Of a stretch of 64,000 nt of DNA, positions 1 through 64,000 are shown piece by piece. This stretch comes from a virus (taxonomy: Duplodnaviria; Caudoviricetes), in IMG/VR virus record IMGVR_UViG_3300046167_000869, positions 1,045-65,044 of that record; one strand, given 5' to 3'. The notes under the pieces were generated by a model that made no database searches, was not told the DNA's origin, and saw only the letters and a list, made by a program, of their open reading frames with translations. Both the position numbers and the translations under genes were made by a program. Position 1 is the first letter of the stretch. Each line of letters starts with the position of its first letter.

Positions 1-92
1 CGCGAGAGAGCCGTTTGAGTAGTAGAGTGAACCGCTGACAGTGTAGGCATCGAGATCGCGCGGCTGATGAGCCTTGAACGCTGAGAGCTCGA

Positions 93-413
93 TCATGCAC
101 GCGCCGCCGTCATGACGCCAGTGTTGATCAAAGGCGGCTTCAACCAGATCCATATCAGCGGGCTCAGCGACAGTCGCAGAGACAGGTGAGAGGAGCTCAT
201 CAAAGATAGCGTCGAGCTGCTCAGCGGGTGAAGGCTCGACCTCGACATCATCATGGACAGCGGGCGCCTCAAGAGCATCGGCCTGAGCGTTAAGCTGAGC
301 GATGGTCTCAGTAGAGTATCAGCGAAGAGATCACCAAAGAGAGCTTGTTCGGCGAGGGTTCGAGCTTGTGAGCGGAGGTCAGCAGCGAGAGCGAGAGAAT
401 CCATGAGAGACAC
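93..413 (-). CDS. Hypothetical protein (3' part may be frameshifted)
   Basis: ATG preceded by AAGGTG on the minus strand. The N-terminus is plausible; the later Ser/Leu-rich part looks out of frame. Confidence 0.35.
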   Translation of the reverse strand: MSLMDSLALAADLRSQARTLAEQALFGDLFADTLLRPSLSLTLRPMLLRRPLSMMMSRSSLHPLSSSTLSLMSSSHLSLRLSLSPLIWIWLKPPLINTGVMTAARA

Positions 414-587
414 CTTAGAGAGAGAGGAGAGAGAGAGTGATAATGATTCACTTGTGAACCGTTGGTGTAAGAGTGATACATGATCGACCCCGCGCCGTCA
501 AGATATATTTCAAAATAATATCTCGGCCTACCCTAAGCCCCTGAAAACTGATATGATAAGCCCTGAATAAGCTTAGGAGCGCGCCCC

Positions 588-824
588 ATGTATGACGATT
601 ATTGCCAGCTCGATGAGACCATAGACGCTCTCGATACATGGATTGATGATCATATAGAGGCGAGCCCGCGAGGGCGCTTGAGTCTCGATATAGTGATGAG
701 CGCATATATCGAGCACACCGGAGAGAGCGCGGATTTAGACGAGCTCTACGGCCTGTTGTCCGAACGATTCACGGCGGACACGGATCACGGCGACCTTGTA
801 TTTAAAGCGCGCATCATCATTTAA
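588..824 (+). CDS. Small acidic protein resembling the C-terminal winged-helix domain of D5/P4-type primase-helicases
   Basis: AGGAG RBS upstream. IDALDTWIDDHIEASPRGRLSLDIVMSAYIEHTG parallels TDSISAFIDARCEM...LWQRFRTY in ORF 54889-57468. Confidence 0.6.
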   Translation: MYDDYCQLDETIDALDTWIDDHIEASPRGRLSLDIVMSAYIEHTGESADLDELYGLLSERFTADTDHGDLVFKARIII

Positions 825-862
825 ATCTGTATTGTATCTAGCCACTTAGGAGAGAGAGAATT

Positions 863-1363
863 ATGTTTAGCGATCTAGTAAAAGCCCGCAAAGGCTCAGA
901 GAAGCAGAGCGCGAAAAAAAGCGAGATCAGCGACGAGCGCCTAGACGAGATCATGGCGGAGCTCTTCGGGAGCGCAGACGACGAGGACGATGGGCCCGCG
1001 CCTAAAATGAAAAAGGGCTCAGGCTACAGCGCGCGTGACAAGATGCTTGAGAAGGCCGAAGACGAAGAGGACGTCGACGAAGAAGAGGGTGAAGAGGACA
1101 TGGAAAAGGGAATGTCACGCCGTGAGATGATGACCCAGGTCTATTCTATGGTGGATGACCTCAGTGATGATGAGCTTGATAAATTCCTCTCTGATCGTCA
1201 GATTAAAAAGGCTCAAGTCATGGCAATCTTTGAGCAAATGCCTACAGGCGACCTTAAAGAGCTAGTGTCATCCAAAGCCGCAAACGGGGCATCACCGATG
1301 GAGGCGCTCGAAATGGCGAAGGGTTCGGAGATGGATGCTGATGATGATGAGATGGACATCTAA
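863..1363 (+). CDS. Acidic putative head-assembly/internal scaffold-like protein
   Basis: Strong AGGAG RBS. Very D/E-rich, with repeated [LMI]-x-K-[AG] motifs like the scaffold at 30348. Confidence 0.65.
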   Translation: MFSDLVKARKGSEKQSAKKSEISDERLDEIMAELFGSADDEDDGPAPKMKKGSGYSARDKMLEKAEDEEDVDEEEGEEDMEKGMSRREMMTQVYSMVDDLSDDELDKFLSDRQIKKAQVMAIFEQMPTGDLKELVSSKAANGASPMEALEMAKGSEMDADDDEMDI

Positions 1364-1429
1364 AATGCACGCCGAATATCTAGCGCTCACGCTGTTCATT
1401 TTCGCGTATTTGATCGCGGCGCTAGACGG

Positions 1430-1906
1430 ATGAGCGCCCAAGCGCGCGCTGATCTGCTCAAGAGCGCGGAGAGCGCCAACCCCCCTAAGATCCCCGCTAA
1501 ATATCTCAGCGGCCTTGAGGGTGAGGAGCGAGCGCAGCGGAAGCGAGAGCTAGAGCGCCGAGCGCGTGACGCGTCCCAGCGTACCTATGAGCCGTTAGAG
1601 AGCGATAAGGACGCGAAGACACGCCCCTCTAAATACTCGCGAACTAAACTCGCAAAAGACACACGCGATGAGATGAAGGGTAACAGCGCCAAAGAGTTTA
1701 TCTCGACCGTAGCGCGCTTAACAGGCATCAAGCGCTCTATCATCAAGAAGGTACATGGGCGAGGCGCGGCCGCGTGGGCTACAGGACACCGCCCCGGCGC
1801 GTCTCAAGTGGCGTGGAGCCGAGCGAGGGTTTACTCTTTTGCCACGGGTGGCAAGACGCAAAAAACCGCAGACGCGGATTTATGGAGACAGCACAAGGGG
1901 AAGTGA
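1430..1906 (+). CDS. DUF5824-like basic protein
   Basis: IPAKYLSGL, RPSKY and RGAAAWATGHRPGASQVAWSRARVYSF match the family as recalled from algal large DNA viruses. Confidence 0.65.
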   Translation: MSAQARADLLKSAESANPPKIPAKYLSGLEGEERAQRKRELERRARDASQRTYEPLESDKDAKTRPSKYSRTKLAKDTRDEMKGNSAKEFISTVARLTGIKRSIIKKVHGRGAAAWATGHRPGASQVAWSRARVYSFATGGKTQKTADADLWRQHKGK

Positions 1907-1907
1907 T

Positions 1908-3613
1908 ATGGACACTCAACAGCTACTAGCCACCCCCCGAGGACGCCGAGTTTTAAGCGCCGCATCTCCTCAGTTTTTCGACGCGTACTACTGCGGTATG
2001 AGGCGAGCTGACCACCGCGACAGGTGGCTCGACCGGATGGAGAGCGCCACCACACGCGCAAGAGACACGGGAGTGAAGGCGAAAAATCTAATTCTAGCAC
2101 CCCGCGACCACGGCAAAACCGAAGCCGCGATCACTTATGCCACGCGCGCCTTGTGCCTTGATCGAGATATCAGAATCTTATGGATATCGGAGAGCCAAGG
2201 ACAAGCTGAGAAGCGTATGAGGCGCGTGAGCTCGCTTTTACAGAGTTCACGGATCATGGAGGATTGGGCGAGCGATCCCCTAGATGGGGCGCCACCATTT
2301 CAGGCCGACGGCACCAAATGGACAAATAATCTGATCTATCTCAACCGATCCAGAGAGAGCGTAGACGCAAGCCTTGAGGTGATAGGCGCCGGAGGATCTG
2401 TTACAGGTGGTCACTTTGATTTGATCATCTGTGATGATATTCAGGATGACAGAAACACCTACACCGCCGGCGTGAGGTCAAAGACGCGCGAATGGTGGCG
2501 CGGTACAGTGGCGCCGATGCTCTCACGAGGGGGATCAATATTAGTGATCGGGACAAGGAAGCATCACGATGATCTCTTCTCTCACCTGATCAATGATCCA
2601 ACGTATCGAGTGATGCATGATAAGGCCATCCCAGAGTGGCCTGAAAAATACTCATTCATCATGGACAGTGACGAGAACGGGCGCGAGATCATAACCGGTG
2701 TAGACATCGAGGGCGGCTCATGTTTATGGCCCCAAGAGCGCCCGCTTGACTACCTGCTACTTGAGCGCCGCGCGGTAGGATCTAGGCTCTTCTCGCGCGA
2801 GTTTCAAAACGAGGTCCAAGACGAGTCAAGCGCAGCGTTCAAGATGGCTTGGTTAGAGCGCGCGATGAATCGCGGTAAGAGGTATAGGCTAGGCAGCATA
2901 CCGAGCGAGGTAGATGATCTAGTCAAGGTTGGGACTTCTCGCTTGGTGACAGATGCTCAGGGAGCTCAGGAGCGAGACACAGATTACACCGTAGGGATCA
3001 CATGGGGGAGGGATTCAAAGACGGGTGATAGATATTTGATAGACATCTTCAGAAAGCGCGGTATGAGCCCCACCGAGCTTCAAGGACGTGTTAAAGGCTG
3101 AGTATGCGAAATTTGACCGGCCGCCGCGCGTGGTCGCCGTTGAGAAAAAACGCCTTCGGTGAGTTGCACTATTTAGGTCTGCAGCGATCCTCAGACCTGC
3201 CCCTCAAGGGCCACATCACCCACGCGCGGAATAAGGCTGACCCATGGGAAGGTGTGCCCGCGTTGAGCGTGCTCTTCGAAAACAATAAGATCATTCTCCC
3301 CAGCGCCACAGACAGCGACCGCGAGCGCTTAGAGCCGTTGATTCATGAGCTCTATAATCTAGGCAAAGAGCGCCATGACGACACCGTTATGGCCTTGTGG
3401 ATCGCTGAGACTTGGCTACGTAAAAGCGCTTTCATTTACACGATGGACTTCGGCGGCACTGAGCTACAAGGATCAGCCGACGAGCGCCTATTTAGTGGAG
3501 ATGAAAGCGAAAATATGACACACGCGGCATATTCAGAGAGCGCGACGAGGGCGGCGCATGATACAATATGGAGTGAATTATTGCCCGGCTACGATGAGGG
3601 AGGCTACCATTGA
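1908..3613 (+). CDS. terL: Terminase large subunit (split by indels near 2925-2945 and 3097-3150)
   Basis: Walker A APRDHGKT, GGHFDLIICDD Walker B, IGTRKH motif, FSREFQN, nuclease motifs DYTVG and HDDTVMALW. QGWDFSL is recoverable in a shifted frame. Confidence 0.93.
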
Positions 3614-3939
3614 ACGAGACACATACATTTAGCAGCACAGGCGGCGCGGAGCTCGTTATTGAGCCGAGCTCATACGCGGGCCAGCGCTTCAGCGACGGCA
3701 ACAGAAACGCGATGATAAGCGCGAGTAATCTTGACGGGGGTTCCTATACGGTAAGTTATAGACCGCCGAGCGCACCTAACTTCGTTGAGCACATATTAGG
3801 CGCGACTGAGAGTGATAGCGTGATGCTAGCAGGCCCCGAAGCGCCTATTTTTGACGCTCTTAAGATCACGTTTAGCGGCGTGGGAGCGGCACCCGCTCAA
3901 CAGATCATCACCCTGAATACATGGCCGAGAGGACTCTAA
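3610..3939 (+). CDS. Hypothetical virion protein
   Basis: TTG start overlapping the terL stop, GGAGG RBS, beta-rich composition. Confidence 0.6.
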   Translation: MNETHTFSSTGGAELVIEPSSYAGQRFSDGNRNAMISASNLDGGSYTVSYRPPSAPNFVEHILGATESDSVMLAGPEAPIFDALKITFSGVGAAPAQQIITLNTWPRGL

Positions 3940-3942
3940 TCA

Positions 3943-6792
3943 ATGGCAACTCTATATTCATCAGGCGCGAGTACACCGGACGCGACCGAGAGCACCGCAG
4001 GTAAGCTCAGGATCTCGACAGCTCTTGAGGCGACCACCGGGACCAATGACACAACCGCGATGACACCTGCAAAGGTCGCCGCCGCGATCAGCGCCGGTTC
4101 GGGCGGTATAACAGGCGCGCTAGTCTATCGCGGATCATATGACGCCTCGACCGCATCCCCAGACCTCACCACGGCGAGCAAGGGCGATTTCTATTTAGTG
4201 TCAGTAGCCGGCGCGCTCGACGGTGTAGCGTTGAGTGTAGGTGATCACGTAGTATTCAATCAAGACGCAGCAAACCCTGTAACGGCGGCGGTGTTCGATA
4301 AGATTGATTCTACGGACGCGGTGAGCTCTGTCAATGGACAGACAGGAGTGATCACACTGACAGCAAGCGATGTAAACGCGCTAGCAAGTGGTGATAACGT
4401 GAGTGAGCTCACGAATGACTCAGGCTATCTGACAAGCGCACCTGTAACAAGCGTGAACACTCAGACAGGAGTGATCACACTGACAGCAAGCGATGTAAAC
4501 GCGCTAGCAAGTGGTGATAATGTAAGCGCGCTCACGAATGACTCAGGTTATCTGACAAGCGCACCTGTAACGAGTGTGAACACTCAGACAGGAGTGATCA
4601 CACTGACAGCCTCAGATGTAGGAGCGCTAGCGACAGGCGACAATGTAAGCGCGCTCACTAATGATAGTGGCTATCTCACCTCTACACTGAGCGCTGATAT
4701 TATCGTAGACACAGACGGCGCTTATGATCTCGGCACAGAGAGCGCGCGCTTAGGTCTCACCTTCAGCGACCTAGACGGCGCGGTAACATTCAAGGCGAGC
4801 AACGCGAGCGGCGCCCAGATTGCCAAGGGGCAGCCTGTATACATTGCGGGCGTGAGTGGAGACGTGCCAACGGTCGCGCTCGCAGACGCAGACGCGGCCG
4901 CCATGCCTTGCGCCGGTTTGGCAGCAGAGACAGCGAACTCAGGCGCGGCTATCCGGATTGTGAGCTTTGGGAACTTGACCGGCGTAGACACAAGCGCGTT
5001 TAGTCTTGGTGATACGCTCTACATAGACACGACAGCGGGAGCGCTGACAGCGACACCCCCGGCGGGTGAGACAGCCAAGCTTCAGAATATAGGAAAGGTG
5101 ATACGAGTTCACGCGACAAGCGGAATCATCAAAGTAGGGGGAGCCGGTAGAAGCGCCGCGACGCCGAACCTTGACCAGAATAAAATTTTCTTGGGAGACA
5201 GCAACAACCGCGCGGTGAGCACAGCTCTAAGCACCGTCGCGCTGAGCTCATTCAGCAATGATTTAGGGCTTGCAGCGGTCGCGACATCAGGCGCGTATAG
5301 CGATTTGAGCGGAACACCAACGCTAGGCACAGCGGCGGCACTTGATGCGGGTACAAGCGTCTCAAATGTGGTGCAGCTCGATGGCTCGGCGCGTCTACCT
5401 GCGGTTGATGGCTCACAGCTGACTAACCTACCAAGCGGAGCAACTCAGCTCAACGATCTCTCAGACGTGACGATCACAGGAGCAGCTACAGGTGAGGTTT
5501 TACGCTACAGCGGCGCGGCGTGGGTAGATGCACAGCTAGCCTATGGCGACCTGAGCGGAACACCGACACTCGCAACGGTCGCGACATCAGGCGCGTATAG
5601 CGATTTGAGCGGAACACCCGACCTATCCATCTATGCCCCACTTGCATCACCCGCGCTAACAGGTACGCCGACCGCAGACACCGCAACCGCGGGAACGAAC
5701 ACGACTCAACTCGCGACGACCGCGTTTGTCACGACCGCAGTCGCGGCGGGTGGTGGTGGTATATCAAACATCGTCGAGGACACGACGCCGCAACTCGGCG
5801 GAGATCTCGATCCGAACGGCTTCGGCGTATCGGGTGATTTGTCGCCGTCTGCGGCGAACACCCACGCTTTAGGCTCCGCCGATGCAGAGTGGAGTGATCT
5901 ATATCTAGGCGACGGGGCGGTCATTAACTTTGGTCTTGATCAAGATATTAAGCTAACCCATGAGCACAACTCAGGGCTCGTACTTGAGAAAACCCCCGGC
6001 TCGGCGTTCTACCCTAGGCTCACGTTGCGAAATCAGGACTCGGGCTCTCTCTCTTACGCCGAGCTTAAGTTCGATTCTCAGTCCACATCACCCGCCACGA
6101 ATGATTTTATCGGGCGCGTGTTGGCGAGCGGCAAAAATAGCGCGGGCGGAAACTTCGATTACTCTAAAATTGAGACGAGAATCGCGGACGCGACGGACTC
6201 CACGGAGGCGGGGCGGCTTCTGCTTCGCGTCGGTACAGGGGGAACAGTCGCGGGCAACTCAGGGACAGACGCGCTCGACATCCACGGATCGAGCGGCGGC
6301 GACATCGTGGTCAAGATCCCCGAGCATGACGGCGCGAGCTCGGGCCTCATGCTCGGCTCCACTCTGCTCACATCGACCGCCGCAGAGCTGAACCTCTTGG
6401 ACGGCGGGGCGAGCGTCGGCTCATCAATCACGATCTCAGACACCGACGGCTTTGTTGTAAACGACGGGGGCGTGTCAAAGCTGATCCCCGCGAGTGATCT
6501 CAAGACATACGCGGCGGGTGGCGGCGGCGGTGGCGTCGAGTACAGCGCTATCTCTTCGGCCACTACAGCGGCAATCAACTATCACTACTCATGCACAGGA
6601 ACATTCACACTCACGATCCCCACGTCTCAAGCGGCGGGTTCATCCATCAGTATTAAGAATATGGGAACAGGCACAATCACACTAGATCCGCAAACATCGA
6701 ACATCGACGGGTCAAGCACTGACTATACGATGGACGTACAGTTTGGGGCGCTGACCTTGGTCAGCGATGGCACAGGATGGGAGATCATCTAA
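3943..6792 (+). CDS. Long mosaic fibre/decoration protein (949 aa)
   Basis: Ala/Thr/Ser/Gly-rich, with typical phage fibre motifs SVNGQTG, LTNDSGYLT, VATSGAYSDLSGTP, APLASPALTGTP and VEDTTPQLGGDLD. Confidence 0.85.
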   Translation: MATLYSSGASTPDATESTAGKLRISTALEATTGTNDTTAMTPAKVAAAISAGSGGITGALVYRGSYDASTASPDLTTASKGDFYLVSVAGALDGVALSVGDHVVFNQDAANPVTAAVFDKIDSTDAVSSVNGQTGVITLTASDVNALASGDNVSELTNDSGYLTSAPVTSVNTQTGVITLTASDVNALASGDNVSALTNDSGYLTSAPVTSVNTQTGVITLTASDVGALATGDNVSALTNDSGYLTSTLSADIIVDTDGAYDLGTESARLGLTFSDLDGAVTFKASNASGAQIAKGQPVYIAGVSGDVPTVALADADAAAMPCAGLAAETANSGAAIRIVSFGNLTGVDTSAFSLGDTLYIDTTAGALTATPPAGETAKLQNIGKVIRVHATSGIIKVGGAGRSAATPNLDQNKIFLGDSNNRAVSTALSTVALSSFSNDLGLAAVATSGAYSDLSGTPTLGTAAALDAGTSVSNVVQLDGSARLPAVDGSQLTNLPSGATQLNDLSDVTITGAATGEVLRYSGAAWVDAQLAYGDLSGTPTLATVATSGAYSDLSGTPDLSIYAPLASPALTGTPTADTATAGTNTTQLATTAFVTTAVAAGGGGISNIVEDTTPQLGGDLDPNGFGVSGDLSPSAANTHALGSADAEWSDLYLGDGAVINFGLDQDIKLTHEHNSGLVLEKTPGSAFYPRLTLRNQDSGSLSYAELKFDSQSTSPATNDFIGRVLASGKNSAGGNFDYSKIETRIADATDSTEAGRLLLRVGTGGTVAGNSGTDALDIHGSSGGDIVVKIPEHDGASSGLMLGSTLLTSTAAELNLLDGGASVGSSITISDTDGFVVNDGGVSKLIPASDLKTYAAGGGGGGVEYSAISSATTAAINYHYSCTGTFTLTIPTSQAAGSSISIKNMGTGTITLDPQTSNIDGSSTDYTMDVQFGALTLVSDGTGWEII
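4327..4683 (+). repeat. About 3 tandem copies of a 123-bp (41-aa) coding repeat
   Basis: SVNxQTGVITLTASDVxALAxGDNVSxLTNDSGYLTS starting at 4327, 4450 and 4573, with near-identical DNA. Confidence 0.92.
5276..5618 (+). repeat. Exact 43-bp direct repeat pair 300 bp apart
   Basis: cggtcgcgacatcaggcgcgtatagcgatttgagcggaacacc at 5276-5318 and 5576-5618. Confidence 0.9.
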
Positions 6793-7421
6793 TGAGCCAT
6801 AATAGCGCCAAAGTGAACACTCAAGAGCCCAATCGTCAAGGCGTCGTGACTCAAGCGCTCGGAGACTTGAGCGATGTGAGCGCGAGCTCTCCAAGCGCTG
6901 GGCAGGTCTTGGTATATGCATCGGGCGCTTGGGGTGCGGGAGCTGCGGGGGCGACAGGTGGTATTATCAACATCGGTTCAGGGGAGAGTAACGCATACTC
7001 AAACTCTGGAGCGTCGAGCATCGCCACCAATGTAGATCTTTTTTTCTATGATACCTCGCCGACAAACTCCATCAGCGGGGCTACGATCAACAATGTAGGT
7101 GCGACGGATTGGGTTTCTTCGGTAGAGCTCCCCGTTGGCGATTACATGATATGGGTGCGCTTTGGGGCTGAGTTCAGCTCTACGGGTTATCTCGGTTTCG
7201 CGGTCTATGACTCGGCTAATGTGGTAAAAAGTACCTATGCGATGATCGGCGCTAACACCACAGCGTATCATTTCCCCCCGAGTGTGCTGCAAGCGCGCGT
7301 GTCCCTCACGGCGACCACTACTCTTAAGATTCGTGGGTTCCATTCGTTGGGTGTTGATAGCGTCGGGAATCAAGGCGACACTCCCGCTGAGTTTAGCCAG
7401 TGGACTATTGTGAAAATATGA
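6792..7421 (+). CDS. Short fibre/adhesin paralog 1
   Basis: Begins MSHNSAKVNTQEPNRQGVVTQALGDLSDV; beta-rich variable C-terminus; ATG overlaps the upstream TAA. Confidence 0.8.
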   Translation: MSHNSAKVNTQEPNRQGVVTQALGDLSDVSASSPSAGQVLVYASGAWGAGAAGATGGIINIGSGESNAYSNSGASSIATNVDLFFYDTSPTNSISGATINNVGATDWVSSVELPVGDYMIWVRFGAEFSSTGYLGFAVYDSANVVKSTYAMIGANTTAYHFPPSVLQARVSLTATTTLKIRGFHSLGVDSVGNQGDTPAEFSQWTIVKI

Positions 7422-8029
7422 GCCACAACAGTAATAAGGTGAACGCTCAAGAACCAAACCGACAGGGCGTCTTGGCTCAAGCGCTAGAAGACCTGAGCGA
7501 CGTGGGCGCACTCGGCGCGTCTGAGGGTCAGGCTTTGGGATGGGGCGCAGGTCCCACGCTCGCCGCGATAGACGTGCATGGTAACTACGATATAGCCGGA
7601 TCGTTTTGGATATCGGGGGGCGGTTGGGGCGGCTCATACGCTTACAGTGTGGGCGACGCTGTAATCTGGCGTCAAGGAAGCGCGACGATCACGGCCGACG
7701 CGAGTCGGCTCACGTTTCAGGGCGGAACATGGATCAGCCAATTCACCCTACAGGCGGGTACATATTTACTAAAGTGGGACCTACCATTTAGCCCATCGGC
7801 GGCTTCAGCATACGCCGTAATCAGGCTCAAAGACATCACGAACAATCAATACATAGGCCCCAAGGTTAAGATCGGTGATGGCCGATCATCTAATCACTTA
7901 ATGTGTGTGGTCGCGCCAACCGCGGCAACCACCTACAATTGGGAAGTTATCGCAAAAAATGGAACGATTGCATTACCCACCGCCACCACACTGAGATCAC
8001 TACAAGCGGCATTTATAGAAGAGGTATGA
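7418..8029 (+). CDS. Short fibre/adhesin paralog 2
   Basis: Begins MSHNSNKVNAQEPNRQGVLAQALEDLSDV; ATGA overlap with paralog 1. Confidence 0.8.
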   Translation: MSHNSNKVNAQEPNRQGVLAQALEDLSDVGALGASEGQALGWGAGPTLAAIDVHGNYDIAGSFWISGGGWGGSYAYSVGDAVIWRQGSATITADASRLTFQGGTWISQFTLQAGTYLLKWDLPFSPSAASAYAVIRLKDITNNQYIGPKVKIGDGRSSNHLMCVVAPTAATTYNWEVIAKNGTIALPTATTLRSLQAAFIEEV

Positions 8030-8030
8030 C

Positions 8031-8381
8031 ATGTTCGTAACGGTAAAATTTCTAACGGCACCGCCCGCGGGTACTCTCGTTTGTCACGACGCAGACAATG
8101 TTTGGCGAGCCGCCACCCCAACAGATGACGCCCCCCTCGGTGTCCTAAGCAGAGAGACAACGCTCGACGATGACGGGGTACGATGGGGAGAAGTTACCCT
8201 AGCGGGGGCGGCGTGGGCGCGAGCGGGGGCGGCGATACCCGCTCAAGGGGGTTGGCTTAGCGTGGATACTGAGGGGCGCGCAATCGTGGCACCATCTGAA
8301 GACTGTGGCCTAATCGCTCCTCTATCTCGCGGCGCGACAGCTCCGAGCGTCGATGACTTAATTATGATTTGGGTGCGATGA
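8031..8381 (+). CDS. Capsid cement/decoration-like small protein (DUF2190-like)
   Basis: PLGV..., ARAGAAIPAQGGWLSVDTEGRAI pattern; paralogous in layout to 9698-10075. Confidence 0.55.
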   Translation: MFVTVKFLTAPPAGTLVCHDADNVWRAATPTDDAPLGVLSRETTLDDDGVRWGEVTLAGAAWARAGAAIPAQGGWLSVDTEGRAIVAPSEDCGLIAPLSRGATAPSVDDLIMIWVR

Positions 8382-8415
8382 TGCGCGTACACGACACAAG
8401 AGAGGAGATCATCTA

Positions 8416-9033
8416 ATGAGCCATAATAGCAGTAAGGTGAACACTCAAGAACCGAATCGTCAAGGCGTCGTGGCTCAAGCGCTGGATGACCTGAGCGACG
8501 TAAATATAACATCGATCTCATCAGGCCAAGCGCTGGAGTATGACGGGGCGCAATGGGTCAACTCCGCCAACGCGATCACGGTAGGCTCAGTGTTCTGCGG
8601 TGAGGGAGCCTCTCAGAACTACTCGACATCTAGCGCGAGCGGGGTGACCAATGGGGATGTCGTGCAGTTCTACGCAGCATCACCCCACAACTCCCTAAGC
8701 GCGACAATCACTAGCGCGAGCAATTGGGTAAGCGCTGTGACTGTCCCTGTCGGAACTTACCGCGTCTCTGCGCTCGTTGCGCTGACCTTTAGCTCAGCTG
8801 GAAGCGGTGAGTATCGCGTCCACAATGGGGGGACGGCTGTGGGCTCGACAGGGACATACGCGCAAGACGACGCGGATTGTACGAGCATCGCTACGGCAAT
8901 TATCACTGTCACAAGCGGAACAGCTGTCATAGATGTACGCTTAACGTCTCAAGCTAATAACGTCAACACGATCGCTAACCAAGGCTCTCGGCACGCTGAG
9001 CTAGGATATCTGATCATAGATCGGTTAGCCTAA
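8416..9033 (+). CDS. Short fibre/adhesin paralog 3
   Basis: Begins MSHNSSKVNTQEPNRQGVVAQALDDLSDV; the body resembles paralog 1 (GEGASQNYS, WVSAVTVPVGTY, NQG..AE). Confidence 0.8.
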   Translation: MSHNSSKVNTQEPNRQGVVAQALDDLSDVNITSISSGQALEYDGAQWVNSANAITVGSVFCGEGASQNYSTSSASGVTNGDVVQFYAASPHNSLSATITSASNWVSAVTVPVGTYRVSALVALTFSSAGSGEYRVHNGGTAVGSTGTYAQDDADCTSIATAIITVTSGTAVIDVRLTSQANNVNTIANQGSRHAELGYLIIDRLA

Positions 9034-9701
9034 TGAGTCATAACAATATCATTGTGAACGACCAAGCGCCGAATCGTCAAGGCGCGATTACCCAAGCGCT
9101 CAGTGACCTGAGCGACGTCGCGTCGGGTGCCTCTGCTGATCAAGTCCTAGCATGGGGCGGGTCTAGTTTTGGGGGGGTGGTCGCAGAGAACGCGGTCTGT
9201 ATTTTAGAGCCCGTTGGGACGGGGGAGCCCGCCAACGCGGGGGTGTATAATCCCGCGTTGGAGAACGGGTGGTTCTTTTCTGCGCGCACCGTGGGAGCAA
9301 CCGGAAACATGATCGCGTCAACAACGGACTCAGACTTTGTATCTGTCTCTTCGAGGGTCTTTACGGCGTCCGCTCAATACCTTGAGCACCTAACGCTAAG
9401 CGCTGGATACGTCTATCAGATCCACCTGGAAATGTGCATCGGCGGGAACTCCGACGCGGGAGCCTCCATTGAGGTGCAGTGGCAAGACGGCGCAGGCAAC
9501 GCGCTAGGCCCACGGGCTTTCCTTCGCAAAAAAGGCGAGAATCGCACACCGATCAAAGGCGTGATAGATCTCACCTCGGCAGGCGGAGATACAGACGTGG
9601 GACTCCAGCGCGTGGGTAGTGGTGTACAAGGTAACGCGCGGTACATTCTAACAGTGGATGATCTTCAACAATTCAACCTAAGTGTAAGGATTCTATCATG
9701 A
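9033..9701 (+). CDS. Short fibre/adhesin paralog 4
   Basis: Begins MSHNNIIVNDQAPNRQGAITQALSDLSDV; L.AG.Y and (I/L)GP motifs shared with paralog 2. Confidence 0.8.
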   Translation: MSHNNIIVNDQAPNRQGAITQALSDLSDVASGASADQVLAWGGSSFGGVVAENAVCILEPVGTGEPANAGVYNPALENGWFFSARTVGATGNMIASTTDSDFVSVSSRVFTASAQYLEHLTLSAGYVYQIHLEMCIGGNSDAGASIEVQWQDGAGNALGPRAFLRKKGENRTPIKGVIDLTSAGGDTDVGLQRVGSGVQGNARYILTVDDLQQFNLSVRILS

Positions 9702-10075
9702 AAGTAACACTGCACCGGACAAGTGAAGTCACCAATGGCTCACTAGTACAGATAAACAATTCAAACGTAGCTGAGCCGCTAGCGACGCTCACGCTGAGCG
9801 GTGTAGCGACAAACTGCCGAACCGTCGAGATCCAAGAGACGCCAGAGTCGCCTCTCGAGACCGTGGCGGTCTGTGAGGTGGTGCTTGAGGGCGCGTGTCA
9901 AGCTCTGCTCAGCGGCTCAGCGCCCGCCGAGGGTGGGTACATTTACGCGGATGGAGCGCGTGTTTCACTTGTCGCGAGTGGCGAGCGCATCGGGCGATTA
10001 ATTCCGCGGGGTTGGTCCGCCCGCACACCATACGTTGATGGTGAGTTGGTCACATGCTTTATATGTGGCGTGTGA
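9698..10075 (+). CDS. Capsid cement/decoration-like small protein
   Basis: EVVLEGACQALLSGSAPAEGGYIYADG..GRLIP parallels EVTLAGAAWARAGAAIPAQGGWLSVD..GLIAP of 8031-8381. Confidence 0.55.
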   Translation: MKVTLHRTSEVTNGSLVQINNSNVAEPLATLTLSGVATNCRTVEIQETPESPLETVAVCEVVLEGACQALLSGSAPAEGGYIYADGARVSLVASGERIGRLIPRGWSARTPYVDGELVTCFICGV

Positions 10076-10338
10076 CCAAATCCTACCAAGCCGCCGGCGT
10101 AGCCTTCGCGCTCATTATCCTCTATATCTGCACAGAGAGCGCAGAGACAGCGACAGCGGGCGCCGTGATCGCAGCCGCCGCGACATCGCACCGAGAGCGA
10201 AAGAAGAGGATGGAGCGAGAGATAGAGCTCGCTGAGCGAAGCGCCCGGGATCAAGACGCAGAACGAGAGCGCGCCTCATCTGTGGCGCGCAGACAGGCAA
10301 CAGAGGAGGCTGAAGAGTGGCTAGATTCCCGATTTTGA
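10063..10338 (+). CDS. Membrane-anchored coiled-coil protein, spanin-like
   Basis: N-terminal hydrophobic segment followed by a charged helical region; lies upstream of a peptidoglycan hydrolase. Confidence 0.45.
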   Translation: MWRVTKSYQAAGVAFALIILYICTESAETATAGAVIAAAATSHRERKKRMEREIELAERSARDQDAERERASSVARRQATEEAEEWLDSRF

Positions 10339-10772
10339 GCGCGCTCTTACTCGCGCTAACGCCGGTCTCCACAGGGCTATGGACAAAGGCCACAGGCGAG
10401 GTCATCGAGGCCCCTTGCCCTGCGGATTTACGCGCCAGTGAGCCGGCACGCCTGCCGGAGCGATGCAGAGCACCGCGCGCGGGCGTTCTGATGAGCCCCG
10501 CGCTCTATACTCAGAGGGCGGGCGCGGTCGCGGCATTACGTGCGGAGAGAGACACGCTGAAGAGACAACTCGCAGAAACCCGCGCGCGGCACAAGCGCCT
10601 AGAAGACGCGGTGCGGAACATGATTTCAGAGCATGAGCTCGCGCTAAACGTGATCGCCGCCACCTGTACGACAACGGCGAAATGTTCAACTTTCAAGCCC
10701 GCCGCTATAGGCGCAGTGATCGCGGTGAGCGCGTGCGCTAGTGCGTGGGCTTCCTATGAATTTACAAGGTGA
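10317..10772 (+). CDS. Secreted/membrane protein, spanin-like
   Basis: Signal-like N-terminus, Cys residues, coiled coil and hydrophobic C-terminus; overlaps the preceding gene. Confidence 0.45.
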   Translation: MARFPILSALLLALTPVSTGLWTKATGEVIEAPCPADLRASEPARLPERCRAPRAGVLMSPALYTQRAGAVAALRAERDTLKRQLAETRARHKRLEDAVRNMISEHELALNVIAATCTTTAKCSTFKPAAIGAVIAVSACASAWASYEFTR

Positions 10773-10776
10773 GATA

Positions 10777-11397
10777 ATGGATCATGACACAAGAAGGGCT
10801 CAGCGAGCTCAAGCGATGAAAGAACTAGACCGAGACCGGCGCACAGCGCGCCCTACCGAACACGCGAGCGCGGAAGCCGGACAAGAGGCGCTTGAGCGAG
10901 CGCTTGAACAATGGCGAGAAGGGATCACTGAGCCGCGTGGTGAGGTCGCAACCGGCCCGATCTTAGAGCGGTACATCCAAGAGGGCGCTAAATGGACTTG
11001 GCAACAAGCCTACGAAAATAGGCGCTTCGCGTGGTGCGGTTGTTTCGCGGCGTGGTGTTGGATCAGCGTTTTACCCCAGCTCAGAAAAAAGAGTTTCCCA
11101 TCGACTTATCGCCTCCGTGAATGGGCGCGCGGAACACCTAGAGAAATCAAAGGTTTAGAGAACGCGCGCGCGGGTGATATCATGGTGATAGCGACTTCAA
11201 CCGGTAAACGTTGGGGAGACCACATCACGATCATTGACCGCGTAGAGGATGATTTAAGCGGTGTGTGGACGATCGAAGGCAACGCCTACGGTGAGACACC
11301 TACTGAAAATCGCGCTGAAGGTGTGGTAAGATGCTTTCGACCGATTGACAAAATCAAGTTTATTTATCGGCCTTTGGAGGTCGATCTAATCGAGTAA
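10777..11397 (+). CDS. CHAP/NlpC-type cysteine amidase-peptidase (putative endolysin)
   Basis: AWCGCFAAW (catalytic Cys), AGDI, DHITII (His) and TIEGN motifs. Confidence 0.8.
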   Translation: MDHDTRRAQRAQAMKELDRDRRTARPTEHASAEAGQEALERALEQWREGITEPRGEVATGPILERYIQEGAKWTWQQAYENRRFAWCGCFAAWCWISVLPQLRKKSFPSTYRLREWARGTPREIKGLENARAGDIMVIATSTGKRWGDHITIIDRVEDDLSGVWTIEGNAYGETPTENRAEGVVRCFRPIDKIKFIYRPLEVDLIE

Positions 11398-11409
11398 TAG
11401 TGAGGCGAC

Positions 11410-12897
11410 ATGAGCGACATACAAGAGACCATAGAGGCGTTGACGGACCTCGTAAAGGCCAAACCCGGCAAACCTCAAGCGTATGAGCTCAACCCTTACT
11501 CCACGGATCACAGCGCGCATTACAGCAGCGCTCTACTAGGAGATCAGCATCAGGGAACCACAGGCGCGCTGAGCTATGCGACGCTGAGAGCTCTAGCGCG
11601 CGTGCCTCTGATCAGCGGGATCATCCAAACTCGAATCTCTCAAATAGCCTCATTCGCACGCCCGCAACCGGACCGACACTCAGCCGGATTCGTGATCAGG
11701 CTGAGAGATCAATCCATGGAGCTCACAGACGAGCACCGAGAAGAGATCAAGGCTGTTACGTCATGGCTCATGACGTGCGGAGACGCGCGCGTAGTGGGCT
11801 ACCAGACGCTTGAGAACTTTTTACGCGCGATCACACGTGATAGCCTAACTCTTGACCAATGTTGTTTTGAGATCATCCACAAAGGAGGGCGCCCCGTCGC
11901 ATTTAAGTCGGTGGATAGCGCGACCATACGCCGCGCCGCGCCTACAGAGGCCGAGATCAAAGCAGGTCAACGAGACCCCAAGAAAACGGCATATTGCCAA
12001 GTGCTTGATAACCGCATAGTAGCCGAGTTTGACGCGGATCAGATGGCGTTCGGAATCAGACGCCCGCGCTCTGATCTAAGCTCTAATGGGTACGGATACC
12101 CTGAGATAGAAGAGGCCGCGCCAACGATCATAGACATGGTGAGGGCGAAGGCTTACAACAGCGCTAACTTTACTCACGGCCTGCATTTATCAGGAATCCT
12201 AGCGATTAAGTCTAAGATGAGCCCCGCGCTCTTCAGGGCGTTTAGGCGTGAGTTTTATTCCATGCTGCAAGGAGGGAGCGGTGCCAAAAAGACACCGATT
12301 ATCCAACTCGACCCAGAGGCAAAAGAAGAGGTACAATCCGTCAACATGACGAACTCAAATTCTGATATGGAGTATAGTAGTTGGCTCAACTTCCTCATTA
12401 AAGAGGTATGCGCCCTGTATCAGATGGACCCCGCCGAGCTTGGCTATGTGTTCGGCAATGAAGGACAGTCAAGCGCGCTCAACCAAGGGGGGCCCGGTCA
12501 GCGTATTGAGTATTCAAAGGAGAAGGGGCTGAGACCTCTGCTCAGGGCGCTTGAGACGTGGCTCAATAGATGGCTTGTCACGCCCCTAGCACCTCACTTA
12601 GAGCTCAGTTTCGTGGGGCTCGATGTAGAGAGCGAGACACAGCGCCTAGACGCGATCTCAAAAAAGGTGAACAGTTATATGACGGTCAACGAAGCCCGCG
12701 CGGCGTTTGACCTTGAGCCTATTGATAACCCCGTGGCTGATATGCTCCTGAATCCTTCTTACATCAACGCGGCGCAGATGGCCGGCGCCGGTGAGGGTGA
12801 AGAGGATGAGGGAGAAGAGATCCCAGGTCTAACACGCCCCGCAGAGCCCGCAGACACAGACGAAGACATTGAGATTGATGAGGAGTTCGGAGCATGA
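11410..12897 (+). CDS. Portal protein
   Basis: RDSLTLDQ, VDSATIR, GYGYPEIE, DMEYSSWLNFLIKEVCALYQMDPAELG, KGLRPLL and TVNEARA are typical of SPO1/K-like portals. Confidence 0.92.
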   Translation: MSDIQETIEALTDLVKAKPGKPQAYELNPYSTDHSAHYSSALLGDQHQGTTGALSYATLRALARVPLISGIIQTRISQIASFARPQPDRHSAGFVIRLRDQSMELTDEHREEIKAVTSWLMTCGDARVVGYQTLENFLRAITRDSLTLDQCCFEIIHKGGRPVAFKSVDSATIRRAAPTEAEIKAGQRDPKKTAYCQVLDNRIVAEFDADQMAFGIRRPRSDLSSNGYGYPEIEEAAPTIIDMVRAKAYNSANFTHGLHLSGILAIKSKMSPALFRAFRREFYSMLQGGSGAKKTPIIQLDPEAKEEVQSVNMTNSNSDMEYSSWLNFLIKEVCALYQMDPAELGYVFGNEGQSSALNQGGPGQRIEYSKEKGLRPLLRALETWLNRWLVTPLAPHLELSFVGLDVESETQRLDAISKKVNSYMTVNEARAAFDLEPIDNPVADMLLNPSYINAAQMAGAGEGEEDEGEEIPGLTRPAEPADTDEDIEIDEEFGA

Positions 12898-15800
12898 ATA
12901 TGAATATGATCACAAAAGGTTATCAAGACGTACCCATGACGAGGCGACGCGCTCAACTGTTAGAAGAGTACGCGGGTAAGCTCGCTGATATGTTAGAGGC
13001 CGCGCCCAACGATAAAGATCTAGCCGAGTGGGTACAGGCAAAGATTGACCGCGCCGCCGCCGCGATCCAGAGCGCTTATCATTATCTTGATCAAGAGGAT
13101 GAGAGCGAGCTTGAGAAGGCGCGCGTGTTAAAATATGACTACCGCCGCCCATCGAAAACGCGCTTTAACAAGAAGACAGGTAAGCGCGAGTGGGATTATT
13201 TTTACGCGAAGAAACACGGCGCGCGCGTGACCCGCGGCGCCTTTGAAGCGGGCGCAGCGTTCAGGATGACATTCAAAGGACGTAAGGGACATTTCCATAT
13301 CCATCATGTGAAAGGTGATCAGGTCTTCATTACGCACGACTCACGCCCCGATATGGAGCCTATACCGGTTCAAGCCGATGAGCTCAGAGCGCTCTTAGAG
13401 CGCCAACACAAGCGCGAGGTAGATCAACACCTCAAGCGCAAGACGCGCAAAGTAGAGGAGATCAAGCGCCGAGCTCACAGAGGCGGGCTAGGCCTCGCGC
13501 TCCATCGACTCAGACAAGCGGCAGCTCAAGCGGGCGTGAGCTTACCTGAGCAGTATCAGAGGAAGCCTAAGAAGACACGCGCGCCGGTTGCAGAGACGGC
13601 GCGTGAGACTGAGACGGCGCCACAGGCCGGGGCGGGTGAGGTATCCTTTCAAGGCGTGTATCAGCGATTCCTTGAGGAACGCGCCGAGCTACCTAAGCCG
13701 AGGAAGGGCCGCAGAGATACGCGCGGTATAGATGCATTGAGAGCTTTATCTGATCAAGAGCTCAAGGCACTTAATGAGGGATATAAAAATGAAGAGTCGA
13801 AGCTTGAGCAGATAAAAGCAAAAAGCCGCCCCTTGTTTGAAGCTTACTCTAAAGAGGACCTAGAACTTGGGGCAGAGATAGAAGAAAAATCAAGAGCCTA
13901 TAGACGTATGCGTGTAGGAGAGCGCGAAGCGAGAAGACAGGCGCGAGCAGAGATAGGAGCGCTGAAGAGAAGGCGCGAGGAATCAAACAATGCATGGGGC
14001 GACCTAAACGCACAGCGGAAACAAGAGATTGAGAACGAGATACACGCTCTCATAAAACCCGCAACAAACCTAGGCATCTCAGGGGATAGCATAGGGCGAG
14101 AGATAGCGAGGCGGCTAGATGAGCGCGCTCAAGCGATCATAGAGGAAGCCACCACGCCAAGAGACCAACTAACCTCGGCAGCTCAACAGATCATAGCGGA
14201 CGCGAACCAAGAGCACGAAGAGCGCCATGAGGAACACCAAGAGATCACGCGCTTTGAGCTAGGGGAGCATGTACACACGAAGACCGGCGCTAAGCTCTTC
14301 ACGGCGAAGCAGACCGAGCGCGTTGATCGAGATGAGTATTCTAGGCGCGTAGAGATCGCGAAGAAGTACCGAGGGCGCTATGAGCGGCGCTATGTACGCG
14401 GCTTCGTCTTCCAGAACGCTGACGACGCGCGCGCGTTCGCGCTAGAGGTAGAGGGCGCAACACAAGAGGCGCCTGAGACGAGCGCGGAGACAGTGACACC
14501 GCACGAGGACCACCCGAGCGCGGATAACTTCGAGACGATGCCAGAGGTTGAGAGCGCAGAAGACAGAACACGCGGAGACCTCAAAAGTAAACAGCAGGCG
14601 CTTGATCTCCTGAGACGCTCAGAGCAAGAGGACGAGCTTAAGGGGAGACGGAGAGCGAAGGGCGCAGGAACCGCAGACAAGGCGCTTATGCGCGCAGTAC
14701 GAGAGATCCTTAAGCGCCCCGACCCTACACAGGATCTCGATGAACGCGACCGACAGCGTTTACGCGATAGCCTATTCTCTTTAGAAGAGGCACAGCGCCC
14801 CAACAAATACATGAACGCGCAGAGATCAAAGGAGAAGCGGCAGAGAGCGCGCGCTACCATTAAAGAGATCCTAGACCAACAGGTCAGGATGATATCAGAA
14901 GCGCTCAGCCCTACACCGATACCACAGACACCCGCGCCGGAGCCGACCACACCCAGCACGCGCCCCGCTAGCGCGTATTATGGCAGGGCGACGAAGAAGC
15001 TAGTTGATCAAGCGCTCTCCACAGAGCCGACAGGCTTTGACCCTAAGAGGAGCGGTATAGACTTACCTACGAAGGGCGATCTAAGAGAGATGCTCTCTCA
15101 AGAGCAGAGACTAGAGCGCGCTAAAGAGGATCTTAGGCAAGTAGGCGTAAAGTATTTCCCCTCATCCCCAGCAGACCCACGATCAGACATCATGTTTGCT
15201 CTAAGTGGTTACTTGAACGGGCCTTATGTAGAGCTTGAGCAAGAGCGAATAAGAGAGATGGAGAGAGGTTTAAAGATCGCTCTCAGAGACTCCAAGGGCG
15301 AAGAACTAGAGCAGGTGAAAGACGAGACAGCGCGCTTTTGGCGCGAATGGGGAGGCGAGTATAAGCGCCTTCAGAGGGAGCTTGTCACAGAGCGCACACA
15401 AGGCGAAGCGCTCAGGAACATTAGGCCGCTTATCCCGGACTATGTTCTAACACCTGAGATCAATCAGCTACTAGATCAGATGGAGCGGGAGCTAGATCAA
15501 AAACCGGTATCAGGTAAGGAGGTCTCAGAGTGGATATCCACAAGAGACACCAACGAGGCTACAAGAGACAGGCAACCAACCACACCCCGCGAGCAGTTAA
15601 CCGAGACCGCGCTTGAACCAAAGCTAAATTTAAAGCAAATCAGAGCGCGCGAGGCGCTCAAAAGAGCGCAAGGCGCCCTGACGAGGATCAAGGCAGGTAA
15701 CCGCTCTGATAAGCTCACAGCGACAGGGAGACGCGCGCGCGCTTCAATCAACGCTGATAAGGAGCTCATCGAGGCGATAGAGAGGATCATTGAGCGGGAT

Positions 15801-18767
15801 TATCGCGAGATGGAGAGACCTCTACCATCAGACATCAATCAACGCACATCTCAACAGGATAATTTCGCGAAGCTCAGAGGTGCCTTGAACGGATTCAAGA
15901 GTTCACAGACACTCACACGCGGATCATGGACAGATGATCATGAGAGCTTAAAAAAGAAGCGGATCAAGTCACGAAGCGAGATTGAAGACGCGATCAAAAA
16001 TCTTGAGGCGCGATCTCGTGAAGAGCTCCAGACTCAGACCCAAACAAATATCGAAGACCTACCACCCAAAGGACAGCGCACAGCGGAGGACGCTAAGCGC
16101 TTCTTTGGTGAGCCAAGCAAAAATGAGGCGATTAAGCGCGTTACTTATGAGCGAGACGGGCACATTGTCACAGGCCCCGCGAGCGGAAGAGGGAAAGGGA
16201 AGTTTAGATATGATCTAAGTTTACCCCGCGAGCGCTTTAGAGATGAACCTCTACTCGCGACCGCGCAGAGTTCAAACGAGATCGGAACCTACGACACGCT
16301 AGACGAAGCGCTAACCGCAGCGATCAATCAATATGAGCCATCTGATCAGATCATTGACCGAATGATCGAGAGCGCGAAAGAGGAGCGCGAGCGCACAGCC
16401 CAGAGAATGGGAGTGACACCCCGCGAGCAGTTAACCGAGACCGCGCGCGAGGTGACACAGGGCGCTGATAACTTTGCGACGATGCCAGAGGTTGAGGCGC
16501 CGGCGCGTGAGCAACTCATAGAGACAGCGGAGCAGGCCACAGCGCCGAGCTCACCGCTCGACATTGATCAAGCAAACGCTCAGGACACCTTGACCGAGAA
16601 CCGCACGCGAGCACCTGAGAGCAAGGCGGCAGACAAGGCGCTTATCGAGAGCGCGCGTGAGCTCGCGAAGACCTCAGAGCGAGGGGAGGAGATCAAGAGC
16701 GCGCTAGTTGACCTCATGAACGCTCAACAGCTCAAGCGTTATAAGCGCGCAACCGGAGATACACGCGCCCGCGCTGAAGACATGATTGAGAAGCGACGAG
16801 AGGCGCGCGAGCGCTTAAGAGCCGCGACATCAGGCGAGGTGATCAATAACTTTGAGACGATGCCAGAGGTTGAGGCGCAGCCTAAGAAGCGTAGCGGGCC
16901 TGATATCAGCCGATATAAGCGCGCGTTGAGTCTCGCGAAGAAAGCCGAGCGACTAGACAAGCTCAAGAACAACCGACGCTCAAAGGCATCAAGAGAGGCA
17001 GATCAAGCGCTTATCAGCATCGCCCAAGAGATCTTAGAGAAAGATCTCGGAGACGTGGAAGTGAGAACCATCTATCGCAAACCTTCAACAATGTGGACCC
17101 GCGAAGAGAGCTTAAAGGTTGCAATAGGTGCCATGGCAGGAGAGCTTAAGACGCGACAAAGAGCCCTAGGAGGTAGAGGGGGAGCGGAACAAGCGCAAGA
17201 GCTCAGAGTAGACGCACGTGAGAAGCTTATTGACGCGATCCAAGAGCACGTTGACCGCTTCTTACCTGATGAAGTGATCGACGCTCGACTTGACAGAGAC
17301 CTCGCACGAGACGCCCGCGAGACCGCAAAGCAAGAGGCGCGAGAGGCTCAAGAGGCGAGACAGTATCAACAAAAGACATTCACGCCAGAGATCCAAAGCG
17401 CGATTGATAATCTTCGCCACCCATACCAGAAAACGCGCGTAGACTCTTTTGAGAGCCACTTCAAGACACGGAAAGACGGGGGAGTCTTTAGAGCGACCCT
17501 CGCGCCAAAAGATATCGCTGTTAAGATCACCTCAAGTTTACCGAGAGAGATCAATCAGTTTATCGCAGGCAAAAGCAAAAGCACATTGAGCTCTGAGATC
17601 GCAGCTGTTATCGAGCAAGGGTTAGAGGATCGAAAGACACCCGCAGAGCTTAAAGACGCGATAGGTGAAACCGTCACAGCCTACGCGGAAGATAACGCAG
17701 TTATAGACAAAGAGAGCATCTCTTCATCTAAGGCGATTATAGAGCTCGATAGAAACATCACAGCTCTGACAGGCACAGGTTTGTTTGACGGAGACAGTTC
17801 CCGACGAGAAGAGAGATTCCGAAGGCTTCCTTTTATCGGGCTTGAAAGGCTTAAGAATGATATGGGAGATATTAACGAGAGGATAAAAGCGAGCGTTTCA
17901 ATGAGGCATGTGTTCACACGCAGACTCAGCGAGCGTATGGAGAAATACGAAGTAGGGCTACCTAATCGCGTGAGGTTTAACTCTTCAGGGCCAGAGGTAA
18001 TAACTGCTGTTTACGCAGAAGCCTACCCTACAGTGGGAGACATAAGAGAGAATATCTCAGAGATTAGAGACGAGCTACGAGCAATGATCACAGACGGCTT
18101 AAACGGGGTGACAAATGGCGTTGCAAACCCAGAAGTTATCTTTAACAGGATCAAGAGCGGGTACGAGAAAGCCACAGAGCAGAAAAACAAAGACAGAGAG
18201 GACCATCTCGATAGAGCGAAAAAGCTTGCACAATACACAGATGATCCACAAGCGCACCTCTCAGAAGTACAAGAGCGAGAGCGCAAAAGCGCACAAGAGA
18301 TCTCAGAGCAGTTGGAGACTAATCGAGAGTTTGCAGACGCATATAGCCATGAGGCAGCAAAGATCATCGAGGACGCAACAGAGAACACAAAAGGAGAGCT
18401 CATAGAGAATCTACTTGAAAGCCGTAGTAGCTATCAGCTCAAAGCACCAATAGAAGGCAAAGCGAACCGTAAGCTTATGGCGCGGATATTCAATGAGGTA
18501 TTTGAGCAGGTGACGCGAGAAATTAGAGATGAGCCGATTGAGCGAGGAGAGAAGCACCCGCGCAACATCGCAGACACTGTAAAGAAGCCATCGAAGACAC
18601 CCACGCAGTTTAGAGGCGACATCGAGCGCGCAGACGAAGAGAAGATGGCGCGAAAGCTCGCAGAGCGCGAAGCACGCCGAGCCCGCCGAGTCCAAAAGAG
18701 CGCCCGCCCCCTGATCACCTACCGAGCGCAGTTGACCCAGACCGTTGAGCGGCTGACAGCGGCATGA
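12894..18767 (+). CDS. Very large (1957 aa) modular putative head-packaged/ejected protein
   Basis: Follows the portal. ELEKA site precedes an N-terminal domain shared with 23689 and 26235. Charged helical modules are separated by repeated linkers. Confidence 0.75.
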   Translation: MNMNMITKGYQDVPMTRRRAQLLEEYAGKLADMLEAAPNDKDLAEWVQAKIDRAAAAIQSAYHYLDQEDESELEKARVLKYDYRRPSKTRFNKKTGKREWDYFYAKKHGARVTRGAFEAGAAFRMTFKGRKGHFHIHHVKGDQVFITHDSRPDMEPIPVQADELRALLERQHKREVDQHLKRKTRKVEEIKRRAHRGGLGLALHRLRQAAAQAGVSLPEQYQRKPKKTRAPVAETARETETAPQAGAGEVSFQGVYQRFLEERAELPKPRKGRRDTRGIDALRALSDQELKALNEGYKNEESKLEQIKAKSRPLFEAYSKEDLELGAEIEEKSRAYRRMRVGEREARRQARAEIGALKRRREESNNAWGDLNAQRKQEIENEIHALIKPATNLGISGDSIGREIARRLDERAQAIIEEATTPRDQLTSAAQQIIADANQEHEERHEEHQEITRFELGEHVHTKTGAKLFTAKQTERVDRDEYSRRVEIAKKYRGRYERRYVRGFVFQNADDARAFALEVEGATQEAPETSAETVTPHEDHPSADNFETMPEVESAEDRTRGDLKSKQQALDLLRRSEQEDELKGRRRAKGAGTADKALMRAVREILKRPDPTQDLDERDRQRLRDSLFSLEEAQRPNKYMNAQRSKEKRQRARATIKEILDQQVRMISEALSPTPIPQTPAPEPTTPSTRPASAYYGRATKKLVDQALSTEPTGFDPKRSGIDLPTKGDLREMLSQEQRLERAKEDLRQVGVKYFPSSPADPRSDIMFALSGYLNGPYVELEQERIREMERGLKIALRDSKGEELEQVKDETARFWREWGGEYKRLQRELVTERTQGEALRNIRPLIPDYVLTPEINQLLDQMERELDQKPVSGKEVSEWISTRDTNEATRDRQPTTPREQLTETALEPKLNLKQIRAREALKRAQGALTRIKAGNRSDKLTATGRRARASINADKELIEAIERIIERDYREMERPLPSDINQRTSQQDNFAKLRGALNGFKSSQTLTRGSWTDDHESLKKKRIKSRSEIEDAIKNLEARSREELQTQTQTNIEDLPPKGQRTAEDAKRFFGEPSKNEAIKRVTYERDGHIVTGPASGRGKGKFRYDLSLPRERFRDEPLLATAQSSNEIGTYDTLDEALTAAINQYEPSDQIIDRMIESAKEERERTAQRMGVTPREQLTETAREVTQGADNFATMPEVEAPAREQLIETAEQATAPSSPLDIDQANAQDTLTENRTRAPESKAADKALIESARELAKTSERGEEIKSALVDLMNAQQLKRYKRATGDTRARAEDMIEKRREARERLRAATSGEVINNFETMPEVEAQPKKRSGPDISRYKRALSLAKKAERLDKLKNNRRSKASREADQALISIAQEILEKDLGDVEVRTIYRKPSTMWTREESLKVAIGAMAGELKTRQRALGGRGGAEQAQELRVDAREKLIDAIQEHVDRFLPDEVIDARLDRDLARDARETAKQEAREAQEARQYQQKTFTPEIQSAIDNLRHPYQKTRVDSFESHFKTRKDGGVFRATLAPKDIAVKITSSLPREINQFIAGKSKSTLSSEIAAVIEQGLEDRKTPAELKDAIGETVTAYAEDNAVIDKESISSSKAIIELDRNITALTGTGLFDGDSSRREERFRRLPFIGLERLKNDMGDINERIKASVSMRHVFTRRLSERMEKYEVGLPNRVRFNSSGPEVITAVYAEAYPTVGDIRENISEIRDELRAMITDGLNGVTNGVANPEVIFNRIKSGYEKATEQKNKDREDHLDRAKKLAQYTDDPQAHLSEVQERERKSAQEISEQLETNREFADAYSHEAAKIIEDATENTKGELIENLLESRSSYQLKAPIEGKANRKLMARIFNEVFEQVTREIRDEPIERGEKHPRNIADTVKKPSKTPTQFRGDIERADEEKMARKLAEREARRARRVQKSARPLITYRAQLTQTVERLTAA

Positions 18768-19015
18768 AACGGATCATCCATGTAAACCAGCACACTATCA
18801 GACGAAACCTTAAGACGGGCGCGCGCGCCCCCGTTCTGACGTGTAAAACCTACAAGTCGAATGATTACGCGCACGAGATTGAGCTTGTACATAATGGTGA
18901 GGTTGTCGCTCGCGTGATCTACTCGCCCGATAAGCCGCTCTCTTGTGGCGCGCGTGTGTGGATCGAAACAGACACTGATCAGGTAGAGGTCAAGCTAGTG
19001 ACACACGAGACTTGA
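18764..19015 (+). CDS. Conserved phage hypothetical protein
   Basis: IHVNQH, YSPDKPLSCGARVWIET motif pattern; ATGA overlap with the upstream gene. Confidence 0.75.
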   Translation: MKRIIHVNQHTIRRNLKTGARAPVLTCKTYKSNDYAHEIELVHNGEVVARVIYSPDKPLSCGARVWIETDTDQVEVKLVTHET

Positions 19016-19076
19016 TCTCTCTCTCTCTCCTGCTTTAAGGTGAGCGTTCACCCTTGATTAAAGGAGAGAGAGAGAT
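19015..19076 (+). promoter_or_regulatory. Long RNA hairpin sequestering the nrdJ Shine-Dalgarno and start
   Basis: tctctctctctcct (19018-19031) is complementary to aggagagagagaga (19062-19075), with inner stems ttaa/ttaa and ggtga/tcacc. Confidence 0.7.
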
Positions 19077-21062
19077 GATAGGGGATTTTGTATTTAAGCT
19101 GAAATACGCGCGTTATAATTCCGAGGCGAAGCGGCGCGAGACGTGGGGAGAAGCCGTTGAGCGGTATTGCCAGATGCACCGCGACAAGTACGGCGCGGAG
19201 ACAGTCGGCGCGCTCATCGAGGACGTAAGACCCGCACTGTTAAGGCGTGAAATTCTACCCTCCATGAGAGGGTTACAATTTGGCGGAGACGGTATACTTA
19301 ATAAAAACATGAGGTTATACAACTGTACATCCTCATACGCAGACCGCCCGCGATTCTTTGCCGAGGCGTTATGGCTCCTCTTATGTGGCTCAGGTGTGGG
19401 ATTCAGCGTGCAGCGTCACCACGTCGCGCGGCTTCCCTCAATCCGAGAGCCTATCTCTAAAGCAGAGCACCTGATCACGGACAGTATCGAAGGGTGGGCC
19501 ATCTCTGTGGATGCGCTCATGAAAGCATATACACAAGGTGGCTCTGAGCCCGTTTTCAACTTCTCACGCATCCGGCCCAAAGGATCACCGCTCAGCGTTG
19601 GAGGCGTCGCACCAGGGCCCTGAACCCTTGAAGGAGGCGCTAGAGGGCGTGAGGGCCATTCTACGCCGCGCGATAGGGCGACAGCTCACACCGCTAGAGG
19701 TCTTTGATGCTACAATGTACCTTGCCGACTGCACGCGGACAGCAGGCACGCGACGAAGCGCGACCATCGCGCTCTTCTCGGCTGATGATCAGGAGATGAT
19801 GAACGCTAAAACAGGGGAGTGGTATGTCACGCACCCGAAGCGCGCAAGAGCCAATATATCCTGCCGTGATCACCTCAGAGACGCCACAAGAGACATTCAG
19901 GGAGCTGATCAAGAGCACGCGCGAGTTCGGCGAGCCGGGGTTCTTATTCCTCGAATCTACAGAGCACTGCGTCAACCCTTGTGTAGAAATCATCATGGCC
20001 CCTGTATTGATACGCGCTCCAAACAGGCAGATAGCGCAGAAATACACAGCAGAGCTACTCGATCCCGCGCGGCGCGCAGAGTGGGAAGCTCAAGGATATT
20101 CTTTTGAGAGTGGGTGGCAAGCGTGTAATCTCACTAGTGTGAACGTGAGCGCATGTGAGACACCCGCAGATCTTGCAGAGGCGACGCGCCGCGCCGCGAT
20201 ACTAGGCACCCTTCAAGCAGGTTTCACAGACGCCGGATATTTAGGCGCCGTCAGCCGTAGGATCATTGAGCGCGAGGCGCTCTTAGGGGTTTCTCTATGT
20301 GGTGTGCTCGACCGTCCCGAGGTCACGACAGACACCGCACTAGAGCAAGCGGCGCGCGCAGCGGTAGAGGCGAACACCTCAACAGCTCAGGTGATCGGAA
20401 TCAGACCCGCCGCGCGCGTGACATGCGTCAAGCCTGAAGGGACATCTAGCTTAGTGCTAGGCTCCTCAAGCGGGATTCATCCCGCGCACGCTCAGCGCTA
20501 TCTTAGGCGTGTCCAGTGCTCCACATTAGAACCTGTATTCAACCATTTTAGAGCGGCCAACCCGCAAGCGGTAGAGCCTAGCGCGTGGGGCTCAGATTAT
20601 TGTGTGATCTTCCCTATGAGCGCGCCCGAAGGCGCTCTAACTAAAAATGATCTCAGCGCGCTAGAGATGTTAGAGCAAGCGCGCAGAGTCAAAAAACACT
20701 ATGTGAACTCAGGCACCGCGCGCCCAGAGAGCCTAGAGGGCGCCTCACATAATGTAAGCCTCACTGTGAGCGTAGATGTAGACGAATGGTCAGAGGTCGA
20801 GGACTACTTATGGTCTCACCGCTCCGACTTCACAGGCGTTTCACTACTAGCGAGCTCAGGGGATTATGATTATATACAGGCGCCGCTACAGGGAGTGAGC
20901 CCTGACATGGAAGGTGACGACCAGCGCCGCGCTTGGGAATTATGGGAGATGTTAAGTGGGACGATGAGCCCCGTGGATTATGACAATCTAAATGAAGAGA
21001 CAGACGTTACAGCGCCGCTTGCTACCGAGGCGTGCGCGGGTGGACAGTGTGAGCTAAGGTGA
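19075..21062 (+). CDS. nrdJ: Class II (B12-dependent) ribonucleotide reductase, split by indels near 19620 and 19860
   Basis: KYARY..RRETW, PSMR, YNC, GSGVGFSVQ, APGP, RRSA, NPCVEI, CNL, TCVKPEGT and C-terminal CAGGQC. No small subunit gene is present in the window. Confidence 0.85.
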
Positions 21063-23079
21063 GTATCACGCGCTTGAGCGTAGACCGCCCGCCACTCTTC
21101 ACCGCGCGCAACCGCCGCGCATGGACAACGGGCGGCGAGGCGCTCAAGCGCTTAGGTGTAGCCCGCGCGCTAGGCTATGCATCAAGCTCACTGATCTATG
21201 TAATGAACCGCGCCGATGACCTCCAAGAGCTCAGCGCGGATGAAGAGGCGCAGCTTAGCGAGGGGATAGGCCGCCTCTCTGATTTATGGGCGAGGTGGAC
21301 GGCGCAAGAGCGCGAGGAGTTCTATCACACGTTCCTAGACACGGCTAGACAGCCTCATTTCGAGCGGCCCTACTCAGAGCCCAAAATCTACATCCCAGAT
21401 CACCCGCGAGGAATGGAAGAGATGAGGCGCCGAGAGTGGGCGCCGCACCCTTACCAAGCGCGCGCTGTACAGTTCGCGCTAGAGCGCCCGCGCTCAGTGC
21501 TAGCGCTTGAGATGGGGCTCGGTAAAACGCTTATCGCGCTGATGAGCTATCACCTACTCAAAGCGCGCGGAGAGCTCAGGCGCGTGATCATCGCGGCCCC
21601 GAAGAGCGCGCACGCATCTTGGAGAGATCACCTGGAGCTATCAGATGCTCAGATTCATGTGTTGACGTCACAGCCCCCAGACAAGCGCGAAGAGATCTAC
21701 ACAGCGCTCTATCACGGGCAGTTAGAAGGCGTGCTGATCACACCGCAGACACTCGCGATAGACCGGAGCTATTTTAAGAAGCTCATGAGCCTTGAGCCTT
21801 ATCTCTTGGTAGCTGATGAGGTGCATAAATTCAAAGCGCCGCAAGGGATAAACGGCCTTATGTTTTCAAGAGCTTAGCAAGAGCGCCGCGCGCGTGATAG
21901 GGCTCACAGGCACGCCGAAGCCCAACGCCGTTGAAGACTTCTATCATGTGATTGATCGGGTAGACCCTAACAGACTAGGAGACATCCAAGAGTTCACCGC
22001 GCGTTACACCTACCGCAAGCTCGCTCAATATGACTCGATCAGAGGCCCACAGTATGAGATGGGAGCGCTGAGAGGAGACATGTTAGGTGAGCTCTATGAG
22101 CGTCTTAGAGATACCCTCTTCACGCGCAACACCTCAGACCCCGACGCTCAACTAGACCTACCCCCACGCGAGGATCTAGCGCCCTACATCGCACCGGATG
22201 AGAATCAGCGCGAGCTCATGAAGCAGCTAGTGGAGATGCAAGGCGGCGCGAGAGCTCAACGCGAGTAGCTACAGAGAAGCGTTAGAGGGCGCGCGAGGTT
22301 TCAAAAACAAAGTGGCAGCAGAGGGCGCGCCTAAAACATCTCAGGCGCTCGGGATGAGACTTGAGCAACTCACGATATCACCCGCGATCTTTAGCGAGAC
22401 CTTCAGCGTCGAGGCGCCGAACTACGAGAGCCCTAAGCTGAGATGGATCATAGATATGGTGCTACGCTATCTCGCAAAGGACGAGACACACGCGGCTGTG
22501 ATTTTCTGTGAGTACATCACAGGGCTCACAGAGGCGCGTAAAGCGTTGATCAGGCGAGGGCTCAAGAGCTCAGAGATCGACATCTACACAGGCGAGAGCT
22601 CAGAGAGCCAGCGCGCAGAAATGACACGCCGACTCAATGAAGGTGGCTCAAGAGTTCTACTCGGGCAGACCCGCGCGCTAGAGACAGGCGCCAACTTACA
22701 GAAGCGCGCCGCGATGGTCGCGCACCTCTCAACACCGTGGGCGCCGGACACCCTAACGCAGAGCACCGCGCGAGTATACAGACAGGGACAGAAGCGCCCT
22801 GTAATCGTGCTGAGACCATCAGGATCAAGGCTCGAAGAGGCCAAGAACAAAGCGCTAACACGCAAGATCATGCAGAGCGCGAGCCTCACAGGAGCCCTAA
22901 GCGACGCAGACCGCGCAGTGATCGAGACCAGCGCAGATGAGCGCGTAAGGCGCGCGCACTCAAGATTATTAGAGCGTGGGGCCTATGATCTTGATACAAT
23001 ACACACACTTATAAAGTTAGAGGGAGATCATGAGCAGACTCAAGCTAACAGGGCGCGCGGATCAACTAGCCCGCCCTGA
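21059..23079 (+). CDS. SNF2-family helicase, split into three frames
   Basis: PYQ, LEMGLGKT, DEVH, LTGTP, ETGANLQ and QSTARVYRQGQ motifs spread over 21059-21877, 21894-22268 and 22312-23079. Confidence 0.88.
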
Positions 23080-23692
23080 GATACAGTTTCAAATATGGCA
23101 ACAGCTCACGATACAGAAGGGCTTCAGGCGCCGCTTCAGCGTGGAGGGGGTGAAAGGCGAGGTGGTCCTAGACCCACGTGACCGCCCCTCACAGGTTATC
23201 GACCTGATCAAAGCAAAGGCGGAGAAGAGCGCGCCAGAGTATAGGGGAGAGGTCGATGTGATAAAAGAGCTAGCCGGTGAGATGAGCACGCTCCATAAAG
23301 CGCGCGTGAGCTCTCTCATGGATGAGCTAGACGCGATTCTCGTAGAAGATCTTGAGAAGGGCTATAAGCCCCCTGAGAGCGTCGCGCGCGAAGCGGCGCG
23401 AGGCTTAGAGCTCAGACGCGAACACGGGCGCGGAGGCTTGAGCGCTAAGCAAGCAAGTGAGCAAGGTATAGGCTCAGGAGTACAGCGCGCGGTAAATTTG
23501 AAAAACCGCGATGAGATGACTCTCAAGACCGTGAAGCGTATGAAAAATTTCTTCAGCAGACACCGCACCTATAAAGAGCGCGGATATCACCGAGACCGCA
23601 CCAGCGCGAGCTATATCTCATGGTTATTATGGGGCGGTGACGCGGGTGATAAATGGGCTCAGAGGATCGTAAAAGAGGAGAGTGATAAATGA
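23030..23692 (+). CDS. Head-associated protein with a C-terminal WLLWGG domain
   Basis: PPESVAREAARGLELR..GVQRA..TVKRMKNFFSRH..ISWLLWGGDAG..WA domain, preceded by DLEKG. Confidence 0.7.
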   Translation: MSRLKLTGRADQLARPEIQFQIWQQLTIQKGFRRRFSVEGVKGEVVLDPRDRPSQVIDLIKAKAEKSAPEYRGEVDVIKELAGEMSTLHKARVSSLMDELDAILVEDLEKGYKPPESVAREAARGLELRREHGRGGLSAKQASEQGIGSGVQRAVNLKNRDEMTLKTVKRMKNFFSRHRTYKERGYHRDRTSASYISWLLWGGDAGDKWAQRIVKEESDK

Positions 23693-26235
23693 CTTGGAAT
23701 CTAACACAGACCATGAACTTGATTAAGGCCGCCGGCCACAAGTACACACATAGAAAGCTAGTGGGTAGAGATCCGAAGACAAACCGCGCGCGCTATCGTT
23801 ATTATTATGCAGAGCATCACGGCGGCGGGATTACAAGCGCTAAGTTTGAGGAAGGTGCAGCGTTTAAGCTCACCTTTAAGGGTAGGCGCGGACACTTCCA
23901 CATTAACCGCGTAGAGGGTGATAAGGTCTTTGTGAAGCACGACGGCCGCCCCGGCTCTAAAGAGGTCGAAATGTCACAAGACGAGCTCAGAGCGCTACTT
24001 GAAAAGCAACACGCAAAGGCCGAGACCAAGAGCCGTGAGAAGGCTCAGAAGCGGCGCAAGAGCGCCACTAAGAAGCGCAAGAGCACCAAGCGCAAGAAGC
24101 CACGCGAGCAGTTAACCGAGACCGCCGCGCAAGCGCAACAAAGCGCGGATAACTTCGAGACGATGCCAGAGGAGCCCCGAGGTTTACGCGAAAGCCGCGC
24201 GAGTCTCAAAAGAAAAGAGGAGATCTTAAGAGACTCAAAAGCCGTGGGAACAAGCGCGGACAGAATCAAAGACATCGAGGAGAGCATATTGACCCTTCGA
24301 GACAATGTGGCAGATCTTGAAGAGAGTCACTTGTCTGAGGTGTTCGCGGATCGCCTCAAAAAACGCGCGGCGTCTGCAAAAGGCAAGCAACTTTTAAACG
24401 CGTTAACAGAAGCGCACCAAGAGGCATATAAAGAGGGCGGTGATGAGAAGCGCGCGCGAGCTGAGCGCGCGCTTGTGGACTTTTACAAAGACACATCCAT
24501 AGAGCGCCCCAGCAGTAAAGAACGGCTCGCGGATCGTCGTTTTCAGGACGTCCGCAACATCAACGACAATTGGCGCGGGAGCGACGAGCTGGCCTTACAT
24601 GATGAGCTGAAAGAGCAAGAGACAGAGGCGCGCCAAGTTTACTACCGTCACGCGAGCGGTGACACACAATACACACAGGCGCAAGTAGACACAGCCGTGA
24701 AAAAGATGACCACGAAAGGCGCACAGGCGGCCGCGCTTAAGTTCGCGTACACGGAGGGGATGGAGAGAGCCGCTAGAGAGCTAGAGGCGCAAGCGCAACA
24801 AAGCGCGGATAACTTCGAGACGATGCCAGAGGAGACCCAAGCCCCAAGCGCCGAATATAAAGAGACACGCGCGCAGATCTTGAGAGAGAGATCCGGCGAT
24901 TTTGACCGGCAGAAGCTTAAAGAGCTTGAGAAACGTTTGAAGACGCAGACGGGGCCCGACTCTGCGCGCGCTTCGGAGGAGCACATTAACTCGTTACTCA
25001 CTTTGGCGAGGACGCCAGAGATGAAGCGTTTGGTTGATAACGTAGTGGCTGAGCATAAAGGAACGACCCCTCAGACGCAGCTTGACGCGATCACGGAGTA
25101 TATGACGGAGAAAGCACCCCCGCGCGCGCCGTTGCCTGAAGATCAGAGCCCTGAGAGTCTCACCTATGAACTCGCAAAGGTGAGAGAGCGCGCGACGGCG
25201 GACCTTAACAGGGCGAGCCGTGGTGAGCTTTTGCCGCCAACCATCGCAGAGCTTGAGGCACAAAGAGACGCCGCTTATGACGCGATCCCCTCCGCACCGA
25301 GCGATGCGCGCCTAAAGGCACAAGAAGAGTACTACAGGCGTGAGGCTTTGGCGACGGCTACACGCCATGTATACAGCGCCGCGATCAGTGAAGCGATTCA
25401 AAACCGCACAGGCCAGCAGATCCAACAGCTTGAACAACTCATATTTGAAAAGAAGCAAGAGCGCGCAGAGGAACGCGCTAAAGCGAAAGAGGCGCAAGCG
25501 CAACAAAGCGCATTTAAAGACCTCTCGACGGAAGACCGCGCGCAGATCTCAACCGTAGTATCAGAGCTCGACAAGACGGGCGGCAAGATCCTTAATGTAG
25601 AGAAACAGGGTGACGGCTATGTCGTCACCATTGACCCGTTCAGCGCACTAGATGAGCGCCCTACGCGTTTCAGTTTTGGGCGCTCAAGAGGCGGCGATAT
25701 AAGGTCTTCAGGACTTCAGGAATCCTCACGAGGACACGCAGCCGACGCGGAGACTAACGCGCACGTTAAAACTTTTGGGAAACGCTTAAAAGATATCATC
25801 AAAAACGACGAGCGTTTCGAGAGCTTCTACATGATCAAGCGTCCAAAAAAGAAGAGAGTACGAGACGGCCAAACATGGTTCCCCGTAGACCAAGACGAAG
25901 AGAATTACTTTGTGTTTGAGTTTGAGACCGCCGCGCAAGCGGAAGACCGCGCGGGGCAAGGCGTATCCCAGACCGCGCAAGCTTTTAAGGAGATGGTGTC
26001 CACCATCAAGAGTGAGAGTAAAGGTGAAGCGGCTCAGGCGGCTCAAAAAAAGTTCAAGGCGGGACTAGACGAGATAATTGAAAAGACGAAAGCAGGCACA
26101 CTCACAGACGCAGAGCGCGCGGAGCTCCTACCCATCACTGAAGAGTTGGTGGAGATAACATCCGGTAGAGCGCGCAACCTCATGATAATGATCAGAGAGC
26201 AGGTTAAGGCATCATCAGAGAGGAGGGGGGGATAA
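23689..26235 (+). CDS. Large putative head-packaged protein (848 aa)
   Basis: NLIKA site then the shared N-terminal domain; AQQSADNFETMPEE linkers. Confidence 0.75.
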   Translation: MTWNLTQTMNLIKAAGHKYTHRKLVGRDPKTNRARYRYYYAEHHGGGITSAKFEEGAAFKLTFKGRRGHFHINRVEGDKVFVKHDGRPGSKEVEMSQDELRALLEKQHAKAETKSREKAQKRRKSATKKRKSTKRKKPREQLTETAAQAQQSADNFETMPEEPRGLRESRASLKRKEEILRDSKAVGTSADRIKDIEESILTLRDNVADLEESHLSEVFADRLKKRAASAKGKQLLNALTEAHQEAYKEGGDEKRARAERALVDFYKDTSIERPSSKERLADRRFQDVRNINDNWRGSDELALHDELKEQETEARQVYYRHASGDTQYTQAQVDTAVKKMTTKGAQAAALKFAYTEGMERAARELEAQAQQSADNFETMPEETQAPSAEYKETRAQILRERSGDFDRQKLKELEKRLKTQTGPDSARASEEHINSLLTLARTPEMKRLVDNVVAEHKGTTPQTQLDAITEYMTEKAPPRAPLPEDQSPESLTYELAKVRERATADLNRASRGELLPPTIAELEAQRDAAYDAIPSAPSDARLKAQEEYYRREALATATRHVYSAAISEAIQNRTGQQIQQLEQLIFEKKQERAEERAKAKEAQAQQSAFKDLSTEDRAQISTVVSELDKTGGKILNVEKQGDGYVVTIDPFSALDERPTRFSFGRSRGGDIRSSGLQESSRGHAADAETNAHVKTFGKRLKDIIKNDERFESFYMIKRPKKKRVRDGQTWFPVDQDEENYFVFEFETAAQAEDRAGQGVSQTAQAFKEMVSTIKSESKGEAAQAAQKKFKAGLDEIIEKTKAGTLTDAERAELLPITEELVEITSGRARNLMIMIREQVKASSERRGG

Positions 26236-26616
26236 TGACCTACTCACCAACACTAGCGCTCACGATCCTCAAAGCGGCTCAACACAAGTACACACACAGA
26301 AAGCTAGTGGGTAGAGACCCAAAGACCAACCGCGCGCGCTATCGTTATTATTATGCAGAGCATCACGGGGGAGGGATCACAGGCGCGAAGTTTGAGGAAG
26401 GTGCAGCGTTTAAACTGACCTTTAAAGGACGCCGTGGGCACTTCCACATTGACCGCGTAGAGGGTGATAAGGTCTATGTCACGCACGACGGGCGACCCGG
26501 CTCTAAAGGCGTGGAGCTCACAAAGAGCGAACTTCGAGCGCTACTTGAGAAACAGCACACAAAGGCCGAGACCAAGAGCCGCGAGAAAGCCCAGCGCAAG
26601 CGCACCAAGCGCAAGA
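23737..26616 (+). repeat. About 330-bp near-identical 5' gene segments (about 23737-24070 and 26283-26616)
   Basis: cacaagtacacaca(t/c)agaaagctagtgggtagaga...gcgctatcgttattattatgcagagcatcacgg... encodes the same domain in two adjacent genes. Confidence 0.9.
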
Positions 26617-28641
26617 GCCCCAAGCGCCAAGCGTCAAAGACAGCCGCGCCGAAGATCAAACGCATGAGCGCGAGTGAGCGCAAGGCGCTTGATAGTGATC
26701 TCTCTAAAGCGCTGAGAGAGGGAGACGCGGACGCGGCACATGAGCTCATAAAGAAAGACCAGATTGACTACGCACAGACAGGTAACAGCGCGCTTGATAG
26801 CCTGTTTTCACAAGCGATCAGCGCGGGTGATGTAGAGACGTTCGATGATGCGACTAAGAAGATCAGCGGGCGCGGTAAGCTCTCAGCGGAGCAACTCAGC
26901 GCGCTTGAGGAGGCGGCGCGGCGCGGCGCGCTCAACTCGACCACTCAAGGTGATCTTGAGGTGTACGCGCTCAACAGCTCAACAGACCCCGACCGCTCGT
27001 TAACGCTACTTGTCAAAGGCGATAAGCTTCGAGCTCAAGATTGACGACTTCAGACCACCTAACTCACGCGATCAGCGCGCTATACCGGAGGGTAAAGAGC
27101 AACGCGCACCGGTGCCGAAAAGAGAAGCTTGATGAGGCGCTCAGCGCGATTCAGGGCGCTCTTAGAGAAGAACCCTGATCTCGCGTCAGATCCCAGAGTA
27201 GCCGCGCTCATAGGCCCGCAGAGGCAAGCCCAAGCGCGAAGGGCGAGCAGATGAGATGTTTCTCACCATTGACGGACGAGAGCGGAAGGCTGAGTTTAAG
27301 TATCAGCTCATTGAGGCGGGCGACGCGATCCCCTCACATGATCCGCTGAGCTTCAGTAAGCGTGAGGACTACCCCGAAGGGATTCAGGAGCGCATCTATC
27401 ATCAGGACCGAATGGAACAGCTCAAAGTACAGCGCAACGCGGGTAGCGCATACGAGCCTTCATACTTGATCAACACGAACCCAGACGCGACCAACGGCCC
27501 GCCGATTGTGACACCTGACGGAATCGTGTTAGGAGGCAATAGCCGAGTAATGAGCACTCAGCTAGTACACATGAACAACCCCGAAGGGCGAGAGCGTTAT
27601 CGAGAGAAACTCTCTCAAGACGCGGCGATCTATGGCTTCAGTCAAGTAGACATCGACGCGATGGATCACCCAATGCTTGTGCGAGTATACGAGCCAGAGC
27701 AGACCGATAAGAAACATATGGCTAAGCTCGTTAGAGCCATGAATGAGAACAAGACACAAGGGATGGACGAGCGCACAGCCGGACGCGCGGCCGCCGCTAA
27801 GGTCTCTCAGCGCACGCTCAAGACACTTCAACAGGGCCTTGATAAGTTCCCGACATTCAGCTTTAACCGATTCATGACACGCCCCTCAAAAGCGCTCGAC
27901 GCCTTTAAAGAGGCGCTATACTCAGATGGTATTCTAAACGCTCAGAACGCATCGCAGCTCATACGCTCACAAGACGGCACGTTTACCGCGACCGGCCGCG
28001 AGTTTATGCAGTATATGTTGACGGGCTATGTAGTGAGCGACGATAGGCTTTTGCCCACGCTCGACTATGCGACAATGGAACAACTCACAGTGAGCTTAGG
28101 TAAGTTCGCCGCCGCCGGTATTGGCGAGGCTGAGCGCTCTAGTCTCCAGAACGCGATAGCCATCTACAACAACGTGATAAGCCGCGATCTACTCCCTCAG
28201 AAGGGCGGTAAAGATCTGATTCAAAAGCGTAACCGAGTTGTAGACATCATCATGCTAGAGGAGCAAGAGCTAGGACTTGCAGAGGCGGGCGCAGAGGGTA
28301 GTGATAGTGATGAGTTAAGCGTCTCGAAGATCCCTATTGGCGAGCTCAAAGAGCGCGTGAGAAAAGATCCATTGAGTAGCGCATTTCTCAAGATCCTCAC
28401 ACTCAATCCCGGAACTAAACGCCTTGAGAAAACCGTTGAGCGCTTCATTGAACTTGTAGAGGACACAGGACAATCTAGCCTATTTGGTGGTGATGAGGTG
28501 CTCGATTACACAGAGGCCGCTAGCAAGCTTGCTCAAGAGCTCTCAGAGACACATGAGATTGAGGCGCGGCTCTATGAGCTACCTGAGAAGACGCGCAAGG
28601 GCTCACCTCTACTCGATCTCTATAAGGCGATCAGATGCTAG
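26235..28641 (+). CDS. Head-packaged protein with a DdrB-like ParB domain (probably one gene broken by indels at about 27040-27255)
   Basis: TILKA plus the shared domain. The downstream frame has YQLIEA..IPSHD, YP..IQERIY, NGPPIV..DGIVLGGNSR and MLVRV, typical of DdrB-ParB. The intervening DNA reads as protein-like text in shifted frames. Confidence 0.7.
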
Positions 28642-29660
28642 TGTTGGACGCCGAGCGCCGCACGCGCCAGAGTATCGCGGATCATTATGACGCGCTCAGC
28701 GTGGAGCTCTTAGGCGCTCGCGCTTCGGGGCTTTCGCGTGAGCGTATCGAGGCGCTAGTGAGATCAGGACGCTTGAGCGCTGATCAGCTCAGAGGACTAG
28801 ACGCGGGCGCGCTCGACGAGCCCATGAACCCTATACTCTTTATCAGGCTCATCGGTACACCCTACAGCCGCGCAAATCCTGATGAGAGAGCGCGTATGCG
28901 GACATGGAGCCTTGAGAGGTGGCGTAGACAGCTCACAGGCGCAGACAGGAGACCCGCGCGCCTGATCCCACCACCACCGGCGCCGATACAACGAGAGCCT
29001 AGCCCCTACAGCGCACCGCAACCGCCGAGCCCGCGCGCGATCCCTGAGCACTTCACCGCAGCAGAGCGCGCGGGAGTGGTGAGCGCGTTCGAGTTGGCCG
29101 GATCTTATATCAGAGGATTAGGCGCACGATTCGCAGACGAGGCGAGCGCTGATCTCTTCGAGCAGTGGAACGGTGAGCGCATCTTAGAGACACCCGACCC
29201 AGAGCGGCGCGCACAGGTGCTTAAGGTGATCCGCGAGGAGGTGGGAGCGGCGACGCTCACAAAAGACCAAGCGCGCACAGTAGCGAGGCGTATTAGACAA
29301 CGCTCAGGAGACCTAGCGCGTAACTTCGAGAGGATCGCAGAAACAGAGCTACAGGCTACCCACAATGAGGGACAGATCGCGCAAGCGGTAGAGCTTGACG
29401 GGGAAGGCGCGCGCGTGGCCCGTATCCCAGAGAGCGGCGCGTGTAAGCATTGCCTTGAGCTCTTCATAGACCGAGAGACACAGCGCCCACGTATCTTTGA
29501 GGTGAGTGAGCTCATAGAAAACGCAACGAACATAGGAAGGGCGCGCGCGAATTGGCAGCCTTCCGCCTACCCTGTACACCCTAATTGCAGATGTGATACA
29601 ATACCGGTAGGCCCCTCTCAGATTGTGAGCAGGAGCGGGCGTTTAGAGGAGTTAAAATGA
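28635..29660 (+). CDS. MuF/gp7-like minor head protein
   Basis: RIAETE, ACKHC and PVHPNCRC motifs; directly upstream of the protease. Confidence 0.85.
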   Translation: MLVLDAERRTRQSIADHYDALSVELLGARASGLSRERIEALVRSGRLSADQLRGLDAGALDEPMNPILFIRLIGTPYSRANPDERARMRTWSLERWRRQLTGADRRPARLIPPPPAPIQREPSPYSAPQPPSPRAIPEHFTAAERAGVVSAFELAGSYIRGLGARFADEASADLFEQWNGERILETPDPERRAQVLKVIREEVGAATLTKDQARTVARRIRQRSGDLARNFERIAETELQATHNEGQIAQAVELDGEGARVARIPESGACKHCLELFIDRETQRPRIFEVSELIENATNIGRARANWQPSAYPVHPNCRCDTIPVGPSQIVSRSGRLEELK

Positions 29661-30361
29661 GAATAGATTTAATCAAAGCTGAGATTGACAAAGACAAACC
29701 AGAAACCGCTAAAATCGCGGGCGTGATATCGACTGATGAGGTTGATTTACAAGGTGAGAGAGTCTTGCAGAAAGGCTTAGATTTCAGCTACTTCTTAAAA
29801 AAAGGCGTGTTCAATTACGAGCATCAATCGGGCGCGTCTAACCTCCTCGGATACCCCACAAAGGTAACGCAGCGGAGAGGCTACACCGAGGTTGAGGGCG
29901 TGTTACTCCTCGATAAGCCGAAAGCGCGAGACATCTTTGAGACCGCTTCAGCGATGAGGAAGGCCGGAGGGCATCGAACGCTAGGCTTTAGCGTTGAAGG
30001 ACAGGTTGTAGAGCGCGACCCAGAGAACCCTAAGATAGTGACTAAGGCGAAAGTCATCAACTGCGCGATCACCTCAAACCCTATCAACCCCGACACATCA
30101 CTTGAGCTCATCAAATCAGTAGCGGCGCTCTTAAAAGGTGTCGGATATCAAACCCCGAGCCAAGTAAACGGCGCATCTATCGCGGGCCTCATCCCGCAGC
30201 AACTCGACTCCACAGTGAGTAACGCAAGTTATAACGCCTTGAATGATGGGCGTTTAGCCTCTATAATCAAAAAATTATCAGCACTATACCCTAATGTAGA
30301 ACCCGGCGCGCTCGCTCGCGCCGCATCAGAATTATCAGGAGTCCTTCATGAAGGCAGATGA
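29657..30361 (+). CDS. Prohead protease
   Basis: IAGVIST..DLQGE, FNYEH (His), LGFSVEG (Ser) and AITSNPINP. Confidence 0.9.
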   Translation: MRIDLIKAEIDKDKPETAKIAGVISTDEVDLQGERVLQKGLDFSYFLKKGVFNYEHQSGASNLLGYPTKVTQRRGYTEVEGVLLLDKPKARDIFETASAMRKAGGHRTLGFSVEGQVVERDPENPKIVTKAKVINCAITSNPINPDTSLELIKSVAALLKGVGYQTPSQVNGASIAGLIPQQLDSTVSNASYNALNDGRLASIIKKLSALYPNVEPGALARAASELSGVLHEGR

Positions 30362-30920
30362 TCTAATTGAGATGATGACCGGCGCCGGTGTATCCTCGCG
30401 AGAGGCCGAGCGCCGCGCGTCCGAGTACCTGCGCGACCAAGCAGACACAGAGCTGTTTGAAAAAAGCCTCACAGCGCTTGACGGCGTGGCAGAGGCACAG
30501 CGCGAAGCCGAAGAGGCTCAATATGAGCGTCTCTCTAAGGCGTATGGTGAAGGTCAAGACACGGTAGCAGAGGCGCTCGCGCCCGCGCTAGACGCGCTCT
30601 TAACAGAGCAACGCGCGCAAAATGAGGCACTTTGTAAAGGTTTGCAAGGAGCGCTTGAGCTCATCAAGTCGCTCCAAGTCGAGGTGAAGACGTTACGAGG
30701 CGCGCCCGCACAAGAGCCCACCCCTATGGCTAAGAGCGTGACCTCATACATTCCCGCACCCGGAGAGAGCGCGCCCGCCGCGTCTCGGGATGACCTCTTT
30801 AAATCGCTCTCAGACATGACCGTTAGCGACCCCCAGCGCGCGGGCGAGATGATGGAGGCCGCCGCGCTTCTGGAGTCCGGCGCCGATCCTCAATCTATCA
30901 AAACTCGATTCGGCATCTAA
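30348..30920 (+). CDS. Scaffolding protein
   Basis: Lies between protease and capsid; coiled coil with six x-x-K-[SAG] sites. Confidence 0.75.
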   Translation: MKADDLIEMMTGAGVSSREAERRASEYLRDQADTELFEKSLTALDGVAEAQREAEEAQYERLSKAYGEGQDTVAEALAPALDALLTEQRAQNEALCKGLQGALELIKSLQVEVKTLRGAPAQEPTPMAKSVTSYIPAPGESAPAASRDDLFKSLSDMTVSDPQRAGEMMEAAALLESGADPQSIKTRFGI

Positions 30921-30929
30921 GGAAAAATC

Positions 30930-32369
30930 ATGCAAGGATTACCATCATCAGCGGATATGTCAGCGCTTATGGGCTCACTTCAAAAGGGCACCGTGGGATA
31001 CCAAACACCCCTTGTACCAGCAGGAGGATCACAGACAGCGGCTAATCTGAGCCCGCTCATCCCCCAGCAGCTCGCGCAGACCTTGAGCATTGCTACATCT
31101 TCGATGCAAGATCTCAAGCTATGGCCCATGCTCGCTAAGGTACAGGCTCAGAATACCGTTGTGGAGTACAACCGAGTGCTTAACCACGGCGGCCAACACA
31201 GCCCCTTCATCACGGAGGGCGGCAACGCCGCGCTTAATCGCAGCACTTACGAGAAGGTAGCCACTAAGATTCGGTATATGGCGGAGCGTCGCGAGGTCAC
31301 GGACCAAGCATCTATGGTCTCTATCGTAGGCCCTAGCGCCGACGCGATCGCTGAAGAGACTCGCCGAGGGACTGAGAGCCTTCTCCAACGCCTTGAGCTC
31401 AACCTCTTTCACGCTGATGAGACGAAGGACAGCAACGCGTTCAACGGCATTATCAAGCAGATCAGCGACGGCGGAAACGTCGCGGATCTTCGTGGCAAGG
31501 CTCCAAGCGCTGTATATCTGAGCGAGATCTTAGGGGCGCTTTACAGCGCGCCTCTCTACGGAATGGTGAGCCACATCATGGTCACGCCTCGCGTGCTCAG
31601 CGAGCTCATCAAGCAGACCGTCCACCACGGCCGCCACGACCAGATCCAAGTCAATAACGGCTCAGTGACCTTCGGCGCGGCTTCCCTCTCAATCACGGGG
31701 CCTTACGGGCCTGTTCAGGTGGTCTCAGCTCCGTTCCTAGAGCGTCATGATCGCATCGCCCCGAACTTGGACTCGGGTTCTGTGTTTGACGGATCGCTCG
31801 CGGCGCCTTCTGTCCAGGTCCAGACAGCGGCCAACGCAAACAACGCGTCTAAGTTTGTCGCGGCTGACAACGGTGATTATATCTACCGCGTCGTAGCGGT
31901 GGGAGATAATGGCGTGAGCGTGCCGGTCGATACTGCGGCGGTGACAGTCGCGGCGGGTGAGCAGGTCACCTTCACGATTCGACACGCGGCACACGCGGGT
32001 GTTAAGTACCTTCGTGTTTATCGTAGCGCCAAAAACGCAACGACAGCAGACGGGGCGCTTCTGATCGAAGAGGTGAAGGTCACTGCCCAAGATACGGTTG
32101 TGACAGATAACAACGCGAACATTCCGGGCGCGTCTGAGATCTTATTCTTAAACTTCTCACCTGATTACATGTGCTATTATCAGATGTTAAGCCTAGTGCG
32201 TCGGCCTCTCGCGCAGATCTCAACCACGTTCCCCTTCTTGCTCATGATGTTTGGTGCGCCCGCTGTCAAGCTGCCTACCAAGATGTTTGTTGTCAAGAAC
32301 GCAGGCGTTAACGCGTCAAGTGGCCTGAGCGCGATTACAGATCCACAGCTTCTCGGACTTCACATTTAA
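30930..32369 (+). CDS. Major capsid protein
   Basis: LQK-GTVGY N-terminus, TVVEYNR, FITEGG, LELNLFHAD..FNGIIKQI, DLRG and an Ig-like insert YIYRVVAV...YLRVYRS; A511/K-type layout. Confidence 0.9.
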   Translation: MQGLPSSADMSALMGSLQKGTVGYQTPLVPAGGSQTAANLSPLIPQQLAQTLSIATSSMQDLKLWPMLAKVQAQNTVVEYNRVLNHGGQHSPFITEGGNAALNRSTYEKVATKIRYMAERREVTDQASMVSIVGPSADAIAEETRRGTESLLQRLELNLFHADETKDSNAFNGIIKQISDGGNVADLRGKAPSAVYLSEILGALYSAPLYGMVSHIMVTPRVLSELIKQTVHHGRHDQIQVNNGSVTFGAASLSITGPYGPVQVVSAPFLERHDRIAPNLDSGSVFDGSLAAPSVQVQTAANANNASKFVAADNGDYIYRVVAVGDNGVSVPVDTAAVTVAAGEQVTFTIRHAAHAGVKYLRVYRSAKNATTADGALLIEEVKVTAQDTVVTDNNANIPGASEILFLNFSPDYMCYYQMLSLVRRPLAQISTTFPFLLMMFGAPAVKLPTKMFVVKNAGVNASSGLSAITDPQLLGLHI

Positions 32370-32383
32370 GGAGATAGGCGGTT

Positions 32384-32602
32384 ATGAGCATGATCAAAAT
32401 ACGACACCCTAGACTCAAAAACGTTGAGCTCTCGCTTGCAGACGGTCTTGTGACCATCGACGCCGAAGGGCTCCTCACGGGTGATTTGTCAGCCGCTCAG
32501 ATCGCCAAAGCCTCCCTAATGGGGTGGGAGATCGAGGACAAGCCGAAGCCAAAGCGCCGGCGCCCCTCACGTAAGATCGCTTCTAGCGATAAAGAAGAGT
32601 AG
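32384..32602 (+). CDS. Small hypothetical virion-module protein
   Basis: AAGGAG RBS; basic C-terminus. Confidence 0.65.
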   Translation: MSMIKIRHPRLKNVELSLADGLVTIDAEGLLTGDLSAAQIAKASLMGWEIEDKPKPKRRRPSRKIASSDKEE

Positions 32603-32608
32603 GCCCCA

Positions 32609-33553
32609 ATGGCAACCATCCAAGAGCGCGGGTATGATGTCCAGTACCTCAAAAACACTTATCTGTTAGGTGTGGATTTAACTCTTGATGATGGTAGCCC
32701 CTACCCTGACACCATCTTCACAACGTCCATCGAGCAAGCGGCGCGCGCTGTTAGCGACGAGCTCGGCTTAGTCTTTGACGTGCAGACATTCTCTGAGCGA
32801 CACGATAAGGAACCAGACGCGGCCCCCGCGTGGCATCCGATCCGGTCACGTTATCGCCCGTTGATCGATGTCGAGGCGCTCAACATTGTGTACGGCAACA
32901 GCACGACGCGCGCAGAGCTCCCCCCCGAATGGGCCCAGATTACTGAGCCTATGGCCGGTCAGGTCCATATCGTACCCACGACAGAGGGCGCTTCAAGCTA
33001 TATTGTAGCGGGAGGTACACCTGTTATCTTAGGGCTTGGAGGGCTCAGCGCGCAGTATTACATACCGGCGTATTTTGAGCTCGATTACCGCGCGGGCTTC
33101 CCTTACTACACAGGCACTATCGCGATCAGCGCGGGCGAGAGCTCAGTAGAGGTGAGCACGCCCCAAAGGTTCGTTGACCGCTACGACGTGAAGGCCACAG
33201 GGGCCACTGTGGGCGCTAAGAGACATGATAAGTTCACCTTGAGCTTGAGCGCGCCCGCAACACAAGACACAGACATCTCATGGACGATTGACACATTACC
33301 CCAAGACATCGCGCGCGCCGTCATGCTTAAGAGCTCGCTCTTAGCGCTAGACGTTGCAGGTGATTTGATCGCGGGCGCAGGTCTCGCGATGGTGAGTACC
33401 TCGATGGATGGATTGAGCCAGAACATCAACACCACGGCGAGCGCGACGAACTCAGGTTATGGAGCGCGTGTACTCCAATTCACCAAAGAATACAAGGAGT
33501 TGCTCGCGACCCTTAAGGCCACCTATCGCGCTATGAACATCATGGCGCTGTGA
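32609..33553 (+). CDS. Head-tail adaptor/neck protein
   Basis: YLLGVDL, ERHD, LDYRAGF and STSMDGLSQ..TTASATNSGYGARV; position after the capsid gene. Confidence 0.75.
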   Translation: MATIQERGYDVQYLKNTYLLGVDLTLDDGSPYPDTIFTTSIEQAARAVSDELGLVFDVQTFSERHDKEPDAAPAWHPIRSRYRPLIDVEALNIVYGNSTTRAELPPEWAQITEPMAGQVHIVPTTEGASSYIVAGGTPVILGLGGLSAQYYIPAYFELDYRAGFPYYTGTIAISAGESSVEVSTPQRFVDRYDVKATGATVGAKRHDKFTLSLSAPATQDTDISWTIDTLPQDIARAVMLKSSLLALDVAGDLIAGAGLAMVSTSMDGLSQNINTTASATNSGYGARVLQFTKEYKELLATLKATYRAMNIMAL

Positions 33554-33562
33554 GGTGAAACC

Positions 33563-34373
33563 ATGATTCTAGGCTCCCGTATCCCTCCAAAACTGAACCC
33601 GCGCGCAGATTTTAAACCTGAGCAATTCCGCAAAGTGATCATCTCACACGGGATGGACATTAGGTGGGAACAGGCCGCAGAATGCCCATGCTCGCAGACC
33701 ACGGGCGCGCATGGTTTCAGTCTGACAGGAGCGAGCGGCGACGCCGAACAAGCGCGCGTTGATTGCCCAGCGTGCCACGGCAAAGGCTACCTCTACCACA
33801 GCGCGCAGACAATCAGAGCGGTAGTTACAGGCGCGCGAAAAGAGGAGCAGAGACACGGCCCCGCAGGCGCTACCGAATACGGACGCGGCCAAATTGGGAT
33901 CACGTTACTACCTGAGCACTTACCGACATACGGCGACCGCCTCACGATCATGGATAGCGCGATGATCTACCGTGAGACACTCAAGCGCGGCTCAGGCGCG
34001 ACAGACACCCCGCGCTACCCTATCTCCCCTAGATCACACGATCTTGAGGGCGGCCAAGTGAGCTTCGGCGTGAGACATTTGATACCGGCCAACGCTCAAG
34101 GGATCGTAGACCCCGCAGGCGCGCTTGAGGAGGGCTCAGATTTCACGGTTGACGGCGAGGGCGCTATTGAATGGATCAATCCACCCAATGAGGGCGACCG
34201 CTTCAGCGTGACCTATTACGCGCACCCCACATATATAATCACGAACCATCCCCACGCGGTGCGTGATACCTTATGTGAATTTCAAGGCCCCCGCGCCCTA
34301 TCATGCAGAGCTCCCAGTGTATGCCGAGGCCCAGCTTGAGTTCTACGGCACCCCTGAAGGGACCGCGCAATGA
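33563..34373 (+). CDS. Head closure/neck protein (indel near 34272)
   Basis: WEQAAECPC and CPACHGKGY; the shifted frame continues to a TGA overlapping the next ATG. Confidence 0.7.
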
Positions 34374-35080
34374 TTGACCTCAGAGAGTACGGGCTCGACA
34401 GACGAAGCAGAGAGGCTCGCTCTAAGCGCCTAGCCGTGGCGCTTGTGGCCGCTTGGAAGGCTACAGCGCATGAGGCCGGTGAGGATCTAGGCTCAGTGCT
34501 CAGAGATTATAAGCGCGGCGTGGTGATCACGCAGGCTACGCCGGAGCTTGTCGTTGTGACGCTACAAGGGATAGTACCAAATCTACTAGAGCAAGGTCAG
34601 CAGCCCCACGACATGAGAGACTATCTCTTAAGGACTGTGAGACCCGGCGCCGCGCCGATACGCCGCGATAAATTAGGCCGTCCGTATCGCTTCATTATGT
34701 TTCGGCGCAAGGTTGCAGAGATCAAGCGCATGGGAGACACCGCCGCCTACAGCGACGCTAAAAATTTAACGGCGACCATGAGCGGGAGTGAGGGTAAGCT
34801 GTTATTTGGATCTCGCATGGACAGCGGCAGAGCTCAACACTACATCAACAAGAGCGGCGTGAGATCCGTATCAGACGCGCTCACAGGTATGGTGAAGCTC
34901 GTAGGGATCACGACACCAGAGGGCGCGGCGCGCGGTGGAGCTAATACCACTTATGCAACGTGGCGAACCGTCTCATATAAGCGCCCCGAAGCTTGGCAAC
35001 ATCCGGGAAGACAGGCGCTCAATTTAGCGCAGAGCGTCATAGACAATGTAAACGAGATCGCAGAGGGCGCGGGGCTATGA
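34370..35080 (+). CDS. Neck/tail completion protein
   Basis: PNLLEQG..DMR and YATWRTVS..WQHPG motifs; position. Confidence 0.7.
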   Translation: MIDLREYGLDRRSREARSKRLAVALVAAWKATAHEAGEDLGSVLRDYKRGVVITQATPELVVVTLQGIVPNLLEQGQQPHDMRDYLLRTVRPGAAPIRRDKLGRPYRFIMFRRKVAEIKRMGDTAAYSDAKNLTATMSGSEGKLLFGSRMDSGRAQHYINKSGVRSVSDALTGMVKLVGITTPEGAARGGANTTYATWRTVSYKRPEAWQHPGRQALNLAQSVIDNVNEIAEGAGL

Positions 35081-35676
35081 TCCATCATCACCTAACAACC
35101 GCGCTACGCACCGCGCTGAGCTACTACCTTGACACAGCTAATCAAGCGCAGACACTAGAGCGCCTCTACGCCACCGCGCACGATGACACAACGCTTATTA
35201 AGATTCTCACAGAGATCAGAGAGAAGCCCCCAAAGGTGATCCCTCACGCGACAGCGGGCGCGCAAGGTTTACCCTTAATCGTATGTCAGCAACGCTCGCG
35301 TAATGTGACCCACCGCCCGTTAGGTGGTACCGCGCTAGGTGTGGAGCAGACAATCTCTAATCAAACGGCATTGATCGAAATCATGGCCGCCGGTGCAGAG
35401 GCCGCCGAGGTGCTCGCTCAACTAGCAGTCACCGCGCTACACGCGCTTAGAGCTGACTTCATCGCGAACGGGTACATCTCATTCCAATTTGACTCTATCG
35501 CAGAGCTCGCGCCTCAAGAGATGCTAGCAGCTGAAGAGCTTGGTGTGTTTGTCCGGCGTATCAATATATCAGCGATGCTTCACGACAGCGCCGGCGCGCG
35601 TCTCTTCTCCCCAGATGAGGTGATAGGGGCACTGAGTTTAGATCTAACGCCACGAGGGCGCGTGACACCGACGTGA
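35077..35676 (+). CDS. Tail terminator-like protein
   Basis: ATGA overlap; immediately upstream of the sheath gene. Confidence 0.6.
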   Translation: MIHHHLTTALRTALSYYLDTANQAQTLERLYATAHDDTTLIKILTEIREKPPKVIPHATAGAQGLPLIVCQQRSRNVTHRPLGGTALGVEQTISNQTALIEIMAAGAEAAEVLAQLAVTALHALRADFIANGYISFQFDSIAELAPQEMLAAEELGVFVRRINISAMLHDSAGARLFSPDEVIGALSLDLTPRGRVTPT

Positions 35677-35722
35677 ACACCCTATATAATACCCACACAC
35701 AAACACACAAGGAGCGCTCAAT

Positions 35723-37369
35723 ATGCCAAGCATCCTAAACTCTTCAGGGTTCCCGCGCACAGGGCGCCCCGGTATTTACAGCCGCATAGACGCCAGCGCA
35801 TTGTCAGGCGGAGACGTAGCTAGCGGTAATATCGCAATCATTGGCGACTTCCCATCATTCCAGAGTCACACACCGAAGCTCTTTGGCTCGCGCCGATCAA
35901 TGAGCGCGTATGACCTCAGTGATAACGATCTCTCTCTACTCGCTCAGCTCGCGTTCAGTCCCTCAGACGATCCGGCGGCGAGCGCGGGCGCGTCTAGCGT
36001 GAGAATGGTGAACGCGCGTGAAACCACCGCTCAAGCCTCTCTTGATATCGGGCCACTCACCATCAAGAGCGTGATCTATGGTGTGAAGGGCGACCGCTTA
36101 AACGCAGCTCTCGCGATCTCAGGAGACACACACACACTTACGCTCAACCGTAACGGGCTAAGCGAAGAGTTCAAGATTGAGAGCGCGGATCTCTTCAGCG
36201 TGGAGAATGAAGACGCGGTAAATGATCTCACCGTAGTGATTGAGAACGGCACCGCAACGCTCACGCGCAACGCCATTGCACTGCTCTCAGTGGACAGCGA
36301 CGAGGCGCCCACGCTCAAGGCTTTTGTCACGCTTGCGAATGAGCTCACAGACGTGAGCGCAACGCTTATCGAGGTCTCTGAGATCGCGCTTGATGAGATT
36401 GATTACATATCTCAGACCATAGGCGCGAGCTCAACAGAGACATTCAAAGCGCCCGCGTATCAGCTCAAGCAAGCGCTGAGCTCATCGACACTCGCAGAGG
36501 CCACGCTTGATAACTCATCAGCAGCCGCATCACTTAGCGCGACATCCCAAACCGCGACGGGTGGCGTAGACGGGGCGACACTTGATTTTACAGAGGCCCT
36601 CGCGAGCGTTGAAAATACAGACGTGCAGATTATCGTACTCTTCACCGAAGACGCGAACTCACAGAGCTTATTAGGCGCGCACCTCACAGCGAGCGCGACC
36701 GCCGGCTATGAGCGTCAGGCTTATTGTGCAATCGCGAGCACGGAGACCCTAGCGAACGTGAAGACGCGCGCGGCGAGCTTGAACAATGCCGCCATAGCAC
36801 TAGCCTCACAGAGCATCAAACTAGTTGACCCGCGCGGGAAGACCCAGACCAAGAGCCCGAAATATACCGCGCTCATGTTGGCCGCTATGCAAGCGGGATC
36901 AGACACAGGCGAGCCGCTCACGCGCAAGCGCCCGCGCATTATCGAGACCTCGCAATCATGGGACGCATACGCCGACATTGAGCAGGCGATCAAGAGCGGT
37001 ACTATCGCGATCAGTACAGATAATCTAGGCCCGCGCGTCGAGAGATCTATCACCACCTATCTCACAGACAATAACCCGGTCTATTGTGAGGTGAGCGCGT
37101 ATGAGTCCATACTTGTATCACTACGAACGTTACGCGCCGCGCTCGCTGATCAGATCGGGCGCCCAACGCGAGCAAGTCAGATTCCTCTGATCACCTCGCG
37201 CGTTCAGAGTAGCCTCACATCACAGGTTCGAGACGGCGTGATTAAAGCTTTTCAGAATATCCAGCTTGAAGACCTTGGCGATGAGGTAGCGATTAGCTAT
37301 GAGGTCGCACCGGTTGAGCCCCTCAACTTTATCTCAATCACCGCCGTAGCGGTACGAATCACAACCTAA
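35723..37369 (+). CDS. Contractile tail sheath protein
   Basis: RPGIYSRID N-terminus, GGVDG, GEPLTRK, ITTY and PVEPLNFI C-terminus. Confidence 0.92.
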   Translation: MPSILNSSGFPRTGRPGIYSRIDASALSGGDVASGNIAIIGDFPSFQSHTPKLFGSRRSMSAYDLSDNDLSLLAQLAFSPSDDPAASAGASSVRMVNARETTAQASLDIGPLTIKSVIYGVKGDRLNAALAISGDTHTLTLNRNGLSEEFKIESADLFSVENEDAVNDLTVVIENGTATLTRNAIALLSVDSDEAPTLKAFVTLANELTDVSATLIEVSEIALDEIDYISQTIGASSTETFKAPAYQLKQALSSSTLAEATLDNSSAAASLSATSQTATGGVDGATLDFTEALASVENTDVQIIVLFTEDANSQSLLGAHLTASATAGYERQAYCAIASTETLANVKTRAASLNNAAIALASQSIKLVDPRGKTQTKSPKYTALMLAAMQAGSDTGEPLTRKRPRIIETSQSWDAYADIEQAIKSGTIAISTDNLGPRVERSITTYLTDNNPVYCEVSAYESILVSLRTLRAALADQIGRPTRASQIPLITSRVQSSLTSQVRDGVIKAFQNIQLEDLGDEVAISYEVAPVEPLNFISITAVAVRITT

Positions 37370-37381
37370 GAGGAGTCTAAA

Positions 37382-37811
37382 ATGCCACAGTATAAAGGTA
37401 TTAGCGGCGCTAGTTGTAAAGTATTCTTGAGCGCGACAGGTGACGAAATCGGGTGGGCTACAGGCGTGAACGTCTCAGAGAACATCCAGACTCAGCGCGT
37501 TGATGTGATAGGCGAGATTGACTCACAAGAGATCATCCCCGTGAGGCGTACAGCTACCCTGAGCGTTGACGCAATCAGGATCTCTAAGCAGCGCTTTAGA
37601 GGATAACGGCGGGTGGCAGAAGGGCTCGACGAGCGACATCTTAAACGCCGGTGGAATTGACATGAGCGTGATTGATGAGAACAGTGGTGATAGACTCCTA
37701 ACGCTTGAAGGTTGCAGGCCAACAACGCGAAACTTTAGAGTAGACTCTAGCTCACTCTTCAGCGAGAATCTGAGCTTTGAAGTCCGAAAAGTAGTCTACC
37801 CTAACGAGTGA
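37382..37811 (+). CDS. Tail tube protein (indel near 37595)
   Basis: IGWATGVNVSE..VDVIGEIDSQEI; continues in the 37566-37811 frame (LEGCR..SENLSF). Confidence 0.82.
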
Positions 37812-37817
37812 GGTTAA

Positions 37818-38476
37818 GTGATGTTAAGCACGATCCGAGAGCGCGCAGAGGCCGCGCCACAGAGCACCGCAGACAGCGAGCCCGTAGGAGCTGAGAAGCT
37901 CTTACATATCGAGTTTGATCTACAGGGCGAGACCCTGAGCGCCTCGGTTGTGTGTCGCATCCTCACCACTGATCAGACGATCAGGCGAGATAGAGCGCTT
38001 GTGCAGCTCAGCGCGCCTGAAAAGTACGACGACTTGCCCGCGATAGCAAAGCTCAGGATCTACGCACTAGCCACACTCTCACAAGCGCTACTCGATCCCC
38101 CCGAGTGGCTAGATGAATGGGCCGGCCGCTATGACCCTCTTCCTCTTCGCCATCTACGAGGAGGTGGCAGCGCATGAGCGCGGCTTTTTTCACGGACACG
38201 TGGCGAAGAGCGAAGATGGCGCGGAGCCTACACCCCTTGTCAGGATCAGGTCTCTCGATCCACCACCCCCCGCTTGAGGCGTCTGCTTTAGACCCCTCGC
38301 GCTTTCTCGCGCATCCCGCGCATGTGTTAGAAAGAGCTCTGCTTGAGCTTGATGATGAGCGTTTTAACGCATTGGCGCCTGAGAGCGCCGCCCAGATTAA
38401 ACCTAATCAAGCCGCTGAGACAGGCGTTGAGTGGATTGATGAGCTAGAGAAAAAGCTATTTAAAACGGAGGCTTAG
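37818..38476 (+). CDS. Tail assembly chaperone pair (G/GT-like)
   Basis: Two overlapping ORFs between tube and tape measure, with a T6 run at 38185-38190. Confidence 0.65.
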
Positions 38477-38478
38477 AC

Positions 38479-40024
38479 ATGGCTCAAGAGACACAGATAA
38501 AAGTCAAGATAGATGACAATGAGGCGCTTCAAGCTCTGCGCGAAATGGCCGCGCTTGTTGAGGGGATCAAAGACAATTTAGCGGGGCTCAATGTGCCACC
38601 GGGAGCGATCCCCACAGCGCCTCAAGCTCCCGCGCCCACGCCGAGCGCAGCGCCGGACGGAGACAAAGAGAACAAAGAGCAGATCGCAAGCCGTCAGAAA
38701 GAGGTCAGGCGCATACTCCGTAATGAGGCGCGCGCGACCATCGACGCGGTGAGCTCCGAGATCTCTCTAGGCTCCCTCACCTCAAGAGTAGGTGGTCAGC
38801 TATCTAGTATAGCTCGAATTATGCCTAAAATCTTCGGAGTCTCCACGGGACTTCCCGTAAAAATCGCGGGTGAGGCCATGAAGGCGACCGCACAGAGTCT
38901 TAAGGCGCGACAGGCGCGTTTAGGCCAGATCATAGGGCTAGAGGCGCAAGAGGCAGAGATCGCGGGCATTGTTGACACGGAAAACGCGAAAACGTTCAGC
39001 GAGTCGCGTACAAAAGACCTTGAAGCTCTAGGCCTTGATTCTTCTTCAGCGCGGCAAATGATCACAGGTGTAGCAGGCGGCGTGGGATTCAAGGCGACAG
39101 AAGGGAGACCTGAGCTCTGACAGACTCATGCGCTTAGCGAGCGCTGAGAGGTCGGGTGTAAGCGCCGGAGGGATGAGCGCTCTTGCCGGTATCATCGCTC
39201 AAAACACGGGAATGAGTGTAGGACTTGCGCTTGATCAGTCTTTAGCCTTAAGAAATGTGGCCGAGAACCAGCTCGATCTTAGAGGGCCGGGCGTTGACTC
39301 ATTCCTGAGCGGTGTAGGCGGGCTCATAGACGGTCTAACCTCTCAAGGGCTCAAAACAGACCCCTCCGGCGTGGCGCAAGGTATCATGGCGATCTCTCAG
39401 CGCACAGGGGAGCGAGGCAGGCGCCCTACACAAATGTATCAGAGTTTTCAGGGAGTGGCGCAGGGTGCAGCCGGCCAGATATCAGCACCCTTTCAGGATC
39501 TCGCTCAACTCGCGCTCATGGCTGAAATTTACAGCTCTTCAGATTCGATGTTAGGCGCTATGCAAACAGCCGAGGCTTACCAACTTGCCCCCGAGCTTAT
39601 ACCCGGAATAGTCGGCAAGAACTTAGGCAAAGGAGAGGCGGGTAATATTGCGCTCGCGAGCATTCCCGGCCTTAGCACCGCCGACGCAGGAAGGCTTATA
39701 CAGGGCGTGGGGACAGGATCTCTTAAAACAAGCGCGCGGGCCACACCAGCCGCCGTATCCGCGCGGCTTAATTTAGGCAGAAAACAGGCGGCGCAACAAG
39801 GCACGACCACTCGAAGCCTGAGAGACGACCCCGCAGACACGGCGATTTTTGAGAAGATGATTGAGCTCTCAGGAAAGAGCGAGCGCAACATATTGAAGAT
39901 GAGTGAGAATGTGCAGGCGCTCACTAAGCTCACTGACATCGTGATCAAACTACAGGGCGCTTTAGCAGGGAGCGTTAGCGCCTTTAATCAGGTGCTTGAT
40001 AGGCTCACAAGGTTCATCCCGTGA
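38479..40024 (+). CDS. Tape measure-like protein (indel near 39115)
   Basis: MAQETQIKVKIDD start, Ala/Gly-rich helical sequence, canonical position. Confidence 0.7.
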
Positions 40025-41444
40025 ACACAGCAACGGTTACACTTTACACCGATGAGCGCTCTTATGTCGGCTCACGAGCTACACCACCATGATTGATCTA
40101 CAAGAGATGATCACAGCCCCGTATCATCAAGCTCAGATCACACTCCAGATCCCCTTGCATGAGCAGAGTGAGGCGCTGCCCTACTATGAGGACACAGGCG
40201 CAGTCAATCTTGACGCGTGGCTTATTGTGAGTGAGTGGATCGAGCGGGAAGGTGTAGAGCGCGCCGTGTTCCTAGGGCGCTTAAACGCTGTCAGTTATGG
40301 GATCGAAGCGCTCTCTGAGCCCGATCTAGCGGGCATGATCGCCGCGCCTGAGATCACGATCACAGCGGGCTCATTTATAGCGCCTCTTATAGAGTCTCAA
40401 GTTTACCTCTCGGGCAAGTCATTATTCAGCGGGCACATTTACGAGTTAAAAGCTTTCGGCCGTCTGTTAAAGCGCGTCTTGAGCCGCGTGTTGAGGTCAG
40501 ATGTAGGCTCAGTGTTGAGGGCGCTTTATAACGAGTTCTCGCCTCATTATCGACTACCCAAGACACTCGCAGGCGGCGCGAAGCTCAGCGCTTTACCCGT
40601 CATCCACTCACAGGCCCGCGCGCGGCAGTTTGCGCCAGAGCGCGCCCCGCTCTTTAGGTCTGTGTTTGGCCGCGCCGTTAACGCCGCGCACATTAGGCCC
40701 ACCGGCGCGCCGTGGTCGATCCTCTCTAGTTTTTTTGATGTCGATCCTAGCCTTATCGAGTTCTACCCATCGCTTGAGCCCGCGAGCGTCTCAGGTGAGG
40801 TGAGCGACTTCTTAGGCTCCACACCCGTGATCATCTATAGACTGAAGCCGTTCATCTTCGAGGCGTTGAGCTCACAAGGTGTAGACCCGAACGCCCCCGC
40901 GCAACAAGAGCACGCGGCGCGGCTCTCGCGGATCATTACCGCAGATGAGATCATCAGGCTAGGTGTAAGCGCCAACGCTCAAGACCGTGTAAACTCGGTC
41001 TATGTAGACACGCCTTTCAATGAGTCCAGAGGCGTTGAAGCCTTCGGGCTAGTAGGCACACCGACGCTTGACCGCGAGGATATCGAGCGCGCAGGGCTCA
41101 GGATGTACCGTGGACAGTGGCCGTTTTTCCCCCAAGGCCGCGCGAGTAAAGCGGGCTCACTTAATCGTGAGGTCCAATACACCATCGAGATCGTAGACCG
41201 CCTCACTCGCGGAGCGCACCGCTATTTAAGCGGCACAGCCAACACAGCGCAGAGGCTAGACATTAGAGCGGGTATGTGGGTAAAGTTTGAGACGCCCGCC
41301 CATGATGAGACGCGCTATTTCTGCGCTTATGTTGAGACCATCTCTCACAGCACAAGAGCGCTCTCAGGTGGAGTGATCACTAGACGCTCTACATTATCCC
41401 TAACACGCGGGTTTTACACGACAGGAGAGCCCGTTCATGATTAA
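40021..41444 (+). CDS. Baseplate hub (gp27/gpD-like), indel near 40075
   Basis: Follows the tape measure; C-terminal IRAGMWV..YVETISH..LSLTRG. Confidence 0.7.
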
Positions 41445-42123
41445 GAATTTCATAGGCTTGAAGAGCGCGCGCTTGGCAGTAATGCAAGTGATCGACCGCT
41501 ACATTACAGAGAGCACGCCTGAGATTGATCTGATTGATTTCAATGGGATTGTTTACACAGGGTGTACAGTGATCTCTTTAGGCGGTGGAGACCTCGACAG
41601 GATGAGCACACCCGCGATCAATGCGGAGGTCCTGACGATTCAACAGGGCGCGGGCGCCCCCTACATCATAGGCGTGTTGGGCGAGGATCAGAATTACGTA
41701 GACGGGATCACGCTAGACAGCGCGGGTGAGTATCCCGCCGACCAAATCAGCATTGATCACAACGAGCTCAAGAGCGCAGGCGCGCGGATTATCGCAGGTG
41801 AAAGCGCGCTCTATCTCTCACCACGCGCCAGAGTTCAAGGCGTGCTAGAGGTGAGCTCAGGAGCAACACCGGCGCAGCATATCGCAGTAGCAGAGCCCAC
41901 GATAGAAACCCTAGAGACCTATCAAGCGCGGCTCGATGAGCTCAGAACAGCGGTGCTAAGCCTCCAAACAGCGCTCGCTAGTGTAGTGAGCGCGGCTTCA
42001 CTTGATGTGGTCTCAGGCGCCCCAACAGCACTAAGCGCGGTGAGCTTACCCTCTGATCAGATAGAGACAATCACCCCCCCGTCTGATAGAATAGCCTCAG
42101 AGATCGCGAAGATAGAGAGGTGA
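41437..42123 (+). CDS. Baseplate spike (gpV-like)
   Basis: OB-like N-terminus with PYIIGVL; follows the hub gene. Confidence 0.6.
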   Translation: MIKNFIGLKSARLAVMQVIDRYITESTPEIDLIDFNGIVYTGCTVISLGGGDLDRMSTPAINAEVLTIQQGAGAPYIIGVLGEDQNYVDGITLDSAGEYPADQISIDHNELKSAGARIIAGESALYLSPRARVQGVLEVSSGATPAQHIAVAEPTIETLETYQARLDELRTAVLSLQTALASVVSAASLDVVSGAPTALSAVSLPSDQIETITPPSDRIASEIAKIER

Positions 42124-42127
42124 AAAC

Positions 42128-43708
42128 GTGCCGAGTTCAGGTATAAAAATAGGAGGCGCTTTAGGAGGCGCGCTAGCCGCGCTCGCACGCGTGAACATCC
42201 GCTATCTTGTTGAGTGGCACAGAAACAGCGCACTGTATCGCGCTGTGAGCTTACCACTACCCCCTAACGCGCTCAGCGTATCCGCTCAAGCCCCCAGCCA
42301 AGTGACCTACACGCTCGGCCAACCTATCAGAGAGTTAGGGCGCTATAGACAGCGCACGATAGAACTATCAGGGAGCGCGGGTTATGACGCGCGGCCCAGC
42401 TTCACCGCCACAGGCGCGATCACCTCACAGCTAGGCCCAGCTATCCTGATAGCGTTTTCTCGGTTCCTAGAGGAGTATCAGAGGACAGCGGCCAACGAGG
42501 GCACAGAGTCGCACGAACTCATTTTTAGAGCGCTTGACGAAGAGATTCACCTCAAAGTAGAGGTGGGCACTCTAGCTTTTGAGCGCAACGCAGACAGTTC
42601 TAATCTAGCGCCCGAGTGGTCTCTATCTCTTCAATCCTACGATGATGCGGCGCCGGCGCCTGAAGATGCTTTGTTTGATCTTGAGGGCGCGCTCTCAAGG
42701 GTCACGTCAGCTATTCAGTTCATGGCCGACGGTGTAGCCGTCGCACAGCTTCTCACAGAGGGCTCCAACGCCTATGTGAGACGAGGAATCAGCGGGCCGC
42801 TAATCGCGCTAGATAAGCTCACAAGCGCCGCTAGCGGTACTATGAACGGACTAAGAGAGCTCGCAGACATCCCCGCCGATATCCTGAGACAGATCAGCAA
42901 GACCGCCGGATCATTAAGGAGCGCGGGCGAGCTACTCGTAAACGATTTGATCACCTACGATGATGAGTTTAGCGCGGAATGGTCGCTATTACGAAGCATC
43001 TTTGGCGCAGTAGAAGAGATTGAGATCCAAGCGGAGAGCGTAAGCGCGATCATTCCTCTGCCTGAGCTTGAGACCGCGACCGCGCCGCCCCTAGTGCCTA
43101 GCGCCTCAGAGCCCGTGATAGCGCCGCTTAGAGACCTCATCCCCACGACCGCCTACAGGCTCAGGCTAGGTGAGGATTTACGCACCATAGCCGCGCGTGT
43201 ATTCAGCGACGCGGAGAGGTGGCCTGAGCTCTCAAGGCTCAATGGTTGGCTGAGCGCCGACCGCGACGGGCGAGGACAGCCGCCGCGCGCGGGCTCAGTG
43301 ATACTCATCCCTGATATAATTCAGAGCGGCGCACCAACACAACGCGAGCCCCACGGCGTTGATCTCTTCATTGATCCCGCGACAGGTGATCTTGATCTTG
43401 TCGCTGATGATCTCGCGACGGTCAGAGGATCAAGGAACCTAGAGCAAGCGCTCACTCATCGCCTTCACACGCGCCAGGGAGAGACACCCATCCTGACCGC
43501 GTATGGCCTACCTCTCACTATAGGTGAGCGCGTGACCACGACGAGCGCGGGCTACCTCAGCGCGCATATCAGAGAGCAGTTAGCGCGAGATCTTAGAGTT
43601 GAGAGCGTGAGCGTGATCGAGCTCTCAGATAGGGGCGATCATTTGAGCGCGGCGCTCGAATTTACAGCGCGCGCGGGCGGGCTCATCACATCTCAAGTGA
43701 GGTTATAA
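42128..43708 (+). CDS. Fused tube-initiator / LysM / gp25-like baseplate protein
   Basis: LPLPP..TYTL N-domain; GEDLRTIAARVFSDAERWPELSRLNG (LysM/gpX-like); GDL..VRGSRNLEQAL..RL.T.QGE..YG..DLRVESV (gp25-like). Confidence 0.78.
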   Translation: MPSSGIKIGGALGGALAALARVNIRYLVEWHRNSALYRAVSLPLPPNALSVSAQAPSQVTYTLGQPIRELGRYRQRTIELSGSAGYDARPSFTATGAITSQLGPAILIAFSRFLEEYQRTAANEGTESHELIFRALDEEIHLKVEVGTLAFERNADSSNLAPEWSLSLQSYDDAAPAPEDALFDLEGALSRVTSAIQFMADGVAVAQLLTEGSNAYVRRGISGPLIALDKLTSAASGTMNGLRELADIPADILRQISKTAGSLRSAGELLVNDLITYDDEFSAEWSLLRSIFGAVEEIEIQAESVSAIIPLPELETATAPPLVPSASEPVIAPLRDLIPTTAYRLRLGEDLRTIAARVFSDAERWPELSRLNGWLSADRDGRGQPPRAGSVILIPDIIQSGAPTQREPHGVDLFIDPATGDLDLVADDLATVRGSRNLEQALTHRLHTRQGETPILTAYGLPLTIGERVTTTSAGYLSAHIREQLARDLRVESVSVIELSDRGDHLSAALEFTARAGGLITSQVRL

Positions 43709-43709
43709 A

Positions 43710-45110
43710 ATGGCATACGTTCCCAGAGCGCGCGACGAGTTAGCGCGCATATTTCTTGGCTCGCTTATCTCTCGTAGTGAGCTCACAGACACCGCCCAAG
43801 GGAGCGTTATTGACGTTCTAGCGCAGAGTATGGCGGCGCTTGCATCATCGACAGAGCGCAGGATTGCAGGCGTGAGAGATGCTTTTGATTTCCGCAACGC
43901 GACAGGCGCAGAGCTAGACGAGCGCCTAGCAGAGCTCCCCCCCGGCACCGTGACACGGCTAGAGGCGACCACGGCGAGCGGAAGCCTTGACATTACTTTG
44001 ACCGGCGCGCTTGGCTCAGATCTCACCATCGAAGCGGGCTCAGCCTTCAGCGCCTCGACCGCGCCAGAGGTCTTGTACACCTCAACCGCTGACCTCATTA
44101 TTAGCGCGGGAGATGTGACAGGCTCACTCACAGTTGAAGCATCACTTGAAGGCCGCGCGGGTAACATCGCCGCGCAACGTATAGACACGATAGTGAGCGC
44201 GAGCCCCTCTATCTTATCGTGCGCGAATCCAGCCCCACTGACCAACGGCCAAGAGGCTGAGACAGACACAGCGCTTAAGCGTCGCGCTCTCCTTTACCTC
44301 CAAAGCTTAGCGCGCTCACAGCCACCCGCGCTTGAATTTGCCGCGCTGAGCTATGAGGGCGCGCGTATCACCCTCGCGTCACTTTACGAAGATCCGAGCG
44401 TCGCGGGAATGAGCTATCTCTATATTGATGATGGATCAGGTGAGTTAGGTCTGAGGACCATCACGGGGAGGCGCTACACAGGCACAGCCACCGCGACCGG
44501 CCCCACGATCATTTATCACGACGGCCCCGCCGTGAATACCCTAACGATCACCTACATAGACCCCTTGACGAGCATCACGCGTATGGTGAGCACCGCCGAT
44601 TATGTGAGCGTTCCAGAGCGCGGAGTGATCTATTTAGACGCCGACGCGATCCCTGACACCGCCGCGTGGACACTTGGTGCCTATGAAGTCTTCACCGGCC
44701 CCATAGCAGCCGTTCAGAGAATTATCGAAGGCGACCCCGCGACACCGAACAGCGCGCCCGGATGGAGAGCGGCAGGAACGCGCGTGAGGGTGTACCCCCC
44801 TAGCATCGCAAGGCTCAACGCTGACATCCACCTCACCCCAGAGAGCGGGTATGAGCTGAGCGCGCTCAGCGAGAGCGTAGAGGGAGCGTTGATTGACGCG
44901 CTCAGCGTGTACCGAATAGGAGAGCCCTTATATACCGCTCGACTCACTGAGATGATCATGAGCGTGGACGGTGTGAGAAACATAGCGCTCTACGTCGCCG
45001 GAACGGGCGACGACGCCACGCCCCAAACGCTTGAGGATCTCTACCCCGCAGCTGATAGAGTGATTAGACTAGGCACGCTCGCGATCATCCCGAGCCCCGA
45101 GGAGACCTGA
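43710..45110 (+). CDS. Baseplate J-like wedge protein
   Basis: ATGAELD, GRAGNIAA, NGQEAETD..LKRR, RAAGTRV and VDGV motifs. Confidence 0.9.
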   Translation: MAYVPRARDELARIFLGSLISRSELTDTAQGSVIDVLAQSMAALASSTERRIAGVRDAFDFRNATGAELDERLAELPPGTVTRLEATTASGSLDITLTGALGSDLTIEAGSAFSASTAPEVLYTSTADLIISAGDVTGSLTVEASLEGRAGNIAAQRIDTIVSASPSILSCANPAPLTNGQEAETDTALKRRALLYLQSLARSQPPALEFAALSYEGARITLASLYEDPSVAGMSYLYIDDGSGELGLRTITGRRYTGTATATGPTIIYHDGPAVNTLTITYIDPLTSITRMVSTADYVSVPERGVIYLDADAIPDTAAWTLGAYEVFTGPIAAVQRIIEGDPATPNSAPGWRAAGTRVRVYPPSIARLNADIHLTPESGYELSALSESVEGALIDALSVYRIGEPLYTARLTEMIMSVDGVRNIALYVAGTGDDATPQTLEDLYPAADRVIRLGTLAIIPSPEET

Positions 45111-45112
45111 AA

Positions 45113-46609
45113 ATGGATAGAGTAAAATTCCAACCGTTAGAGCGCGCCGATTTAGAGGACGTAAAAGCGCTCACTGATCTAGCCTATGAATATGATCAAA
45201 GGGCACTCGGGGCGCTTTTAGGCGCCGCAGATCTAAGCGCCTATGACGGCGGGCTATTGAGTGGCCCCGCGCTCACCTACGCTCACGCTACAGGGTTTCT
45301 CACGCTGAGCTCGTGTAGCTACCTAGAGATCACAGCAGGCGGCGCGCCGACAGACGCGAACGGGAACAGTTTAAGCCCAGAGGCGCGCGTGATTAGGTTC
45401 GACTCAAGCGCAAGCTCTCACATTAACAGCCCTGTAGACATCAGCGCGGCGCGCACCGTGGGCACCACCTACACGCTCTACGCTCGATCCATTCAGGTCG
45501 CCGCAGACACAAGCGCGCGGCGCCGTTGGGATGTAGGCAGCTCTCAAGAGGTGAGCTATTCACCCACGACGCGACTTAGGGAGCGTGTGGAGTTCAGCGC
45601 AGGTGTAGCGAGGCCCGCTGAGACCACCGCCGCCGACGTTGGGCAATGGGCGCCTCTGCTCACGTATGAAGTAGACAGCGCCGGAGTTTTGACACATACA
45701 CCGATCAGCGCGCTAGACGTATCAGACGCGCGCGCCATTGCGTTTCTTCAACCGGAAGGAGACGCGGAAACTCTCTCAACCCATCAGTTCTTAAACACCG
45801 CGTCAACGGGCACAGAAAGCCGCGCTTTAGGCTTAAACGGCCTCTTGAGTGTCCTCAAACACATAGCCTACAGAGCCGCTCAAGATGGTTTGAACGACCA
45901 ATTACACACGCCCACAATAAACGCCCGTTGGTATGAGACCCCTCTCATCTCATTAGGCGAAGCCAGCGCAAGAATTGAACGCCTAGAAACTCGCTTAGCC
46001 GGTCTCTCTAGCGTGTTTCCTTTTAGTGTAGAAGTTCAGGTTAGGTTTCTCAGCGGCGCATATACCGAGAGCGTGAGAATCTCACAAAGCACTCAAAGCC
46101 CTTTTACGAATGAGCTCACAGTAGCCTTTGATAACAAATGGCGAACCGCAGGCACGACGCCCGCCGCGTGGACAACGGTAACCACAGACGGCAGCTTAAC
46201 CGGCGGTGATATCATTGAGCGTGTATCACACCCGGTATTCATCTTTGATAGCACGTTTACAGGTGGTGAGCTCTTCATGATTCAAGCTTTCCATACTATC
46301 CATGTTCTACGCGACGGAGCCAACACAACTACGACCCACTCAAGCGCAAGCACAACAGGCGGCTTGATTACGGCACCGGTTGAGATAGGTCTATTAGAAG
46401 AGACTCAGCTCTCAGACGGTAGTTCACCCGCGCCGCGCGCGAGCCTCATCACCTCGCGCTCTTATTTAGACGATAGCTCCACAGAGATCACAGGTGCGAA
46501 CGCTATAAAGGGCGTAGCATCCCTTGACCTTAGCGCTTTGAATCAAGACGTTACAGATAATTTAGGGCTCACGCTCACTCTCAACTATCAGCTATTAGTG
46601 AGGCGATAA
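45113..46609 (+). CDS. Baseplate/tail fibre-associated protein
   Basis: Downstream of baseplate J; beta-rich composition. Confidence 0.6.
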   Translation: MDRVKFQPLERADLEDVKALTDLAYEYDQRALGALLGAADLSAYDGGLLSGPALTYAHATGFLTLSSCSYLEITAGGAPTDANGNSLSPEARVIRFDSSASSHINSPVDISAARTVGTTYTLYARSIQVAADTSARRRWDVGSSQEVSYSPTTRLRERVEFSAGVARPAETTAADVGQWAPLLTYEVDSAGVLTHTPISALDVSDARAIAFLQPEGDAETLSTHQFLNTASTGTESRALGLNGLLSVLKHIAYRAAQDGLNDQLHTPTINARWYETPLISLGEASARIERLETRLAGLSSVFPFSVEVQVRFLSGAYTESVRISQSTQSPFTNELTVAFDNKWRTAGTTPAAWTTVTTDGSLTGGDIIERVSHPVFIFDSTFTGGELFMIQAFHTIHVLRDGANTTTTHSSASTTGGLITAPVEIGLLEETQLSDGSSPAPRASLITSRSYLDDSSTEITGANAIKGVASLDLSALNQDVTDNLGLTLTLNYQLLVRR

Positions 46610-46610
46610 A

Positions 46611-47672
46611 ATGACGATCACAGCGCACGCGGGATGGACCCTAGACCCCGTATCAAACGCAGACCCCACGATCACGCACAGCTTACCTTTAGCGGCTCAA
46701 AGTTATGGCGTGTTTGGTGGCGCGGTAGACAGCGCAGACCCTAGCGCGAGCTTCAGCTTCTCATGGTCGATCCTATTGCCCCGAACGGGCCAGACCGCGA
46801 GTTTATCAAGCGCTGCGATACAAGATCCCACGTTACAGAATGTTAACGATACATGGGGAGACGTGAGACTCTTCTTGGTTGCGACCAACACCGCGACAGC
46901 CGAGACGAGCGACAGCGACCCGCGCACCGCGCCCGCGAGCGCCTTTTGCACGTTGCAGATTGAGAGCGCGGCGAGATCACTTCGCCTTCCCGCGATAGGC
47001 TCAAGAGATTGGTACACCGCGCTAGATGCGATCACATCGACACTAGACACCCTCACCATTAACAACGGTATAGACACCGCGACAGTTAACGTTTCAGGTG
47101 AGCTCATCTTAACGCTTGATGACGGCTCAAGCATAAACGCGGGCTCAGTGGTAGGAGCAGATGGAGCAGATGGAGCGAACGGGGCAGATGGAGCAGATGG
47201 AGCGAACGGGGCAGATGGAGCAGATGGAGCAGATGGAGCAGCAGGACCAAGCGAACACGAGCTCATGTACTCCGCTCATGTGACTCATTGGTACGACCTC
47301 GACAGCACCACCCTTCAGAGCGCGTTCAACCCCGTGAAAGTAGAACCCGTGGTGGGCCCGTGGCGCGTGCCCTATGACTGCACGCTCACTCACATGAGCG
47401 TAGCTGTAAGGAACGCCGGCCCAAACACCAACACCGCAAACTTTAACATTTTCACGACCACTCAAGGAAACTGGAAGCTCGACACGATCACACACAATAC
47501 ACAGACCGTTTCGATTCTCTCGGCTCAAGCTAATATGCCCGCCTCTAATAAGCTCACGTTTAGCCCCGCGATATCGCTGAGCGAGGGTGATTTATTCGGC
47601 GTCGCGATGAGCGCGCCATCACTTGGTGCCATGCACTCACTTAGTGTGAGTATCAAGGCCGAGGAGACCTGA
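46611..47672 (+). CDS. Tail fibre with a collagen-like segment
   Basis: GELILTLDDGSSINAG followed by (GAD/GAN)n triplets. Confidence 0.75.
   Translation: MTITAHAGWTLDPVSNADPTITHSLPLAAQSYGVFGGAVDSADPSASFSFSWSILLPRTGQTASLSSAAIQDPTLQNVNDTWGDVRLFLVATNTATAETSDSDPRTAPASAFCTLQIESAARSLRLPAIGSRDWYTALDAITSTLDTLTINNGIDTATVNVSGELILTLDDGSSINAGSVVGADGADGANGADGADGANGADGADGADGAAGPSEHELMYSAHVTHWYDLDSTTLQSAFNPVKVEPVVGPWRVPYDCTLTHMSVAVRNAGPNTNTANFNIFTTTQGNWKLDTITHNTQTVSILSAQANMPASNKLTFSPAISLSEGDLFGVAMSAPSLGAMHSLSVSIKAEET
47153..47249 (+). repeat. 9-bp collagen-type tandem repeat
   Basis: About 10 ggagcagat/ggagcgaac/ggggcagat units. Confidence 0.9.
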
Positions 47673-47674
47673 TC

Positions 47675-48463
47675 ATGAAAGGCTATGGTGACCCCGAGAG
47701 CGGCGGGTTTGGCTACGGCGACCCTGAGAGCTTAGCAGGCTCAGTTCTAGAGCGCGGCTATGGATCGCCAAATCAAGAGGCGCTCATTTATCTTGAGCTC
47801 CGATCAACGCGCGTCCATCATCGAGGCGGCGCACAAATCCAGCTCACAGGCCCCCTCTCTGATGAGCTCGCGCCCTATCGGTTATCAATGCAGGTTGATG
47901 GCGTCACCACATATCTCTATTCAGGGATCGCAGGCCAAGGCCCCAATCTGATCAAGCGGCGAGGTGATCTTGAGGCGTTCACACCACCGGCGCCGGCGGG
48001 CTCATATGTGCTCACTCTACATTGCGGCCCGAGCTTTCTCACGACCTACACCGTAGGCTCAGCGCTAGTGATAGAGCCTGATAATCGAGGCGCTCAGCGC
48101 TACACAGCGCGCAGTCTACCACCGAGCTTTTACACGACCGGCGCACGCTTCAGCGGCCAGGAGCCGGTGGACCTCGCGACAGTCAAGCCCCCGCGCCCCG
48201 CCCAATTGCACCAGATCGTGGACATCTTCGGGCGCATCTCTCAAGAGCATGCGGGTAGTGCTCAGACAGTGCTAACGCGAGACCACGCGCGAGGCGAGAC
48301 CGCGCTAGAGCTAGAGAGCCTGCTAGGTTTAGGTGAGAGCGGCGCTATATACATTGACGCTCGTCGCTACGCATACACCGTCTCAGGATCTCAGCTCACT
48401 CTGAGCTCAGGTCTCAAGAGCGCACAGCCGGAACTCAGCGAGGTGATTAGCGATGCTCCGTGA
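47675..48463 (+). CDS. Hypothetical baseplate/tail protein
   Basis: GYGDP repeats at the N-terminus; coupled to its neighbours. Confidence 0.6.
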   Translation: MKGYGDPESGGFGYGDPESLAGSVLERGYGSPNQEALIYLELRSTRVHHRGGAQIQLTGPLSDELAPYRLSMQVDGVTTYLYSGIAGQGPNLIKRRGDLEAFTPPAPAGSYVLTLHCGPSFLTTYTVGSALVIEPDNRGAQRYTARSLPPSFYTTGARFSGQEPVDLATVKPPRPAQLHQIVDIFGRISQEHAGSAQTVLTRDHARGETALELESLLGLGESGAIYIDARRYAYTVSGSQLTLSSGLKSAQPELSEVISDAP

Positions 48464-49253
48464 AGACAACCACATTAGAGAGGCCCGCGCAGATACCCAG
48501 ATTCACCGCGCGCCGAGAGATTACCTTGAAACCCTCGCGACGCTTTACGACCTGCCCCTACAGGCGACCGAGACACCACACCTCTCACAGCGCGCGTTTA
48601 TTCACGAGGCGCTGTACAGTGTGCGAGGATCTTACACCGCGCTCATTAATCAGCTCAGCGGCCTTTTCAGGCATCTCATCGAGGAGACCACAGCGACGCT
48701 CACACCGAGCGCCGATCCTTATTTAACATCGTCAGACATCACTAGCGCATGGGGAGAGGAACGCTTAATCAGAGTATCAGGCGCGCTGTATCACTCAACC
48801 CGCTACGACAGCGGCACCGCCAGGCTTTATCTGAGCCCCGCGCGATCACTCGCGATCACGGGCGCGCCTACGAGCGGGAGCGCTCAGAGCGTAGATGTTG
48901 AGCTACTCCCCTTTGTGATCAGAGAGCCCCAACCAGCGCAGATCAAAGCACAACGCGGGCGCACCGTTGAGGCTCAGTGCACTGTGATCATTGACATGAT
49001 ATCTCCTGAGACCGAGATCACCCCGCCTAGCTATTGGCGAGAGAACGCAGACGCGCGCACCAGTGACCCCTTCGGCGCTCACATCCTCGACATCTTCAGC
49101 GCGACAGAGAGCGAGCGCAACGGAGGTCAGCCGCCCTATCCTCTCTATTTCACAGGTGAGGATTTTGGACCCTCGATTCGGTCACTACTCAGCGATCTAT
49201 TAGCCGCAGGCGTTGAGCTCAGAATGAGGCTCAAACGCACGTATAACCCCTAG
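48453..49253 (+). CDS. Baseplate wedge (gpI-like) protein
   Basis: YLETLATLYDL near the N-terminus and LLAAGV at the C-terminus. Confidence 0.55.
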   Translation: MLREDNHIREARADTQIHRAPRDYLETLATLYDLPLQATETPHLSQRAFIHEALYSVRGSYTALINQLSGLFRHLIEETTATLTPSADPYLTSSDITSAWGEERLIRVSGALYHSTRYDSGTARLYLSPARSLAITGAPTSGSAQSVDVELLPFVIREPQPAQIKAQRGRTVEAQCTVIIDMISPETEITPPSYWRENADARTSDPFGAHILDIFSATESERNGGQPPYPLYFTGEDFGPSIRSLLSDLLAAGVELRMRLKRTYNP

Positions 49254-49271
49254 TAAATAAAAGGCTTTATC

Positions 49272-49619
49272 ATGGAGATCAACCCCTCACTCTTACCACT
49301 TGAAACTCTCGCTTGGACAGCGATCAGCGCGTGGGCGCTTGTTGAGTGGTCCAGACCGCTCTTAGACATGTTCAAGGTCTCAGGCCCCCAGCGCGTGTTA
49401 GCTCTCCGCTCAATGGCATTGATAGTGGGCGCGGTCGTGGGCGCGCTCATCCATCCAGAGGTCACAGAAGATGAGAGCCTTGTTTTGTACGGCGCAATCA
49501 TAGGCATGGGCGCCGGCGCGATGAATAGCATTATCGTGAGCATCCTTAAGCGCAAGGTGAGCGCGGCGGTGGGAGCGCCAGAGCTTGAGAAGGGTGATGA
49601 TAATGACACAGCCAATTGA
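49272..49619 (+). CDS. Holin-like membrane protein
   Basis: Three hydrophobic segments and a charged C-terminus. Confidence 0.6.
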   Translation: MEINPSLLPLETLAWTAISAWALVEWSRPLLDMFKVSGPQRVLALRSMALIVGAVVGALIHPEVTEDESLVLYGAIIGMGAGAMNSIIVSILKRKVSAAVGAPELEKGDDNDTAN

Positions 49620-49893
49620 TCAACCCACCGCGTTGGAGTGGTTATGGCGCGGCCTCTCTCTTCTCGCGATCCCCGCGCTAGCGTGGGTTATCAAGCTCTC
49701 TAGTGATCTCGCGCGCGCAGAGTATCAGCGCCGAGACCATGAGCGCCGGATCGAACAGCTAGAGACCGACAGCCGCGAGAACACTAAGGTTTTTGGAGAA
49801 ATCAAGGGGCTGATTATCGAGCTGAAGACCCAAAATAAAACAATGGCTGAAGACATAAGAGAGCTCAAGGCCCAGCTCTCAAAGGTGCCCTAA
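49603..49893 (+). CDS. Single-TM coiled-coil protein (holin/antiholin-like)
   Basis: One TM helix followed by HERRIEQLE..DIRELK coiled coil. Confidence 0.6.
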   Translation: MTQPIDQPTALEWLWRGLSLLAIPALAWVIKLSSDLARAEYQRRDHERRIEQLETDSRENTKVFGEIKGLIIELKTQNKTMAEDIRELKAQLSKVP

Positions 49894-50357
49894 TGGCCGC
49901 GCTCAGGATCATCACAGCGAGTCTTCTGCTCATCCTTATCTCACTTTCCCTGAGAGCGTGCAGCGCACCGCCGCCGCGCCTTCGTGATTCAGAGCCCAGC
50001 TATGAGGGTGAGGATGAGGACGAAGACCCCCGCGCCGTGGTAATGCGTGAGCTACTTGAGCTCAGGACTCAGACCCAGCGGAATCACGCTGAGATCATCT
50101 TTATGCGTCTTGATCTCGACCCCGCCAACGCTCTATTGAATGACGTGAGACCCGTCAGCGCCGCGCAATTCATCCAGCCCCTTACACCACACCCGGCTAC
50201 ACCACGCTTCCGCTTGAATAGGCAGATCAGGGATACAAGGCTGTATCCCCTTGAGCATGAGCCGCGCGAGCTCATCAGCAGCGGAGGGCGCTTTCGACTC
50301 TTCAACCTCACAGATAATCTCATCATGAATAAAGAGCACAGGCTTAGCGCCGAATAG
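49893..50357 (+). CDS. Signal-anchored hypothetical protein (3' extent uncertain)
   Basis: Signal-like N-terminus. The last 225 bp overlap the polymerase on the opposite strand. Confidence 0.4.
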   Translation: MAALRIITASLLLILISLSLRACSAPPPRLRDSEPSYEGEDEDEDPRAVVMRELLELRTQTQRNHAEIIFMRLDLDPANALLNDVRPVSAAQFIQPLTPHPATPRFRLNRQIRDTRLYPLEHEPRELISSGGRFRLFNLTDNLIMNKEHRLSAE

Positions 50358-51996
50358 CGGGCTTTTTGGCTCCATCCACGCGGCGCGCACCACGTCAAAG
50401 AGCGCGCTCTTAGCTCCATCTGCAACGAGTCCTTGGAAATAGGTATTAGCGCCGTCCGTGAACCCCACGCCACCGCGCCTGCGGGCGCTGTGATGTTGGA
50501 TGATATGGCCTACCCTGACACGCTCTTTAACGTGGTCAAAGTAGCGGCGCATCTCGGGCCACCGCGCGAACCATGCGCGTTTCAGCTCCTCGGCCTCATG
50601 CTCTGATATATCGAGTCCATAAGAGCCCCGCGCAAAACCTACCAGACCCTGCGCCCCTAAGCCTCCCGGTAAGCCCAAAGTTTGGCACCTTAGCGAGCTT
50701 ACGCAGTTTGAGAATCTGCTTATCTTTTGAGGCTTTGAGCTCAAGCGCGCGCTCATAAGTCACGCCCGCGAGATCAGCGGCTAGAGCTAAGTGTAGATCT
50801 TGACCTTGTGATATGGCTTCCGCCATTTTAGAGGCTAGTCCTAAATTCAAGCACACTTGAGCGAGCGCGACGAGCTCCGCCGTGGAGTAATCCGCGCCGA
50901 TGTAAACGCACCCTTCACGCGGTCTAAAGCACTCGCGCACACCACCCTCTTGAGGGAGCTGCTGTAGGTTGGGCTTAGTACAGCTCGTACGACCGGTCCG
51001 CACTAACACATTCCAACGTGGGTTAAGCGGGCGCTCTGTCGCGCTCTGAATTACAGGGCCGAATGTGCCTGATAACTTGTCTAGTTTCAGCCACTTAGCG
51101 AGGCTCTCTAAGATAGGCTCGCCGCTCTCCTCCAATACCTCACCGGATGTTTGAATAGCGCCTTTCTCGGTTCGCGGTGTGGCGTCTCCATAGCTCGCTT
51201 CAATTACCGCCTTAATCGCGCTCATGTTGCGTTTACCACCCTCTTTGAGCAGCCCAAAATCTACAAGCTCACGCTCAAGTTTAGCGCGCTTTGTAGTGAG
51301 CTCATCACGCCACGTCTCGACGCTCTCCGCGCTTGTCCTGAGCCCCCATAGCTCCAGATGATGGAGAGCCCACGCGGCGCGCGTCTGAGTGTGGAAGCTC
51401 GCGAGATAGCGATAAGGCGCGCGCGTGATGTGCTCCACGTCCATGAGCCGCGCTTGTTGGGCCTCGAAGATCTCATGAGTGATCCGCGCGTCTTCGAGCG
51501 CGTAATCTCTCGCCTCTGCTGACCATTGATCTAGCGGCGTGTCTAAGAGCTTTCCGTAGGAGTAGCGCGGTGAATTTGGGTCTAGTTTCTGAGAGCTGAG
51601 ATCAAGACCTAGGAGACCTCGCGCGAGCTGAGCGAGGCTCACCCCTTGGGATATGATAGGGCGCCCTATCTCGGGATGCTGAGACCATCCGTGATAGAGA
51701 GCCACTAAGCGCTCATGAATGCCTGTATCCCATATTCGCCCCTGATCATATAACCGCCATATACTCGCGGCTAAAGTGGGCCGGTGACGTATGACCACGG
51801 CCAAGTCAAATGCGATGTTATGACCGATGAGCCAACCTTGATCTAAGCGTATCCATCGCTGTAATAAATCGCATCCTTCATCTGGATTTAAGAGCTGGTG
51901 TGCCTGTCCATCACTCGCGCTCATGCACGCCATTAAGGGTGCCTTGCGCCCCTGCCCTATAAGCTCGGTCTCACAGTCTATCGTTAAATTTTTCAT
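50133..51996 (-). CDS. polA: Family A DNA polymerase with 3'-5' exonuclease (indel near 50670)
   Basis: IDCET, GHNIAFD, YALED, TGRTS..PNLQQLP, motif A ADYSTAE, motif B RKLAKVPNFG, NTYFQG and motif C IHDE. Confidence 0.93.
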
Positions 51997-52083
51997 GGTT
52001 CCACCGTTGGCGCGCGCGGCGCCTTTTGATGTGTTGCTAGGAGCTGTCTCTGTTCGGGGCCTTCAATGCGGCGGGCGGGGCTG

Positions 52084-52602
52084 TTAGCTACGCGCGGCGC
52101 TCCAATGGCATTTCGTAAACTCGTTACCGCTGCGCGTGAGGATCTGCTCAGAGCGTAAGTGAACGCGCTTTCCTCGTGCTGGCTGTGACGGGCCTGTGAG
52201 CTCTTCCATGATCTCGCGCCCAAATGAGCGCGGGTCTCCTTGTGGATTCAAGCCGCAGACGAACGCCTTGATGTTTTGGAGATAGGGCCGTTCATCGGCT
52301 TTCGCTACCCAATCATAACGCGCGGGCTCAGCTTCGAGCGTCTGAATCGTCGCGATAAAGATAGGGCGGTTATTATTTTTGATGCTCTGGATCACTTTTA
52401 ATTCGATGACCTCAACGTCACAATCAAGGCCGGCGGGAACATATCCGTTACGTTGTGGCGACGTGTCGATCTCCTCGAAGTTGTCCCATATCGAGCCGCC
52501 TTGCGTTTGCTGCTGTGGTGCGTTCCCCCACGCGTTAGGCGTCGCGTTAGGCGCCGTTTTTGGGGTGTTATCCCATGTGTTGTTATTCCATTCATTTGTC
52601 AT
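52084..52602 (-). CDS. Putative single-stranded DNA-binding protein (OB-like)
   Basis: Low-complexity N-terminus, beta-rich core, located between nuclease and polymerase. Confidence 0.5.
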   Translation of the reverse strand: MTNEWNNNTWDNTPKTAPNATPNAWGNAPQQQTQGGSIWDNFEEIDTSPQRNGYVPAGLDCDVEVIELKVIQSIKNNNRPIFIATIQTLEAEPARYDWVAKADERPYLQNIKAFVCGLNPQGDPRSFGREIMEELTGPSQPARGKRVHLRSEQILTRSGNEFTKCHWSAARS

Positions 52603-52631
52603 TTTATTTAGCCTTTTCAGGTGTTTATGTT

Positions 52632-54325
52632 TTAACGTGTTCCTCTAACCACAATGTCAGCGAGTGCTAACAAGGCGTGTGAACAGTGTCTATATAATGG
52701 GTGTGAAGAGTCAATGGTTATTATGTTTTTTCTGAATCCCCATGACGTGAGTCTTGAGCCAAGAATCTTCCACCCCTCATCATATGGGATCATCGAAATG
52801 GGGCGTTGATGCTGGCGCTCAATGTCTTTAATGAGTGGCGCGAGTTCGTCGAGCATGTGCGAGCTTTCGCCCGTGGTCGCTACTGCGTCGATGAGTAGAA
52901 TATTAGGCGCGTAATGCTCAGGCTTTAGCGTGGGGTCTTCCGTTACCCATGCGGGCTCAGGTGCGCTCTCTTGTGCGCTCTCAGGTGCGCTCTCAGGTGC
53001 GCTCTCATGTATCGGCTCAGGTGCGCTCTCTTGTATCGGCTCAGGTGCGCTCTCTTGTATCGGCTCAGGTGCGCTCTCATGTAGCGCTCTCAGGTGCGCT
53101 CTCTTGTATCGGCTCAGGTGCTGTCTCTGCGAAAAGGCCGAAAAAATCATTGGTGCTCATGGGTGGCTCCGGTGTGTCTGTGACTGTGATCAGGCCATAA
53201 TTGATTTTATGGATCACCTCTAAGCGCTCTTTGTTCGCGCTCATGGTGTCTGCTGTGAGATGCTCTGTGTGGGTCGGCATAAGCGGCGCGCGCTTGGGCG
53301 CTCATCACCCCTGTGAGCTCCTGAATAGCCTGCACGCGATCAGCCGCGCGCATTGCTGACAGGCTTTTCCCGTTCCATCGAAAGCGAGGGAGTCTTTGAG
53401 AGGGTCGTTGGTCTTCGGGCAAGGGCTCGCGGTCAGGGAGCCCGTCGGGCGGGTTTGTTTGGCGGTACCATTCCCCGTCCTCATCTAGCTCATCATTTGT
53501 CTCTAGCGCGGGGCGCGCTTCGATCTGGATCACGTTTGACGCCTGCGGCGCCTCTCCCTTGAGCGCGCTCATGAAGGCGCGAACGTCTTTAGAGCTCGGC
53601 TCGGGCGCTGTCACCGTTGCGCGTTGGGCGGCGCGGGTGCAATCATGCCGAAAAGCGCATCCACCATACTTATCACAGCTCTGATAATTGGGCGCGACCT
53701 CGGACCATTCGAGCGCCTGAGATGTGCTCTGCTGCTCACTCACCTCTTCACCTATACGAGCAAGAGGCTCTGCTAACTGAGCGCGGGTGAAGCTGCGTGA
53801 TACAAGCGCCGTCTTTACAGGGCCGCGGGTTGTGCCATAGGAGAGGGTGAACTTGAGAGGCTCATCAAATTCAATCCCTAAGCTTCCGCTCAAGGCCACT
53901 GAAGAATAAATAATCGCCTGTGTGTCTGTCTCTAAATCTTGCTGTGTTTTTGCATAGTTGAGAGACGCTGTGCTTTTATGGTCTATGATTTGATTGGTTG
54001 AAGGATCAATTAAATCAATCCGGCCTCTAACACGCGCCACCCATCCGGGGGGTGTGAGGTCAAATGCCTGCTCTACATGATCAGGCGATACTGAGCCGCC
54101 CGGTGGTAGGTGTCTTAGCATCGCGCGCGCGGTGCCGTCTGTCGGCGCTACGCCATTCATGAGCCATTGCTCTATCTGTTCGTGTATGCGCGTTCCTCGC
54201 TCCGCTGCGGGTGAACTCGGCGGGCGCTCTCCAAGCACGCTGACTCTGAACCATTTACGCTTGCAATCTCGAAAGGTTGAGAGCTGGCTTGGGCTTGTGG
54301 ATACCCACTTTTTACGCTCGATCAT
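52632..54325 (-). CDS. Cas4/RecB-like PD-(D/E)XK exonuclease with Fe-S cysteines and a long C-terminal extension (probably one gene, indels near 53270 and 53083)
   Basis: SPSQL..FRDC.RKW, GTRIH, GRID, IIDHKS, Q..IY and CDKYGGCAFRHDC. The downstream frames join through the ESAPEP repeats. Confidence 0.8.
52956..53124. repeat. 12-bp unit tandem repeat encoding ESAP/EPIQ
   Basis: 14 units such as ctcaggtgcgct and ctcttgtatcgg; one 13-bp unit shifts the frame. Confidence 0.92.
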
Positions 54326-54533
54326 GTGGCTCCTCCCCTCTATAGGAACTAGGGAGCGTCGCGAGATAGCCGTTAAACAGGCTCTCTAGGGCGCTTACGC
54401 ATCCTCCCAACATCAAAGGACTCACCTCTTGCGCGTTGTCTTTGAGTAGGTTGATTTGATGCTGGATCTCATGGAGTAGGTGAGCGCGTGTCTCTTTAAT
54501 AGACGGTTGTTGGTTTTTAGGTGAGTTGCTCAT
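54312..54533 (-). CDS. Hypothetical protein
   Basis: Fills the gap between and overlaps both neighbours in the leftward operon. Confidence 0.55.
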   Translation of the reverse strand: MSNSPKNQQPSIKETRAHLLHEIQHQINLLKDNAQEVSPLMLGGCVSALESLFNGYLATLPSSYRGEEPHDRA

Positions 54534-54774
54534 GATTTTTTAACCTTTCGATCTCTCGGCGGAGATACCAAAGCGCTTTATTTAAGTCTTCAAGCTCTCG
54601 CGCTGGATCTTTAAGGCCCGCGCGTGCGATGTATTTAACGGTGTTCCCTCGGTTGAAATTAAGCCCCCATGCTTCAATGACCTCTATGGCCTCGATGGTG
54701 TCCCTGTGGTAATGAGGGGGGTGCTCTACGCGCTCAGAACGCGCGAGCTCTTCAACGAATTGCGCTTTTGTCAT
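54517..54774 (-). CDS. DUF3310-family protein
   Basis: VEHPPHY, IEAIEVI, FNRGNTVKYIARAG.K and EDLNKALWYL. Confidence 0.9.
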   Translation of the reverse strand: MTKAQFVEELARSERVEHPPHYHRDTIEAIEVIEAWGLNFNRGNTVKYIARAGLKDPARELEDLNKALWYLRREIERLKNHEQLT

Positions 54775-54792
54775 TTGCTCATCTTTCGTCCT

Positions 54793-54856
54793 CGGTTATT
54801 TGAGATTCATTAAATAACCGCTTGACAGTGGCGAAGTCAAGCGCTTATTTTGAATC
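54793..54856. promoter_or_regulatory. Symmetric divergent promoter/operator region
   Basis: Inverted repeat aaataaccgcttgac-N9-gtcaagcgcttattt places TTGAC(A/T) on both strands between divergent operons. Confidence 0.6.
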
Positions 54857-54888
54857 CCCTCTCCACCCTAGCTAAAAGTGAGTCACTC

Positions 54889-57468
54889 ATGATTCTAGGC
54901 GCTCTCCCTATCTCCTATTATCCCGCTCATCGAAGGTACGCGCCGCCGCGCGCGTGGCGACCCGGTGAAGCACACCCTAACTCAATGAAAACACTCGACT
55001 TTAGAGAAGCGCTCTCTAAGGATTGGTGCGCTGTCACTAACAACGCTCAAGAGGTCTGGCTCTACCCTCTCGCCGCTCAAGGCGGTGATGTCCTGAGACC
55101 TTCTAAGCAAGGCTCACCTGATATCATCAAGCGCGAGCTCAACATAGATCTCTTTGTCTCAGGTGTCCTGATCGACCTCGACGACCGAGGCGCCCACGGT
55201 GACGACTCGGCGCGCTCCGGCGAAGAGTTTTTTAACACGGTTGAGCGCGTGCTCACTCCGCTGATGAGCCTGCCGGGTGCGTGTTATTATCGCACCTTAC
55301 GCGGCGCGCGGGTGGGGCTCATCTTTGCTCAACCTGTAAATCTCGCGCTAGGTGAGCGCGCGCGGCGCGGGTTCTTTGCTCAAGTAGAGAGCATGTTTGA
55401 GGCTCATGAGTCTGTAGAGGTAGACCGCGCAAGTATCGAGGTTTCAAGAGGTTTCGCCGCTCCTATGATCTACAAGCGCGGTGAGCGGATCACAAGCGCT
55501 CAAGCTCAGCTCAGGCTACATGAGAGAGACACGCCTTACGCGTACATTGAAAAGCTCGCTGAGTATTGGACAGAACAGCTCAAACAAGTGAGCCAAAGCG
55601 CGGCAGACAGTGAGCGCCGACCGAAGGCGGCCCAGAGCGCGACAGCGCGGGAGGGCGCCGGAGGTCAAGCCGCACGCGCGCCGAAGGGGGATAAGAAACC
55701 GGCTGTGATCATCCCGCACGATCTACAGACACGCGAGCTTGACCGCTCGCAGGCACATGATCTCTTCAGAGGCTCAGTCTTCAAGCTCTCTCATTGGGTA
55801 CAGGACGAGGCTCTGTTAAGAGACCTGAGCACCGTTCTAGATCGCCACCTATGCGCCGGTAGACGTGCCGAAGGTGGCGAGCTCACGCGCTACGTCGATC
55901 AGGCCCTAGACCTCGCGACCATCCACGAGGATGTACAGATAGCGGAAGGGATCGCACCACCTACACCAGTTGACCTGCTCGATTTTCCCGAGCTTCAGCC
56001 CTTGCGCCGCGCCTTCTCAGCGCCTCTCGATGATCTCAAAATCGCTCAAGCCGTACTCGAATCAATGGGCGATGAGCCCGCCCCGATATGGCATGGTGAA
56101 GGGCTCCGACGTTATGAGCATGAGCGCGGGATATGGCAGCTTTACAGGCCCAGCAGGCTAGAGCGCATCTTCCTCAAGTTGGAGGGCGCGCAGTACGAGA
56201 ACGATAAAGGCGAGTGGCGCCCCATCGCGATCAACAACAAACTGATCACAGGAGGCGTCAAGATGCTCGCGAGCGTTAGCGGCGCAGGGGAGACCGAGAC
56301 GCCGTTTGACAGCGCGCCTATGGGCGTGGTGTTAGGTGCACACTTTATCAGCGCGAGCTTGACAGGGCTCAAAGTACAACCGCGCGGGCCTCAGTTCTAC
56401 GCGATTCACGCGCTTGATTATGAGCTCTCACCTCAACTGTTATCCTATTGGGAGGATGAGGACACAGGCGCAGAGCCACGCGAGCCCACGACGTTTACGC
56501 GCTCATTCCTCGCGCGCTCTCTTTACCGCGCCCCAGAGGACGATGAGACAGAGCAGACTATTAGAGACGAGATCAACGCCAAGATCATCACTATTGGTGA
56601 ATGGTTAGGGCTCGCGCTACTCGGGATGTGCACACGCGAAGCTACCGCGCTTGTAGCACACGGTCCCGGCTCCAATGGCAAGAGCGTTTTAGCCTCTCTC
56701 ATCTCTGATCTCTTCGGGGCAGAACGCACCGCGCACTTAGCGCCGCAGGCGATGAAAGAGCGCTTTAGTAGAGCTCAGCTCTTCGGCGCGGCTGTGAATG
56801 TGGTCTCTGAGATGCCTGAGTCTGATCTGTTAGAGTCAGACACTATCAAGGCCATGATATCCGGTGACGCAATCACGGTTGAGAACAAAGGGGAGAAGCC
56901 ATTTAGGATGATCCCTAGAGCCGCTCACTTTTTCGCGGCTAACACATTACCAGCGTCAAGAGATAGGTCTCATGGTCTATGGCGCCGGTTGATCCCTATC
57001 GAGTTCCATCACATCTTCACCCGCGCAGACAGAGACCCTGATCTGCTCGATAAGCTCAGGACAGAGTATGATTTACTCGTCCCGTGGGCGCTCAACGCGG
57101 CGCGTCAATACATCGAGCGCGGAGGCTATAAGCACCAAGACCACATTGAACAGTGGCGCGGTAAGTGGCGACGTGAGACAGACTCAATCAGCGCGTTCAT
57201 TGACGCGCGCTGTGAGATGCTCACATCACCCCACGACGAAGACGCGCTAGACTCAGAGACCCTATGGCAGCGCTTCAGAACTTACGCTGAAGACGTAGGG
57301 CAGACAGGCGCCGCGCGCATGAGCCTTGTAGCCTTCGGGCGCTCTCTTGCCTCACAGCCGGATCTTATTAAAGCGCGCAAACGCAAGGGCGGGCGCCAAC
57401 TGACATTCTACAACCTCAAACTCAAAGACACCGCGCCCCCGAAGCGCGACACATGGAGCATCCGATGA
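54889..57468 (+). CDS. Primase-helicase (AEP-like N-terminus, D5/P4-type SF3 helicase, C-terminal winged helix)
   Basis: LIDLDD, GPGSNGKS Walker A, VVSE, IKAMISGD, FAANTLP and GLWRRLIPIEF. Confidence 0.88.
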   Translation: MILGALPISYYPAHRRYAPPRAWRPGEAHPNSMKTLDFREALSKDWCAVTNNAQEVWLYPLAAQGGDVLRPSKQGSPDIIKRELNIDLFVSGVLIDLDDRGAHGDDSARSGEEFFNTVERVLTPLMSLPGACYYRTLRGARVGLIFAQPVNLALGERARRGFFAQVESMFEAHESVEVDRASIEVSRGFAAPMIYKRGERITSAQAQLRLHERDTPYAYIEKLAEYWTEQLKQVSQSAADSERRPKAAQSATAREGAGGQAARAPKGDKKPAVIIPHDLQTRELDRSQAHDLFRGSVFKLSHWVQDEALLRDLSTVLDRHLCAGRRAEGGELTRYVDQALDLATIHEDVQIAEGIAPPTPVDLLDFPELQPLRRAFSAPLDDLKIAQAVLESMGDEPAPIWHGEGLRRYEHERGIWQLYRPSRLERIFLKLEGAQYENDKGEWRPIAINNKLITGGVKMLASVSGAGETETPFDSAPMGVVLGAHFISASLTGLKVQPRGPQFYAIHALDYELSPQLLSYWEDEDTGAEPREPTTFTRSFLARSLYRAPEDDETEQTIRDEINAKIITIGEWLGLALLGMCTREATALVAHGPGSNGKSVLASLISDLFGAERTAHLAPQAMKERFSRAQLFGAAVNVVSEMPESDLLESDTIKAMISGDAITVENKGEKPFRMIPRAAHFFAANTLPASRDRSHGLWRRLIPIEFHHIFTRADRDPDLLDKLRTEYDLLVPWALNAARQYIERGGYKHQDHIEQWRGKWRRETDSISAFIDARCEMLTSPHDEDALDSETLWQRFRTYAEDVGQTGAARMSLVAFGRSLASQPDLIKARKRKGGRQLTFYNLKLKDTAPPKRDTWSIR

Positions 57469-58179
57469 CAGAGACACCTTTACCCCCTGAGCAACATCAG
57501 TGTTAAACTCGTGGATTACTACGGATGCGACCGGCGCCCCGTGTTGGCCGCCAGAGTCTCAACGCTTCTCGATGACATGGAGCCTGATCAAGAGCGTGAT
57601 CTCAAGCTTGCGAAATATCTCTTAGAGCATGGACACACGAGCCCTTATGAGCACTGCGGCGCTACCTTCATCATCGAGGCGCCTATCTATGCCGCGCGCC
57701 AGATCATGAGACACCGCACCTTCAGCTACAACGAGATGAGCCGCCGTTACACCTCTGATGACGTGAGCTTTTACGCCCCCCAACACCTCTATCAGCAGCA
57801 TGAGCGCCGCTTACAATGTAGCTCTCATGCCACATTAGAGCCCGCTCAGGAGCTCGCTTTACTTGATTCCCTTGAGGCGCACTATCAACGCTCACTTGAG
57901 CTCTATCACGATATGTTAGAGAAGGGCGTGAGCCGAGAGCAGGCGCGTTTAACGCTTCCCGTCGCTCAGATGACTAAGTTTTATATGTCGGGTAACTTGT
58001 TAAATTATATCAAGTTTCTCAAGCTACGCCTTGATCACCACTCACAGCGCGAGACGCGCCTAGTAGCTCACGCCATGTACCTGCACCTCTCTCAGTGCTT
58101 CCCTGTTATCATGAAATTATGTGCAGATCTTGGGCTTTTAGGGCACGCGCTACAAAAACAAGAAGAGGAGACACCTTGA
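57465..58179 (+). CDS. thyX: Flavin-dependent thymidylate synthase (indel near 57485)
   Basis: GHTSPYEH, RQIMRHRTFSYNEMSRRY (RHR-X7-S), REQAR and LRLDHHSQRE. Confidence 0.95.
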
Positions 58180-58400
58180 CGCTTACAGACACACTCAGCA
58201 GGCTCAAAGAGCTTCTCGTTGACCAGACCACACACACAGAAGCCGAAGCGTTAAGCGCTGAGCTTTATTATGAGATCGAACGCGCCGTAAAAGAGAGCGT
58301 ACATCAACAGCAGTCCGCAGCAATTCTAAAACGCATCGAGGCCGCGAGAGATTTAGGGATGCTCGCGGCGCGTGAGGCCGCGCGTGAGCCCGATGAGTAA
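58176..58400 (+). CDS. Hypothetical protein
   Basis: TTG start overlapping the thyX stop, with a GAGGAG RBS. Confidence 0.55.
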   Translation: MTLTDTLSRLKELLVDQTTHTEAEALSAELYYEIERAVKESVHQQQSAAILKRIEAARDLGMLAAREAAREPDE

Positions 58401-58542
58401 CGAGGCTGAGCGACTACGCGCCGAGGTCGCGCGCATGACGCGCCGCGTTGAGCATGAGCTCGCGCGTCCGGGGTATGTTTCATGTGAAACAAAACGAGCG
58501 TTCAACGCGCTGAAGAAGAGGATACATGACACAGACACATGA
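58393..58542 (+). CDS. Small hypothetical protein (49 aa) not in the ORF track
   Basis: MSNEAERLRAEVARM...; overlaps both neighbours. Confidence 0.4.
   Translation: MSNEAERLRAEVARMTRRVEHELARPGYVSCETKRAFNALKKRIHDTDT
58476..58491. other. parS-like centromere site
   Basis: TGTTTCATGTGAAACA, one mismatch from the palindromic bacterial parS TGTTTCACGTGAAACA. Confidence 0.65.
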
Positions 58543-58814
58543 GGAGCGTTTAGCGTGGCAGCGGGACTATGAACGCCGCCCCGAGGTACGCGCGCGAAAA
58601 CGCGCACAGAGACAAGCCGAGCAAGCGCCGCGCGTTAGCCGCAGAGACACCTACCGAGCGAGCGGAGCGCCTCGCCTATCAAAGTTGGTACGCCCGAGAG
58701 CGTCGCGCGCAAGAGACACCGACCGAGCGAGCGGAGCGCCTCGCGAAACGCCGCGCGTATTATCGCGCTAGAAAAAACAAGAGCGAGACGCGTATTATCG
58801 CGCCCCGCTCATGA
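58526..58814 (+). CDS. Basic protein with 23-aa STPR-like repeats (one indel near 58620)
   Basis: GAGG RBS and MTQTHEERLA start joining to ETPTERAERLA x2 with a 69-bp period (58643 and 58712). Confidence 0.6.
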
Positions 58815-58932
58815 TCTATCTATCACCCCACCGTATCGCTCTCTCCAGCGCGAAAGGCAGAGCCCATATTTAACATAGCCTTATATGTGTTACAATAGCC
58901 GGAACCACAAATAACGGGAGGTAGTCAAGCAC

Positions 58933-59787
58933 ATGAGACCCCCGCTCACGCCCCGAATGAGAGAGCGCCGGCTCACTATCGTTCTTCTCGATTTGATAGG
59001 CTCTACGGCTTTTGTGGAGCGTGTAGGGCCTATGCGCGCGGCGCAATGGCTCCAATATCATGATCGTCTTGCACGCGGGCTTATTTATCGCTATCAAGGA
59101 CGCGAGATAGACCGCTCAGATGGTTTCCTGCTCAGCTTTGAGCGCCCCATTGACGCGCTCAATTTTGCGCTCGCGTATCAAATCCAGATCCCTCCAAAAA
59201 CCTATCTGAAAACCCGAATTGGGATACACGTTGGCGCAGTCGTAGAGATTATACAACATGAGCTCGATGTGATGATTGGTGTTAAACCCGTAGAGCTGGA
59301 GGGCATCTCAAAGAATATAGCCGCGCGCACTATGAGCTTATGTGGCCCCGGTCAGGTACTCTTGACCGAAGCCGCCTACAAAGCGGTGCGAGGGAGAGCT
59401 AACGCCCACACGCCCAGCGGCACGCGCTACGCGCTTGCAGGTCTCTACGCCTTTAAGGGCGTCGCAGAGCCTCAGATCATTTACACGGTAGGTGTCACCA
59501 CGGAGAGCCTACAGCCTCCACTATCGACCGAGAAGGCGCGGCGCGTCGGGGGCCCGAAAAAAATCAAGAGCCGGCTCAGCCACATGAGAGCGCTAGAGCT
59601 CGCAGAGTGGGGCCTTTATCGCGCGGTAATGATCACCTCTATAATCTACCTCTATATTTTCACAAGGTGGATCGCGCGACCATCAGCGCGGCGTTATTGG
59701 GGTATTGACCACGCCCCGTTTACATGGATTGATCATGTGAGTGAGGCGCTGCACTACATCATTGAGACTCTGATTTCGGGAGGCTAG
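58933..59787 (+). CDS. Class III nucleotidyl (adenylate/guanylate-type) cyclase with a C-terminal TM helix
   Basis: LLDLIGST (Asp1), EIDRSDGFL (Asp2), RIGIHVG, KNIAAR (Asn/Arg), PGQVLLT and FKGV; GGGAGG RBS. Confidence 0.88.
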   Translation: MRPPLTPRMRERRLTIVLLDLIGSTAFVERVGPMRAAQWLQYHDRLARGLIYRYQGREIDRSDGFLLSFERPIDALNFALAYQIQIPPKTYLKTRIGIHVGAVVEIIQHELDVMIGVKPVELEGISKNIAARTMSLCGPGQVLLTEAAYKAVRGRANAHTPSGTRYALAGLYAFKGVAEPQIIYTVGVTTESLQPPLSTEKARRVGGPKKIKSRLSHMRALELAEWGLYRAVMITSIIYLYIFTRWIARPSARRYWGIDHAPFTWIDHVSEALHYIIETLISGG

Positions 59788-59791
59788 ACAC

Positions 59792-60301
59792 ATGACACAG
59801 GCAGAGAGCGCGAGCTCACAGACAGAGAGCGCGAGCTCACAGACAGAGAGCGCAGAGAGCGCGAACTCACTCACTCTCACTGAGCTCAAAGCGCGGCGAG
59901 GGTGGCTGTTTAGCGTGATCTATCTAGGGCTCATCTTAGGGCTCATCTTTTTTCTCTCCTTCGTTGAGATCGTGGAGAAAAACCGCGATGTTTTAGTAGG
60001 GATTCTTGGTGTGCTCACAGGCTCGATCTCTTCAATGATCGCGGTAGCGTCAGGGCGCGACCCCGCAGAGATCGAGGAGCTTAAAGGGGAGCTCAGCTCA
60101 CAGCAGGCAGACCGCGCCGCGCTCATCGCTCGACTACGAGACGCCCAGATCAGCCTTCAGCTCAAGAGCGATCAGGTCACGCAACTACAAACGCTCATGA
60201 TCTCAGAGCTCGCACAGCTTAGAGCGCGACAGCTTACAGAGAGTGACGTTGAGCTTGATCCCCACATAAAAGCGTGGCTTCCTGATGAGGAGAAAAAATA
60301 A
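59792..60301 (+). CDS. Two-TM membrane protein with a C-terminal coiled coil
   Basis: WLFSVIYLGLILGLIFFLSFV and VLVGILGVLTGSISSMIAVA; N-terminal ESASSQT repeats (21-bp unit); starts 4 bp after the cyclase. Confidence 0.8.
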   Translation: MTQAESASSQTESASSQTESAESANSLTLTELKARRGWLFSVIYLGLILGLIFFLSFVEIVEKNRDVLVGILGVLTGSISSMIAVASGRDPAEIEELKGELSSQQADRAALIARLRDAQISLQLKSDQVTQLQTLMISELAQLRARQLTESDVELDPHIKAWLPDEEKK

Positions 60302-60419
60302 GAATGAGTGAAATGAGCGCGGCTGTTAAAAAATGCATTCAGGGTGTCTCGGGCTAAATGGTTTTGTAGCGCCGCGCTCTAAAGACAAATACCACACCGC
60401 AGAGAAGGAAAACAGAAAA

Positions 60420-60881
60420 ATGAAAACACAACACCTCAGAGCCCGCATGCGCCAAGCTCAGGCGCTCTCAGAGCTCAGCTCATGCACACGGCGCAAAGTA
60501 GGCGCGCTGATCCTCGACCCCAGTACGATGAGCATCATCTCAGATGGATATAATGGCCCGCCGCGCAAAGGCCCCCGTGCTTGTGGTGGTGATGTATGCC
60601 TACGTGATCAGCTCAAGATCAGGAGCGGAGAGCAACCCGCGCTAGGCTGCTATCACGCAGAGCATAACGCAATCTTAAACGCCGCCCGACATGGCGCGCG
60701 GACATTAGGTACATTCATGATCTGTACAACAGCGCCTTGTGAGAGTTGCGCTAAGGCGATTTACCACGCGGGTGTTACTCACCTGTATGTGCCCGAAGAC
60801 TCTTACACCACCGCCGCCGGTCTTGATTTCTTGGAATCTTACGGCGTTCAGGTTTCATGTATTACCGTAGGTAATACATGA
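60420..60881 (+). CDS. dCMP deaminase
   Basis: SCTRRKVGA, GYNG, HAEHNA and PCESC zinc motifs. Confidence 0.93.
   Translation: MKTQHLRARMRQAQALSELSSCTRRKVGALILDPSTMSIISDGYNGPPRKGPRACGGDVCLRDQLKIRSGEQPALGCYHAEHNAILNAARHGARTLGTFMICTTAPCESCAKAIYHAGVTHLYVPEDSYTTAAGLDFLESYGVQVSCITVGNT
60855..60881. repeat. Perfect 12-bp hairpin with a GTA triloop
   Basis: tcatgtattacc-gta-ggtaatacatga. Confidence 0.85.
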
Positions 60882-60900
60882 TATTTGAAGAGTTGTCAAG

Positions 60901-61223
60901 GTGTGCAGGATGTGTGCAGGATGTGTGCAGGATATTTGCACCTATCCTGCACGGCCTATCACTTTGATATTGCTATAGTTTCTGAAGAGTGTGCAGGATG
61001 TGTAAGATAAATGACAACTCTTACATGAGAGTGCAGAGAAGAACGCTTCAGAAATGACACAGTGACTCAGACACACAGCGTAAATACACACACATATATA
61101 TAAAGAAATGCCAGATATCCTGCACATCCTGCACACACATAGAAAAGTGCAGAGATATCAAAGGGATAGACCGTGCAGGATGCCTGCATCCATCCTGCAC
61201 ACATCCTGCACACATCCTGCACA
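60901..61223. other. Putative replication origin: about 110-bp imperfect inverted repeat built from TGTGCAGGA iterons
   Basis: The left arm (gtgtgcaggat)x3... mirrors the right arm ...(atcctgcacac)x3 around an AT-richer spacer; the region is intergenic. Confidence 0.75.
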
Positions 61224-61253
61224 GACCCGACACACCCCAAAGGAGACAAACCC

Positions 61254-61670
61254 ATGAACCCTAAACCCTATAGAGGCCCCCGCAGCTCACCACGCTCAAA
61301 GAGCGGGCCACCTTCAGAGGCCGATATACAGAAGGAGTTAGCGAAGGCGCTTGATGAAGCCGGCCTGTTATGGACAGCGACCGCCAACGGAGGCAAGCGA
61401 GACAAGCGAACAGCTGCGAGCCTCAAGGCGCAAGGGCTCAAGCCCGGTGTTCCAGATGTGCTCATCTTCACTCCGCCACCTTCGGGGATCGGTTGCGGCA
61501 TGGCTATTGAACTCAAGCGCGACGCCGGACAAGGCAAACAGCGCGGGCGACTCTCTCCACATCAACGGATATGGCTAGAGGAGTTACGTACGCTAGGTTG
61601 GAGAGCTGAAGTAGCGTATGGTCTCGACCATGCACTTGAGATTTTGAGAGCGGCAGGCTACAAAATATGA
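61254..61670 (+). CDS. VRR-NUC domain nuclease
   Basis: SEADIQ, ANGG.R, GLKPGVPD, IELK and LSPHQ..W; AAGGAG RBS. Confidence 0.9.
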   Translation: MNPKPYRGPRSSPRSKSGPPSEADIQKELAKALDEAGLLWTATANGGKRDKRTAASLKAQGLKPGVPDVLIFTPPPSGIGCGMAIELKRDAGQGKQRGRLSPHQRIWLEELRTLGWRAEVAYGLDHALEILRAAGYKI

Positions 61671-62140
61671 TCATGACTATCGAACGAGTCTTAAATTTGA
61701 TCTGCCTCTTGAGCGTGGAGATGAGCGCGACTGAGAGCGGAGTCAACAGCCGCCGATATTATGCCCGTCACGCGCAGGCAGATCACGCCGTCTGTTTGCG
61801 CGTGGCGCGCCGAGCCCACCGACAGGGCCTAGATTCTTACGAAGCGGTCGCGGTCAGTCAGCACGAGACGCGGCATCGGGCACACCTCGTAGGATCGAGC
61901 GGCGAGAGAGGGCCTATGCAAGCGCTCCCTAAATATTGGAGCCGTAAGGGAGATAAGGACTACATCGACGCGGGCCTTAGAGCGTGGCGCTATTATCGCT
62001 CTCGGTCAGCTTCAACCAGAGAGGCCGCCGGTAAGTTTAACGGGGCGGGCCAGCGCTCAAAATATGCGCGCACCATTGCGCGCAATGTTCGTACCTTGAA
62101 GGATCAGACAGCATGGATATCACCACCCCCCCGAATGTGA
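61667..62140 (+). CDS. Lytic transglycosylase (SLT-like) with a hydrophobic N-terminus
   Basis: AVSQHET (catalytic Glu), GERGPMQ, IDAG and AAGKFNG. Confidence 0.72.
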   Translation: MIMTIERVLNLICLLSVEMSATESGVNSRRYYARHAQADHAVCLRVARRAHRQGLDSYEAVAVSQHETRHRAHLVGSSGERGPMQALPKYWSRKGDKDYIDAGLRAWRYYRSRSASTREAAGKFNGAGQRSKYARTIARNVRTLKDQTAWISPPPRM

Positions 62141-62727
62141 GTGAGTCACACTCGCTCTATGAGGATATCGTAAAAATCAAAGGTTGCACACGCGCGCACC
62201 GCGCGATATGGCAGCGGTTACTTGTCGGCCAATGGTATGAGGCCTTAGAGCTCGCGAGAGCGAACTCACTTGAGGGCGCCACGACCGCGCGCGGCTTAAC
62301 TCATCTCCTCTTGAGCGCCTATCGGGCGCGCAAGAATGGAGCGGCGCGCCTACAGCGGATCAGTGATCATATTGAGAACATGATCAGCGAAGCAGAGAAC
62401 GGGCTTAATATTAGAGAGGCGCTCTCTCCACTCGCGACGCAGTGGGGCCTTGAGCCGGTACCTGTGAGGGAACAGAGCCGACCTACGATGAAACAGAAGA
62501 AGACACACAGGTTGGAGCGAAATCAACTTGCGCGCGATGCCTCCTCACTCGCCTCACGCGTACACGCGCGAGAGGAGGCCGACGCGACGCCCCCCGCGCC
62601 GATACCTGCGCCCCGCGCTGAGCGCGTGATCATCGCGCCCGCGTCAGACCCGTATTACCGACATCAGGCGCTTAAAGATCTCGCTCAGGAGATCGCGCAG
62701 GAGATACCCCCCGCCGAGCTTACCTGA
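62113..62727 (+). CDS. Hypothetical protein (may be fused to the next ORF)
   Basis: 204-aa ORF; the next frame is open across its stop. Confidence 0.55.
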   Translation: MDITTPPNVSESHSLYEDIVKIKGCTRAHRAIWQRLLVGQWYEALELARANSLEGATTARGLTHLLLSAYRARKNGAARLQRISDHIENMISEAENGLNIREALSPLATQWGLEPVPVREQSRPTMKQKKTHRLERNQLARDASSLASRVHAREEADATPPAPIPAPRAERVIIAPASDPYYRHQALKDLAQEIAQEIPPAELT

Positions 62728-62803
62728 TCACCCGATAGGCCGACAGTTCACGGGCGTAGCACCGCCGGACACGCGCGCGGAATGGATCAGCTATATTGAT
62801 CAA

Positions 62804-63238
62804 GTGGCGCGAAGGTGGCCCGGCCCCCTAACCGCTCAGGACCTCGCGAAAATTACCGGCGCCCCTATGAAATGGACGCACAAACTTATACATGAGTGGA
62901 AGGCCCTGCTTGAGCGTGGGATCACAGAGGATCAGCGCCGCTCTATGGCACTCTCTATGGGAGCAGAGGCCGAGGCTATAGCGCGCGAGGCGCTCGCGTT
63001 AGTTCAGAGCTCAGGTGACGAGCGGATCAAAGCGGCCGGCCTCAAGCTCGCGCTCGACTCACTAGCGCGGCGACAATCGCTCATAGGCGCTGACAAGATA
63101 GCGCTAGAAGCGCGCGTAGAGGTTCAACAAGGAAGTTGGACAGAGCACGCCGCCGCCGCAGGTCTATCAGGTGACGAGCTACGCCAGATAGGAGACATCG
63201 CGAGCCGCGCGATCAGCCGAAAAGACGGAGACGAATAA
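62804..63238 (+). CDS. Terminase small subunit-like HTH protein
   Basis: TAQDLAKITG HTH, helical oligomerisation-like segment ALDSLARRQSLIG and LSGDELRQI tail. Confidence 0.5.
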   Translation: MARRWPGPLTAQDLAKITGAPMKWTHKLIHEWKALLERGITEDQRRSMALSMGAEAEAIAREALALVQSSGDERIKAAGLKLALDSLARRQSLIGADKIALEARVEVQQGSWTEHAAAAGLSGDELRQIGDIASRAISRKDGDE

Positions 63239-63685
63239 ACTTTTGAAAACCTAACATTCGATAACAAACAGTTATTGAAGGTTAGAAATCAGGGTTTATA
63301 TAAAATACATCGAGGCGCTCTAAGTGCCCTGTTCATCGACACTTTTAGAGAACGTTAGATAAAGCAAAGCCCCCATCTCACTCAGTATCCTGCAAGATCT
63401 GTGAGATAGAGGCTATCAAGCGCGCGAGGCACCAGCAGGTATTAAACTAACACACCGCCGCAGATCAGCGCAACTCGCGCCGCAGATCAGCGCGCCATAT
63501 CGCGAGCTCATCAGCCTCATGATCAGTGATCTCTTGATCAGGTTCATCATCAGACTCAGAGACAGGGAGCAGAGGAGAGAGCGAGAGCATCATAGAGCGG
63601 CCCTAGAGGAGCCCACGCGCGACCGCTCCACAGCAGAGAGAGCGCGGCTTCACACTCTAGGTCACCTGTGTTATCACGCGCATAA

Positions 63686-63976
63686 TCACCCCATCGACAC
63701 ATAACATGATCCCGCGCGCGGTAAGGTGTCGTTCCAGGTGATCCAGAGTCTCAGGTCGCACTCGAGGCGCGCGCTGAGCACAGACACACCGCGCTTGAGC
63801 GCGTGATTAAGCTCATCAGAGCGACGCAGATTGACCGAGAGATCACGCGCCCGCGCTACGAGATCAGCGGGTGACGCGAAGGGGTTTAGGCGTTGGCCGG
63901 TCATGACATAGACACCGAGCGCGAACGCGGCGCGCGCGTCACCATCACGAGAGAGACGCTCATGATAGACGCGCAC
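63686..63976 (-). CDS. Hypothetical protein (may begin beyond the window end)
   Basis: ORF with plausible composition only. Confidence 0.35.
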   Translation of the reverse strand: MRVYHERLSRDGDARAAFALGVYVMTGQRLNPFASPADLVARARDLSVNLRRSDELNHALKRGVSVLSARLECDLRLWITWNDTLPRAGSCYVSMG

Positions 63977-64000
63977 AGGCTCGGAGCTCCACGATAGAGA

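Follow-up and report, generated by a model that had tools for sequence, protein, structure and literature searches.

A phage cassette linking a class III nucleotidyl cyclase with a predicted membrane anchor to a two-helix membrane protein of a putative holin-like family

Results

We found that an uncultured, tailed marine phage carries a two-gene cassette in which a class III nucleotidyl cyclase, predicted to be anchored in the membrane by its tail, is followed directly by a small protein with two transmembrane (TM) segments, and that related viral loci hold the two genes together without exception. We tentatively favour the explanation that the tail-anchored cyclase works with its partner, a holin-family membrane protein, in controlling membrane permeabilisation or lysis.

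Organization of the cassette

The window, i.e. the whole stretch of 64,000 nt that was analysed and to which all positions refer, belongs to a 65,044-base virus contig with genes for a large terminase, a major head protein, a tail sheath and a baseplate, in line with the phage origin assumed in the initial annotation. Both genes lie on the forward (+) strand and are arranged as first described: the cyclase gene (58933..59787, +; 284 aa; assigned from its open reading frame (ORF), fold and residues) is followed after a spacer of 4 nt by the partner gene (59792..60301, +; 169 aa; assigned from its ORF, AF2 model, homologues and hhalign), which encodes a 2-TM, long-helix membrane protein of the phrog_9990-like long form. 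Shine-Dalgarno motifs GGGAGG can be read in the sequence 11 nt 5' of the cyclase ATG (58916..58921, +) and, for the partner, within the end of the cyclase gene (59778..59783, +). Upstream, we read a candidate promoter (58870..58896, +) composed of TTAACA, a spacer of 15 nt and the extended -10 element TGTTACAAT at 58888-58896. The element proposed earlier near position 58888 is thus present in the sequence, but it gains no statistical support: a consensus promoter scan did not list the candidate, because its spacer of 15 nt is under 16 nt, and the 3 promoter-like sites seen in the region are no excess over shuffled sequences (2.5 ± 1.4). The cassette does lie between thyX (57511-58179) and the dCMP deaminase gene (60333-60881), with two small ORFs intervening between thyX and the cyclase gene. 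In the window, the cassette is set among replication and nucleotide-metabolism genes and not among late genes.

The cyclase and its membrane tail

The first protein has a class III nucleotidyl cyclase fold with a complete catalytic set. The cyclase homology domain together with a conserved LQPP..EK extension spans residues about 10-205 (58960..59547, +), as delimited by VIA, the match to NCBIfam TIGR04510 and the invariant residues. Its AF2 model (pLDDT 87) matches Rv1900c and Ma1120 in Foldseek (E 2e-13, TM 0.89); the VIA alignment with Rv1900c (Z 23.7, rmsd 1.8 Å over 171 residues) covers residues 9-195, phmmer relates the two sequences at E 2e-11, and Pfam Guanylate_cyc (PF00211) matches only narrowly, with 22.1 bits (cut-off 21.9). 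At E ≤ 1e-3 we found homologues in 718 clusters. Both metal-binding Asp and the N..R motif are intact, as the initial annotation had read them: D20, D63, N128 and R132 are invariant in 91/91 homologues, with K175 conserved in at least 90%. In alignments, D20 and D63 correspond to the metal-binding Asp of Rv1900c and Ma1120, and N128 and R132 to the N..R of trypanosomal cyclases (transition-state Asn, and Arg). All four residues are retained in a divergent subfamily (L112, L122 and L151; 36-38% identity), in which E121 is replaced by Ser or Asn and R61 by Ser. The cyclase is probably enzymatically active.

The base-specificity region is atypical, as noted before, with the motifs EIDRSDG and VELEG. 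Purine specificity in class III cyclases is canonically set by a pair of residues, Lys/Asp for ATP and a Glu/Cys-type pair for GTP. This pair is absent here: the position of the ATP-specifying Lys, marked by the K-to-E mutant of Ma1120, is D60, and the Asp of trypanosomal DYYG, which we take to be the base-specifying position in those enzymes, aligns with E121. The product is presumably a cyclic nucleotide, formed by an enzyme that has no canonical Lys/Asp pair for ATP.

The best family match of the cyclase is TIGR04510, ‘putative peptide modification system cyclase’ (1.2e-48, residues 15-204), which bears out the likeness to the SDG-type head domain of these cyclases suggested earlier. The phage protein is not a full member of this family of cyclase-ATPase-TPR proteins, since it scores 166 bits against a cut-off of 400 and matches only profile positions 7-204 of 814.

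Behind the domain follows a basic linker, GGPKKIKSR.. (residues 206-221; 59548..59595, +), recognized from composition and alignments and kept in alignments A1 and A3; residues 195-221 hold 8 K/R vs 1 D/E. It precedes a predicted C-terminal hydrophobic (membrane) helix at residues about 222-246 (59596..59670, +; AF2 and hydropathy) and a tail of 38 aa (59671-59784, +). AF2 places a helix at residues 216-247. In the window copy the hydropathy of this segment is only moderate, its best 19-residue window averaging 1.28 on the Kyte-Doolittle scale; for 91 homologues the median is 1.86, with values of at least 1.6 in 74. The helix model and the hydropathy of these 74 homologues thus support the C-terminal TM helix that had been proposed.

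The partner protein and its relatives

The second protein has the 2-TM coiled-coil layout ascribed to it at first sight, with two hydrophobic segments and a long helix. TM1 (residues about 38-60), an invariant NRD loop and TM2 (67-88, with small-residue GxxxGxxxS) were assigned from hydropathy and invariant columns (59903..60055, +), hydropathy placing the hydrophobic segments at 35-64 and 66-88. The long helix (residues 91-144; 60062..60223, +; AF2 and alignment, pLDDT of the model 64) includes the invariant block ADRxALIARLRDAxI (106-120). With 13 of its 15 positions invariant in 62 sequences, this block is the most conserved one of the long form, so that conservation peaks in the helix after TM2 and not in the membrane; the invariant helix is a possible interface. 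The motif is missing from the short forms.

Relatives of the partner are abundant: homologues fall into 1440 clusters at E ≤ 1e-3, 301 viral-contig loci encode a relative, and a profile search of 1.84 billion representatives returned 111, some of them shorter (110-140 aa). Long and short forms are related by hhalign (99.6%, E 4.5e-24). None of 80 short-form viral loci has a cyclase within ±4 kb. Instead, 30/80 have a Peptidase_M15_3 or Amidase_2 gene that begins no more than 100 bp downstream, usually with an overlap, and 36/80 have one beginning within 1 kb; in 21/80 there is a phrog_3427 holin gene at a distance of up to 1.5 kb, and in 43/80 no lysis gene was recognized. The only PHROGs match is phrog_9990, annotated ‘unknown function’; the partner matches it at E 0.0027 and short forms at E values as low as 1.5e-10. 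No Pfam family matches the partner at E ≤ 0.1, in agreement with the earlier reading that it has no recognizable cNMP-binding domain, and no known holin family model in Pfam or PHROGs was matched. The ESM Atlas returned viral hypothetical clusters only, and a search for fused or longer forms, which counts as weak evidence, found none. The partner has one of the traits of holins in that it is a small membrane protein whose two hydrophobic segments are followed by a charged, helical tail. Its sequence relationships suggest that it is the long form of a holin-like, lysis-cassette family whose short forms lie beside endolysins.

Another trait of holins, the position beside an endolysin gene, is seen with the short forms at the frequencies given above but not with the long form. 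HMMs of the lysis genes from short-form loci had no match beside the cassette in 107 sequences (the window, 103 long-form loci and L025-L027). Likewise, neither the record to which the window belongs nor any of five cyclase-bearing phages, complete or nearly so, gave a recognizable endolysin when five Pfam families were used (Phage_lysozyme, Amidase_2, Peptidase_M15_3, Peptidase_M15_4 and Glyco_hydro_108), with four families for the own record and SLT for that record only; the Glyco_hydro_108 search left the control genomes without a match as well. In the complete phage G002, small membrane ORFs and an ORF that weakly matches Rz-like spanins (3.2e-5) are located about 10 kb away from the cassette. 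Its main lysis genes may therefore be elsewhere, and the partner need not be its holin. A window ORF at 61667-62140, guessed from motifs to be an SLT-like lysin, found no support in Pfam, PHROGs or the SLT search and was rejected.

Linkage and distribution of the cassette

Searching from either gene leads to the other. Among 26 loci found through the cyclase, 24 have the partner adjoining, the remaining 2 being cut at the contig end; the cyclase adjoins the partner in 79/79 loci found through the latter, in the same order in 78. By HMMs, both genes are present on the same strand in 103/103 related viral loci, which represent 75 distinct pairs, and the strict linkage of cyclase and 2-TM gene that had been anticipated is thereby established. 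The ORFs, called from the first start codon, overlap in 73/75 distinct pairs, and the identity matrices of cyclase and partner correlate with r = 0.69 over these 75. Single exceptions to the layout are one locus with reversed gene order and one with a methylase-like ORF between the two genes. Each of the five complete or nearly complete cyclase-bearing phages has one strong member of the partner family, always linked to the cyclase. In phages of ~35 kb the cassette is flanked by the genes for the large terminase and for a Mu-like portal. It thus occurs in several genome contexts, which indicates a mobile two-gene cassette. The initial annotation had named an unlinked holin-like gene as the case that would speak against a functional pair; the family is indeed holin-like, as judged by its short forms, but the long form was never found apart from the cyclase.

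The pair is common in marine viromes, as the cluster numbers of both proteins reflect. DNA metagenomes with matches come from seawater, estuary, sponge and marine plankton, with no RNA run among the matches listed; at least half of the sampled words were present in 2 of 24 sequencing runs. Among 50,697 deposited phage records searched by tblastn, one matched the cyclase weakly (29% identity, E 1e-6) and none matched long or short forms of the partner; this collection thus holds no cultured carrier.

Discussion

Possible roles of the pair

The holin link moves the likeliest role of the pair from host-type defence to control of membrane permeabilisation or lysis. Of the first interpretation as a Pycsar-like or novel signalling pair, the cyclase, the linkage and the lack of a recognizable cNMP-binding domain in the partner stand, whereas membership in Pycsar does not. 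In the mechanism that we propose, the catalytic domain of the cyclase would face the cytoplasm, held at the inner membrane by the C-terminal helix. The partner, a 2-TM protein of a lysis-cassette (holin-like) family, would be translationally coupled to the cyclase, and both proteins may contact each other in one membrane complex. Such a complex would couple the production of a cyclic mononucleotide to a holin-type lesion, either opening or blocking it. Control might run in either direction: the cyclase or its product could gate the partner, or the partner could report the state of the membrane to the cyclase. The cassette would then be the phage's own device for lysis timing or lysis inhibition and not a host-type defence. 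A bolder version, which we regard as unlikely, is that marine phages set the time of their own lysis, or veto it, through a self-made and possibly non-canonical messenger, read by a holin-family protein through an invariant cytoplasmic helix unlike known cNMP-binding folds. If this were true, the helix would be a new type of receiver and the partner the first nucleotide-gated holin.

A possible alternative, to which we give somewhat less than even modest credence, is host takeover: the phage cyclase would flood the cell with cAMP, cGMP or another cNMP and rewire CRP-type regulators or other host receptors, with the partner only anchoring, assembling or regulating the enzyme. The complete catalytic set fits this. 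No cNMP-binding domain (PF00027) occurs anywhere in the 65-kb record, although the control search found one in 11/14 control genomes; as neither the partner nor the phage record has a receptor domain, a host receptor would be needed. In its several genome contexts the cassette also resembles a moron or auxiliary gene, and annotations of uncultured pelagiphages list adenylate cyclases as auxiliary genes, in a different setting (PMC9599517). However, host takeover leaves unexplained why a coupled, holin-family partner should be obligate in 103/103 loci and why conservation in that partner should peak in the helix after TM2. Moreover, the host receptor that it calls for is hypothetical.

Less probable still is a Pycsar-like exclusion or abortive module, in which the cyclase would sense a rival phage or stress and its product would set off the holin-like protein, so that the cell is killed or depolarised and superinfecting phages are kept out. 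Pycsar follows the same logic, pairing a class III-type cyclase with a membrane effector in one two-gene operon (PMC11224242), and the partner family is linked to membrane lesions. Furthermore, D60 and R61 lie in the hairpin before the second metal-binding Asp, and PycC uses these residue types for pyrimidine recognition at nearby positions, a likeness by residue type (PMC11224242). Against this, no PADLOC model, including PycC and PycTM, matches cyclase or partner at E ≤ 1, the partner has no cNMP-binding domain, the carriers look lytic, and the closest relatives of the cyclase are of the TIGR04510 type and not PycC. PycC structures do not appear among the 50 VIA matches listed (all Z ≥ 19.2) or among the Foldseek matches listed, lists that leave room for PycC matches further down. 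In a cellular genome collection described as covering 185,579 species, no full-length relative with both domain and membrane tail was found: all 53 cellular loci match the cyclase domain only (residues about 3-205), never the membrane tail, and none has a partner homologue nearby at E below 0.3. With no PADLOC match, no cNMP-binding domain and no full-length cellular relative, the cassette is not Pycsar.

Very improbable, in our estimation, is a cyclase domain that makes no messenger and serves as a non-catalytic scaffold or as a nucleotide-binding, antiholin-like regulator of the partner: the base-specifying residues do depart from the canonical ones, and the transition-state Asn is lost from the closest cellular relatives, but the conservation of Asn128, both Asp and the Arg in 91/91 homologues and in the divergent subfamily is hard to explain without catalysis. 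That the 2-TM gene encodes no more than the holin of the phage and stands beside the cyclase by chance can practically be dismissed, even though short forms of its family sit in lysis cassettes, given the adjacency in 103/103 loci across backbones and insertion sites with mostly overlapping ORFs, the single, always cyclase-linked family member in each of the five cyclase-bearing phages, and the failure to recognize an endolysin beside the long form.

To our knowledge, cyclic-nucleotide signalling in the conflict between phages and bacteria has so far been known as a weapon of the host (Pycsar, CBASS, type III CRISPR). Phages counter this signalling with nucleases and sponges. Here, the synthase is carried by the phage itself and in an undescribed form, anchored by its tail and linked to a holin-family protein. 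Should the pair control lysis, as we tentatively propose, it would add a new layer to the setting of latent period and burst in the ocean; if the helix of the partner reads the product, it would be a new nucleotide receiver. The pair is small and can be assayed without a host factor, directly in E. coli.

Comparison with known systems

Searches of main texts, supplements aside, returned no description of a cyclase/2-TM pair and nothing on TIGR04510 or a peptide modification system cyclase. Literature searches likewise returned nothing on a phage-encoded adenylate cyclase under that or similar phrases, and nothing joining holin, nucleotide cyclase, lysis timing and bacteriophage. Among the structural matches listed, the best are Rv1900c and Ma1120, mycobacterial class III adenylyl cyclases with solved structures (Z 23.7 and 22.6, rmsd 1.7-1.8 Å, 26-29% identity). 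They share the Asp/Asp/Arg catalytic geometry with the phage cyclase; unlike it, they occur as soluble domains or carry partner domains at the N-terminus. Furthermore, Ma1120 has the ATP-specifying Lys, whereas the phage cyclase has Asp60 and a hairpin that is one residue shorter.

Class II-type holins have two TM segments and a charged or coiled-coil cytoplasmic tail, and lysis regulators are exemplified by RI and RIII of T4 in lysis inhibition. The partner is likewise small, its two TM helices being followed by a helical tail, and its short relatives lie directly upstream of endolysin genes, overlapping them, as with class II-type holins. Unlike these, it matches no holin family model, and phrog_9990 has no assigned function. 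We know of no holin or antiholin that is paired with a nucleotide cyclase.

In cellular genomes, the N-terminal domain of TIGR04510-type proteins (cyclase-ATPase-TPR, 830-1020 aa) is closest to the phage cyclase domain, with 35-44% identity and with the EIDRSDGF motif and the PP..EK extension in common. The two differ in what follows the domain, AAA and TPR parts in the cellular relative L075 and a membrane tail in their place in the phage protein, and in the transition-state Asn, which the phage proteins keep and which is Pro in 8/9 and Ala in 1/9 cellular relatives. By its description, XC_0250 of Xanthomonas campestris, a cGMP synthase of 886 aa with a CYC domain and TPRs, shares its architecture with the TIGR04510-like proteins (PMC3770947). 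A tie to XC_0250 through a cNMP-GGDEF neighbour like XC_0249 did not emerge, such a gene being absent from the 4 EIDRSDGF cyclase loci scanned (L059, L063, L066 and L070). These loci come from Xanthomonadaceae and one unclassified gammaproteobacterium, and two of them have nitroreductase-family genes as neighbours.

Uncultured pelagiphages provide another cyclase borne by marine phages, an annotated adenylate cyclase whose gene lies in curli (T8SS) clusters and is read as auxiliary or regulatory (PMC9599517). Its context differs, with curli genes, a histidine kinase and FecR, and the description of the clusters mentions no 2-TM partner (PMC9599517).

The closest parallel in organization is Pycsar, the bacterial anti-phage system of a class III-type cyclase and a membrane effector (PMC11224242). 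PycC with PycTM or PycTIR likewise forms a two-gene operon of a cyclase with both metal-binding Asp and a membrane protein, and the base-recognition residues are of non-purine type in both PycC and the phage enzyme. In Pycsar, however, the effector has a cNMP-binding domain fused to TM segments or a TIR domain, which the phage partner lacks. Whereas Pycsar resides in bacterial defence islands, the carriers of the cassette are apparently lytic marine phages, and their cyclase, unlike that of Pycsar, is itself anchored in the membrane by its C-terminal helix.

Gene context and linkage of the cyclase-partner pair

The IMG/VR record comprises 65,044 bases (87% complete according to CheckV), nearly all of which is covered by the window. 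Genes for the large terminase, major head protein, tail sheath and baseplate lie on the plus strand of the record and the minus strand encodes a DNA polymerase and an exonuclease; a replication and nucleotide block consisting of primase-helicase (54850-57468), thyX (57511-58179), dCMP deaminase (60333-60881) and VRR-NUC nuclease (61173-61670) reaches into the cyclase-partner pair. Both ORFs were read in the sequence as the initial annotation had placed them, i.e. the cyclase at 58933-59787 (284 aa) and the partner at 59792-60301 (169 aa), each with GGGAGG upstream and 4 nt apart. The extended -10 proposed for the pair, TGTTACAAT, is present at 58888-58896 but missing from the list of the consensus promoter scan, because the best -35 (TTAACA) is just 15 nt off; the three promoter-like sites near the cassette are no excess over shuffled sequences (2.5 +/- 1.4). 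Directly 5' of this candidate promoter, a terminator-like hairpin of 12 pairs is scored on the minus strand (58781-58810). Between thyX and the cyclase we also noted an 81-aa ORF without any family match (58569-58814; overlapping frame 58526-58771), which contains a direct repeat of 33 nt (58643-58675 and 58712-58744, 97% identical), each copy encoding ETPTERAERLA; an exact repeat of 15 nt lies nearby (58754-58768 and 58789-58803), and homologues of the ORF occur upstream of thyX in 35-kb cyclase phages. A further ORF at 61667-62140 (157 aa, hydrophobic N-terminus) has motifs that look SLT-like by eye; as an SLT-like lysin it found no support from Pfam, PHROGs or a dedicated SLT search.

Starting from the cyclase we found 26 viral loci, in 24 of which the partner adjoins, while the other two break off within the cyclase gene. 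The search started from the partner returned 301 viral loci encoding a partner relative, and 79 new ones were kept for the linkage count; in all 79 the cyclase adjoins the partner on the same strand, with the cyclase first in 78. The only locus with the partner 5' of the cyclase is found on a 96.6-kb viral contig (L020, also L098). HMMs recovered both genes in 103 of 103 loci (two search sets sharing some contigs; 75 distinct protein pairs), so that the co-occurrence suggested initially as a check was borne out. The two ORFs overlap in 73 of the 75 pairs and are 1 nt apart in one; the last pair, in a complete 36-kb phage (L013, 5814-6527), is split by an inserted ORF of 237 aa, which contains a DPPY motif and by eye resembles an adenine methylase. 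At another locus (L005) a gene of the DNA methylase family N6_N4_Mtase (Pfam) lies directly 5' of the cyclase. Pairwise identities of cyclase and partner are correlated (r = 0.69). The genomic address of the cassette differs: in the window, a myovirus with 55% GC, it lies between thyX and dCMP deaminase, and in phages of about 35 kb with terminal repeats (42% GC in the complete phage G002) it is flanked by the large terminase and a Mu-like portal; viral contigs ranging from 65 to 162 kb carry it as well. The pair therefore moves as a unit.

The partner belongs to a family found in lysis cassettes

No family was assigned to the partner by Pfam or PADLOC, and in PHROGs only phrog_9990 is matched weakly (E 0.0027). 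Its disordered, repeat-like N-terminus is followed by two hydrophobic helices (residues about 38-60 and 67-88) and then, from residue 91 to 144, by a long helix. In an alignment of 62 homologues the invariant positions form three clusters: the short NRD loop joining the two spans, a small-residue face of TM2 and, strongest, the helix block A106-I120 (ADRxALIARLRDAxI; 13 of 15 positions).

When 1.84 billion representative proteins were searched with a profile of the partner, 111 relatives were found, among them a tail of 110-140 aa proteins with the same layout. Profile-profile comparison relates these short forms to the long form with 99.6% probability (E 4.5e-24, 107 columns), and five of six short forms match phrog_9990. 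We examined 80 of the 288 short-form viral loci (L160-L239) within 4 kb to either side and found no cyclase in any of them. In 30 of the 80 loci a gene of the Peptidase_M15_3 or Amidase_2 family starts no more than 100 bp downstream of the short form, usually overlapping by 3-12 bases, and in 36 within 1 kb (cluster representatives match these Pfam families at 5e-22, 8e-15 and 7e-16); a phrog_3427 holin (1.8e-19) lies at most 1.5 kb away in 21, and in 43 no lysis gene was recognised nearby. Judged from sequence, these neighbours indicate that the ancestral setting of the partner family is the lysis cassette, where a holin or antiholin gene usually sits, and that the long form is a derived branch tied to the cyclase, with an invariant helix motif of its own after TM2.

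At these loci of uncultured marine phages a recurrent layout places the short 2-TM protein first, then an M15 peptidase or amidase that overlaps it, then the phrog_3427 holin. Upstream, a second recurrent pair matched no family; it consists of a coiled-coil protein of 95 aa with one TM segment and a protein of 110 aa whose N-terminus is signal-like. Five complete or nearly complete cassette carriers encode one strong partner-family member each, always linked to the cyclase. In G002, about 10 kb from the cassette (32673-33680; 12673-13680 in L247), there are small membrane ORFs of 102 and 152 aa and one of 88 aa that weakly matches an Rz-like spanin, so the main lysis genes of this phage may form a cassette of their own. 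These ORFs are located directly 5' of a dCMP deaminase gene, which in the window is 3' of the cyclase-partner cassette.

Active site and membrane tail of the cyclase

The cyclase domain is matched only marginally by Pfam (22.1 bits, cut-off 21.9) and not by PHROGs or PADLOC models; in phmmer searches, however, it matches Rv1900c (2e-11) as well as Ma1120 and cyclases of trypanosomes (1e-7 to 3e-9). An AlphaFold2 model (pLDDT 87, alignment of 24 homologues) resembles Ma1120 and Rv1900c (Foldseek E 2e-13, target TM 0.89) and superimposes on Rv1900c in VIA with Z 23.7 (rmsd 1.8 A, 171 residues). The catalytic residues, initially described as intact, are indeed so: across 91 aligned homologues, which share 52-77% identity with the window protein, D20, D63, N128 and R132 never vary, nor does any residue of the block R57-F65 (REIDRSDGF), and K175 is retained in at least 90%.

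The base-specificity region is atypical, as had been noted. E121 of VELEG is aligned by phmmer with the Asp of the trypanosomal 'DYYG', presumably the adenine-specifying residue. In HMM alignments, D60 stands opposite the ATP-specifying Lys of Ma1120, located by comparing the 'KDA to EGY' mutant (PDB 5d0g, 5d0h) with the wild type, and the phage hairpin is shorter by one residue. In a divergent subfamily (L112, L122, L151, viral contigs 65, 162 and 34 kb long; 36-38% identical), EIDRSDGF is replaced by SDSSDGF or IDSSDGH. Since these cyclases retain the four catalytic residues but have Ser at R61 and Ser or Asn at E121, the pocket varies while the chemistry is conserved, and they may use a different nucleotide. 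Their partners are still 55-58% identical.

Directly C-terminal of the domain follows a conserved LQPP..EK stretch, common to cellular relatives, then a basic linker with 8 K/R and a modelled helix (216-247, AlphaFold2). The claimed C-terminal TM helix holds for most homologues, with hydrophobicity typical of a membrane span (at least 1.6) in 74 of 91 and a median of 1.86, but the window copy is only modestly hydrophobic (1.28). Because the basic stretch flanks the helix N-terminally, the simplest topology would be a cytoplasmic catalytic domain, one span and a 38-residue outside tail.

Cellular relatives of the cyclase domain

The suggested likeness to cyclases of peptide modification systems was confirmed: the closest family model is NCBIfam TIGR04510 'putative peptide modification system cyclase' (1.2e-48; 166 bits, below the cut-off of 400, and confined to profile positions 7-204 of 814). 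Scanning one genome per prokaryote species gave 53 cellular loci, mostly in Rubrivivax and other Burkholderiales and in Xanthomonadaceae. All 53 match only residues about 3-205 of the cyclase (34-51% identity), and none has the membrane tail or a partner homologue nearby; one relative examined has the architecture cyclase-AAA-TPR. TIGR04510-like cellular domains retain both Asp and the Arg, but unlike the phage cyclases they have lost the transition-state Asn, which is replaced by Pro in eight and Ala in one of nine aligned sequences (alignment A7).

According to PMC3770947, the isolated domain of Xanthomonas XC_0250, an 886-aa CYC-TPR protein, produces cGMP and not cAMP. cGMP is only a lead for the phage enzyme, because the cNMP-GGDEF neighbour described for XC_0250 is absent from all four EIDRSDGF loci scanned (L059, L063, L066, L070). 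Nitroreductase-family genes adjoin the cyclase in two of these four.

Possible function of the pair

Our favoured, still tentative reading is a membrane complex of the tail-anchored, active cyclase and its holin-family partner, which would couple cyclic-nucleotide synthesis to a holin-type lesion and thereby serve the phage's own lysis control; the best candidate for a docking or receiving surface would be the partner's invariant helix. Somewhat unlikely, though worth considering, is that the messenger floods and rewires the host while the partner anchors or regulates the cyclase. The pair is not a Pycsar system: neither PycC nor PycTM models of PADLOC match, no cNMP-binding domain was recognised in the partner, as the initial annotation had remarked, or in the whole record, and the cellular genome collection yielded no full-length relative of the cyclase. 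A Pycsar-like exclusion module, as initially proposed, appears improbable. A non-catalytic regulator is very unlikely given the four invariant catalytic residues. That the partner is a holin-like gene next to the cyclase by chance has hardly any probability left: its short relatives do sit in lysis cassettes and are holin-like, but the long form is linked to the cyclase in 103 of 103 loci, and in the five carriers it is the sole strong family member.

Our search of main article texts found no description of the pair; the closest published item is in PMC9599517, where curli gene clusters from uncultured pelagiphages include a gene annotated as a cyclase. Compared with known systems, the lysis-control complex favoured here would be of the general type of cyclase plus membrane effector signalling, in an undescribed form.
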